Assembly (NCBI GenBank): GCA_964510585.1
Contig: CAZECW010000022.1
Span: 1 to 23,231, forward strand
Source: an uncultured archaeon
Lineage (GTDB): Archaea > Asgardarchaeota > Jordiarchaeia > Jordiarchaeales > Jordiarchaeaceae
Length of the DNA: 23,231 bases
Direction of reading: 5' to 3'
Part shown: piece after piece, positions 1 through 23,231 of the stretch
Layout of the letters: each line of letters opens with the position of its first letter
Numbering within the stretch: position 1 is the stretch's first letter
The notes under the pieces: model-generated
What the model was told of the DNA's origin: nothing
Databases searched by the model: none
What the model saw: the letters and a program-made list of their open reading frames with translations, nothing else
Program-made: the position numbers and the translations under genes

Positions 1-135
1 GGGTGGCGCGGTTACCCTCCTTAAATTGAAGTGTCAATGGGGGTCGCCTAAATCGGCGCCCGAAAATCCCCACGGAGGGTTTTTCCGACCACTATCCTCT
101 AAATGGGAAACCCCTAAAATAAACATAGTCAAGTG

Positions 136-717
136 TCAACATTTTCGAAAATTCTTGGCCACAATGTACATTTCAGCACTAGTTTTTCTTGAAGCTTCTG
201 GCTTTGTGGTTCTAACGAAGCCAAAATGCTGCTTAACTTCACTCAAAAAACTTGCATACTCCGACCCTTGAAAAGCCTTAACAACTAGTGTTCCACCATT
301 TTTAAGAACCCTCTTAGCTATCTCCAGAGAGGCCCTAGCAAGAAACATCTGTCGCTCATGATCCACACTCCATATCCCACTTACATTGGGTGAACAATCG
401 CTCAAAACAACATCAAACTCTTCACAAACACTCAAAACTCGATTCAGAGTCTCCTCTTTAACAATATCCCCACAAATGAAGGTCACACCATTTATACTTG
501 AAATCTTGTTAATATCCACTCCAACCACAACACCCTCATTGCCCAATTCCTCCCTAGCAACCTGCAGCCACCCCCCAGGGGCACAACACAAATCCAGAAC
601 TGCCTTTGCACCCCTAAAAATCCCAAACTTTTCATCAAGTTGCTTTAGTTTATATGCCGCCCTGGACCGATAACCCTCTCTACGAGCCCTGTAATAGTAG
701 TGGTCCTTACGCCTCAA
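136..717 (-). CDS. rlmE: 23S rRNA (uridine-2'-O)-methyltransferase RlmE/FtsJ family
   Basis: 193 aa with YRSRAAYKL N-terminal motif, VLDLCCAPGGW SAM-binding loop, VVLSD and VVK(A)FQG motifs, and terminal SRKTSAEMY; TTG start. Confidence 0.93.
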   Translation of the reverse strand: MRRKDHYYYRARREGYRSRAAYKLKQLDEKFGIFRGAKAVLDLCCAPGGWLQVAREELGNEGVVVGVDINKISSINGVTFICGDIVKEETLNRVLSVCEEFDVVLSDCSPNVSGIWSVDHERQMFLARASLEIAKRVLKNGGTLVVKAFQGSEYASFLSEVKQHFGFVRTTKPEASRKTSAEMYIVAKNFRKC

Positions 718-1025
718 GGAGGAAACACCCCATAAATATTACCATCTCTAAAAACAAATCTTTTAACCCCACACATAAAACTTCTGTGTCAAAAATCAAT
801 GTTTACAAAAAGTAGACGGGAAGTCCTTCGCCTTTTGTCGTGGGGATTGTCAAAAATGCATTTCAACTTATAAAAGGTGCTCCAATTCACAATTTAGTTG
901 AGTTTTTTAGAGGGGGATTCCTAATTTTAAAGTAAGGTTTTTAACCCGTGCTCTTATATACCGTAAGGCAAGCATCTTTAGTATTTAAGGTACCAGCCTT
1001 TCGTCCCTAGATTCTGGTGAGAACT

Positions 1026-1898
1026 TTGACGGAAAACGAGGAGTTCTACAAAGCCAAAATTTATTCTCTAAACAAGGAGCGTGTTCCCCTAATTGAGGAG
1101 CTACGAAAACTAAGGGAAAGCGCTGAGGGATATAAACAAAAAAGAGATGAGAAAAATAGAGAGGTGCAACTCCTCGCCCAGCAAATAAAAGAGATTCGAA
1201 AGCAAAACGATGAATTCAGCTCTCGGCTAAGCCAAATGAAAATGGAGAAAGAAAAGCTTTACGAAAAAATTAGAGAACTCTCTTCTAAAATAAAGGAGCA
1301 AAAAAGCAAACTGTACTTCATAAGTTTTAACGGCGAACAATTAAAGAAAAAAAGAGACGAACTTGAGTGGAAACAGCAAACAACCCCCCTATCCCTGGAA
1401 GAGGAAAACGTCATCGTCAAACAAATAGAAAAAATGGAAGAAGACCTAGCATACTACGAGGAAAACCTCAAAATACAAAAAACAATAGACCAACTGAAAA
1501 AAGAAATGGAACAAACACGACAAAAAATCATTGACATAAAAAACCACATGCAAGAAGAGTACGAAAAGAGCAAACCCCTATTCGAACAAATAAAAACCCT
1601 AACAAAGAGAAGAGACGAACTAAGAAGCTCCGCAGATACCGACCACAAAAACTACATTGAAGTCTTCCAAAAAATAATTCAATGCGAAAACCAACTCACA
1701 AAAATAGAAGAAGAAATATCACTCTACAAAGCCCAACAAGTCAAAATACAAAGGGAGAGAAGGGAGAGAGAAGCCCAAGAAAAAAGAAAAAAGGAAGAAG
1801 AAATACTCCAAACCAAAGTAAAACAAGCCCAAGAAAAATTAGAAAAGAAAAAACGAGTAACCCTACAAGAACTAAAACTCGCCATGGGCGAGAAATAA
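1026..1898 (+). CDS. Archaeal coiled-coil protein (COG1340-like)
   Basis: About 290 aa of K/E/Q-rich heptad sequence with the LEWKQQTTPLSLEEE motif typical of this family. GGTGA at 1016-1020 lies 5 nt before TTG 1026; the ORF track's GTG 1017 overlaps this SD. Confidence 0.75.
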   Translation: MTENEEFYKAKIYSLNKERVPLIEELRKLRESAEGYKQKRDEKNREVQLLAQQIKEIRKQNDEFSSRLSQMKMEKEKLYEKIRELSSKIKEQKSKLYFISFNGEQLKKKRDELEWKQQTTPLSLEEENVIVKQIEKMEEDLAYYEENLKIQKTIDQLKKEMEQTRQKIIDIKNHMQEEYEKSKPLFEQIKTLTKRRDELRSSADTDHKNYIEVFQKIIQCENQLTKIEEEISLYKAQQVKIQRERREREAQEKRKKEEEILQTKVKQAQEKLEKKKRVTLQELKLAMGEK

Positions 1899-1933
1899 AA
1901 CGGTTCCAACAAAAGACAACGGTGAATTTCAAA

Positions 1934-3409
1934 ATGAAAAAATTTGAGGAACTGGATTCCCTGTTTCACCCCAAAGCCGCAGCTGTGGTTGGCGCAACCG
2001 AAAACCCATTCAAACACGGAAACTGGTACATGCGTTCAATACTAAACAGAGGTTTCCCAAAAGAACATCTATACCCCATAAACCCCAACGAAAAAGAAGT
2101 ACTCGGCATAAAAGCATACCCCAGAGTACAAGACGCGCCAGAACCCCTCGACTACGTCGTAGTGGCAATACCCAAAAAACTAATCAAAGAAGTTGTAAAA
2201 GACTGTGTCGAAGCCCAAGCCAAGTTTGTAATGATTTTCACATCAGGATTCTCAGAAAGCACCTCAGAAAGAGAAGAAGGCAAAAAATTAGAAAAAGAAC
2301 TCCTAGAAATAATACGCGGCACAAAAACCAGAATAGTAGGCCCCAACGGAATGGGTGTCTACTCTTTTGAGGGAAAACTTTCATACCCCTACCTATACAA
2401 TCCCCCACAAGGGGGCACAGTATCTTTTGTAAGTCAAAGTGGAGGACACACTGTTTCTATGGCCAGCTTTGCCGATTTCTGGAACAACATTCGCTTTAGC
2501 AAAATGGTTAGTTACGGCAACGGAATAGATCTGGAAGTCACAGATTACCTAGAGTATTTCGCAGAGGATCCCAAAACCAAGGTTATTAATATTTATGTTG
2601 AGGGGGTTAGAAACGGGCCCCGCTTTTTTAAAGCCTTAAAGGAAGCGACCACCATTAAACCCGTAGTTGTCTGGAAAGGAGGCTGGACTGCGGGTGGCTC
2701 ACGCGCAACCCTTTCACATACAGGTTCCCTCGCAGGTTCAAACAAAATTTGGAGTATGGTGTTGAAACAGGCGGGAGCAGTGCAGGTCTATAGCATGGAA
2801 GAGCTTTGCGATGTAACCATGGCTTTTCTTAGGCTTAATCCCCCAAAAGGGGTAAATACTGCTATTGTGGGTGCGGGTGGAGGCCTAAGCGTGGTTTCCA
2901 CAGACGCATTAGAGAGCGCTGGTTTAAGGGCTCCACCCTTTAGTGAAAAAACTAGGGAAGAATTGGGCGAAATAGTTCCTGATGTGGGAACAGGTATATC
3001 TAATCCCATAGACGCCAGTTACTTTGTCTACTATGATCTAAAAATGTATATCAAAATATTGGAATTGGTGGATAAGGATCCCAACATTGACTTGATACTG
3101 TTACAGCATGAGGTGATGTGGGGAGACAGAAACGAGGAGCTCTTCAAAATAGTCAAAGAAATCAGAGAAAGACTGGAAAAGCCTCTGGTTATCGTTTTAC
3201 ACCCTTCTAGTGGACCTAGAGAGTACCAGCCTGAGACGGAGGCTGAGCGTTTAAAAATTATAAAGCAATACCTAAATGAGGGCTTCCTCATATACCCCTC
3301 AATACCTAAAGCATCAAATGCTGTTTTTAAGGTGATACAGTACTACCAGTTTCTAAAAAATAGAGAAATTCAGAGACCACTGAAGCAGCACTTAATACTG
3401 CTTGAATAG
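1934..3409 (+). CDS. acdA: Acetate/acyl-CoA ligase (ADP-forming) alpha-subunit family, CoA-binding protein
   Basis: LFHPKAAAVVGAT CoA-binding N-terminus, IVGPNGMG, SQSGG, YGNGIDL, VVVWKGG and SHTGSLAG (phospho-His) motifs. True start is ATG 1934 after GGTGA (1921-1925); the ORF track's extension to 1682 is an alternate-frame read of the upstream gene. Confidence 0.88.
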   Translation: MKKFEELDSLFHPKAAAVVGATENPFKHGNWYMRSILNRGFPKEHLYPINPNEKEVLGIKAYPRVQDAPEPLDYVVVAIPKKLIKEVVKDCVEAQAKFVMIFTSGFSESTSEREEGKKLEKELLEIIRGTKTRIVGPNGMGVYSFEGKLSYPYLYNPPQGGTVSFVSQSGGHTVSMASFADFWNNIRFSKMVSYGNGIDLEVTDYLEYFAEDPKTKVINIYVEGVRNGPRFFKALKEATTIKPVVVWKGGWTAGGSRATLSHTGSLAGSNKIWSMVLKQAGAVQVYSMEELCDVTMAFLRLNPPKGVNTAIVGAGGGLSVVSTDALESAGLRAPPFSEKTREELGEIVPDVGTGISNPIDASYFVYYDLKMYIKILELVDKDPNIDLILLQHEVMWGDRNEELFKIVKEIRERLEKPLVIVLHPSSGPREYQPETEAERLKIIKQYLNEGFLIYPSIPKASNAVFKVIQYYQFLKNREIQRPLKQHLILLE

Positions 3410-3449
3410 TAATAGTTTTCCCCTATTCATCCCTCTTTTTTGGCTGCAA

Positions 3450-3914
3450 CTATTCTTCTGTGTATGTGCCTATTGACCCCTCAGCCTCCTCCACTGAAAC
3501 CCTTATTTTCATGTTTTTGAGGGGTGACTGTTTTAGCTGTTTATAAATATATTCGGATATTTTTTCCACAGTGGTTGCCTCAATAGGCAAAAGTAATGCG
3601 TCATCCTTGGGGAAGATGTACCTCCTCCTGTTTGCTATAACCTCTATTTCTTTTCCCATCTCCCTGATTTCTACTTCCTTTTCTTTAGTGGGTATCAGTA
3701 TGTGGTGATCCATTTTCTGACAGATATCCCTCGCTACGTTTCTTACATCTAGAAAGTCCACTATCATCTGCTGACTGTTAAGTTTATCGGACTCAATCTC
3801 AATAGTTACCTTATAGTTGTGGCCGTGTATACGCTCACATTTCGGGTGACGAAGGAGGAAATGAGCCGCAGAAAAGTTTAGGTCAGTTCTTTCCACCTTA
3901 AGCTTGTAGACCAT
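3450..3914 (-). CDS. queD: 6-carboxy-5,6,7,8-tetrahydropterin synthase (6-pyruvoyl-tetrahydropterin synthase family)
   Basis: FSAAH, CERIHGHNY (Zn ligands and Cys), IVDF, MDH and TTVE motifs; lies downstream of queE on the same strand. Confidence 0.9.
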   Translation of the reverse strand: MVYKLKVERTDLNFSAAHFLLRHPKCERIHGHNYKVTIEIESDKLNSQQMIVDFLDVRNVARDICQKMDHHILIPTKEKEVEIREMGKEIEVIANRRRYIFPKDDALLLPIEATTVEKISEYIYKQLKQSPLKNMKIRVSVEEAEGSIGTYTEE

Positions 3915-4117
3915 TTCTCAAACTTCCCTCAAACATTTTAAAGTTGCCCTTGTATGTGAAGATTTCATCCCTTTTTTGTCTCCCTTGCAACAATCCCTCA
4001 AAACACTTTAAACTTTTCCACACAAAAAACCTTCTTAAACCAAATCTACCAATAATTCACCTCCCCCTCACTCTCCGCCTGCCAATAAAAAGGGCAACAC
4101 ACATTTTTCTAAAAGCT

Positions 4118-5008
4118 TCAGAGTATTCCCAACACTTTATGGGCTTGAATTGATACTGAAATGTCATTTTTATGAAGATACTTTGCCGCGGCTTCAGTGA
4201 ACTGGAACAGTTGTTTTATTGTGGGTTTTTCCCCCACTTCGCCATATGGAGATACAATCTGAATGCATAGGGGGCATCCCAACTTAGCGAGCTCCCTAGC
4301 ATACCATTCAATATTCTCCGATTTTGTTTGGGATGTAACTACAACCTTGGCGAAGGTCTTTGCCTTTGCCTCAACTAAAACCTGTATGGTTTCCAACTCT
4401 CTCTCCACTAGGGCTCTCCAGTCTGAAGCAGCCCCCGCCGTCTCATCTTTAATATCACAGCAGCAGTATTCAAAAAGTTCAGCCACCTTTGAAGCACACC
4501 CAGGTAAAGAACCATTAGTTTCAAGATAGAGAATATAACCTTCTGAGACAAGGTTCTCTGAAACTTCCCTCAGGAAATCCGTTTGAAGTAAAGGCTCCCC
4601 ACCAGTAAATGACACCGAGTGAAGATCCGCAGTTTTCAGTTTTCTCACATAGCTGCAAAGAGTTGCTGGATCTATGGGATTTGCTTGCTCTGCGAATTTT
4701 CCAGTCCCGGGGCTTTCTTCCATTCTAACCTGAGGTGCGTCTGGTTTTTGAGCTCCAGGTGATTTGCGTCTTAGTATGTTCTATAAGATGTCGCACCACC
4801 TGCAGCCCCTAGTTCCAAACTCCCCCATAGCTAGGTTGCAGCCCGCGAATCTAGCGATTCGACGGATGAATAGCTTCTATTCCTCCTATATCTGGCGCTT
4901 TCCATAACACGAGCCGCTGACGCTACCTCCTTCTCCTTTACCTCCCCCTCTCTGGGGGATTTGGTAGGAAGAGAACACCTCAGCGACCCATCCCTTAACC
5001 AAGACCAT
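4118..5008 (-). CDS. queE: 7-carboxy-7-deazaguanine synthase QueE (radical SAM), split by three short introns; join(complement 4961..5008, 4888..4936, 4790..4857, 4118..4762), 269 aa when spliced
   Basis: Exon lengths 48+49+68+645 = 810 nt. Spliced translation begins MVLVKGWVAEVFSSYQGEGGSVSGSCYGKRQIFARFAGCNLAMGEFGTRGCRWCDSPGAQKPDAPQVRMEESPGTGKF and continues with SFTGGEPLLQ, YLETNG and DIK, all QueE motifs. The start is uncertain: ATG 5008, TTG 5002 (5 nt after GAGGTGA) or ATG 5026. Confidence 0.88.
4763..4789 (-). other. Putative BHB intron 3 of queE (27 nt)
   Basis: mRNA CAGGUG-G-UGCG-AC | A-UCUUA-UAGAACAUAC-UAAGA-CGCA-AA | U-CACCUG. Perfect 4-bp central helix UGCG/CGCA, 5-bp intron helix, 6-bp exon-exon helix; contains an in-frame TAG (4781-4783). 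Removal gives W-C-D-S-P. Confidence 0.85.
4858..4887 (-). other. Putative BHB intron 2 of queE (30 nt, phase 1)
   Basis: mRNA AGCG-CC-AGAU-AU | A-GGA-G-GAAUAG-AAG-CUAUUC-A-UCC-GUCG-AA | U-CGCU. The intron helix has 9 bp plus one mismatch; central helix AGAU/GUCG pairs 3 of 4. The unspliced frame has two TAGs. Removal gives R-Q-I-F-A-R-F-A-G-C. Confidence 0.75.
4937..4960 (-). other. Putative BHB intron 1 of queE (24 nt)
   Basis: mRNA UUCC-UACC-AA | A-UCCCCC-AGAGA-GGGGGA-GGUA-AA | GGAG. Perfect central helix UACC/GGUA and 6-bp intron helix. Removal joins the conserved Q|GEG motif. Confidence 0.82.
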
Positions 5009-5042
5009 CACCTCAAAACAGGCCATGTCACATCCTTTTAAA
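5008..5042 (-). promoter_or_regulatory. Candidate TATA box (TTTAAAA, 5042-5036) and SD-like GAGGTGA (5014-5008) for queE
   Basis: The TATA-like element is about 28 nt upstream of ATG 5008, and GAGGTGA is 5 nt upstream of TTG 5002. Sequence resemblance only. Confidence 0.35.
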
Positions 5043-5360
5043 TAACTTGCCTATAATTTAAGTCTGCTCCCCTCTCACACCTGTCCAAAATATGGAGTGC
5101 TCCATCGAGTCTTAAACATATAACAGTAAGTTTTTTACATTCAGGGGCCAACTCGTTTTTGGCTAGGCGTAAAGGGGACGACTCTGCTCCTGATTTCGTG
5201 AACCTCTCAGGAAAATTGGATAGAATAATTCGAAAATCAAACATAAAAAGTGGACGTCTTCTACGGTGCAGTCAAATCTTTTGTTCATAAAGCTTATGTA
5301 CTGGTTTCTACTCTGTTAGCTTGCCTGAGGCGGATTCCCATGTCTCTAGTAGGACTCTTG

Positions 5361-5762
5361 ATGGGTAAGCTGGAAATACTGCTATGCAATGCAAGGTCAA
5401 TTGAGCAAAACAGGATGATGGTTGAAAATCCAGACCCAAAAAGTTACGTGGATTCCACAGCAGTAATACTCATGAACAAGGAGGATATGGGTAGCCGCGG
5501 AATTAAAAATGGTGACTGTGTTAAAGTGACTACAAAATTTGGGAGCGTCGTTGTCAAAGCCTACCAAACAGACGAGACCAAAAAGGGATTAGCACTTATG
5601 CCCAATGGGCCATGGTTGAATGCCATAATAGACCCGGACATAGATTTTACAGGGAGTAATTCCTGCTATGTTTTGAAGGCCAGCGTTGAAACCACAAAGG
5701 AAGAAGTGTTAACTCCAGAAAAACTCTTTGGAAAACTATTGGGAAAGGATGCAGATGAGTGA
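5361..5762 (+). CDS. fwdD: Formylmethanofuran dehydrogenase subunit D-like protein (molybdopterin dinucleotide-binding domain)
   Basis: MNKEDM..GIKNGDCVKVTTKFGSVVVK and MPNGPWLNAIIDPD match the FwdD pattern. Start is taken at ATG 5361 (ATG 5340 is possible); the stop overlaps the next ATG (ATGAGTGA). Confidence 0.8.
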   Translation: MGKLEILLCNARSIEQNRMMVENPDPKSYVDSTAVILMNKEDMGSRGIKNGDCVKVTTKFGSVVVKAYQTDETKKGLALMPNGPWLNAIIDPDIDFTGSNSCYVLKASVETTKEEVLTPEKLFGKLLGKDADE

Positions 5763-7356
5763 ATCACTTCTCATAAAGAATGGCTTTGTTTTTGACCCGG
5801 CAAACAAGATAAATGGGGAACGCATGGACCTAGCCATCAAAAAAGGAGTGATAGTTGAATCAGTGAATGAAAATGAAGCCAAAATCATAGACGTTAAGGG
5901 AAAAATGGTTCTCCCCGGCGGAATAGATATTCACACCCACATAGCCTCACAACATGTGAACTTTGCACGTATGCTTTACCCCCCCTCATCCGACGAGTTT
6001 CTTTTAACCGCCCCAAACGTGGGCTTAACATATTCAAGAATGGGCTACACATTCGCCGTCGAAGCCGCAGTTTCACCAACAAAGGCTTTACACACTCACT
6101 TGGAATTCTCAGACATACCCTCACTGGATCACGCCTGCCTATTACTACTAGACGTTTACTGGTACCTATTACCCGCGGTGAGGAAAAAATCCGCAGAGGA
6201 AGCTGCGACCATAATCTCATGGCTACTGGAATCCACCAAAACCTATGGAGTAAAACTGGTAAACCCCACAGGAAGCGAAATGTGGAGCCTCAAAAAGGAA
6301 ATAAAAAACATAGAAGAACCCATAAAGCACCTCGGAGTATCCCCCCTAGACTTTATCAAAATAATAGCAGAGGCAAACGAGCGCTTGGGACTGCCACACC
6401 CCGTCCACATACATCCCAACAATGCGGGAAAACCAGGAAACTACGAAACAACACTAAAAACACTAAAAGCTCTAGAAGAAATAAAATCCAACAAAAAGAA
6501 GAGAACCATACACCTTGCACATGCACAACTACACAGCTACGGAAGAAACGAATCCATCGAGTCCCAGGCAGAACAAATAGCAGAATACATAAACAGCCAC
6601 CCCAACGTAGAAGCAGACATAGGACAAATGGTGCCCCACAAAACAATAAGCCTCTACGCAGACAACCAACTCCTAACCCAAACCAGTAGAGACAAAAAAA
6701 TATTCACTGACCAGGTTGAACTAGAAGCAGTATTTGGAGCCACACCCACCAAATATAAAATGGACAAAACTGGGAGCGTCATGTGGGCCACGGGACTGGA
6801 ACTATCACTCAAAGTAAAGGATCCCTGGCAAATCCAGCTGTCAGTAGACCACCCCAACCTAGGACTAATCACCCACTATCCCCAAATAATAGGATGGCTC
6901 CTAAGCAAAAAAGCCCGAGACCAAGTCAAACTAGAAGCCGACACACCACTACACTCCATCGATCGAGAATACACACTCTACGAAATAGCAATAATAACCC
7001 GCGCCAGCCCCGCACAATCCCTAAACCTACCAAACAAAGGAAACCTATCAGTAGGCTCAGATGCAGACATTGCAATATATGATTTCAACCCCGAAACACA
7101 AGACCCCACACATGAAACAGAGGCTCTAATCAAAGCCTTCTCCCAGACACTCTACACCATAAAAAGTGGAACAATAATAATGAAGCAAGGAGAACCACTA
7201 CTAAAGCAAAAAGGAAAAACCTACTGGGCACACAGAGATGGAATCAGCCTACCCGAAAAAGTAAAAATAGAAATGGAACGCTACTACTCACTGAACATAA
7301 ACAACCTAAAAACACCCAAAGAAATACTTCCAAACCCCCAAGAGATAAAATACTAA
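5755..7356 (+). CDS. fwdA: Formylmethanofuran dehydrogenase subunit A-like amidohydrolase
   Basis: LLIKNGFVFDP, PGGIDIHTH, GVKLVNP, GLPHPVHIHPNN.G.PGN, HLAH, SVDHPN and REYTLYEIAIITRA motifs of FwdA; start ATG 5755 is coupled to the fwdD stop. Confidence 0.85.
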   Translation: MSESLLIKNGFVFDPANKINGERMDLAIKKGVIVESVNENEAKIIDVKGKMVLPGGIDIHTHIASQHVNFARMLYPPSSDEFLLTAPNVGLTYSRMGYTFAVEAAVSPTKALHTHLEFSDIPSLDHACLLLLDVYWYLLPAVRKKSAEEAATIISWLLESTKTYGVKLVNPTGSEMWSLKKEIKNIEEPIKHLGVSPLDFIKIIAEANERLGLPHPVHIHPNNAGKPGNYETTLKTLKALEEIKSNKKKRTIHLAHAQLHSYGRNESIESQAEQIAEYINSHPNVEADIGQMVPHKTISLYADNQLLTQTSRDKKIFTDQVELEAVFGATPTKYKMDKTGSVMWATGLELSLKVKDPWQIQLSVDHPNLGLITHYPQIIGWLLSKKARDQVKLEADTPLHSIDREYTLYEIAIITRASPAQSLNLPNKGNLSVGSDADIAIYDFNPETQDPTHETEALIKAFSQTLYTIKSGTIIMKQGEPLLKQKGKTYWAHRDGISLPEKVKIEMERYYSLNINNLKTPKEILPNPQEIKY

Positions 7357-7780
7357 CAAAAAACATTCACAAAAACCCTCCAAGCAGCACAAAAAGACAC
7401 ACTCCAACCCCAACCCAAAAATTCAAATTCCAATTAGCCCCCTAAACTGATGCCCAAAACTAAGCCCCAGAACACCACACATTAACCCTTCGACCCCTAC
7501 CTAATAAAGACGCCCGCCCCTTTACATCCTGAAACTTCCCACTTTCACTTTTAACGCTTCCATCAAACCTACAACAAAAACACAGCTCAACATATAACAT
7601 AATTACCCCCAGCTCAAAACCACACTTCAACAAAATGTGCTATTCAGCACACTCCCCATTTTTTTACTGCTATCAGCCATACAAAAGTTTAAAAAAATTT
7701 TAAAAAGGAATTGGAATCTCTGTAATGAAAAAATCAAACTAACTCCCCGGAAAACTCCTAAAATATGAGGTGAATTATTA

Positions 7781-9304
7781 ATGCAAACTTATCCCTGGTG
7801 GACCAAAGAGCAAATAGAATTCGCCAAAGAAATAGAGCAATTCGCTACCGAAAACATACCCCGAGCTGAAGAATTATTCTGGACCAGAACCTTCCCCATG
7901 GAATTAGTAGAAAAGGCAGTAAAAAGAGGATACTTCGGAGCAGGAATTCCCAAAGAATACGGCGGCCTAGGCCTAGGCTGCACAGGAGCGTGCATAGCCT
8001 GCGAACAGCTAAACCGCATGTATGCCGTAGGCCACATACTAGTAACCAGCTACATAGGTGGACTACACCAAATCCTACACAATGGCACCGAAGAACAAAA
8101 GCAAGAATGGCTAACCAAAATGGCCAAAGGACAACTAGGAGCAGTATGCATAACCGAAATCTTCGCAGGATCAGATGCAGCCTCAGTAATGACCACCGCC
8201 GAAAAAGATGGAGACGAATGGATAATTAACGGCAAAAAAAGATTCACAACCACCGCAGGACCCGCAGAAAGATACCTCGTATACGCAAAAACAAGCGACG
8301 ACCCAGAAGCCCGAAGAAAAAACCAACACCTCACAACCTTCGTGGTGGAAAAAGGAACTCCCGGATTCCACCTAGAAAAAGTAAACCCCCTCGTTGCATT
8401 CGACAACCTCCCCAACAGCTACCTAGACTTTGACAACGTCAGAGTACCAGACTTCAACAGAATAGGACCAGTAGGCGGCGGCTGGAACATAATGATGACT
8501 GGACTCAATTTCGAGAGGTTGATTGGTGCTGCTGCGGCTGCTGGTGCTTTGGAGGATGTTATTAAGCAGGTGATTTATTATACAAGTAGACGTGTACAGT
8601 TTAGATCGCAAATCAGTGATTTTCAGCATAACCAGTTCAAGATTGCGGATATGATTACCAAGCAGCAGGTTGCCCGCCTCGTTACCTTCTATGCGGCTTA
8701 TATTATGGATATGGGTCAGATGGCGGCTATAGAGTCCGGCATTGCTAAAATGTTGAATACTGATTACGCCACCGAGATTGGCCTTGACGCCATACAATTG
8801 ATGGGTGGCGATGGTTTGACCCGCTTCTATCCCGTAGAGAGGCTGCTTCGTGAGGGTAAGATTGGCCAGATTGTGGCTGGTACTAATGAGGTTCAGAAAA
8901 TGGTCATCTACAGGATGGGCGCATTGGGCTATTTGGATTGGCCTTACAGGCTGCGGTGGAACGAAAAACTGGAGACTCCCACGTTATCTCTTGGAAAGGG
9001 ACCTTGGTACGGGAAGGAGATAACTGAGGATGTTATGCTTAAGATTTTGGCAGAGGACTACAGGTGCAACCCCGGACTCTACATGGCTATAGATGATTGT
9101 GAGAAGGAGACTGGTCTCTCAAAGGAGAAGATATTGGAGCTTTGGGCTAAGCTGGAGCAGAAGGGCTTGATAGTCACATTCAAGGACAGACGTGGGAATG
9201 TGATAATGGCTAAAGCGAACTATGTGGGTATAAGGAAAGCCTACCCCCTGGAGCACTACAAGTGGTTCCCAGACTGGTTTGACGTGGAAAAATTAGGCTT
9301 CTAG
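7781..9304 (+). CDS. Acyl-CoA dehydrogenase with a C-terminal extension of about 125 aa
   Basis: CITEIFAGSD, WIINGKKRFTT, RVQFRSQISDFQ, IQLMGGDG and GTNEVQK motifs; SD GAGGTGA at 7767-7773. Confidence 0.9.
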   Translation: MQTYPWWTKEQIEFAKEIEQFATENIPRAEELFWTRTFPMELVEKAVKRGYFGAGIPKEYGGLGLGCTGACIACEQLNRMYAVGHILVTSYIGGLHQILHNGTEEQKQEWLTKMAKGQLGAVCITEIFAGSDAASVMTTAEKDGDEWIINGKKRFTTTAGPAERYLVYAKTSDDPEARRKNQHLTTFVVEKGTPGFHLEKVNPLVAFDNLPNSYLDFDNVRVPDFNRIGPVGGGWNIMMTGLNFERLIGAAAAAGALEDVIKQVIYYTSRRVQFRSQISDFQHNQFKIADMITKQQVARLVTFYAAYIMDMGQMAAIESGIAKMLNTDYATEIGLDAIQLMGGDGLTRFYPVERLLREGKIGQIVAGTNEVQKMVIYRMGALGYLDWPYRLRWNEKLETPTLSLGKGPWYGKEITEDVMLKILAEDYRCNPGLYMAIDDCEKETGLSKEKILELWAKLEQKGLIVTFKDRRGNVIMAKANYVGIRKAYPLEHYKWFPDWFDVEKLGF

Positions 9305-9508
9305 AAAAATAAAGGCGTCAAACTATTTTTATTTTTTTAATTTGGCTCTTTTTTGCTCCGTTCCATAGTTTTACTTTTTCCGAAGTATTCGTGTAGTGTT
9401 TTGAATATTTTAATTTTGAGTTCATCGTGCAAAATTTACAAAACATCTATGATAAAAGTGGGAAAATAAATTGTGTGATGATGCGCTCTTGCGAGTTTAT
9501 TTTTTTGT

Positions 9509-10936
9509 TTAGAGCCATCCTTCTTGCGTGTATTTTACGAGTTTGGAGTTGGCTTTTTTCCAATCTTCGCTTGCTGATTCAAAAATTCTTTTGGCTCTAA
9601 TGTTGGCTTCCTCTAAGATGTCTTGTTCATTAATGTTGACAAATTTACCTTCATAAAGTATTACTTTGCCATTTATTATTACATTGTCTACTTCTGTCCC
9701 GTTCGTGGAATAGACGAGGTTGGGAATAAAGTTTCTGAAGGGACGGGAAACAGTGGGCGTGAGATGTGGGTGTCTGAGGTTGAGGGTTATTACGTCTGCT
9801 TGTTTTCCCACTTCAAGGCTGCCCACCTTGTCATCTATTCCAAGAATTTTTGCTCCTCCAATGGTGGCCAGTTGGAGGGTCTTCCATGCGGGGAGCCTAG
9901 TGGGATCCTTGTGTAGTGTTTTGGTTAGGAGGCTTGCAGTTCTCATTTCTCGGAAGAGATTGTGGCTTCCGGGACCTGGGGCTTGGTCGGTTCCCAGTCC
10001 GGCGCTTCCTCCCAACTCTACATAGTGGCCTACCGGGGGGACTATTCCGTCAATCATTCCTATGGCGCTGGGGCAGACAACCATTTTCACCCCTTCCCTA
10101 ACCATTAATTCCCTTTCTATCTCATTCGTGTCGTGGCAGTGGGCGGCTAAAAGAAAGGGTCCCAATAATCCGTTTTTGTGGAGCACTTTTACCGTGGAAG
10201 CATTCTTTCCGTATCTGCCAGTTATTTGGAGTCTTTCTCTTTGTCCCTGGGCTACATGCATGTGTATTCCTGCGTTTTGCTCAACGGCTTGTTCCTTAAT
10301 GGTTTTAAGTAAGTCAAGGGATACCATGTCTAGTGCTTGGGGTCCATACATACAGGTTACCAATTCTTCTGAGCTGAATTTTCGAAAGAGTTCTTGGGCC
10401 CTTTTAAGCTCGTTTTCTCCCTTGGAAGGGTCAAATTCGTAGAGGTCTGTTGGTTTCAGATGAATTCTACTGTAGCCTACCTCGTTTATCATTTCGGTGG
10501 CGACCACTCTCACTTGCCAAGGTAGATAAACTTTCTCTAAAATGTCTGCTGCGTTTATGGTGTACTCCGCAAAGGTGGTTGTTCCGGTTCGCAGTCCCTC
10601 TAAGACTCCCAACTTTGACCCCCATATGAGGTCTTCCAGATTCATGTGCATAGCCAGTGGCAGTATACCCTTGTTCATCCATTCAATTTCCGGTAAGTCC
10701 TGTGCGCCGCCTCGAAGCAAGGTTAAAGGGGTATGGATATGTCCATTAATTAAGCCTGGCATCGTTACATGATTTGTGCCGTCAATTATTCTATCTGCTT
10801 CTTTGTAATTGAAGCCGTTGGTAGAACCTACGTAGGTTATTTTTCCATCCTCAATTCCCAATGAGCCATCTTGAATTATTCGCAGATTGTCTCCTTGGAA
10901 TGTGACTAGCCAAGTATTTATTATTGCAATATCCAT
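9509..10936 (-). CDS. Metal-dependent amidohydrolase (MTA/SAH-deaminase, TRZ/ATZ-like family)
   Basis: MPGLINGHIHT, HMHVAQG, AAHC, GLGTDQ and GSLEVGKQADVI motifs. Confidence 0.85.
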   Translation of the reverse strand: MDIAIINTWLVTFQGDNLRIIQDGSLGIEDGKITYVGSTNGFNYKEADRIIDGTNHVTMPGLINGHIHTPLTLLRGGAQDLPEIEWMNKGILPLAMHMNLEDLIWGSKLGVLEGLRTGTTTFAEYTINAADILEKVYLPWQVRVVATEMINEVGYSRIHLKPTDLYEFDPSKGENELKRAQELFRKFSSEELVTCMYGPQALDMVSLDLLKTIKEQAVEQNAGIHMHVAQGQRERLQITGRYGKNASTVKVLHKNGLLGPFLLAAHCHDTNEIERELMVREGVKMVVCPSAIGMIDGIVPPVGHYVELGGSAGLGTDQAPGPGSHNLFREMRTASLLTKTLHKDPTRLPAWKTLQLATIGGAKILGIDDKVGSLEVGKQADVITLNLRHPHLTPTVSRPFRNFIPNLVYSTNGTEVDNVIINGKVILYEGKFVNINEQDILEEANIRAKRIFESASEDWKKANSKLVKYTQEGWL

Positions 10937-11067
10937 ATTTTTGTCACTCCAATGTGATTTCTAGCAATGGGGTACGAATTGAAAACAATTCCACTTGAAA
11001 ATCCTTTTTGGAGGCGGTAAAATGTTTGAAAAGGTTAATGCTTATTTGTTCATTATTTTGAGGCTTT

Positions 11068-11598
11068 TTAAATTTCCCCTTTTACTTTGCTCACCGAAAA
11101 AACGTCCCCAGATTTTAGTAGGGATATTCCCGCCTTTTTTCCTATGATTTCTATTTGTATAATTTTCTGGGGATTCTTTAAATCCACCTTACCCCAGCCA
11201 ATATTTTTTGCTAAGAATTCTATGATTTCCTGGGTGTGATACTGGTCGTAGAATCTTTTATTCACCGTCATTCTCCAAGTCTCATTTTCCCCTATTCCCT
11301 CAGCAAGTTTTTTCACATGTTCCTGCATTTCTTCAAGGTCGGATGAACACCAAACATCGATTGGAATATAATTGTAGGTGAACCAGAAGTGTTCCGGTTC
11401 CTCCCTACACAGTTGTGCAAGCTTTCTATTTATTTCTCTGGGGTCTGAAGAGGTAATAATTAGAAAAATTCCCCTAGCTGGTGACCTTAAAAGTTTCGGC
11501 TGGGTCTCGCCCACTTTTTCTAACACCCACAAAACCTCCTGTTCGGACTCTTTTATGTTCCGCATATCATAAGTGACAAGAAGATTTGGATTCTCCAT
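11068..11598 (-). CDS. THUMP-domain RNA-binding/tRNA-modification accessory protein
   Basis: IPID, TWRMTVNKR and VDLKNPQKIIQIEIIG form the THUMP signature; SD GGAGGA upstream. Confidence 0.8.
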   Translation of the reverse strand: MENPNLLVTYDMRNIKESEQEVLWVLEKVGETQPKLLRSPARGIFLIITSSDPREINRKLAQLCREEPEHFWFTYNYIPIDVWCSSDLEEMQEHVKKLAEGIGENETWRMTVNKRFYDQYHTQEIIEFLAKNIGWGKVDLKNPQKIIQIEIIGKKAGISLLKSGDVFSVSKVKGEI

Positions 11599-11834
11599 TC
11601 ATGATCCTCCCTATAAAACGTTTCACTAATCCTAAAACTTTTAACCATTAATAATTATACACCTTAAACCTTTAAATCAAACCTTTAATTATCTATCGAA
11701 AACAAAAGCTTTCAAAACAAGTATGTACCAGTAAATCGGACATCAAAAATTAAAATACCATAAAAGTTTATTTATCACCTTGCACGTAGGAAATTAAAAA
11801 TAAAATTAGTTTGAACAGATTAGAGGGACTCATT

Positions 11835-12479
11835 ATGAGTGACATTTATCAAGAACTTCGGGAAGCGGTCACAAAAATTGACACCGATAAATTGGGCGAA
11901 CTCAAGGAGAAAGTTCTGAAAACCCCCAACATTGATGTTGATAAACTCGTTGAAAGTATCAGAAGCGGTTTAGAAGAAGTGGGAGCGAAGTTTGAATCTG
12001 GGGAGTACTACTTGGCGGAGCTCATTCTCATAGGCACAGAAGTATCTGAAGCTGTGCAAAAATGGAAACCTCTATTTGAAAAAAGGGAAACAAGTAAAAA
12101 AATGAAAAAGGCGGTTATTGGCACAGTAGAAGGAGACATACACGACATTGGTAAAAACATTGTGGGCATGATGCTGGCGTCCAGCGGCTTCGAGGTGGTT
12201 GATCTGGGTAACGATGTTACCCCAGAAAATTTTGTCCAAGCAGTTAAGGAAAACAAGCCGGCAATAGTAGGTATGTCCGCCCTCCTAAGCACAACACGAG
12301 ACAACATAAAGAGAACTATAGACGCCCTGAAAGAAAACAAATTACGAGAAAACGTGAAGATAATAGTGGGTGGAGCTGCCGTGGACGAAGACTTCGCAAA
12401 GGCTGCGGGGGCAGATGGTTTTGCAACCAATGCTGCTGATGCGGTTCCACTGGTTGAAGACCTTTTAGGAGGCATATAA
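11835..12479 (+). CDS. Corrinoid (cobalamin-binding) methyl-carrier protein, MtaC/MttC family
   Basis: B12-binding cap (GLEEVGAKFESGEYYLAEL), DIHDIGKNIV (DxHxxG), GMSALL and IIVGGA motifs; start taken at ATG 11835. Confidence 0.9.
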   Translation: MSDIYQELREAVTKIDTDKLGELKEKVLKTPNIDVDKLVESIRSGLEEVGAKFESGEYYLAELILIGTEVSEAVQKWKPLFEKRETSKKMKKAVIGTVEGDIHDIGKNIVGMMLASSGFEVVDLGNDVTPENFVQAVKENKPAIVGMSALLSTTRDNIKRTIDALKENKLRENVKIIVGGAAVDEDFAKAAGADGFATNAADAVPLVEDLLGGI

Positions 12480-12480
12480 T

Positions 12481-13653
12481 TTGGCAAATCTTTCACCTCG
12501 AGAAAGAGTAGAGATGGTTGTAAACCACGAGGAGCCTGACCGGGTGCCGGTAGATTTTGGTGGGATGAACACCTCAATCTATGAAATGCCCGAGTGGTGG
12601 CCTAAAAAGGCTCCCTACTTTGGATATAAGGCCCTAGTTGACTATCTTGGCCTTAAGGATGTGCCTAAACCCTACTTGAATTCTGGAAATTGTGTAATAA
12701 ATGTGGATGAGAGGATACTTAATAGGTACGGGGTAGATTTCCAGTACCTTTACATGTCTATACCCAAACCTAAGATGCACCCTGATGGAACTATTGAAAC
12801 CATCTATGGTTTGAAAGTTAAACCAGTAGGTTACTACTTGGAGGTTTACGATCCTCCTCTCGCGGGAAAAATCACCACCAAAGACATAGACAACTTTAAA
12901 TGGCCTGACCCAGAGGATCCCGTGTTTTCAAACAAGGCCAAGGAACGTGTGCTTAGGATGAGAAAGAATAGCGATAGAGTAATTGTTGCCCTAGCCTCAT
13001 TTGCTGAACAAATATTTCAAAACTATGCTTGGATTCGTGGGTTTACCCAGATGATGCTTGATATGCAGAGAGAACCAGAACTCTTCCACTATCTAACTGA
13101 CACCCTGCTTACAGTAGAGGAGGGAATAATAGAAGCTTTCTACACTGAGGTGGGTGAACACATAGACTTCGCATACATTGCTGAAGATATGGGCACCCAA
13201 CAGGCGCCATTCGTCTCACCAAAACAGTACGAAAAGTTCTGGAAACCATACCACAAAAGAATGATAAAACACATCAAACAGTTCACAGACGCAAGAATAA
13301 TGTGGCACTGCTGCGGAGCAGTTGCACCACTAATTCCCCACCTAATAGACCTCGGTGTAGACATACTTCAGGTTATCCAGCCTCTAGCTAAAGGAATGGA
13401 TCCAGAATCCCTCAAAAAGTCTTTTGGACACAAGCTAACTTTCGATGGAGGCATAGATGTACAAAGACTTCTACCAAAAGCTAGTCCTGAAGAGATTAAA
13501 GCAGAATGCAAAAGAGTAATTGAAATTCTAGGCAGAGGCGGCGGATACGTTTTTGCACCAGCACACAACATTCAGCCAGACACCCCACCCCAGAACGTGG
13601 TAGCCATGCTCGAAGCAGGAATCGAATACGGCAAATATCCCCTAGGAAAATAA
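12481..13653 (+). CDS. Uroporphyrinogen decarboxylase / MtaA-CmuA family methyltransferase-like protein
   Basis: PRERV....EEPDRVP N-terminus, EDMGTQ..PFVSP, WHCCG, FDGGIDVQ and GGGYVFAPAHNIQPDTP; TTG start after GGAGG. Confidence 0.85.
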   Translation: MANLSPRERVEMVVNHEEPDRVPVDFGGMNTSIYEMPEWWPKKAPYFGYKALVDYLGLKDVPKPYLNSGNCVINVDERILNRYGVDFQYLYMSIPKPKMHPDGTIETIYGLKVKPVGYYLEVYDPPLAGKITTKDIDNFKWPDPEDPVFSNKAKERVLRMRKNSDRVIVALASFAEQIFQNYAWIRGFTQMMLDMQREPELFHYLTDTLLTVEEGIIEAFYTEVGEHIDFAYIAEDMGTQQAPFVSPKQYEKFWKPYHKRMIKHIKQFTDARIMWHCCGAVAPLIPHLIDLGVDILQVIQPLAKGMDPESLKKSFGHKLTFDGGIDVQRLLPKASPEEIKAECKRVIEILGRGGGYVFAPAHNIQPDTPPQNVVAMLEAGIEYGKYPLGK

Positions 13654-13792
13654 CTCATCTTCTCTCATCTTAACCAAAACAAAATAAATAAAAGATAAGC
13701 GTAAAAAGGTTTGAAGAGTCAGATAGAGACAAGCTTGTTAGAATAAGATTTGGAACTAACAATAGAATTATTGGGAAAAGTTTTGAAAATCG

Positions 13793-14446
13793 TTGGTGAG
13801 AACCACGTCATCCAAAGAAGAGCTATTGAAGAAGATAGCTGATGCTGTCGTAAATCTGAATGTTGAAGAAGCTAAAAAGAATGCAGAAGAGGCATTAAAG
13901 TCAGGAATTTCCCCACTTGAAGCCATAAATGAAGGGTTTGTCAAGGGGCTTCGAAGGGTTGGAGAACTCTTTGAAAATAAGGAGTATTTCCTCGCAGACA
14001 TGATTATGGCTGCTGAAGCCTTTAAGGCAGGTATGGAGGTTTTAACGCCTCACATTAAAAAACATGGAAAGAAGAGGGGTGTAATAGTAATTGGGACGGT
14101 TAAGGACGATATACACGACCTTGGCAAGAATATCGTAACAACCCTACTTGCCTCCGAGGGTTACGAAGTTCACGACCTGGGCATAGACGTCTCCGCGGAA
14201 GAGTTTGTAAAGAAAGCCCAGATAGTTAAAGCGGATATAGTTGGCCTTAGTGCGTTGTTGACGACGACCATGGAGCGCATACCTGAGGTGATCGAAGCCT
14301 TAAAGGAAGCGGGGCTAGATAAAGTTAAAGTAATTGTGGGCGGTAGACCTGTTACCCCAGAGTTCGCTAGGGAGGTTGGTGCAGACGCCTACTGTGAAGA
14401 CGCTATAAAGGCATTAGATGTTGTTAAAAGACTTTTGGAGGGCTAG
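13793..14446 (+). CDS. Second corrinoid methyl-carrier protein, MtaC/MttC family
   Basis: GLRRVGELFENKEYFLADM, DDIHDLGKNIV, GLSALLTTT and VIVGGRP motifs; start TTG 13793 or GTG 13796. Confidence 0.9.
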   Translation: MVRTTSSKEELLKKIADAVVNLNVEEAKKNAEEALKSGISPLEAINEGFVKGLRRVGELFENKEYFLADMIMAAEAFKAGMEVLTPHIKKHGKKRGVIVIGTVKDDIHDLGKNIVTTLLASEGYEVHDLGIDVSAEEFVKKAQIVKADIVGLSALLTTTMERIPEVIEALKEAGLDKVKVIVGGRPVTPEFAREVGADAYCEDAIKALDVVKRLLEG

Positions 14447-14450
14447 AAGC

Positions 14451-15491
14451 GTGTCGTCGGTTTTAGAACGTGTTCTTGTAACTTTAAGCTTCAAGGAACC
14501 TGAGTGGGTTCCTGTAATTCTCTTTCCCGAGTGGGATTTTCTAGCTGATCTTTATGGTGTGCCTTTAAAGAAGCTTCTTGAGGATCCAATGTTACAAATT
14601 GATGCCGGTGAAAAAATGAGGCAGCGCTTCCCTGAAGCATTTATAGCGACATCAGTATGGGTTCCTTACGCTCATGCTTCAGGCTTCGGATGCCAGCTAT
14701 CTGAACCTGAAGACGAAATTCCGGGTGTCAAAAAGGTTGCTGTAATTACTCCCGAAGATATTGACTCTTTGGAAATTCCCGACCCTCAGAGCGATGGTCT
14801 AATGCCCAAATACTTAGAGTATCTTAAGATTCAGCAGAAAGTTAAGGGGAGCTCTGGAATCGGAGACTTTGGTCCGGTGGAGCTTGCCTGTGAAATTATG
14901 GGTTATACCAATTTCCTTAAACTCATTTCCCAGAATCCCAAATACGCCCACAAACTGCTGGAAATTACCGTGAAGTCTTGTACAAACTGGTTCAATACCC
15001 TCATTGATGTTATTGGTGGCTCCGCCCTCTTTGTATTGGTGAGTGATCACACAACGGGTTTTCTGAGAGCCAAGCAGTGCCAAGAATTCTTCACACCATA
15101 CCTGAAAAAGTTTCTAGACAATATTAGAAGTAAAGTAAGCATTATCCTATACCACAATGAAAACTATGCGGCACATGTTCTAGATCAAATAGAACAGATG
15201 AAAATAAACATTTTCCACTGTGGTGAAATAGGAGACCTAGAAACAGCAAAGAAAAAAACATATGGAAAGTACACCCTAATGGGCAACATCCACCCCCGAG
15301 ACGTAATGCTCAGAGGAACGCCCCAGCTGGTTGAAGAGACCTGCAAAGAGGTAATCCAGAAACTGGGACCAGGAGGCGGATTCATACTCTCCACTGGAGG
15401 AGGTGTAAGCAGAAATATTCCTCTCCACCATGTGGATCTCCTTGTAGAATGTGCAAAAAAGTACGGGAAATCTCCAATAAAGACAGCGTAG
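14451..15491 (+). CDS. Second UroD / MtaA-family protein
   Basis: ERV....FKEPEWVPV, DGLMP..LE, LMGNIHP...LRGTP..V and GPGGGFILST motifs; GTG 14451 follows GGAGGG. Confidence 0.8.
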   Translation: MSSVLERVLVTLSFKEPEWVPVILFPEWDFLADLYGVPLKKLLEDPMLQIDAGEKMRQRFPEAFIATSVWVPYAHASGFGCQLSEPEDEIPGVKKVAVITPEDIDSLEIPDPQSDGLMPKYLEYLKIQQKVKGSSGIGDFGPVELACEIMGYTNFLKLISQNPKYAHKLLEITVKSCTNWFNTLIDVIGGSALFVLVSDHTTGFLRAKQCQEFFTPYLKKFLDNIRSKVSIILYHNENYAAHVLDQIEQMKINIFHCGEIGDLETAKKKTYGKYTLMGNIHPRDVMLRGTPQLVEETCKEVIQKLGPGGGFILSTGGGVSRNIPLHHVDLLVECAKKYGKSPIKTA

Positions 15492-15532
15492 AAATTAACT
15501 GAAAAACAGAAAAAGGCAGCATTATTTTTTGG

Positions 15533-16477
15533 TCATATTTTCAGTATTTTCTTGGCGTTCTCTCCCAGTATTAGTCGGGTTTCTTCCCCGCTGAACTTCA
15601 AGCCATACCTTTTCCCATTTTTTGGAAGGTTTTTAATCCAATTAACCCATTCTTCCAGTTTCATCATGGAGTTAGCGTATGGCCAATCACTGCCAAAAAG
15701 TATCCTATTTTTGAAGGGAACAGCAAAGGTGAGCGGTAAATCCATAAGCATCCTTAGATTATTAAGCAGTATCTGGGGGGCTCCGCGTGCCAACATCTGA
15801 CCCGTAAATGAAATCTCGGTGTGAATTCCCGACTTAAGAGAGCCTATTTCTGCCAGTGTGGGGGCTCCGCTTATTCCACCCATGTGGGCTGCCACTATTC
15901 TCAAATCTGGGAAAGCTGTTTGGACATCGTCAAGATACATTGGGTTATTGTATTTAACTTCGAAGGGAATGAAGATTAAGCCGCAGTGGCAGAGTAGTGG
16001 AACACCCAACTCTACGCACTTCTTATAGAGGGGAAAGCAAACTGGATCGTTAGGATAGTAGCCTGCGTCGGGGTGAAACTTGAGTCCCTTCATTCCCCAC
16101 TCTGTGACACCTTTTTCAAGTAGTTCAACTGCCTTATCTCCCCTTCTTGGGTCAACCCCCACAAAGGCGATAAGCCTGTCGGGATATTCATCCGCTGCCC
16201 TTGCATGGTACCTATTTTGCTCCTCTATTGACATTTTCGCTTTACCCACCTTTAACTCGAAGTCAACTGGCATAATCACCGCTTTATCTACTCCCGCTTT
16301 ATCCATGTCTTCCACAATGGTGCTGGCATCTTTTTTCCAAAATTCGGGCATCATGTCTCTAAGCACTTTTTCCTTGGAGATACCCAGATTCAGGGAGAGA
16401 GATTGGGCTATAAGCTCCCAGTAAATGTCGGGATAAAAATCTTTGTGGCTTAAATGGCAATGCATATCCACTATCAC
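15533..16477 (-). CDS. Amidohydrolase_2 family metal-dependent hydrolase/decarboxylase
   Basis: IVDMHCH, GMKGLKFHP, LLCHCG, VAAHMGG and ILFGSDWP motifs; GTG start after GGAGG. Confidence 0.88.
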   Translation of the reverse strand: MIVDMHCHLSHKDFYPDIYWELIAQSLSLNLGISKEKVLRDMMPEFWKKDASTIVEDMDKAGVDKAVIMPVDFELKVGKAKMSIEEQNRYHARAADEYPDRLIAFVGVDPRRGDKAVELLEKGVTEWGMKGLKFHPDAGYYPNDPVCFPLYKKCVELGVPLLCHCGLIFIPFEVKYNNPMYLDDVQTAFPDLRIVAAHMGGISGAPTLAEIGSLKSGIHTEISFTGQMLARGAPQILLNNLRMLMDLPLTFAVPFKNRILFGSDWPYANSMMKLEEWVNWIKNLPKNGKRYGLKFSGEETRLILGENAKKILKI

Positions 16478-16609
16478 TAATAGGCCTCCTTCGTTAAATA
16501 CGATTTCTTCTCACCCATTTATAACCGAATACATTATATGTTTGAATGTGGATAATTGGAACATTATTAGTTTTCAAGTTCTATTTTAGGTTTTCGTGAG
16601 GTTTGAAGT

Positions 16610-17446
16610 ATGAAAATTACCCATAAAGAAGGAAAATTTGATGGGAAAGGCAAAATAAAACTATACTACCAATTCTGGAAACCAGAGAATGTTAGGGCAG
16701 TGATTGTGGCGGCGCATGGTTTGGCTGAGTACTCTGGTAGATATACTCATGTGGCTGAGCACTTCGCCAATGAGGGAATCGCATTCTACGCGTTAGATCA
16801 TAGGGGGCACGGTCTTTCTGAAGGTGTTCGCGGACACGTAGATAGTTTCGATGACTACTTGGAAGATTTGGACACCTTCATTGATATGGTTAAAAAAAGT
16901 GAAAAAGGAAAAAAGACTATTCTCCTCGGTCACAGTATGGGCGGAACAATAGCTATAGCATACGCTCTAAAAAACCCAAATAAAATAGATGGCCTGATTC
17001 TGTCATCACCAGGATTAAAACTCGCCAGCGAGTTAGACCCAGAAATTGTAAAATCAATATTGGAGCTCTCAAAGAGCAACCCCACTCAGGAGCTACCAAA
17101 CCAAATAGACCCAAACAACCTCTCACACGATAAACAAGTATGCGAAAAGTATGACAAAGACCCACTAGTCTTTAAAACCATCACAGCCAGATTCGCAGTT
17201 GAATTCTTCACCACCATGGAGACGCTTCTTAAGAATGCGGATAAACTCAAGGTTCCCACGCTGCTTTTAGTCGCCGGAGAGGATAAACTGGTAAGCCCCG
17301 AGGGAAGCAAGGAGTTCGCCAAGAAAGTGAAGGAAAAAGACTTCAAAATGAAAATCTATGATGGATTCTACCATGAACTTTTCAACGAAGTTGAAAAAGA
17401 AAAAGTTTTCAAAGACATAGACAATTGGCTGAAAAAAAGAATCTAA
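16610..17446 (+). CDS. Alpha/beta hydrolase, lysophospholipase/monoacylglycerol lipase family
   Basis: HGLAEYSGRY, DHRGHGLS, GHSMGG (nucleophile Ser), GEDKLV (Asp) and YHELFNE (His). Confidence 0.9.
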   Translation: MKITHKEGKFDGKGKIKLYYQFWKPENVRAVIVAAHGLAEYSGRYTHVAEHFANEGIAFYALDHRGHGLSEGVRGHVDSFDDYLEDLDTFIDMVKKSEKGKKTILLGHSMGGTIAIAYALKNPNKIDGLILSSPGLKLASELDPEIVKSILELSKSNPTQELPNQIDPNNLSHDKQVCEKYDKDPLVFKTITARFAVEFFTTMETLLKNADKLKVPTLLLVAGEDKLVSPEGSKEFAKKVKEKDFKMKIYDGFYHELFNEVEKEKVFKDIDNWLKKRI

Positions 17447-17669
17447 ACAAAAATCATAAATCCAAACTTCCGAGCCTTAATTTCTCCTTTCTCTTTTTTG
17501 TAGAATTCTCAAGTAGGCGGGGAGCTGCAAGCCTCAACCGAAAAATTTTCTTGAAACCTCTAACCAGTGCAAAAGAAATAGGCAGCAACTTAAAAAGCAA
17601 AAATTCACAAATTTGGGATGCGGACATGAAGATTTTTTAAACACTTTACTCAACATAATTCTGATAATT

Positions 17670-18626
17670 ATGTTTGGAGAAATTGAGGCGGCAACGAAAA
17701 GACTTAAACCAGTAGTCAATCATACGCCAGTAATGACTAGTCGTACTCTCGATGCCTTGACTGGAGGACGTATTTTTCTAAAGTGTGAGAATTTTCAGCG
17801 TGTTGGCGCCTTCAAGTTTCGTGGAGCTTACAACGCCATAAGTCAACTAACTCCTGAAGAAAAGCAAAGGGGCGTTATTGCCCACTCATCCGGCAACCAT
17901 GCACAAGCTGTAGCTCTGGCGGCAAAGCTCTTGGGTATAAAAGCAGTAATCGTTATGCCCAAAAACACTTCCCCCGTAAAAATGGCTGCTACACGGGGCT
18001 ACGGAGCAGAAATAGTCTTATCTAGCAATAAGCCCACCGACAGGGAAGAAAAGGCTAAACGCCTAAGCACCGAACACGGCTACGCACTTATTCATCCCTA
18101 TGATGATTTAAACGTAATTTATGGAGCTGGAACTGCTGCATATGAACTAATAGAAGATGTAGGCCCACTAGACTTTGTCTTTGCACCAGTGGGTGGTGGA
18201 GGATTGTTGAGCGGGACATCCATTGCAGTAAAAGGACTATGTCCGGAGGCGAAAGTAATAGGTGTTGAACCCAAAAATGCTGATGATGCCTACCACTCTT
18301 TTAAAACAGGTAAACTCATTACCTCAACTAACCCCCAAACAATCGCGGACGGGCTCAGAACCTCATTGGGAAAAAACACCTTCAAGATTATAAGAGAAAA
18401 CGTTGATGACATAATAACCGTAACTGAGAAACAAATAATTGAAGCCATGAAATTCCTATGGGAACGAATGAAACTCGTGGCTGAGCCTTCAGGCGCAGTT
18501 TCACTAGCCGGCCTACTATACGGAGGCCTCAAGGTCAAAGAGAAAAAAGTAGGAATAATAATCAGCGGTGGGAATATAGACCTCACAAATTTCTTCAAAC
18601 TCCTAGAGCAAAAAATAAAGAGTTAA
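17670..18626 (+). CDS. PLP-dependent serine/threonine dehydratase (serine racemase / hydroxyaspartate ammonia-lyase-like, no regulatory domain)
   Basis: KCENFQRVGAFKFRGA (PLP Lys), SSGNHAQ, PVGGGGLLSG, EPSGA and SGGN motifs; start taken at ATG 17670. Confidence 0.9.
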   Translation: MFGEIEAATKRLKPVVNHTPVMTSRTLDALTGGRIFLKCENFQRVGAFKFRGAYNAISQLTPEEKQRGVIAHSSGNHAQAVALAAKLLGIKAVIVMPKNTSPVKMAATRGYGAEIVLSSNKPTDREEKAKRLSTEHGYALIHPYDDLNVIYGAGTAAYELIEDVGPLDFVFAPVGGGGLLSGTSIAVKGLCPEAKVIGVEPKNADDAYHSFKTGKLITSTNPQTIADGLRTSLGKNTFKIIRENVDDIITVTEKQIIEAMKFLWERMKLVAEPSGAVSLAGLLYGGLKVKEKKVGIIISGGNIDLTNFFKLLEQKIKS

Positions 18627-18732
18627 CCCCACATTTTTTGAATATTTTTGCGTCACCGTTAAAAATCACCTTACTCTATATCTTAAGAAAGGTCCAGTTT
18701 TTCAAAGACACTTTTTTCAGGGTGATTATTAA

Positions 18733-19698
18733 ATGGGCGAGCTTAGATATAATCCAGTTCTTGGCGAGTGGATTATCGTTTCGGGCAAGAGAAAGGAGCG
18801 CCCCTTGCTGCCAAGTGGTGTTTGCCCCTTCTGTCCCGGGTCTCCTGAGGTCCCCTCAGCTGACTGGGATGTTCTAAGTCTTCCTAACAAGTTTCCCTCA
18901 CTTGTTCCCGAACCTGACGCGCCTGAGACTGGGGGAAACGACTTTTACCGTGTAGCTCCCGCCCAAGGGGTCTGCGAAGTGGTTCTCTACACTCCAGAAC
19001 ATAATAAAACTTTAGCGGGCTTGAGCGTTTCCCATATAAGGAAGATAGTTGACCACTGGGCATACAGATACACCGAGCTGGGACAGAGAGACTATGTAAA
19101 GTACGTTTTCATATTTGAAAACAAGGGGAGAGTCATCGGGGTGACCTTAGACCATCCACACGGCCAAATCTATGCGTTCCCCTTCATTCCTCCCAGAATT
19201 GAGAGAGAGTTGGAGTCGAGTAAAAATTTCTATGATAAGAGTAAGGATTGCTTATTCTGCAAGATTACCGAGCGGGAAAAAAGGGACAAAGTTAGGGTGA
19301 TTATGGAAAACGATGACCACATTGCGTTTCTACCCTTTTATGCCAGGTGGCCCTTCGGTGTACACATTCACACTAAGAGGCATGTTCAAAGCCTCCCGCA
19401 GCTAACTGGTGGAGAGAGGGATAGTCTGGCTCAGATTCTGAAGGACTTATTAATGACTTTCGATAAGCTTTTTGATTTTAGCTTTCCCTACATCATGGCC
19501 CTGCATCAGAAGCCCACAGACGGAAGCAACTATGAATATTACCATTTCCATATTGAATTCTCGTCGCCAGTCAGGGAAAAAGAGAAACTGAAATTTTTCG
19601 CCGGAGTAGAAGAGTCCATGGGCACAGTGACGTTTGACTATCGCCCAGAGGATAAGGCTCAAGAGTTAAGGAAGGCTTACTCAAAAATCAAGCACTGA
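18733..19698 (+). CDS. galT: Galactose-1-phosphate uridylyltransferase
   Basis: ELRYNPVLGEW, CPFCPG, NKFP, FENKG..IG..LDHPHGQ (HxHxQ) and YHFHIEF motifs. Confidence 0.93.
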   Translation: MGELRYNPVLGEWIIVSGKRKERPLLPSGVCPFCPGSPEVPSADWDVLSLPNKFPSLVPEPDAPETGGNDFYRVAPAQGVCEVVLYTPEHNKTLAGLSVSHIRKIVDHWAYRYTELGQRDYVKYVFIFENKGRVIGVTLDHPHGQIYAFPFIPPRIERELESSKNFYDKSKDCLFCKITEREKRDKVRVIMENDDHIAFLPFYARWPFGVHIHTKRHVQSLPQLTGGERDSLAQILKDLLMTFDKLFDFSFPYIMALHQKPTDGSNYEYYHFHIEFSSPVREKEKLKFFAGVEESMGTVTFDYRPEDKAQELRKAYSKIKH

Positions 19699-19740
19699 AC
19701 AAGCCAATCAAAAAACTTTTTTGAACAGAAAATAATTTTA

Positions 19741-20220
19741 TCATTTTTCTTTGACGGTGTTACCGTTTTGGCTTATTTTCCTCCTTATCTTTTCGACTAG
19801 AATATCTGCTATTTCCTCAATTATAGGCTCAGTGCACAGTATCTCAACATTTGCTACCTGCTTTTTCACTTTCTCAAGTATCTCGGGAATATCTTTTTCG
19901 GTGTGTTTGCAACGTGTCAAAAACAGAGGAACCACAACTATTTTGTTAAACCCTTCGCCGGCTAGCTGATTTATGGTTTCGGGAATGCTTGGCGAGCAAA
20001 ATTCTGAGAAACCCACCTTCACCTCTAAGCCTGTTTTATCCTTCACCTTCTCCGCGAGTTTCTCGCTATCCAACTTATGAGGATCATTTATTTTCCCAGT
20101 GTTCCTTGGCAGTTTTCTAACAATATCTGATATTTTTTCCATGATTTGTTCTGCTTGCCCCATTTCATAGTCTAATGGCGTGTCTCCGTGGGCAGCTATA
20201 ACAACTCCAACCTTCTTCAT
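19741..20220 (-). CDS. CbiX/SirB-family class II chelatase (short form)
   Basis: VIAAHG, GFSEFCSPSI and VVVPLFLTRCKHTEKDIP motifs (two His ligands); ATG 20220 follows AGGTGAG. Confidence 0.78.
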   Translation of the reverse strand: MKKVGVVIAAHGDTPLDYEMGQAEQIMEKISDIVRKLPRNTGKINDPHKLDSEKLAEKVKDKTGLEVKVGFSEFCSPSIPETINQLAGEGFNKIVVVPLFLTRCKHTEKDIPEILEKVKKQVANVEILCTEPIIEEIADILVEKIRRKISQNGNTVKEK

Positions 20221-20300
20221 CTTTCTCACCTTTAAACTAGTGATTCTGAGTCTCTTATGAAAGACAAATTTTATAATCCAGAAAGACGCCTTCTAGTATT

Positions 20301-21608
20301 ATGATACAAAAGGCATTGGAAAACTACATGCATAAATTTATTGTGGATATCTGCAAAGAAATTGGGCCACGAGAATCGGGCTCAAAGGAAGAGGAACTCG
20401 CAGGAAACAGGGTGGAAGAGGAACTGAAAAAATTCTGTGATAAAACACACCAAGAAGAATTCATCAGCAGCCCCACAGCTTTTCTGGGCTTCATCAGGTA
20501 CGGTTCAATAATGATAATTTGTGGAATCATCCTCTACTGGTTATCCCTCTTAACTGATCTAGGATGGCTTCAAATTGGCACCAATCCCATCGATTTGGTT
20601 TTAATCGGCCTGGGACTAGCGCGAGGCAGTTCCCTTGGCTTGGTTCTCTCACTAATTGCCAGCATACTTGCGGTTTTTGCAGTTAGCTACTTCATTCTAG
20701 AAGTGATGCGCTACAGAGAACTAGTGGACTTTATGTTCCCCAAAAAGAGGTCCAAAAACATCATTGGAACAATAAATCCCACTGGCAAAGTTAAACACAC
20801 CATAATTTTTGCCGGCCACCACGATTCAGCCTACGAATTTAACATATTTTACTACCTAAAGACAATAGGTAGTTTAACAATCTTCATAGGCTACCTTGGA
20901 GTAGTAATCTTTAGCATCGTTAGCGTTTTGAAAACAATCTTTTATTTCCTCCCCCTCAACTTAACCCTAGTCTTTTTCTGGTTCGGAATTTTCTTCCTGT
21001 TCCTAACTCCCATCGCAGCCATCTACATTTTCTTCCACAGCTATAAACCAGTACCAGGAGCCTTCGACAACCTATCCGGAGTGGCCGTGGTGCTAGGAAT
21101 AGGCAAATACTTATCCGAAAATAAGAACAATCCAAAAATATATCCCAAAAACACTCGCATCCATCTAATCTCATTTGCCGGTGAGGAAGCTGGACTACGG
21201 GGATCCAAACGCTACGTTAAAGCCCACTATGAGGAATTAAAGAAAAATAACACTATTTTAATAAACATGGATGGCATAGCAGCAAAGGACTCCGCCGTTA
21301 TATTTGAGAAAGAAACACTAATAGGCGCAAAACACAACCCCGAATTATGCAACACTTTATTAAAAATTGCTCAGGAACAAGGCATAAATGCCCGCCTAGG
21401 AGCTTTACCCTTCGGAGCAACAGACGCCGCAGCCTTCAGCCGCAAAAAACTGCCAGCAACAACAATCGGATCCCACGAACTAAAAGGAAGGCTACCCGAA
21501 TTCTACCACACAAGACTTGACACCCCCGAAGTAGTGGACAAAGAAGCCCTAGGACAAATACTACAAATCTGCCTAGGATACATAAAATACATCGACAATT
21601 TAACTTAA
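20301..21608 (+). CDS. Membrane-embedded M28-family metallopeptidase
   Basis: AGHHDSA, GAFDNLSGVA, GEEAGLRGS, INMDG and YHTRLD zinc-binding motifs, with about four hydrophobic segments inserted. Confidence 0.82.
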   Translation: MIQKALENYMHKFIVDICKEIGPRESGSKEEELAGNRVEEELKKFCDKTHQEEFISSPTAFLGFIRYGSIMIICGIILYWLSLLTDLGWLQIGTNPIDLVLIGLGLARGSSLGLVLSLIASILAVFAVSYFILEVMRYRELVDFMFPKKRSKNIIGTINPTGKVKHTIIFAGHHDSAYEFNIFYYLKTIGSLTIFIGYLGVVIFSIVSVLKTIFYFLPLNLTLVFFWFGIFFLFLTPIAAIYIFFHSYKPVPGAFDNLSGVAVVLGIGKYLSENKNNPKIYPKNTRIHLISFAGEEAGLRGSKRYVKAHYEELKKNNTILINMDGIAAKDSAVIFEKETLIGAKHNPELCNTLLKIAQEQGINARLGALPFGATDAAAFSRKKLPATTIGSHELKGRLPEFYHTRLDTPEVVDKEALGQILQICLGYIKYIDNLT

Positions 21609-21670
21609 CACATAACACTTACCTTTTTTTATAAAAAAGAATAAATTCCCACAACTGGAGGTTACCGAAA

Positions 21671-22918
21671 ATGGTTAAACCGAAAAATAAGTCCCAGACA
21701 CAACCAGTTTTTCCACAATACAAAGGAGTCGAAGAGCTAATCCCCCAAGTCTACTCCATAACCACGTTCGGAAATGTAGGCTTCATTGTCACAGAGGAGG
21801 GAGTAGTGGTTGTGGACACAGCTGTACACCAGTTTGGGGAAATAATTAGAAACGATATTCGCAAGGTTACTGACGCCCCCATTCATTCAATTATCTACAC
21901 CCACGGACACTATGACCACGCTTTTGGTGTTTGGGCTCTGCTAAAAGACGCTGAGGAACGAGGAGACCCTAAACCTAGAATCATCGCCCATGAAAACGTG
22001 GTTAAACGCTTTAACCGTTACCGGAAACTGCAGGGTCAACAGGAATTCATTAACCGCATTCAGTTCAGCGTCCCCGAAGGGACAAGCGCCGTACCCAAAG
22101 AATATCACTACCCGGACCTAACATATCACGACCGCTTAAGCTTTCGGCTCGGCGGCTTAACCTTTGAATTACGGTTTGGGATGGGAGAAACAGACGATGC
22201 CACCTGGATTTGGATTCCCGAGAAAAAAGTCGTCTTCTCAGGAGATTTTCTCTTGTGGTCCTTTCCCAATTTGGGTAATCCCTTCAAGGTTCAACGCTAC
22301 GAAACTGAATGGGCGGACGCCCTAGAACAAATGGCTTCACTCCACCCCCAAATTCTAGTACCGGGACACGGACCAGTCATTCGCGGCGAAAAAATTCAAA
22401 AAGTTTGCCTCAACACCGCCCGAGCCCTACGCTACCTCCACGAAGAAGTTGTGAAACGCTTAAACAAGGGTGCCTGGATTGAGCAGATACTAGAAGAGGT
22501 GCAACTCCCTGAAGAATTAGCCAAAAAATCCTATTTAGCCCCAATTTATGGATGCCCCACATTCGCCATCCACGCTATATACAGACGTTATGCAGGCTGG
22601 TACGACGGCAACCCCTCCCACCTATTTCCCTCAAAGACCGCAGACATCGCCAAAGAAGTTGTAAAACTAACTGGAACAGAAGCATTACTTAACCGAGCTA
22701 AGGAACTAAGAAAAGCTGGAGAAATACAATTAGCACTCCACCTAGTAGACTTCATAATATACAATCCCGAAACTGCAGGTTTAAAGGAGGCTCATGAACT
22801 AAAAGCAGAATTGCTCCAAGCCAAGGCTGAGCAGACAACAAGTTTCATCGCTCGTAACATCTTCTTGAATGGTGCTCGTCGGGAGCGTCATTTTACCCGC
22901 GAAGCAAAGTACCCCTAA
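21671..22918 (+). CDS. Metallo-beta-lactamase-fold alkyl/aryl sulfatase family protein
   Basis: YTHGHYDHAFG, GETDD, FPNLGNP, PGHG and IYRRYAGWYDGNP motifs of the SdsA/Pisa1-like family; no C-terminal SCP2 domain. Confidence 0.85.
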   Translation: MVKPKNKSQTQPVFPQYKGVEELIPQVYSITTFGNVGFIVTEEGVVVVDTAVHQFGEIIRNDIRKVTDAPIHSIIYTHGHYDHAFGVWALLKDAEERGDPKPRIIAHENVVKRFNRYRKLQGQQEFINRIQFSVPEGTSAVPKEYHYPDLTYHDRLSFRLGGLTFELRFGMGETDDATWIWIPEKKVVFSGDFLLWSFPNLGNPFKVQRYETEWADALEQMASLHPQILVPGHGPVIRGEKIQKVCLNTARALRYLHEEVVKRLNKGAWIEQILEEVQLPEELAKKSYLAPIYGCPTFAIHAIYRRYAGWYDGNPSHLFPSKTADIAKEVVKLTGTEALLNRAKELRKAGEIQLALHLVDFIIYNPETAGLKEAHELKAELLQAKAEQTTSFIARNIFLNGARRERHFTREAKYP

Positions 22919-23231
22919 GTAATAAAAATAGTAAGACATATATACTAATAAAATTAATTTAAACAATCTAAAAACATTATATGGGCGTAAAAAGTCTTTT
23001 GTGCAATTTTAACCGAAAGGTTGGAGTGTTGCTTCATCGTAAGTAACAATAGTGATAAAAATGATAGAGGCAACACTCCAAACTGTTACTCTCATTCTAC
23101 CCATTTATGCTTTACTGACCATCCTGATAATAACCCACACCAGAAGAGAACAAAGCATAACCCTCCCCCACCACCGCTGGGGAAAACCCCGCCGAAAAAA
23201 CAAGACCAGACGCAGAAGAACCCACATACGC

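What the first reader, a model, noticed from the sequence alone, without database searches (positions are those of the whole stretch)
4118..5008. Archaeal protein-coding gene (queE) apparently split by three tRNA-type bulge-helix-bulge introns
Seen in sequence: the annotated 201-aa ORF lacks the radical-SAM cysteines. The upstream same-frame sequence reads KGWVAEVFSSYQ[IPQRGGGK]GEGGSVSGSCYGKRQI[*EE*KLFIRR]...ARFAGCNL...CRWCD[IL*NILRRK]SPG. The three insertions (24, 30, 27 nt) each fold with their flanks as 4-bp helix / 3-nt bulge / intron hairpin. Cutting after the second bulge nucleotide, the known EndA rule, gives exactly the junctions that restore QueE motifs (Q|GEG, QIF|ARFAGC, WCD|S). Established: BHB introns are excised by archaeal tRNA splicing endonuclease EndA and ligated by RtcB. 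They are common in tRNA and rRNA, and the classic mRNA case is the single cbf5 intron of some Crenarchaeota. Inference: this is a multi-intron archaeal mRNA, which I do not know to be described, and QueE (preQ0/archaeosine pathway) expression would depend on the tRNA-splicing machinery. Like cbf5, QueE serves RNA modification, which hints at coupling between tRNA processing capacity and tRNA modification.
Basis: partly seen in the sequence, partly recalled or inferred. Interest (0 to 1): 0.97.

Follow-up and report, generated by a model that had tools for sequence, protein, structure and literature searches.

The report
Three tRNA-type introns in archaeal queE
The queE gene of this hot-spring Asgard archaeon is not broken: it is split into four exons by three tiny (24-30 base) tRNA-style introns that all 11 sampled genomes of its class keep at the same codons, the most heavily split archaeal protein gene I could find described.

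Summary

- **Gene structure.** queE lies on the minus strand (5002..4118). It is interrupted by inserts at 4937-4960 (24 nt), 4858-4887 (30 nt) and 4763-4789 (27 nt).
- **One rule fits every case.** Take a 4-bp helix flanked by 3-nt bulges and cut after the second bulge base. This restores an uninterrupted QueE frame in 33 of 33 inserts across all 11 genomes of the class (Jordarchaeia/Freyarchaeia; 3 genera).
- **Not read-through or recoding.** 17 of the 33 insert lengths are not multiples of 3.
- **Not a pseudogene.** The short exons are under strong purifying selection (dN/dS 0.05-0.2). No second queE copy was found.
- **Structure is conserved.** The intron hairpin arms covary.
- **Good protein fit.** The spliced protein aligns without gaps across all three junctions to a profile of 93 intact QueE homologues.
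- **Lineage-specific.** All 41 queE genes found elsewhere in the phylum are uninterrupted.
- **Machinery present.** The genome encodes two EndA paralogues (alpha-beta type) and RtcB.
- **Caveat.** Intron 2 has a relaxed motif in this genus.

This scan had already noted single BHB introns in other protein genes of this same genome, and two-intron genes in other genomes. A three-intron gene was not among the notes I was shown. In the literature I searched, only cbf5 has such an intron in its coding region.

The parts
4961..5002 (-). queE exon 1 (about 14 codons, ...KGWVAEVFSSYQ). The start is probably TTG 5002-5000, downstream of a conserved GAGGTG. ATG 5008 or ATG 5026 are alternatives.
   Evidence: The profile alignment starts at VKGW. 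GAGGTG lies upstream in all 6 genomes of this genus and a similar purine-rich motif in the sister family (read). The choice of start codon is an inference.
4937..4960 (-). Intron 1, 24 nt, phase 0, between Q and GEG. Central helix TACC/GGTA, bulges AAA and AAG, 6-bp inner hairpin.
   Evidence: The central helix has 4 of 4 pairs in 11 of 11 genomes. Five of six hairpin pairs show changes on both sides. Lengths are 20-26 nt across genomes.
4888..4936 (-). queE exon 2 (49 nt; GEGGSVSGSCYGKRQI plus the first base of the Phe codon).
4858..4887 (-). Intron 2, 30 nt, phase 1 (splits the Phe codon T|TC). Carries two TAG stops. Helix AGAT/GTCG (3 of 4 pairs here), bulges ATA and AAT, 9-10 bp inner hairpin. 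Relaxed BHB in this genus.
   Evidence: The helix is CGAT/GTCG (4 of 4) in the sister family. Pair 18-36 switches from A-U to C-G between families. Lengths are 18-30 nt.
4790..4857 (-). queE exon 3 (68 nt; the rest of the Phe codon, then ARFAGCNLAMGEFGTRGCRWCD, the Cx11CxxC radical-SAM cluster motif).
4763..4789 (-). Intron 3, 27 nt, phase 0, directly after WCD. Carries one TAG. Helix TGCG/CGCA, bulges ACA and AAT, 5-bp inner hairpin, 7-bp exon-exon outer helix.
   Evidence: z -3.1. Lengths are 15-30 nt across genomes. The BHB forms in the global minimum-energy fold.
4118..4762 (-). queE exon 4 (SPGAQK... to the TGA stop at 4120-4118). It contains the annotated 201-aa ORF (4723..4118).
3450..3914 (-). 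queD (6-carboxytetrahydropterin synthase family), immediately downstream on the same strand. It is the pathway partner of queE.
   Evidence: PF01242, 87.6 bits; TIGR03367, 83 bits, just under its cut-off.

Best explanation
queE is a functional four-exon gene. Its pre-mRNA carries three independent bulge-helix-bulge (BHB) introns within the first 150 coding bases.

Each intron, together with its neighbouring exon bases, forms:
- an exon-exon outer helix;
- a 4-bp central helix (5' strand from the exon, 3' strand from the intron);
- two roughly 3-nt A-initial bulges;
- an intron hairpin.

The archaeal splicing endonuclease is here probably an (alpha-beta)2 heterotetramer with relaxed specificity. 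It would cut after the second base of each bulge, and RtcB would join the exons. The product is a 267-residue QueE-family radical-SAM enzyme, probably the 7-carboxy-7-deazaguanine synthase of the preQ0/archaeosine pathway.

Shown: the anatomy, conservation, covariation, selection on the exons, and presence of the enzyme genes.

Inferred: the cleavage and ligation themselves, the enzyme architecture, and the QueE activity.

The introns were probably gained before the two sampled families of the class diverged.
For: 1. The spliced N-terminus is colinear with intact QueE homologues. Against a profile of 93 intact homologues, the spliced protein scores 397.9 bits, with no gap at any of the three junctions or anywhere in the first 228 residues. 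The read-through scores 349.8 bits and the annotated ORF 268.3 bits.
2. The same rule restores the frame in 33 of 33 inserts in 11 genomes. In each genome, the part of exons 1-3 from the conserved GW to WCD totals exactly 150 nt. 17 of the 33 lengths are not multiples of 3.
3. Covariation supports the structure. For intron 1, 94% of cells are paired against 57-67% when partners are slid, and 5 of 6 hairpin pairs change on both sides. For intron 2, the figures are 93% against 28-64%.
4. dN/dS of exons 1-3 is 0.05-0.22, with synonymous sites near saturation between families.
5. In the phylum survey, 41 of 41 queE matches outside the class are uninterrupted and 11 of 11 inside it are interrupted.
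6. G000 has a single queE match.
7. Two EndA paralogues are present. One is closest to the Aeropyrum catalytic subunit 3p1z_B (E 3e-45). The other has, read by eye against the first, SKSL where that one has its DHAP histidine motif. RtcB is present.
8. hypD, ppsA and rtcB of the same genome obey the same rule.
9. The insert-bearing DNA is present in independent hot-spring runs.
10. The cut position between the 2nd and 3rd bulge residues, and relaxed BHBs cut by hetero-oligomeric EndA, are documented for cbf5 (PMC2738675).
Against: - There is no RNA evidence. No run on record as RNA holds the locus.
- Local fold z-scores of introns 1 and 2 are not significant on their own.
- In this genus, intron 2 has a mismatched central helix and its 3' site lies in a loop or a competing hairpin, not a clean bulge.
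- QueE identity rests on weak matches to curated QueE models, one PDB match of a homologue (4njg), motifs, and the queD neighbour. No curated cut-off is reached.
Confidence: 0.88

Rival explanations
1. Decaying pseudogene. The N-terminal part of queE is dead, and only the 201-aa ORF (or nothing) is made.
For: The annotated ORF lacks the Cys cluster. Three TAG stops lie upstream in frame.
Against: - The upstream exons are under strong purifying selection in 11 genomes (dN/dS 0.05-0.22).
- The inserts sit at identical codons in two families.
- No frameshift or stop occurs outside the three inserts.
- No second copy was found.
Confidence: 0.02
2. The inserts are translated. TAG would be read through or recoded (for example as pyrrolysine, which has been reported for some Jordarchaeia), giving a QueE with three extra loops.
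For: In this genome all three inserts are multiples of 3 and all stops are TAG. Stop recoding has been described in this class (PMC9723677).
Against: - In the relatives, 17 of 33 inserts shift the frame, and TAA and TGA stops occur.
- No PylS reaches the cut-off in G000 (42 bits against 178).
- The inserts would split the QGEG and CxxCD motifs.
- The read-through scores 48 bits lower than the spliced form.
Confidence: 0.02
3. Programmed translational bypassing. Ribosomes would hop over the hairpin-containing gaps, as in T4 gene 60, with no RNA cut.
For: The gaps are short, contain hairpins, and carry stops near the take-off side in introns 2 and 3.
Against: - No matching take-off and landing codons are present. 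The codon before intron 1 is CAA and the intron ends GGTAAA.
- Intron 2 splits a codon (T|TC), which hopping cannot rebuild.
- What is conserved is the 4-bp helix and the bulges that include exon bases. That is the EndA substrate, not a bypass signal.
Confidence: 0.03
4. Real RNA-level excision, but by a nuclease or ligase other than EndA and RtcB, or with junctions shifted by a base or two.
For: Cleavage was not tested. Intron 2 of this genus departs from a strict BHB.
Against: The uniform BHB rule alone predicts all 33 junctions. The relaxed forms are of the kind that hetero-oligomeric EndA cuts in cbf5 (PMC2738675).
Confidence: 0.04
5. Assembly or sequencing artefact.
For: None beyond the fact that the genome is metagenome-assembled.
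Against: Eleven genomes, including a single-contig genome, carry the inserts. So do contigs of independent runs, at 100% and about 94-97% identity.
Confidence: 0.01

Closest known systems
cbf5 pre-mRNA intron of Desulfurococcales and Sulfolobales (Watanabe 2002; Yokobori 2009, PMC2738675)
   Same: - A BHB or relaxed-BHB intron inside a coding sequence.
- The cut lies between the 2nd and 3rd bulge residues.
- It depends on hetero-oligomeric EndA.
- The host gene serves RNA modification.
- The position is conserved across orders.
   Different: - cbf5 has one intron per gene; queE has three within 150 coding bases, with exons of only 49 and 68 nt.
- The host gene is different (queE).
- The phylum is different (Asgard).
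- Splicing of cbf5 is experimentally shown; here it is not.
Multi-intron tRNA genes of Freyarchaeia and Atabeyarchaeia (Valentin-Alvarado 2024, PMC11291895; preprint 10.64898/2026.10.13.758758)
   Same: - Same lineage.
- Same motif and presumably the same enzymes.
- Several short introns per gene, at positions where exon sequence can supply half of the motif.
   Different: The host is an mRNA. Excision must therefore preserve a reading frame and has to be reconciled with translation. Neither paper reports introns in protein genes.
BHB intron in the 5' UTR of Haloferax volcanii HVO_1309 (Schwarz 2020, PMC7714728)
   Same: An mRNA substrate of archaeal EndA.
   Different: It lies in the untranslated leader, is a single intron, and is not needed to restore a reading frame.
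HAC1/XBP1 unconventional splicing in eukaryotes (IRE1 cleavage; ligation by Trl1 in yeast or RtcB in animals) - from my own knowledge
   Same: Spliceosome-independent removal of a short intron from an mRNA at stem-loop sites. In animals the exons are joined by RtcB.
   Different: The endonuclease is IRE1, not EndA. It removes one intron and is a stress-regulated switch.

Membership tests
Archaeal BHB (tRNA-type) intron | [quoted passage not shown] | tested here: met
   - Introns 1 and 3: 4 of 4 central pairs, bulges AAA/AAG and ACA/AAT, with inner and outer helices.
- Intron 2: 3 of 4 pairs and a loose 3' side in this genus, 4 of 4 pairs in the sister family. This is a relaxed BHB.
Archaeal BHB (tRNA-type) intron | Cutting between the 2nd and 3rd bulge residues yields the functional junction | tested here: met
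   33 of 33 predicted junctions restore a QueE frame that is colinear with intact homologues. The cleavage itself is inferred.
Archaeal BHB (tRNA-type) intron | The structure, not the sequence, is conserved (compensatory changes) | tested here: met
   Cells with changes on both sides: 18 observed against a shuffled mean of 6.8, and 9 against 4.1. Slid controls are far lower. Relatedness inflates the shuffle test, so the slid controls and the per-pair pair types are the firmer evidence.
Archaeal BHB (tRNA-type) intron | The host encodes the splicing endonuclease and the RtcB ligase | tested here: met
   The (alpha-beta)2 architecture is inferred from the two paralogues, one of which appears, read by eye, to lack the catalytic His.
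Archaeal BHB (tRNA-type) intron | Excision seen in RNA (junction reads, circular intron) | not testable with these tools
   No run on record as RNA holds the locus.
QueE (7-carboxy-7-deazaguanine synthase, radical SAM) | Radical-SAM Cys cluster motif and the N-terminal QGEG motif | tested here: met
   After splicing, the protein reads FSSYQGEGG ... RFAGC-x11-C-x2-CD. An intact homologue aligns these motifs to the Burkholderia QueE structure 4njg.
QueE (7-carboxy-7-deazaguanine synthase, radical SAM) | Reaches a curated family cut-off | tested here: not met
   The read-through reaches 30 bits against TIGR04508, whose cut-off is 240. Intact archaeal homologues, including the Palaeococcus protein, also reach only 40-59 bits, so this archaeal subfamily has no curated model. 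The spliced protein itself could not be submitted. I therefore file it as QueE-family, probable QueE.
QueE (7-carboxy-7-deazaguanine synthase, radical SAM) | Pathway context | tested here: met
   queD lies directly downstream on the same strand.

The most novel reading that the evidence does not exclude
In Jordarchaeia/Freyarchaeia the tRNA-splicing machinery may act as a general mRNA-splicing system. These are Asgard relatives of eukaryotes whose tRNA genes are almost all interrupted. Their genes can have true multi-exon architecture, with four exons and internal exons under 70 nt. Even rtcB, the ligase gene, needs splicing. In these cells, translation of many essential messages would have to wait for, or be tuned by, RNA splicing.
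Probability: 0.75. Interest if true: 0.9.

Novelty: new variant of a known kind. Interest (0 to 1): 0.8.

Why it matters
In the published work I could search, an archaeal coding sequence interrupted by a BHB intron is known only for cbf5, with a single intron. A gene needing three splicing events to make one enzyme has several consequences.

- **Mechanism.** EndA/RtcB splicing can support a multi-exon protein gene in a prokaryote, and in the lineage closest to eukaryotes.
- **Coupling.** It raises the question of how splicing is ordered relative to coupled transcription and translation. All three introns lie in the first 150 coding bases.
- **Annotation.** Such genes are currently annotated as truncated "radical SAM proteins", so metabolic reconstructions of these Asgard genomes will under-count pathways.
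- **Testability.** The locus gives a compact 261-nt substrate with three sites for biochemical tests of Asgard EndA specificity.

Tried and rejected
1. **RNA evidence.** No RNA holder was listed for the window or for the wetland relative L005. Contigs of two runs labelled metatranscriptomic but flagged as probably DNA cover the locus unspliced, together with intergenic DNA. I do not count this either way.
2. **Genome-wide census.** I searched for BHB candidates whose removal rescues an ORF. Real hits never exceeded mirror-repeat decoys (681 against 1051; 207 against 286). The scan recovered queE intron 3 but missed hypD and ppsA. The method is too crude, so I give no estimate of intron number.
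3. **Strict contiguous-helix BHB scanner on the loci.** It missed true introns because their outer helices are irregular.
4. **MAFFT alignment of intron 3.** It misaligned the 3' half between families. I therefore tabulated intron 3 by position relative to the cut sites.
5. **Mobile-element origin.** The introns have no other copies in the genome.
6. **Rfam and ARAGORN on the window.** Nothing was found.
7. **A possible interruption of the URO-D-like gene at 12481-13653.** Rejected, because it aligns end to end with its paralogue.
8. **Curated-library scan of the spliced protein.** The spliced protein has no reference, so I did not send it to the curated libraries. I scored it locally instead.

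Full report
**What is there**

The window is contig C22 of a 3.78-Mb Asgard genome that is 96% complete. Source names of near-identical proteins place it in Freyarchaeota/Jordarchaeales.

It has three in-frame inserts carrying TAG stops. The only ORF a gene caller would keep is 4723..4118 (201 aa), which begins after the radical-SAM cysteines. queD follows directly on the same strand at 3914..3450.

**Are the inserts introns?**

A tblastn of an intact homologue (P0014) against the locus shows three clean gaps exactly at the inserts.

I searched all 11 genomes of the class, covering 2 families and 3 genera. Each has one queE, and each is interrupted at the same three codons.

I then applied one rule to every insert: a 4-bp helix H/H', 3-nt bulges, and a cut after the second bulge base. 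Results:
- 33 of 33 excisions restore an open frame.
- In every genome, the part of exons 1-3 from the conserved GW to WCD totals exactly 150 nt.
- Insert lengths are 20-26 nt for intron 1, 18-30 nt for intron 2 and 15-30 nt for intron 3.
- 17 of the 33 lengths are not multiples of 3, and relatives carry TAA and TGA stops as well.

These results exclude read-through, recoding and translated loops. In addition, no PylS reaches its cut-off in this genome.

The exons are clearly coding. dN/dS of exons 1-3 is 0.05-0.22, while synonymous sites approach saturation between families. That excludes a pseudogene.

I built a profile from 93 intact homologues. Scores against it:
- spliced 267-aa protein: 397.9 bits, with no gap at any of the three junctions or anywhere in the first 228 residues;
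- read-through: 349.8 bits;
- annotated ORF: 268.3 bits.

**Structure**

Introns 1 and 3 form the full motif: an outer exon-exon helix, a central 4-bp helix (TACC/GGTA and TGCG/CGCA), bulges (AAA/AAG and ACA/AAT) and an inner hairpin. They form it in local folds and in the global fold of the 261-nt 5' region, which has z -5.5.

Intron 2 is relaxed in this genus. Its helix AGAT/GTCG has one mismatch, and its 3' site lies in a loop or a competing exon hairpin. In the sister family the helix is CGAT/GTCG with a GCGGA/UCCGC outer helix.

Covariation is clear:
- Intron 1: 94% of cells are paired against 57-67% in slid controls. Five of six hairpin pairs change on both sides.
- Intron 2: 93% against 28-64%. 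Pair 18-36 switches from A-U to C-G between families.

All 66 bulges begin with A.

Single-sequence z-scores for introns 1 and 2 are weak. The case therefore rests on comparative evidence.

**Machinery**

The genome has two EndA-domain genes.
- One is closest to the catalytic subunit of the Aeropyrum heterotetramer (3p1z_B, E 3e-45).
- The other is divergent. Read by eye against the first paralogue, it has SKSL where that one has its DHAP histidine motif.

This fits the (alpha-beta)2 type, which is known to cut relaxed BHBs, including that of cbf5 (PMC2738675; PMC5829648 abstract). A 2026 preprint reports two paralogues in 44 of 60 Asgard genomes. RtcB is present.

**Distribution**

Among 251 sampled genomes of the phylum, 52 have queE. 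The 41 outside this class are all uninterrupted, and the 11 inside it are all interrupted. The simplest reading is that the three introns were gained before the two families split and have been kept since. This is an inference.

The introns have no other copies in the genome.

**Artefact?**

No. The insert-bearing DNA occurs in a single-contig genome (G006). It also occurs in contigs of independent hot-spring runs at 100% and about 94-97% identity. In one variant, most of the changes within the gene's 5' part cluster in the loop of intron 2.

**Context**

hypD and ppsA of the same genome obey the same rule; I re-derived both here from the genome. So does rtcB itself, with a 30-nt insert carrying a TGA between LPD and AHQGYG and a central helix CCCG/CGGG.

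ARAGORN finds only 6 tRNA genes in 3.8 Mb. This is consistent with the published finding that 92-95% of tRNA genes in this lineage are interrupted (PMC11291895).

Earlier notes of this scan list further single-intron genes in this genome and two-intron genes (rtcB, aIF5B) in other archaea. These are unpublished, mostly unchecked leads.

**Literature**

The searchable literature names cbf5 as the only coding-region case and HVO_1309 as a 5'-UTR case (PMC7714728; PMC2738675). The two papers on Asgard tRNA introns do not mention introns in protein genes.

**What is not shown**

- Excision in RNA. No run on record as RNA holds the locus.
- The enzyme's activity on these substrates.
- QueE catalysis. 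The assignment is by motifs, a homologue's match to the QueE structure 4njg, weak hits to curated QueE models and the queD neighbour.
- The start codon. TTG 5002, ATG 5008 and ATG 5026 are all possible.
- The regulatory idea that tRNA-processing capacity gates tRNA modification. This remains speculation.

**Verdict**

This is a real, conserved, three-intron BHB architecture in a protein gene. The mechanism is a known kind (EndA/RtcB). The host gene, the lineage and the multi-intron layout are new.

Noticed in passing
L020:1561-1590 (= G000 contig C58:3762-3791, plus strand): rtcB, the splicing ligase gene, carries a 30-nt insert with an in-frame TGA between LPD and AHQGYG. Its central helix is CCCG/CGGG and its bulges are ACA and AAG. 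The same cut rule restores the conserved motif, so the ligase message itself appears to need splicing.
   Followed up: partly
G000 contigs C97 (about 2575-2625, plus strand) and C56 (about 9195-9235, plus strand): hypD and ppsA each carry one BHB insert obeying the same rule. The helices are CGGG/CCCG and GAGG/CCTC. I re-derived both from the genome sequence.
   Followed up: partly
L007:2120-2162 (minus strand), intron 3 of a sister-family genome: Here intron 3 is only 15 nt, in frame and free of stops (it would encode SKKRK). The message would be readable whether spliced or not. This may be an intron becoming coding sequence, or an alternative protein form.
   Followed up: no
All 33 queE introns (L001-L011): Every bulge, 5' and 3', begins with A (66 of 66). 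The exon half of each central helix lies in codons for invariant residues (Y-Q, I, C-D). All three introns lie within the first 150 coding bases. The hypD and rtcB introns are also near the 5' end of their genes, hinting at a 5' bias.
   Followed up: no
Whole genome G000: ARAGORN recognises only 6 tRNA genes in 3.78 Mb, 4 of them called with introns and some of those calls implausible. Standard finders evidently miss most tRNA genes here.
   Followed up: no
L019:1192-1788 (G000 contig C126): The second EndA paralogue has an acidic N-terminal extension of about 25 residues. Read by eye against the first paralogue, it appears to lack the catalytic histidine, suggesting a structural beta-like subunit.
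   Followed up: partly
window 5250-7356 (plus strand): A molybdopterin-binding-domain ORF (170 aa) overlaps the start of an amidohydrolase-family ORF (542 aa) by 35 nt. The pair resembles formylmethanofuran dehydrogenase subunits D and A. My BHB scan flagged 5750-5795, but this looks like an ordinary gene boundary.
   Followed up: no
window 11811-15491 (plus strand): Two tandem pairs, each a corrinoid (B12-binding) protein followed by a URO-D/MtaA-like methyltransferase. This suggests methyl-transfer metabolism.
   Followed up: no

What the first reader, a model, noticed from the sequence alone, without database searches (positions are those of the whole stretch)
4763..4789. Intron 3: best-formed BHB, inserted immediately after the radical-SAM CxxC-D
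Perfect central helix UGCG/CGCA, bulge AC|A, intron stem UCUUA/UAAGA and exon-exon helix CAGGUG/CACCUG. It contains an in-frame TAG, so QueE cannot be made without removal. The insertion point is one codon after the last [4Fe-4S] cysteine.
Basis: seen in the sequence. Interest (0 to 1): 0.85.

Follow-up and report, generated by a model that had tools for sequence, protein, structure and literature searches.

The report
tRNA-type mini-intron in Asgard queE
A 27-base insert that seems to break the queE (7-carboxy-7-deazaguanine synthase-like) gene of a hot-spring Asgard archaeon is almost certainly one of three tiny tRNA-type introns cut out of the messenger RNA. Published work documents such an intron inside the coding region of only one other archaeal gene, cbf5.

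Summary
Window 4763-4789 (minus strand) is a 27-nt insert with an in-frame TAG, one codon after the CxxC of the radical-SAM cluster motif. With its flanks it folds into a near-canonical bulge-helix-bulge (BHB) motif.

- The organism is a Jordarchaeia/Freyarchaeia Asgard archaeon.
- All 11 species genomes of its order, plus one metagenome contig, carry inserts at the same three queE sites.
- Insert lengths vary (site 3: 15-32 nt) and often shift the frame.
- One rule, cutting after the second base of each 3-nt bulge, restores an uninterrupted QueE in all 12.
- The restored protein aligns without gaps to 27 uninterrupted Asgard orthologues. All 66 matches outside the order are uninterrupted.
- The exons are under purifying selection (dN/dS 0.05-0.22).
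- The genome has two EndA paralogues and RtcB, and no PylS.

Pseudogene, pyrrolysine read-through and ribosome hopping are each disfavoured.

This scan's own notes list similar introns in other genes of this genome. I re-checked pcm, hypD and tyrS, and found one in rtcB itself. These queE introns had not been noted on other DNA.

The parts
4961..5008 (-). queE exon 1 (M-V-L-V-K-G-W-V-A-E-V-F-S-S-Y-Q). The start codon is uncertain: in-frame ATG 5026, ATG 5008 or TTG 5002.
   Evidence: It aligns to the N-terminus of uninterrupted orthologues.
4937..4960 (-). Intron 1, 24 nt. Central helix H is UACC/GGUA, bulges are AA|A and AA|G, and the intron stem h' is UCCCCC/GGGGGA.
   Evidence: Across 12 sequences all 5 stem pairs show compensatory changes, 100% of cells are paired, and 0 of 500 shuffles reach the covariation score.
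4888..4936 (-). queE exon 2, 49 nt (GEGGSVSGSCYGKRQI plus the first base of the Phe codon).
4858..4887 (-). Intron 2, 30 nt, with two in-frame TAGs. H is AGAU/GUCG (3 of 4 pairs here, 4 of 4 in the sister family). Bulges are AU|A and AA|U. The junction rebuilds a Phe codon (U|UC).
   Evidence: The hairpin h' differs in sequence between genomes but stays paired.
4790..4857 (-). queE exon 3, 68 nt (F-ARFAGCNLAMGEFGTRGCRWCD). It holds the CX11CX2C cluster motif.
   Evidence: Uninterrupted orthologues have the same long spacing, so there is no fourth intron.
4763..4789 (-). Intron 3 (the finding), 27 nt, with an in-frame TAG at 4783-4781.
4792..4802 (-). Exon half of the intron 3 BHB: helix h CAGGUG 4802-4797, unpaired or G-U-paired G4796, central helix UGCG 4795-4792. 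It is followed by bulge A4791 C4790 | A4789.
4756..4768 (-). 3' half of the intron 3 BHB: central helix CGCA 4768-4765, bulge A4764 A4763 | U4762, exon helix CACCUG 4761-4756.
4118..4762 (-). queE exon 4 (SPGAQ... to stop TGA 4120-4118). It contains the 201-aa ORF that gene callers annotate as a truncated 'radical SAM protein'.
3450..3914 (-). queD-like gene (6-carboxytetrahydropterin synthase family) directly downstream on the same strand.
   Evidence: Pfam PTPS 7.8e-25. NCBIfam QueD scores 83.1 bits, just under the 89.25 cut-off.

Best explanation
Window 4763-4789 is a genuine archaeal bulge-helix-bulge intron in the queE pre-mRNA. It is the third of three: 24 nt at 4937-4960, 30 nt at 4858-4887, and 27 nt at 4763-4789.

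Proposed mechanism:
1. The transcript folds so that exon sequence UGCG pairs with intron sequence CGCA.
2. This helix is flanked by the bulges AC|A and AA|U, an exon-exon helix and an intron hairpin.
3. The heteromeric tRNA-splicing endonuclease EndA cuts after the second base of each bulge.
4. RtcB joins the exons (GAC|UCA), probably releasing a 27-nt circle.

Only the spliced mRNA encodes a QueE-like radical-SAM enzyme with its Q-G-E-G and CX11CX2C-D motifs.

Shown here: the structure, its conservation, exact restoration of the reading frame in 12 genomes, purifying selection on the exons, and the presence of the enzymes. Inferred: the cleavage and ligation themselves, and the enzymes responsible.
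For: 1. One cut rule removes three inserts in all 11 species genomes of the order and in metagenome contig L173, and always leaves an uninterrupted frame ending at the normal stop (open frames 268-319 aa). Insert lengths are: site 1, 19-26 nt; site 2, 18-30 nt; site 3, 15, 16, 17, 17, 17, 27, 27, 27, 27, 29, 30 and 32 nt.
2. Only 15 of 36 inserts are multiples of 3, and 10 of 12 sequences have at least one frameshifting insert. The inserts therefore cannot be translated.
3. The spliced G000 protein aligns without gaps at all three junctions to 27 uninterrupted Asgard QueE proteins. Among 400 Asgard genomes, all 66 matches outside the order are uninterrupted and full length, and all 11 inside it are interrupted.
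4. dN/dS is 0.05-0.22 for exons 1-3 and 0.08-0.11 for exon 4.
5. The BHB is the minimum-free-energy fold, z = -4.31. Helix H and both bulges are conserved in all 12. The intron 3 stem has one compensatory change (U-A to C-G). The exon helix is rebuilt from different codons in the sister family: GUGGGUGG/CCCCCCAC instead of CAGGUG/CACCUG. The sibling intron 1 shows strong covariation.
6. The genome has two EndA paralogues. One keeps the catalytic His and the other lacks it, which fits the broad-specificity (alpha-beta)2 type. RtcB is present.
7. Published work reports 92-95% of tRNA genes of Freyarchaeia and Atabeyarchaeia with introns, many at non-canonical sites (PMC11291895). ARAGORN finds only 6 tRNA genes in this genome.
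8. Inserts of the same kind split conserved motifs of pcm, hypD, tyrS and rtcB in this genome.
Against: There is no direct RNA evidence for this junction.

Within the genus, formal covariation for intron 3 is weak: 1 compensatory pair, and 141 of 500 shuffles do as well. Most pairs are simply invariant.

The BHB is not textbook. There is an extra G between h and H, and in the minimum-free-energy fold the 3' bulge is 2 nt. In two genomes (G005, G009) H has a U-C mismatch.

A BHB of this quality occurs about once per 8 kb of strand in shuffled sequence, so the structure alone proves little.

Homology cannot tell the predicted junction (D|SP) from one shifted by +1 at both sites (D|TP).

My genome-wide scan for frame-restoring BHBs gave no clear excess over decoy cut rules.
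Confidence: 0.88

Rival explanations
1. queE is a decaying pseudogene, and the three inserts are junk that happens to fold.
For: Gene callers and public databases annotate only truncated products of 201-227 aa, or an out-of-frame read-through. The window frame has three stops.
Against: The same three sites are occupied in 12 species across two families, with no other lesion. dN/dS of the N-terminal exons is 0.05-0.22. Every motif is intact after excision. A queD-like gene lies adjacent on the same strand.
Confidence: 0.03
2. The insert is translated. TAG is read as pyrrolysine or read through, giving QueE an extra 9-residue loop.
For: In G000 all three inserts are multiples of 3 and all three stops are TAG. 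From memory, pyrrolysine use has been reported for some Jordarchaeia.
Against: - No PylS: the best match scores 42 bits against a cut-off of 178.
- TAG ends about 22% of long ORFs.
- In relatives the inserts shift the frame (10 of 12 sequences) or carry TAA or TGA.
- The inserts would sit inside the Q-G-E-G motif and next to the cluster motif.
- The 27 uninterrupted orthologues aligned have no extra residues at these sites.
Confidence: 0.01
3. The insert is skipped during translation (ribosome hopping, as in phage T4 gene 60 or yeast mitochondrial 'byps'), or is removed by some machinery other than EndA and RtcB.
For: It is short, contains a hairpin and, in most genomes, a stop near the take-off point. 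No RNA data exclude it.
Against: There is no matching take-off and landing codon (GAC ... UCA). The conserved features are exactly those of a BHB: a 4-bp helix flanked by two bulges on opposite strands. They are not those of a bypass element. Three successive hops within 200 nt would be very inefficient. The lineage is known for very heavy BHB intron use.
Confidence: 0.04
4. The insert is an assembly or binning artefact, or a strain-specific insertion.
For: The window comes from a 217-contig metagenome-assembled genome with 4.8% contamination.
Against: The insert is present in 12 independent assemblies, including a closed 3.58-Mb chromosome, CP147778.
Confidence: 0.01

Closest known systems
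BHB intron in the cbf5 pre-mRNA of Crenarchaeota (Desulfurococcales, Sulfolobales; Watanabe 2002; Yokobori 2009, PMC2738675)
   Same: It is a tRNA-type BHB intron inside the coding region of an archaeal protein gene. It is conserved across an order-level clade and is presumed to be cut by EndA. As of 2020 it was described as the only such mRNA case apart from one 5'-UTR intron (PMC7714728).
   Different: The gene and the phylum differ (Asgard, not Crenarchaeota). There are three introns in one gene, within 200 nt, leaving micro-exons of 49 and 68 nt. The introns are only 15-32 nt. Splicing of cbf5 was shown experimentally, whereas here it is inferred.
Non-canonical, multiple tRNA introns of Freyarchaeia and Atabeyarchaeia (PMC11291895; bioRxiv 10.64898/2026.10.13.758758)
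   Same: Same lineage, same motif, similar lengths, same presumed (alpha-beta)2 EndA, and several introns per gene.
   Different: Those are in tRNA genes. Neither paper, in the passages my searches for 'intron', 'protein-coding' and 'mRNA' returned, mentions introns in protein-coding genes.
BHB intron in the 5' UTR of Haloferax volcanii HVO_1309 (PMC7714728)
   Same: It is an mRNA substrate of EndA, confirmed there in vivo and in vitro.
   Different: It lies in the untranslated leader, so the reading frame does not depend on it.
HAC1/XBP1 unconventional mRNA splicing in eukaryotes (Ire1 plus tRNA ligase/RtcB)
   Same: It is non-spliceosomal: endonuclease cuts at small stem-loops, an RtcB-type or tRNA ligase joins the exons, and a short intron changes the frame.
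   Different: The endonuclease differs (Ire1, not EndA/TSEN), and it is a regulated stress switch. No regulation is shown here.
Translational bypass elements (T4 gene 60; mitochondrial byps of Magnusiomyces)
   Same: They are short inserts, rich in stops and hairpins, inside coding sequence that still gives one protein.
   Different: They need matched take-off and landing codons and are not removed from the RNA. That feature is absent here.

Membership tests
Archaeal bulge-helix-bulge (BHB) intron | A central 4-bp helix formed between exon and intron sequence | tested here: met
   UGCG 4795-4792 pairs with CGCA 4768-4765. All 4 pairs form in 10 of 12 sequences and 3 of 4 in two.
Archaeal bulge-helix-bulge (BHB) intron | Two 3-nt bulges on opposite strands, one each side of the 4-bp helix | tested here: inconclusive
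   The 5' bulge ACA is 3 nt. The 3' bulge AAU is 3 nt only if G4796 stays unpaired, because the minimum-free-energy fold pairs U4762 with G4796 and leaves 2 nt. In the sister family the third base is A and cannot pair, which gives 3 nt.
Archaeal bulge-helix-bulge (BHB) intron | Flanking helices h (exon-exon) and h' (intron) | tested here: met
   h is a 6-bp helix, CAGGUG/CACCUG. h' is a 5-bp helix, UCUUA/UAAGA. In the genus alignment 97.6% of cells are paired, against 33-49% when the partners are slid. In the sister family h' shrinks to 1-2 bp.
Archaeal bulge-helix-bulge (BHB) intron | Cuts after the second base of each bulge give the functional mature RNA | tested here: met
   This rule restores an uninterrupted, orthologue-colinear QueE in 12 of 12 sequences for all three introns. 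That this is the cut position EndA uses is taken from established knowledge (Marck & Grosjean 2003, from memory).
Archaeal bulge-helix-bulge (BHB) intron | Cleavage by EndA and ligation by RtcB, demonstrated on RNA | not testable with these tools
The genes for two EndA paralogues and for RtcB are present.
QueE (7-carboxy-7-deazaguanine synthase, radical SAM) | N-terminal E-x-F-S-S-x-Q-G-E-G motif, Cys3 cluster motif and T-G-G-E-P SAM motif | tested here: met
   All are present in the spliced product and colinear with orthologues that NCBI names QueE.
QueE (7-carboxy-7-deazaguanine synthase, radical SAM) | Score above a curated QueE family cut-off | tested here: not met
   The uninterrupted orthologue L011 hits five NCBIfam QueE models at E 1e-13 to 3e-9, but at 37-51 bits against cut-offs of 200-300. 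Pfam gives only Radical_SAM. The gene is best called QueE-like. The adjacent queD-like gene supports the pathway assignment.

The most novel reading that the evidence does not exclude
Splicing of messenger RNAs by the tRNA-splicing enzymes is routine in this order of Asgard archaea, not a one-gene oddity. Dozens of housekeeping genes would carry 15-70-nt BHB introns, preferentially inside their most conserved catalytic motifs, as inteins and homing introns do. Some genes, such as queE, would carry several, with micro-exons under 70 nt. The ligase gene rtcB itself would need splicing in one genus. Gene content in these genomes would then be systematically under-annotated, and expression of many enzymes would depend on, and could be regulated by, EndA/RtcB activity.
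Probability: 0.55. Interest if true: 0.9.

Novelty: new member of a known kind. Interest (0 to 1): 0.8.

Why it matters
The papers found here describe EndA-type introns in archaeal mRNAs for only two genes: the coding region of cbf5 in Crenarchaeota and one haloarchaeal 5' UTR. [quoted passage not shown]

It also has a practical consequence. Every public QueE entry recovered for this clade is a truncated or mis-framed product, so metabolic reconstructions for these genomes miss or mislabel intron-bearing genes.

Finally, it offers a compact test substrate for EndA specificity: three BHBs within about 250 nt.

Tried and rejected
- **RNA evidence.** The first sequencing-run run listed no RNA holder. 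It gave only two hot-spring runs labelled metatranscriptomic, with small word shares (0.10 and 0.04), which I could not lay.
- **Spliced junction in public contigs.** An exact search of JGI metagenome contigs for the spliced exon 3-exon 4 junction found nothing.
- **Unspliced form in public contigs.** A 17-mer of the unspliced form gave 119 mostly random loci, of which one (L173) was a real additional species.
- **Spliced-form protein.** A search of 5.8 billion proteins with exon 4 found only truncated products or an out-of-frame read-through, P0002.
- **Genome-wide scans for frame-restoring BHBs.** The first scan gave 82 hits under the true cut rule and 83-109 under decoys. The second, restricted to GC-rich central helices, gave 517 against 437-486 for decoys that change the excised length. 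That is at best a weak excess. Gene junctions swamp the signal, and the first scan missed known cases such as pcm and hypD. I draw no gene count from these scans.
- **Alignment of intron 3 across both families.** MAFFT mis-registered the short sister-family introns (alignment A1), so I used a segment table instead.
- **Calibrating the cut rule on this genome's tRNAs.** ARAGORN found only 6 doubtful tRNA calls.
- **Rfam and tRNA search around the site.** Nothing was found on either strand.
Rejected, because uninterrupted orthologues have the same CX11-13CX2C spacing.

Full report
**What is there**

On the minus strand, a single reading frame runs from about 5026 to the TGA at 4120-4118. It is broken by three in-frame TAG codons. 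Gene callers keep only the last 201 codons (4118-4723), a radical-SAM fragment that lacks its cysteine motif.

Uninterrupted orthologues read EIFSSFQGEG..GSCYGKRQIFIRFxGCN...CxWCDSP. Against these, the window gene has three extra pieces. They lie after SSYQ, inside the Phe codon after KRQI, and after WCD. The third piece is the finding, 4763-4789.

**The observation**

- exon helix CAGGUG/CACCUG;
- central helix UGCG/CGCA;
- bulges AC|A and AA|U;
- intron stem UCUUA/UAAGA;
- TAG at 4783-4781;
- junction GAC|UCA.

RNAfold gives this as the minimum-free-energy structure (-22.6 kcal/mol, z = -4.31). It persists in a 311-nt context, together with the intron 1 BHB.

There are two departures from the textbook motif. 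One extra G (4796) lies between the exon helix and the central helix. It can pair with U4762, so the predicted 3' bulge is then 2 nt.

A BHB this good is not rare by itself: 1513 occur in the genome and 925 in a block-shuffled copy.

**Who carries it**

Relatives are named Candidatus Freyarchaeota / Jordarchaeia, which are Asgard archaea, mostly from hot springs. One is the closed chromosome CP147778.

All 11 species genomes of the order (two families) have an interrupted queE. A metagenome contig, L173, adds a twelfth.

Of 400 Asgard genomes, 77 have this QueE type. All 66 outside the order are uninterrupted and full length. The three introns were therefore gained at or before the base of this order and never lost in the sampled species.

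**Why it must be removed from the RNA**

I applied one rule throughout: a 4-bp helix flanked by two 3-nt bulges, with a cut after the second bulge base. This excises three inserts from each of the 12 sequences and always leaves one open frame that ends at the normal stop.

| Site | Insert lengths (nt) |
|---|---|
| 1 | 24, 25, 26, 26, 21, 20, 19, 22, 23, 26, 22, 22 |
| 2 | 30 (six times), 29, 19, 23, 19, 19, 18 |
| 3 | 27, 27, 27, 27, 30, 29, 32, 15, 17, 17, 17, 16 |

- Only 15 of 36 lengths are multiples of three.
- Ten of 12 sequences have at least one frameshifting insert.
- That G000 has 24/30/27 is a coincidence.
- The stops inside the inserts are TAG, TAA or TGA, or absent.
- The spliced G000 protein aligns without gaps at all three junctions to 27 uninterrupted orthologues.
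- Exons 1-3 evolve under purifying selection: dN/dS is 0.05-0.22, against 0.08-0.11 for exon 4.
- Synonymous divergence is lower in exons 1-3 (pS 0.21-0.50) than in exon 4 (0.64-0.70). That is what extra RNA-structure constraint on the exon halves of three BHBs would produce.

**Structure conservation**

For intron 3, the central helix and both bulges are conserved in all 12 sequences. U-A varies to U-G, and there is a U-C mismatch in two.

Within the genus, 97.6% of cells pair, against 33-49% when the partners are slid. There is only one compensatory pair (U-A to C-G in L173), so formal covariation is weak: 141 of 500 shuffles do as well.

Between families, the exon helix is rebuilt from different codons. 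The genus has CAGGUG/CACCUG, encoding R-W...S-P-G. The sister family has GUGGGUGG/CCCCCCAC, encoding G-W...T-P-H. The intron interior is unrelated between the two families.

Sibling intron 1 gives the clear statistic. All five stem pairs carry compensatory changes, 100% of cells are paired, and 0 of 500 shuffles reach the score.

**Machinery and lineage**

G000 encodes two EndA paralogues. One has the catalytic His context (GIDHAP). The other lacks it. This fits the broad-specificity (alpha-beta)2 enzyme that a 2026 preprint infers for most Asgard genomes. RtcB is present.

There is no PylS (42 bits against a cut-off of 178), and TAG ends about 22% of long ORFs.

Published work reports introns in 92-95% of tRNA genes of Freyarchaeia and Atabeyarchaeia, often several per gene and at non-canonical sites (PMC11291895). 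Consistently, ARAGORN recognises only 6 tRNA genes in this 96%-complete genome.

**Rivals**

- A pseudogene is contradicted by selection and by 12-species conservation.
- Pyrrolysine read-through is contradicted by the frameshifts, the non-TAG stops and the missing PylS.
- Ribosome hopping lacks matching take-off and landing codons, and does not explain a conserved BHB.
- An assembly artefact is excluded by 12 assemblies.

What remains unshown is the RNA itself. Searches for the spliced junction in JGI contigs, and for a spliced-form protein, found nothing.

**Context in this genome**

Earlier notes of this scan, which are AI notes and not publications, list BHB introns in hypD, leuC, a ferredoxin, radical-SAM genes, pcm, tyrS, moaE, fbp, selD and an oxidoreductase. 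Two of those reports claim that an environmental RNA library holds the exactly spliced form. I could not check those RNA claims.

I did re-find four cases in the DNA:
- the pcm split: 32 nt, H CGCC/GGCG, bulge AC|A;
- the hypD split: 28 nt, H CGGG/CCCG, bulges AC|A and AA|A;
- the tyrS HIGH-motif split: 30 nt;
- a case not among the notes my look-ups returned: a 30-nt insert with an in-frame TGA in rtcB, between LPD and AHQGYG. It is present in all six genomes of the genus and absent from four sister-family genomes.

Several of these share a GC-rich central helix followed by AC|A, and end in AA|N.

My own genome-wide scans were too crude to count such genes.

**Literature**

Full-text searches found no report of BHB introns in Asgard protein-coding genes. 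A 2020 paper states that cbf5 is the only other mRNA example besides the 5'-UTR intron it describes.

**Verdict**

I put the probability that this is a real, spliced BHB intron at 0.88. It is a new member of a known kind, archaeal BHB introns in protein genes. It has unusual features (three introns, micro-exons, an Asgard host) and is probably part of a genome-wide phenomenon.

Noticed in passing
G000 contig C58 about 3762-3791 (+), equal to L080 about 1561-1590: The RNA ligase gene rtcB itself carries a 30-nt BHB-type insert with an in-frame TGA, between LPD and AHQGYG in its active-site motif. H is CCCG/CGGG and the bulges are AC|A and AA|G. It is present in all 6 genomes of the genus (29 nt, frameshifting, in G005) and absent from 4 sister-family genomes. 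The ligase needed for splicing would thus depend on splicing.
   Followed up: partly
G000 C187 about 67019-67050 (pcm); C97 about 2593-2620 (hypD); C4 about 22120-22149 (tyrS) and about 20568-20597: There are further short BHB-type inserts inside conserved motifs: GQTISAPH|MV in pcm, CGT|HE in hypD and EPSG-L-FHLG in tyrS. Several share a GC-rich 4-bp helix followed by AC|A, and end in AA|N. The site choice recalls inteins and homing introns.
   Followed up: partly
window 4790-5008 compared with 4118-4762: Synonymous divergence between congeners is lower in exons 1-3 (pS 0.21-0.50) than in exon 4 (0.64-0.70). This fits RNA-structure constraint on the exon halves of three BHBs.
   Followed up: partly
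whole genome G000: ARAGORN recognises only 6 (doubtful) tRNA genes in a 3.78-Mb genome that is 96% complete. This fits tRNA genes that are heavily interrupted at non-canonical positions.
   Followed up: no
public protein records P0001-P0012: Every database QueE recovered for this clade is a truncated product of 175-227 aa, or an out-of-frame N-terminal read-through (P0002, 264 aa, named QueE). This is a systematic mis-annotation caused by the introns.
   Followed up: partly
Uninterrupted orthologues share the long CX11-13CX2C spacing.
   Followed up: yes
window 1017-1898 and 1682-3409 (+): A 293-aa ORF with a weak DUF7121 match, below the Pfam cut-off, overlaps by 217 nt the start of a 575-aa ADP-forming acyl-CoA synthetase-like ORF. 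The start may be mis-called, or the gene may be interrupted. I did not examine it.
   Followed up: no

What the first reader, a model, noticed from the sequence alone, without database searches (positions are those of the whole stretch)
4937..4960. Intron 1: stop-free, frame-preserving intron that ORF callers cannot see
Perfect UACC/GGUA central helix with a 6-bp C/G stem (UCCCCC/GGGGGA). If retained it would add IPQRGGGK inside the conserved Q-G-E-G substrate-binding motif without a stop. Such introns would be annotated as short protein insertions, so more of them may be hidden in this genome and its relatives.
Basis: partly seen in the sequence, partly recalled or inferred. Interest (0 to 1): 0.8.

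Follow-up and report, generated by a model that had tools for sequence, protein, structure and literature searches.

The report
Hidden tRNA-type intron in Asgard queE
A 24-base stretch inside the queE gene of a hot-spring Asgard archaeon is very probably a tRNA-type intron, one of three in this gene, and public gene models for this gene in its relatives are truncated, start in a wrong frame or read such an intron as protein.

Summary
Observation confirmed. Window 4937-4960 (minus strand) lies inside the only queE-like radical-SAM gene of a Jordarchaeia/"Freyarchaeia" genome. It folds as a canonical bulge-helix-bulge (BHB) motif: 4-bp helix UACC/GGUA, two 3-nt bulges, a 6-bp inner stem and an outer exon-exon helix. 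Cutting after the second base of each bulge removes exactly these 24 nt and restores Y-Q-G-E-G.

Two more BHB mini-introns follow at 4858-4887 (30 nt) and 4763-4789 (27 nt). All 11 genomes of the class, plus further public contigs, carry inserts at the same three sites. Lengths are 15-32 nt, mostly not multiples of 3. The inner stems show compensatory changes, and removal gives one open frame wherever I spliced it. The 34 other Asgard genomes with the orthologue have it uninterrupted and without a loop.

The exons are under purifying selection (dN/dS 0.05-0.22). Two EndA subunits and RtcB are present.

Three of the 33 intron copies in the 11 genomes are in-frame and stop-free. GenBank and other gene models read two of them as peptide (WCD-SKKRK-TPH, WCD-ILYNMLRRE-SPG).

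No RNA evidence could be obtained for this gene. A screen of this genome against 78% of a congener found no further convincing hidden intron. Earlier notes of this scan report BHB introns in other genes of the same genome. Closest known: the cbf5 intron of Crenarchaeota.

The parts
4961..5026 (-). queE exon 1. The first ATG is at 5026. The ATG at 5008 is the more likely start, because only that Met is conserved in congeners (EVM-LVKGW). The exon ends with ...UAC CAA (Y-Q).
4937..4960 (-). Intron 1, the finding: 24 nt, phase 0, in frame and stop-free (IPQRGGGK). It comprises the last base of bulge 1, the inner stem-loop UCCCCC-AGAGA-GGGGGA, GGUA of the central helix, and the first two bases of bulge 2.
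4924..4977 (-). Whole BHB motif of intron 1. Outer helix 4977-4967 pairs with 4935-4924 (one bulged base on each strand). Central helix UACC 4966-4963 pairs with GGUA 4942-4939. Bulges are AAA 4962-4960 and AAG 4938-4936. Predicted cuts lie between 4961|4960 and 4937|4936.
   Evidence: 95.5% of cells paired over 11 genomes; outer-helix pair col 9:50 covaries UA/CG
4888..4936 (-). queE exon 2 (49 nt): GEGGSVSGSCYGKRQI plus the first base of a Phe codon.
4858..4887 (-). Intron 2: 30 nt, phase 1. The exon's last U plus the intron's AG make an in-frame UAG. The central helix is AGAU/GUCG, with 3 of 4 pairs here and 4 of 4 in the sister family. The long inner stem shows compensatory changes among congeners.
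4790..4857 (-). queE exon 3 (68 nt): (F)ARFAGCNLAMGEFGTRGCRWCD, which holds the Cys motif of the radical-SAM cluster.
4763..4789 (-). Intron 3: 27 nt, phase 0, contains UAG. Central helix UGCG/CGCA, bulges ACA and AAU, inner stem UCUUA/UAAGA.
4118..4762 (-). queE exon 4 (645 nt including the stop): SPGAQ...VLGIL*. Public annotation calls only its last 201 codons (4118-4723) as 'radical SAM protein' or '7-carboxy-7-deazaguanine synthase'.
3450..3914 (-). Neighbouring queD (6-carboxytetrahydropterin synthase). It gives the pathway context for calling the split gene queE.
   Evidence: TIGR03367, 83 bits, E 1.4e-23

Best explanation
Window 4937-4960 is a bulge-helix-bulge (tRNA-type) intron in the pre-mRNA of the organism's single queE-like gene. 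It is the first of three such mini-introns (24, 30 and 27 nt) that split the 5' 200 nt of the gene into micro-exons of 48-66, 49 and 68 nt. Shown: the anatomy, its conservation, and a restored ORF. Inferred: the mechanism, as follows. The transcript folds locally so that the last bases of exon 1 (UACC) pair with the last bases of the intron (GGUA), flanked by two 3-nt bulges. The archaeal splicing endonuclease cuts after the second base of each bulge. Here the enzyme looks like a two-subunit alpha-beta type. RtcB joins the exons (...UAC CAA|GGA GAA...) and probably circularises the intron. The mature mRNA encodes a 269-275 aa QueE with an intact Q-G-E-G motif and Cys cluster motif. Intron 1 happens to be in frame and stop-free in this genome only; that is an accident of length, not a property of the element.
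For: Anatomy: canonical helix-bulge-helix-bulge-helix with a perfect central helix. Cutting by the standard rule gives one ORF in all 11 genomes of the class. It does the same in three of the five further public contigs I fetched: one Ca. Freyrarchaeum guaymaensis, one Logan assembly and one that repeats G006. Of the other two, one shows the same three interruptions in its frame translations but was not spliced by my script, and one lacks exon 1 in the stretch examined. Spliced products align without gaps at all three junctions to 23 uninterrupted orthologues. Intron 1 lengths are 19-26 nt, with changes on both sides in 5 of 6 inner-stem pairs; 95.5% of cells are paired against 59-69% for slid controls. 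All 34 other Asgard genomes that hold the orthologue have it as one open frame, so the introns are a class-specific gain. dN/dS is 0.05-0.22 over the 50 codons that span the three introns. The gene is single-copy, and queD, queC, arcTGT and an ArcS-like gene are intact. Machinery: two EndA-domain genes, one with and one without the catalytic His as I read them, and one RtcB gene. Lineage context: 92-95% of tRNA genes of Freyarchaeia and Atabeyarchaeia carry introns, often several and at non-canonical sites (PMC11291895). ARAGORN finds only 6 tRNA genes here.
Against: No spliced RNA was seen for this gene. The outer helix needs one bulged base on each strand. RNAfold's minimum-energy fold shows a 2-nt rather than a 3-nt second bulge. 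Intron 2 has only 3 of 4 central pairs in this genus, and intron 3 of the sister family has almost no inner stem, so some copies need a relaxed-specificity enzyme. BHB-like motifs are common by chance.
Confidence: 0.85

Rival explanations
1. The 24 nt are translated: a lineage-specific 8-residue loop (IPQRGGGK) in QueE, not an intron.
For: In this genome the insert is in frame and stop-free. Gene callers read it as protein (P0012).
Against: At the same site, 9 of the 10 other genomes of the class have lengths that break the frame (20, 22, 23, 25, 26 nt), and the tenth (21 nt) carries a stop. The peptide is not conserved but the RNA helices are. The insert splits a motif that is invariant and gap-free in 23 orthologues. 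The mRNA still needs introns 2 and 3 removed, since both contain UAG.
Confidence: 0.03
2. The gene is a decaying pseudogene and the inserts are debris.
For: Three interruptions with stops lie within 200 nt. Public annotation calls only fragments.
Against: The same three sites are kept across two families of the class. dN/dS over the interrupted stretch is 0.05-0.22. Removal restores the ORF in every genome I spliced. It is the only copy, and the rest of the archaeosine pathway is intact.
Confidence: 0.03
3. The interruptions are skipped by the ribosome (translational bypassing, programmed frameshifts or stop read-through) rather than by RNA splicing.
For: Nothing here shows RNA removal directly. 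Bypassing of short structured gaps exists in phage T4 gene 60 (my own knowledge, not checked here).
Against: Take-off and landing codons do not match (CAA against GGA at intron 1). Three separate hops, two across UAG, of lengths that vary from 15 to 32 nt among relatives would be needed. The conserved feature is precisely the endonuclease's recognition motif, with cut sites that give the right frame. The lineage is known for heavy use of that enzyme on tRNAs.
Confidence: 0.04
4. Assembly or sequencing artefact.
For: All the genomes are metagenome-assembled.
Against: The same structure appears in 11 independently assembled genomes. One is a closed genome that its authors validated with long reads (PMC11291895). 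It also appears in further contigs from other projects and in contigs of two more runs from a strain roughly 93% identical.
Confidence: 0.01

Closest known systems
cbf5 pre-mRNA intron of Crenarchaeota (Desulfurococcales, Sulfolobales; Watanabe 2002, Yokobori 2009, PMC2738675)
   Same: A BHB intron inside the coding region of an archaeal protein gene. It is very short (cbf5 16-44 bp; here 15-32 nt) and sits in a highly conserved motif. It is assumed to be cut by a heteromeric splicing endonuclease. Some cbf5 copies (33, 36 and 39 bp) also keep the reading frame, so a frame-preserving BHB intron is not new in itself. The host gene serves RNA modification in both cases.
   Different: Different gene (queE) and a different lineage (Asgard class Jordarchaeia). 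There are three introns in one gene, with micro-exons of 49 and 68 nt, whereas the cbf5 paper treats one. Splicing of cbf5 was shown experimentally; here it is inferred.
Non-canonical and multiple tRNA introns of Freyarchaeia and Atabeyarchaeia (PMC11291895; bioRxiv 10.64898/2026.10.13.758758) and of Thermoproteales
   Same: Same lineage, same motif, same presumed enzymes, several introns per gene, and rapid change of intron length.
   Different: Those are in tRNA genes. Neither paper mentions introns in protein genes in the passages I searched.
Other BHB introns noted by this scan in protein genes of the same genome (hypD, ppsA, a ferredoxin, selD, leuC, alba, an oxidoreductase alpha subunit, rpl44e)
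   Same: Same genome, same kind of mini-intron (28-33 nt), usually inside conserved motifs.
   Different: Those notes describe single, frame-breaking or stop-bearing introns. This gene has three, and this copy is invisible to ORF calling. I did not re-test those notes.

Membership tests
Archaeal bulge-helix-bulge (BHB) intron | Two 3-nt bulges on opposite strands, separated by a 4-bp helix | tested here: met
   UACC/GGUA with bulges AAA and AAG. The central helix is 100% paired in 11 genomes. RNAfold's own minimum-energy fold draws the second bulge as 2 nt.
Archaeal bulge-helix-bulge (BHB) intron | Flanking helices on both sides (the strict form), supported by covariation | tested here: met
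   Inner stem of 4-7 bp; 5 of 6 pairs change on both sides; 92% of cells paired. Outer exon-exon helix 95.5% paired, with one covarying pair and one bulged base on each strand.
Archaeal bulge-helix-bulge (BHB) intron | Symmetric cuts in the bulges yield exons that join into a functional product | tested here: met
   Cutting after the second bulge base gives a single ORF in 11 of 11 genomes and in 3 further contigs. The products align without gaps to intron-less orthologues. This is a computational test only.
Archaeal bulge-helix-bulge (BHB) intron | Splicing endonuclease and RtcB ligase are encoded in the genome | tested here: met
   Two PF01974 genes of 192 and 198 aa; by my reading of the sequences the second lacks the catalytic His. 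One PF01139 gene.
Archaeal bulge-helix-bulge (BHB) intron | The intron is absent from the mature RNA | not testable with these tools
   No RNA data informative about splicing could be obtained for this gene (see Tried and rejected).
QueE (7-carboxy-7-deazaguanine synthase) | Match to curated QueE models above their cut-offs | tested here: not met
   The best NCBIfam QueE models score 37-51 bits against cut-offs of 200-300, for the uninterrupted orthologue. The only PDB sequence matches are QueE structures 4NJG and 6NHL, at E 1.5e-5 and 7e-4. I therefore call it QueE-like.
QueE (7-carboxy-7-deazaguanine synthase) | N-terminal QGEG motif, a radical-SAM Cys motif with a long first spacer, and pathway context | tested here: met
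   After splicing: FSSYQGEGG and C-x12-C-x2-C. This aligns to EIFYTLQGEG...C...CRFCD of Burkholderia QueE. queD is adjacent, and queC and arcTGT are in the genome.
Translational bypass element (T4 gene 60 type) | Matched take-off and landing codons flanking the gap | tested here: not met
   CAA before the gap and GGA after it at intron 1. Intron 2 splits a codon. The definition is from my own knowledge.
Intein, group I or group II intron | Size and conserved catalytic motifs or structure | tested here: not met
   15-32 nt only; no Rfam family in the window; the frame is broken in most relatives.

The most novel reading that the evidence does not exclude
Jordarchaeia use the tRNA-splicing enzymes as a general mRNA-splicing system. 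On this reading genes can carry several mini-introns and micro-exons, and introns are gained and lost within a genus. I saw a 56-nt BHB insert in a congener's SAH-hydrolase-like gene that this genome lacks. In-frame copies such as this one could then be retained or removed, giving two protein forms. Expression of queE, which makes the precursor of a tRNA modification, would depend on the capacity of the tRNA-splicing machinery.
Probability: 0.2. Interest if true: 0.9.

Novelty: new member of a known kind. Interest (0 to 1): 0.68.

Why it matters
Asgard archaea are the closest prokaryotic relatives of eukaryotes, so interrupted protein genes in them bear on how split genes and mRNA splicing arose. 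In the papers I could search, only cbf5 is documented as an archaeal protein gene with a BHB intron, and none reports such introns in Asgard protein genes. A gene with three such introns and 49- and 68-nt exons shows how far this lineage has gone.

There is also a practical point. None of the seven public gene models I read for this gene in the class is correct. They are truncated, start in a wrong frame, or contain intron-derived residues. No full-length model above 57% identity to the window's protein turned up. Metabolic reconstructions could therefore score the archaeosine pathway as defective. Protein alignments and structure predictions would also inherit false insertions. In-frame copies cannot be found by looking for broken ORFs; they need comparison across relatives.

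Tried and rejected
(1) RNA evidence. The look-up of sequencing runs listed no holder on record as RNA. Two runs labelled metatranscriptomic (judged probably DNA) gave contigs of a roughly 93%-identical strain that keep all three introns and show no joints. This is uninformative about splicing. In that strain intron 1 has an extra base, making 25 nt.

(2) Exact spliced-junction patterns for introns 1 and 3 found nothing in JGI metagenome contigs. So neither an intron-less allele nor a cDNA-like contig was seen there.

(3) A protein search for a full-length, spliced-type QueE of this class found none. All hits of 261-273 aa are at most 52% identical and come from other lineages. The one hit above 70% identity that is 264 aa long has a wrong-frame N-terminus.

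(4) A structure-only genome scan for BHB motifs gave 110,971 loose hits and no enrichment of ORF-joining or in-frame cases at any stringency. Most 'joining' hits are gene boundaries. I rejected this as a way to find hidden introns.

I looked at split HSPs within one ORF, divergent islands with a BHB in both genomes, and in-frame insertions of 4 or more residues with conserved flanks (35 and 50 cases). None gave a convincing further case. One attractive candidate (contig C88) proved to be conserved promoter and 5' leader. Sensitivity is low for short exons and ORFs under 60 aa.

(6) Rfam: no family in the window.

(7) I could not confirm from the papers held that QGEG is a substrate-binding motif. 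It is invariant, but its role rests on my recollection of the QueE structure paper.

Full report
WHAT IS THERE. The finding lies on the minus strand, inside a gene that ORF listing shows only as fragments: a 46-aa ORF (4886-5026) and a 201-aa ORF (4118-4723). One frame of the minus strand reads through the whole stretch. It gives MACFEVMVLVKGWVAEVFSSYQ-IPQRGGGK-GEGGSVSGSCYGKRQI-*EE*KLFIRR-IARFAGCNLAMGEFGTRGCRWCD-IL*NILRRK-SPGAQ.... The 201-aa part is a radical-SAM protein with its best named matches to QueE models. queD lies next door at 3450-3914, and formylmethanofuran dehydrogenase subunits D and A lie on the other side. There are no tRNA genes or Rfam families in the window.

ORGANISM. Close relatives of the gene carry record titles Candidatus Jordarchaeia, Candidatus Freyarchaeota and Ca. 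Jordarchaeum madagascariense, including the closed genome CP147778.1. The window therefore comes from an Asgard archaeon of the class Jordarchaeia ('Freyarchaeia'). The genome is 3.78 Mb and 96% complete.

Bases 4960 down to 4937 are AUCCCCCAGAGAGGGGGAGGUAAA. The last exon bases UACC pair with GGUA at the 3' end of the insert. Each strand then has a 3-nt bulge (AAA, AAG). UCCCCC pairs with GGGGGA as an inner stem. The exon sequences on either side form an outer helix. This is the layout of an archaeal BHB splicing motif. Cutting after the second base of each bulge is the rule I recall for the archaeal endonuclease. However, BHB-like motifs are frequent by chance, so the motif alone proves little.

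COMPARATIVE EVIDENCE. All 11 genomes of the class held (two families, three genera) have the gene, and all are interrupted at the same three places. Applying the same cutting rule gives a single open frame in every one.

Lengths of introns 1/2/3 in the 11 genomes are:
- 24/30/27 (this genome)
- 25/30/27
- 26/30/27 (two genomes)
- 21/30/30
- 20/30/29
- 22/19/15
- 22/18/16
- 22/19/17
- 26/19/17
- 23/23/17

Five further public contigs were fetched. Three gave a single ORF by the same rule: one Ca. Freyrarchaeum guaymaensis (19/29/32), one Logan assembly (22/19/17) and one that repeats G006. A fourth shows the same three interruptions in its frame translations, but my script did not splice it. The fifth lacks exon 1 in the stretch examined.

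For intron 1, 9 of the 10 other genomes break the frame and the tenth has a stop. So the insert cannot be a conserved peptide. The RNA structure, by contrast, is conserved. The central helix is paired in all 11. Five of six inner-stem pairs show changes on both sides (UCCCCC/GGGGGA, UCCCU/AGGGA, CUUCC/GGAAG, CCUUCC/GGAAGG, CCUUA/UAAGG). Overall 95.5% of pair cells are paired, against 59-69% when the partners are slid. RNAalifold found the inner stem, the first bulge and the outer helix on its own. The first base of both bulges is A in all 33 intron copies.

OUTGROUPS. In a sample of 201 genomes of the phylum, 34 genomes outside the class hold the orthologue. In every one it is a single open frame of 269-318 aa without stops. 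The spliced products of the class align with 23 of these without a gap at any of the three junctions: FSSYQ|GEGG, KRQIF|xRF, WCD|S/TP. The introns therefore look like gains at the base of the class.

NOT A PSEUDOGENE. Over the 50 codons that span the three introns, dN/dS is 0.05-0.22 in the five pairs where dS could be estimated. The gene is the only copy. queD, queC, arcTGT and an ArcS-like gene are intact.

MACHINERY. The genome has two genes with the endonuclease catalytic domain, of 192 and 198 aa. The first keeps the Tyr, His and Lys that I recognise as catalytic; the second lacks the His. This suggests a catalytic-plus-structural pair, as in Crenarchaeota. That is my reading of the sequences, not a tested assignment. 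According to PMC5829648 (abstract), only the alpha-beta and epsilon types cut non-canonical introns. That would fit the weak inner stem of intron 3 in the sister family. One RtcB gene is present. The literature reports introns in 92-95% of the tRNA genes of Freyarchaeia and Atabeyarchaeia, often several per gene (PMC11291895). ARAGORN recognises only 6 tRNA genes in this 3.78-Mb genome, which fits heavily interrupted tRNA genes.

MECHANISM (INFERRED). The pre-mRNA folds into three local BHB motifs. The endonuclease cuts each one in both bulges. RtcB ligates the exons and probably circularises the introns. The mature mRNA encodes a 269-aa protein (start at 5008) or a 275-aa protein (start at 5026) with QGEG and C-x12-C-x2-C restored. 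An unspliced message would stop at the UAG that straddles the 5' splice site of intron 2 and would yield the 46-aa peptide.

THE 'HIDDEN INTRON' POINT. Of the 33 intron copies in the 11 genomes, three are in frame and stop-free. They are intron 1 here (IPQRGGGK), intron 3 in a congener (ILYNMLRRE) and intron 3 in a sister-family genome (SKKRK). Exact look-up shows that public gene models read them as protein. A 251-aa 'QueE' (MBS7246932.1, MEM1511301.1, MEM2046649.1, MEM2156883.1) contains WCDSKKRKTPH and a wrong-frame N-terminus. A 236-aa model contains WCDILYNMLRRESPG. An IMG model is the 46-aa peptide with IPQRGGGK. The window's 201-aa fragment is named 'radical SAM protein' or '7-carboxy-7-deazaguanine synthase'. 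A wider protein search found no correct full-length model for the class. Frame-preserving BHB introns were already noted for cbf5 in some Crenarchaeota (PMC2738675), so the idea is not new, but here the mis-annotation is real.

HOW COMMON ARE HIDDEN ONES? I could not show more. Structure-only scanning is swamped by chance hits. Comparing this genome with 78% of congener G005 in three ways gave no further convincing in-frame intron. These screens need ORFs of at least 60 aa and well-conserved flanks, so they would have missed this very case. They did reveal introns that differ between congeners (see noticed in passing).

WHAT IS MISSING. There is no RNA evidence for this gene. No listed run is on record as RNA, the contigs laid keep the introns, and junction patterns are absent from JGI contigs. 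Earlier notes of this scan on other genes of the same genome describe the same kind of intron. Two of them claim an exactly spliced form in a data set labelled metatranscriptomic. I did not test those claims.

VERDICT. It is a new member of a known kind (a cbf5-type BHB intron in a protein gene). It is notable for the lineage, for three introns in one gene, and for demonstrable mis-annotation. I put 0.85 on RNA-level removal by the tRNA-splicing enzymes.

Noticed in passing
G005 (congener, closed genome) about 1,877,015-1,877,070, minus strand; orthologue in G000 contig C4, ORF from 19,899 (+): The congener's SAH-hydrolase-like gene (motif AEETTTG|VIRL) carries a 56-nt insert with a perfect BHB: CCGG / AAU / 9-bp stem / CCGG / AAU. 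The insert breaks the frame. This genome has no insert there. This is an intron presence/absence difference within one genus.
   Followed up: partly
G000 contig C4, about 20,558-20,590 (+): The same SAH-hydrolase-like gene in this genome has a 30-nt in-frame, stop-bearing insert (WET*TPPVFK) between NDTPTK and PKFDN. It is probably another mini-intron, and the congener shows the same ORF end. Exact boundaries were not worked out.
   Followed up: partly
G005 about 2,174,560-2,174,700, minus strand; G000 contig C90, 450-aa ORF (minus strand): Where this genome reads EVYPAPYGKAPFMKE continuously, the congener appears to have two stem-loop-bearing inserts, before and after PAPFG, that break the frame. 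They may be two lineage-specific introns. The gene family was not identified.
   Followed up: partly
G000 contig C58:3702-5036 (+): The single RtcB gene has one in-frame TGA inside a full-length match. It could be selenocysteine, an intron or an error.
   Followed up: no
G000, whole genome: ARAGORN recognises only 6 tRNA genes, 4 of them with introns, in a 96%-complete 3.78-Mb genome. Most tRNA genes are presumably too interrupted for it.
   Followed up: no
G000 contigs C68 (about 5,423), C167, C34, C39 and others, against G005: About 80 places where one genome's continuous ORF matches the other genome in two frames 1-2 nt apart. These may be single-base frameshifts, assembly errors, or shadows of antisense ORFs. 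Not sorted out.
   Followed up: no
window 5035-5050 (minus strand): A TATA-like TTATTTAAAA lies about 10-20 nt upstream of the first ATG (5026). A transcript start about 26 nt downstream of it would fall between the two ATGs, which favours the conserved ATG at 5008 as the start. This is my inference only.
   Followed up: no

Follow-up and report, generated by a model that had tools for sequence, protein, structure and literature searches.

Three short inserts in a queE-like radical-SAM gene of an uncultured Asgard archaeon (lineage Jordarchaeia/Freyarchaeia) are very likely BHB mini-introns of its pre-mRNA, predicted to be spliced by EndA and RtcB, ancestral to the class and incidental in their lengths. 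The window analyzed is an entire contig of 23,231 nucleotides (23 kb) from a genome of 3.8 Mb, and the sequencing runs of the source organism are hot-spring metagenomes. The gene, identified by a Pfam Radical_SAM match, occupies the minus strand in a single frame from 5026 to 4118 that is interrupted by three TAG codons. QueE models are its best family matches, but at 28–51 bits against cut-offs of 200–300 all of them are sub-threshold, and the gene product stays below the curated cut-off of the QueE equivalog. We therefore use the name queE-like, a putative assignment based on the best-family resemblance, a Cys motif with a long spacer and an adjacent queD-like gene. The latter (6-carboxytetrahydropterin synthase family; 3450 to 3914, minus strand) lies directly downstream and backs the assignment.

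All exons and introns are read on the minus strand. Exon 1 (4961 to 5026; 66 nt) starts with the ATG at 5026, encodes an N-terminus common to relatives and ends in FSSYQ. It is followed by intron 1 (4937 to 4960; 24 nt, phase 0), which contains no in-frame stop in this genome. Exon 2 (4888 to 4936; 49 nt) encodes GEGGSVSGSCYGKRQI plus one base. Intron 2 (4858 to 4887; 30 nt, phase 1) contains two in-frame TAG codons and splits a Phe codon between its first and second bases. Exon 3 (4790 to 4857; 68 nt) reads (F)ARFAGCNLAMGEFGTRGCRWCD, the radical-SAM Cys motif, and intron 3 (4763 to 4789; 27 nt, phase 0) contains one in-frame TAG. Exon 4 (4118 to 4762; 645 nt including the stop) extends from SPGAQ to the C-terminus and carries the Radical_SAM Pfam match. 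The three introns thus fall within 198 nt of one gene. The initial annotation had proposed these boundaries, the lengths of 24, 30 and 27 nt, the spacing of 49 and 68 nt and a shared A start and AA end, and was correct in every one. The placement of junctions 2 and 3 is unambiguous, whereas junction 1 could be shifted by as much as 2 nt with the mRNA unchanged; here the BHB register selects the placement originally given.

Removal of the three inserts yields a 275-residue protein whose alignment with six uninterrupted Asgard homologues, from three other families, has no gaps; all three introns are absent from these homologues. The consensus of these homologues, ...FSS(F/I/L)Q-GEG...G(K/L)RQIF.RF.GC...WCDS..., is matched exactly by the window once the three stretches are taken out. 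With the inserts in place, a BLASTP alignment to an uninterrupted homologue opens a gap at each of the three sites, of 8, 10 (printed as 6+4) and 9 residues, respectively. As for the cbf5 intron, removal restores a full-length conserved protein, and intron-less relatives exist. Within the class, all three inserts are found at identical codons in the genomes of 11 of 11 species, the exon lengths of 49 and 68 nt are invariant, and the spliced frames are open in every genome (268–273 residues as trimmed). All three stop codons (TAG, TAA and TGA) occur in the inserts, varying with the species, and many inserts have frame-shifting lengths, which excludes a changed genetic code and makes decay of the gene very unlikely. 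Independent DNA runs carry the same inserts, so they are not assembly errors. As judged from the compared sequences, the mixed stops, together with compensatory changes in the stems, indicate that the inserts are old BHB introns and not a product of recoding or decay.

The sites were originally described as lying in the most conserved motifs of the protein. This holds for introns 1 and 2, at the 98th and 89th percentiles of local conservation, and less so for intron 3 (73rd percentile), which is placed at the edge of the Cys motif and is conserved solely on the upstream, Cys-motif side. Conserved-motif sites are also found in other host genes: LPD/AHQGYG in rtcB, GTL/DP in cbf5 and CGT/HE in hypD, where the slash marks the intron. 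Since exon sequence forms half of the BHB motif, conserved codons would preserve the motif, and imprecise loss at a conserved site would be lethal, which may be why introns persist there.

Each insert fits the BHB definition of a 2026 preprint (10.64898/2026.10.13.758758), with a helix, a bulge on each strand and an intron hairpin that closes the far side. The central helix is formed by four exon bases upstream of the 5' cut and four intron bases upstream of the 3' cut. In intron 1, TACC of the exon (4966–4963) faces GGTA (4942–4939), flanked by bulges AA/A and AA/G (the slash marks the cut) and a 6-bp inner hairpin. In intron 2, AGAT (4893–4890) faces GTCG (4863–4860), with bulges AT/A and AA/T and a 10-bp inner hairpin. 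Intron 3 pairs TGCG (4795–4792) with CGCA (4768–4765), has bulges AC/A and AA/T and a 5-bp inner stem, and its exon helix reaches 7 bp if the first exon base pairs (G-U). Four of four central pairs form in introns 1 and 3. Intron 2 has three of four in the genus and four of four in the sister family; the helix is weak in the genus because a Gln codon, CAG, stands where the sister family has ACG. Helices flanking the center are present as well: inner hairpins of 5–10 bp with compensatory changes, and an exon helix in introns 1 and 3.

Comparative and single-sequence folding bear on these structures to different degrees. For intron 1, RNAalifold on the 11 genomes recovered the motif, with compensatory changes in 7 of 19 predicted pairs, including all five pairs counted in the inner hairpin. 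On MAFFT alignments of introns 2 and 3 the same program was uninformative, because the intron lengths differ too much between the two families, and a manual register and a named structure were used instead. For intron 2, 92.5% of the cells in the named structure are paired, compared to 27–63% in slid controls. Single-sequence folds form the motif in intron 1 (z = −2.3) and intron 3 (z = −5.8), and the 246-nt region as a whole has z = −5.2; the local fold of intron 2 is not better than shuffles (z = −1.0).

The exon-side helix of introns 1 and 3 had been described as offset by one nucleotide from the textbook form. The offset is real: in the minimum-energy folds of both introns, only the AA is unpaired at the 3' site and the first base of the next exon is paired. 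Bulges on the 5' side measure 3 nt. On the 3' side, the minimum-energy fold leaves introns 1 and 3 a bulge of 2 nt because this first exon base can pair, and a 3-nt bulge would come at the cost of one pair. The central helix of the minimum-energy fold is 4 bp in intron 3 and is drawn as 3 bp, in a degenerate register, in intron 1. By these models, the offset helices of introns 1 and 3 and the weak helix of intron 2 appear to be relaxed forms of the BHB motif, and such forms are reportedly accepted by (alpha-beta)2 enzymes (PMC12397907). Among other host genes, the flanks of which were read by eye, cbf5, leuC and hypD have the textbook exon-helix register, as does rtcB more weakly (2 bp).

Splicing of these introns would proceed as follows. 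Four exon bases and four intron bases would pair into the central helix, an A-starting bulge would come next on each strand and the hairpin would close the far side; a two-subunit EndA of crenarchaeal type would then cut each strand behind the second base of its bulge, and RtcB would join the exons to restore the 275-residue enzyme. The genome encodes the expected enzymes, RtcB (contig C58) and two EndA paralogues. For one paralogue the nearest match is the catalytic subunit in the heterotetramer of Aeropyrum pernix (3P1Z_B, E = 2.8e-45); the second has diverged, and its catalytic His is apparently missing when the sequence is read by eye. Such a two-subunit make-up is associated with a broad substrate range (PMC5829648; PMC12397907). 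Cleavage and ligation in vivo are thus predicted from the genes present and the motifs they would act on. Four sequencing runs contained zero spliced joints; the only two with a metatranscriptomic label contain a relative's unspliced form and are probably DNA.

The three introns begin with A and end with AA, and the initial annotation had offered a splice code as one explanation, to be refuted if other introns lacked the bias. The termini were analyzed in 10 intron families with 94 instances, including class-wide orthologues of seven further families. Discovery was independent of the termini for cbf5, leuC-like, selD-like, alba, C180 and a further gene on contig C18 (from a list of strong inner stems), for rtcB (from start-less reading frames) and for hypD (re-derived); the ahcY intron was taken from a termini-filtered list. 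Directly after the central helix, both strands have an A in 94 of 94 instances. The bias in the termini themselves is present too: the first intron base is A in 82 of 94 and the last two bases are AA in 75 of 94, with a genomic A content of 0.29. Because the register is fixed by the helix and not by the placement of the cut, the sliding of junction 1 leaves this A rule unaffected.

In crystal structures of EndA with BHB RNA the bulge is A-U-A and is cut after the second base; the first bulge base is sandwiched by Arg and Trp or by two Arg, and the third stacks on the catalytic His (PMC12397907). With this cut, the intron starts with base 3 of the 5' bulge and ends with bases 1 and 2 of the 3' bulge. 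The invariant A positions coincide with bulge bases that EndA contacts in these structures (PMC12397907), and we infer that these contacts are the structural reason for the A rule. The explanation by a splice code is supported by both the 94 of 94 instances and this match, and the A...AA termini are best read as an enzyme recognition signature, with no evidence of common descent.

The proposed comparison with tRNA introns gave a similar picture in part. Three of the four tRNA introns resolved have A-first bulges on both strands (AG/A..AG/A, AA/T..AA/T and AA/A..AA/T); the fourth, a tRNA-Gln intron at the canonical position, has GG/A at the 5' bulge and AT/A at the 3' bulge and departs from the rule. 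About nine tRNA genes were found by ARAGORN and the Rfam tRNA model in this genome, which is 96% complete. Nearly all tRNA genes of the lineage carry several introns according to published reports, and the low tRNA count fits this.

Presence and absence of the queE introns were mapped as the initial annotation had suggested: 11 of 11 genomes of the class have all three, and the six homologues of other Asgard families have none. The comparison of sequences indicates that the last ancestor shared by the 11 sampled species already had the three introns, which are older than the divergence of the class into its two families. Because all three predate the class radiation, their distribution gives no order of arrival among them.

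Introns of other genes differ among these genomes. An intron of 30 nt in rtcB (genome G000, contig C58, about 3762–3791, plus strand), inside the LPD/AHQGYG motif, occurs in each of the six species of the genus; the single sister-family genome resolved (G010) lacks it, and three further sister-family genomes have uninterrupted rtcB frames of 494–509 residues. With rtcB itself split by a BHB intron, the message for the ligase would need the ligase to mature. The ahcY-like intron (loci L095–L105), between PTKWE and FDNLWG, is present in the genus and in one genus of the sister family, and precisely absent in four genomes of the other sister-family genus. On the aligned genes, this pattern shows clean loss or parallel gain within the class. 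Intron turnover thus occurs in the class, in the genes rtcB and ahcY. A textbook BHB intron of 27–35 nt is also found in cbf5 (G000, contig C18, minus strand; loci L061–L071), between GHAGTL and DPKVTG, in 11 of 11 genomes.

The initial annotation had further suggested that frame-preserving lengths are a selected feature. The queE introns do not support this: their lengths vary, with differences of 1 nt between close relatives. Across the genus (six species), intron 1 is 24, 25, 26, 26, 21 and 20 nt, intron 2 is 30 nt in all and intron 3 is 27, 27, 27, 27, 30 and 29 nt; in the sister family the lengths are 22, 22, 26, 22 and 23 nt for intron 1, 19, 18, 19, 19 and 23 nt for intron 2, and 15, 16, 17, 17 and 17 nt for intron 3. 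The ranges across species are 20–26, 18–30 and 15–30 nt. When the proposed test for enrichment was extended to the 10 families in the class, multiples of 3 were in excess in the genus (39 of 59 instances), whereas the sister family has 6 of 35. A single value explains the excess: 28 of the 59 genus instances, in 6 of 10 families, are exactly 30 nt. The 30 nt are accounted for by one base, then a hairpin of 23 nt, four bases of the helix and two of the bulge. With this mode, the chance of three multiples of 3 in one gene is about 0.3, compared to 0.04 under uniform lengths, so their occurrence in queE is unremarkable. The multiples of 3 in this genome are incidental, helped by the 30-nt mode of the genus, which may arise from a preference for inner stems about one helical turn long. 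Compared to the cluster at 30 nt in the genus, the sister family has shorter versions of these mRNA introns, ranging from 15 to 35 nt.

An alternative explanation is that multiple-of-3 lengths have been selected as frame-neutral and that the three introns are recent, repeated and independent insertions. The excess in the genus and 8 of 10 verified introns in this genome with multiples of 3 agree with selection of length, as do 5 of 7 families when queE is left out (p about 0.05, binomial, in a census of mRNA introns that is small and partly picked by eye). By our own reading, the frame is kept in 4 of about 13 inferred length changes. A weak preference for such lengths is possible. However, the same introns are 29, 27, 25, 26, 21 or 20 nt in sister species with near-identical flanking protein; the ahcY intron, for example, is 30 nt here and 29 nt in a genome with 100% identical flanking protein, and the rtcB intron is 30 or 29 nt. 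Furthermore, keeping the frame would bring no benefit to most of these introns, which contain stops and interrupt catalytic motifs. Recent insertion is opposed by the ancestral position of all three introns in the class, and the combined explanation is unlikely. Descent of the three introns from one small mobile hairpin, or seeding by excised tRNA introns, would make the shared termini a mark of common origin. The size class is uniform, near 30 nt in the genus, and the inner stems of intron 1 and two tRNA-Val introns all begin with TCC and end with GGA, both in keeping with this origin. Yet a search of the 3.8-Mb genome at up to 4 substitutions found no other copy of the three introns and no donor sequence, and flanking direct repeats are absent. 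As had been stated originally, internal sequence is not shared: the interiors have no significant mutual similarity and resemble each other no more than shuffles do. What is invariant is precisely the set of BHB bases, and the Asgard tRNA intron preprint found no general route of arrival (10.64898/2026.10.13.758758). We consider this origin very unlikely.

Least credible is that the inserts stay in the RNA, either through translational bypass or TAG recoding or because the gene is a decaying pseudogene. It is true that all three in-frame stops in this genome are TAG, and that three introns can be read in frame without a stop: intron 1 of this genome and intron 3 of both G003 and G007 (15 nt in the latter). 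TAA, TGA and frame-shifting lengths at the same sites in relatives argue against both bypass and recoding, and the two other stops rule out TAG recoding. Matching take-off and landing codons for bypass are absent, the exon-intron helices and stems are maintained through compensatory change, and the spliced frame is intact in 11 of 11 species. Excision of the inserts as BHB introns by EndA and RtcB is the reading that we follow below.

Structure by itself is weak evidence for such introns. A perfect BHB look-alike is found in the window at 14140–14167 (plus strand; 28 nt), with a CGTA/TACG helix, bulges AC/A and AA/G and a 5-bp stem; it was rejected as an intron because it sits in an intact reading frame for a corrinoid protein and its removal breaks the frame. 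It is either a chance resemblance or a non-splicing EndA site. Genome-wide scans by structure alone gave noise. A de novo genome-wide census that combined BHB structure with frame restoration found 69 strong motifs where 68 were expected, its signal being swamped by adjacent same-strand genes, and the introns taken as convincing, about ten, were chosen by eye. A search for start-less reading frames found rtcB, a selenocysteine TGA and few introns.

The closest known counterpart is the BHB intron of the cbf5 pre-mRNA in Crenarchaeota (Watanabe, 2002; Yoshinari, 2006; Yokobori, 2009, PMC2738675), in the searched literature the sole case of a spliced coding region (stated explicitly in PMC7714728; PMC2738675). 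Like it, the introns described here are short, lie in coding sequence, adopt a BHB fold and occur in a host with a hetero-oligomeric EndA of broad specificity; the crenarchaeal intron is also gained and lost among relatives, as are introns in this class. In contrast to cbf5, the queE-like gene has three introns in 198 nt, separated by exons of 49 and 68 nt, and introns of 15–30 nt; the gene is another one, the lineage is Asgard, the exon helix is shifted in two of the three introns, and splicing is predicted. Non-canonical tRNA introns have been described in the Asgard Freyarchaeia and Atabeyarchaeia (Valentin-Alvarado, 2024, PMC11291895; 10.64898/2026.10.13.758758). They share with the queE introns the organisms, the size class (median 22–23 nt), the BHB logic, the presumed enzymes and, in three of the four resolved here, A-first bulges. 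Unlike tRNA introns, those in queE have an mRNA host, so that the part of the motif lying in the exon is constrained by the protein it encodes. The preprint mentions neither mRNA nor cbf5 (10.64898/2026.10.13.758758), and the passages on introns available from the 2024 study all concern tRNA introns (PMC11291895). In Haloferax volcanii, HVO_1309 has a single BHB intron in its 5' UTR, shown in vitro (PMC7714728). It resembles the present case as a BHB in an mRNA and an EndA substrate (predicted here), but lies in an untranslated leader, whereas the three predicted introns of queE interrupt coding sequence.

New here are the three-intron gene, the invariant A rule, the 30-nt mode and the finding that frame preservation is not conserved. 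If the preferred reading is true, the closest prokaryotic relatives of eukaryotes can build up introns in protein genes with no spliceosome. More tentatively, and with a probability that we place well short of even, Jordarchaeia/Freyarchaeia might run a genome-wide system of protein-gene introns, with a strict code, a size of about 30 nt in one genus, ongoing gain and loss, genes with several introns and possibly gating. The code in such a system would be a 4-bp helix, followed by A-N/A on the exon side and A-A/N on the intron side. Several hosts are RNA-processing or tRNA-modification genes; splicing capacity may therefore gate the expression of hosts such as rtcB, cbf5, queE and alba, if the system exists. 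The invariant A rule provides a testable EndA recognition code and a better filter for intron finding.

There is also a consequence for annotation. Gene callers split or truncate genes of this kind, so that several genes of these genomes, queE, rtcB and hypD among them, look broken. The opposite is observed in G007 (L007), where intron 3 of queE is 15 nt, in frame and stop-free and reads SKKRK, and the gene looks uninterrupted; intron 3 of G003 (L004), at 27 nt, is likewise without a stop. Such stop-free, in-frame introns escape both gene callers and stop-based screens.

Two further observations concern genome G000. On contig C76, at about 13351 (plus strand), an in-frame TGA in ...VYVCE*GVNIGG... 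looks like a codon for selenocysteine, in an HdrA-like protein, and not like the mark of an intron. On contigs C38, C160 and C21, a repeat of more than 150 nt (...PMRVPT*TPFP*GKGVLTG*W...) precedes start-less coding stretches at no fewer than three loci, and may be a repeat element or a conserved RNA.
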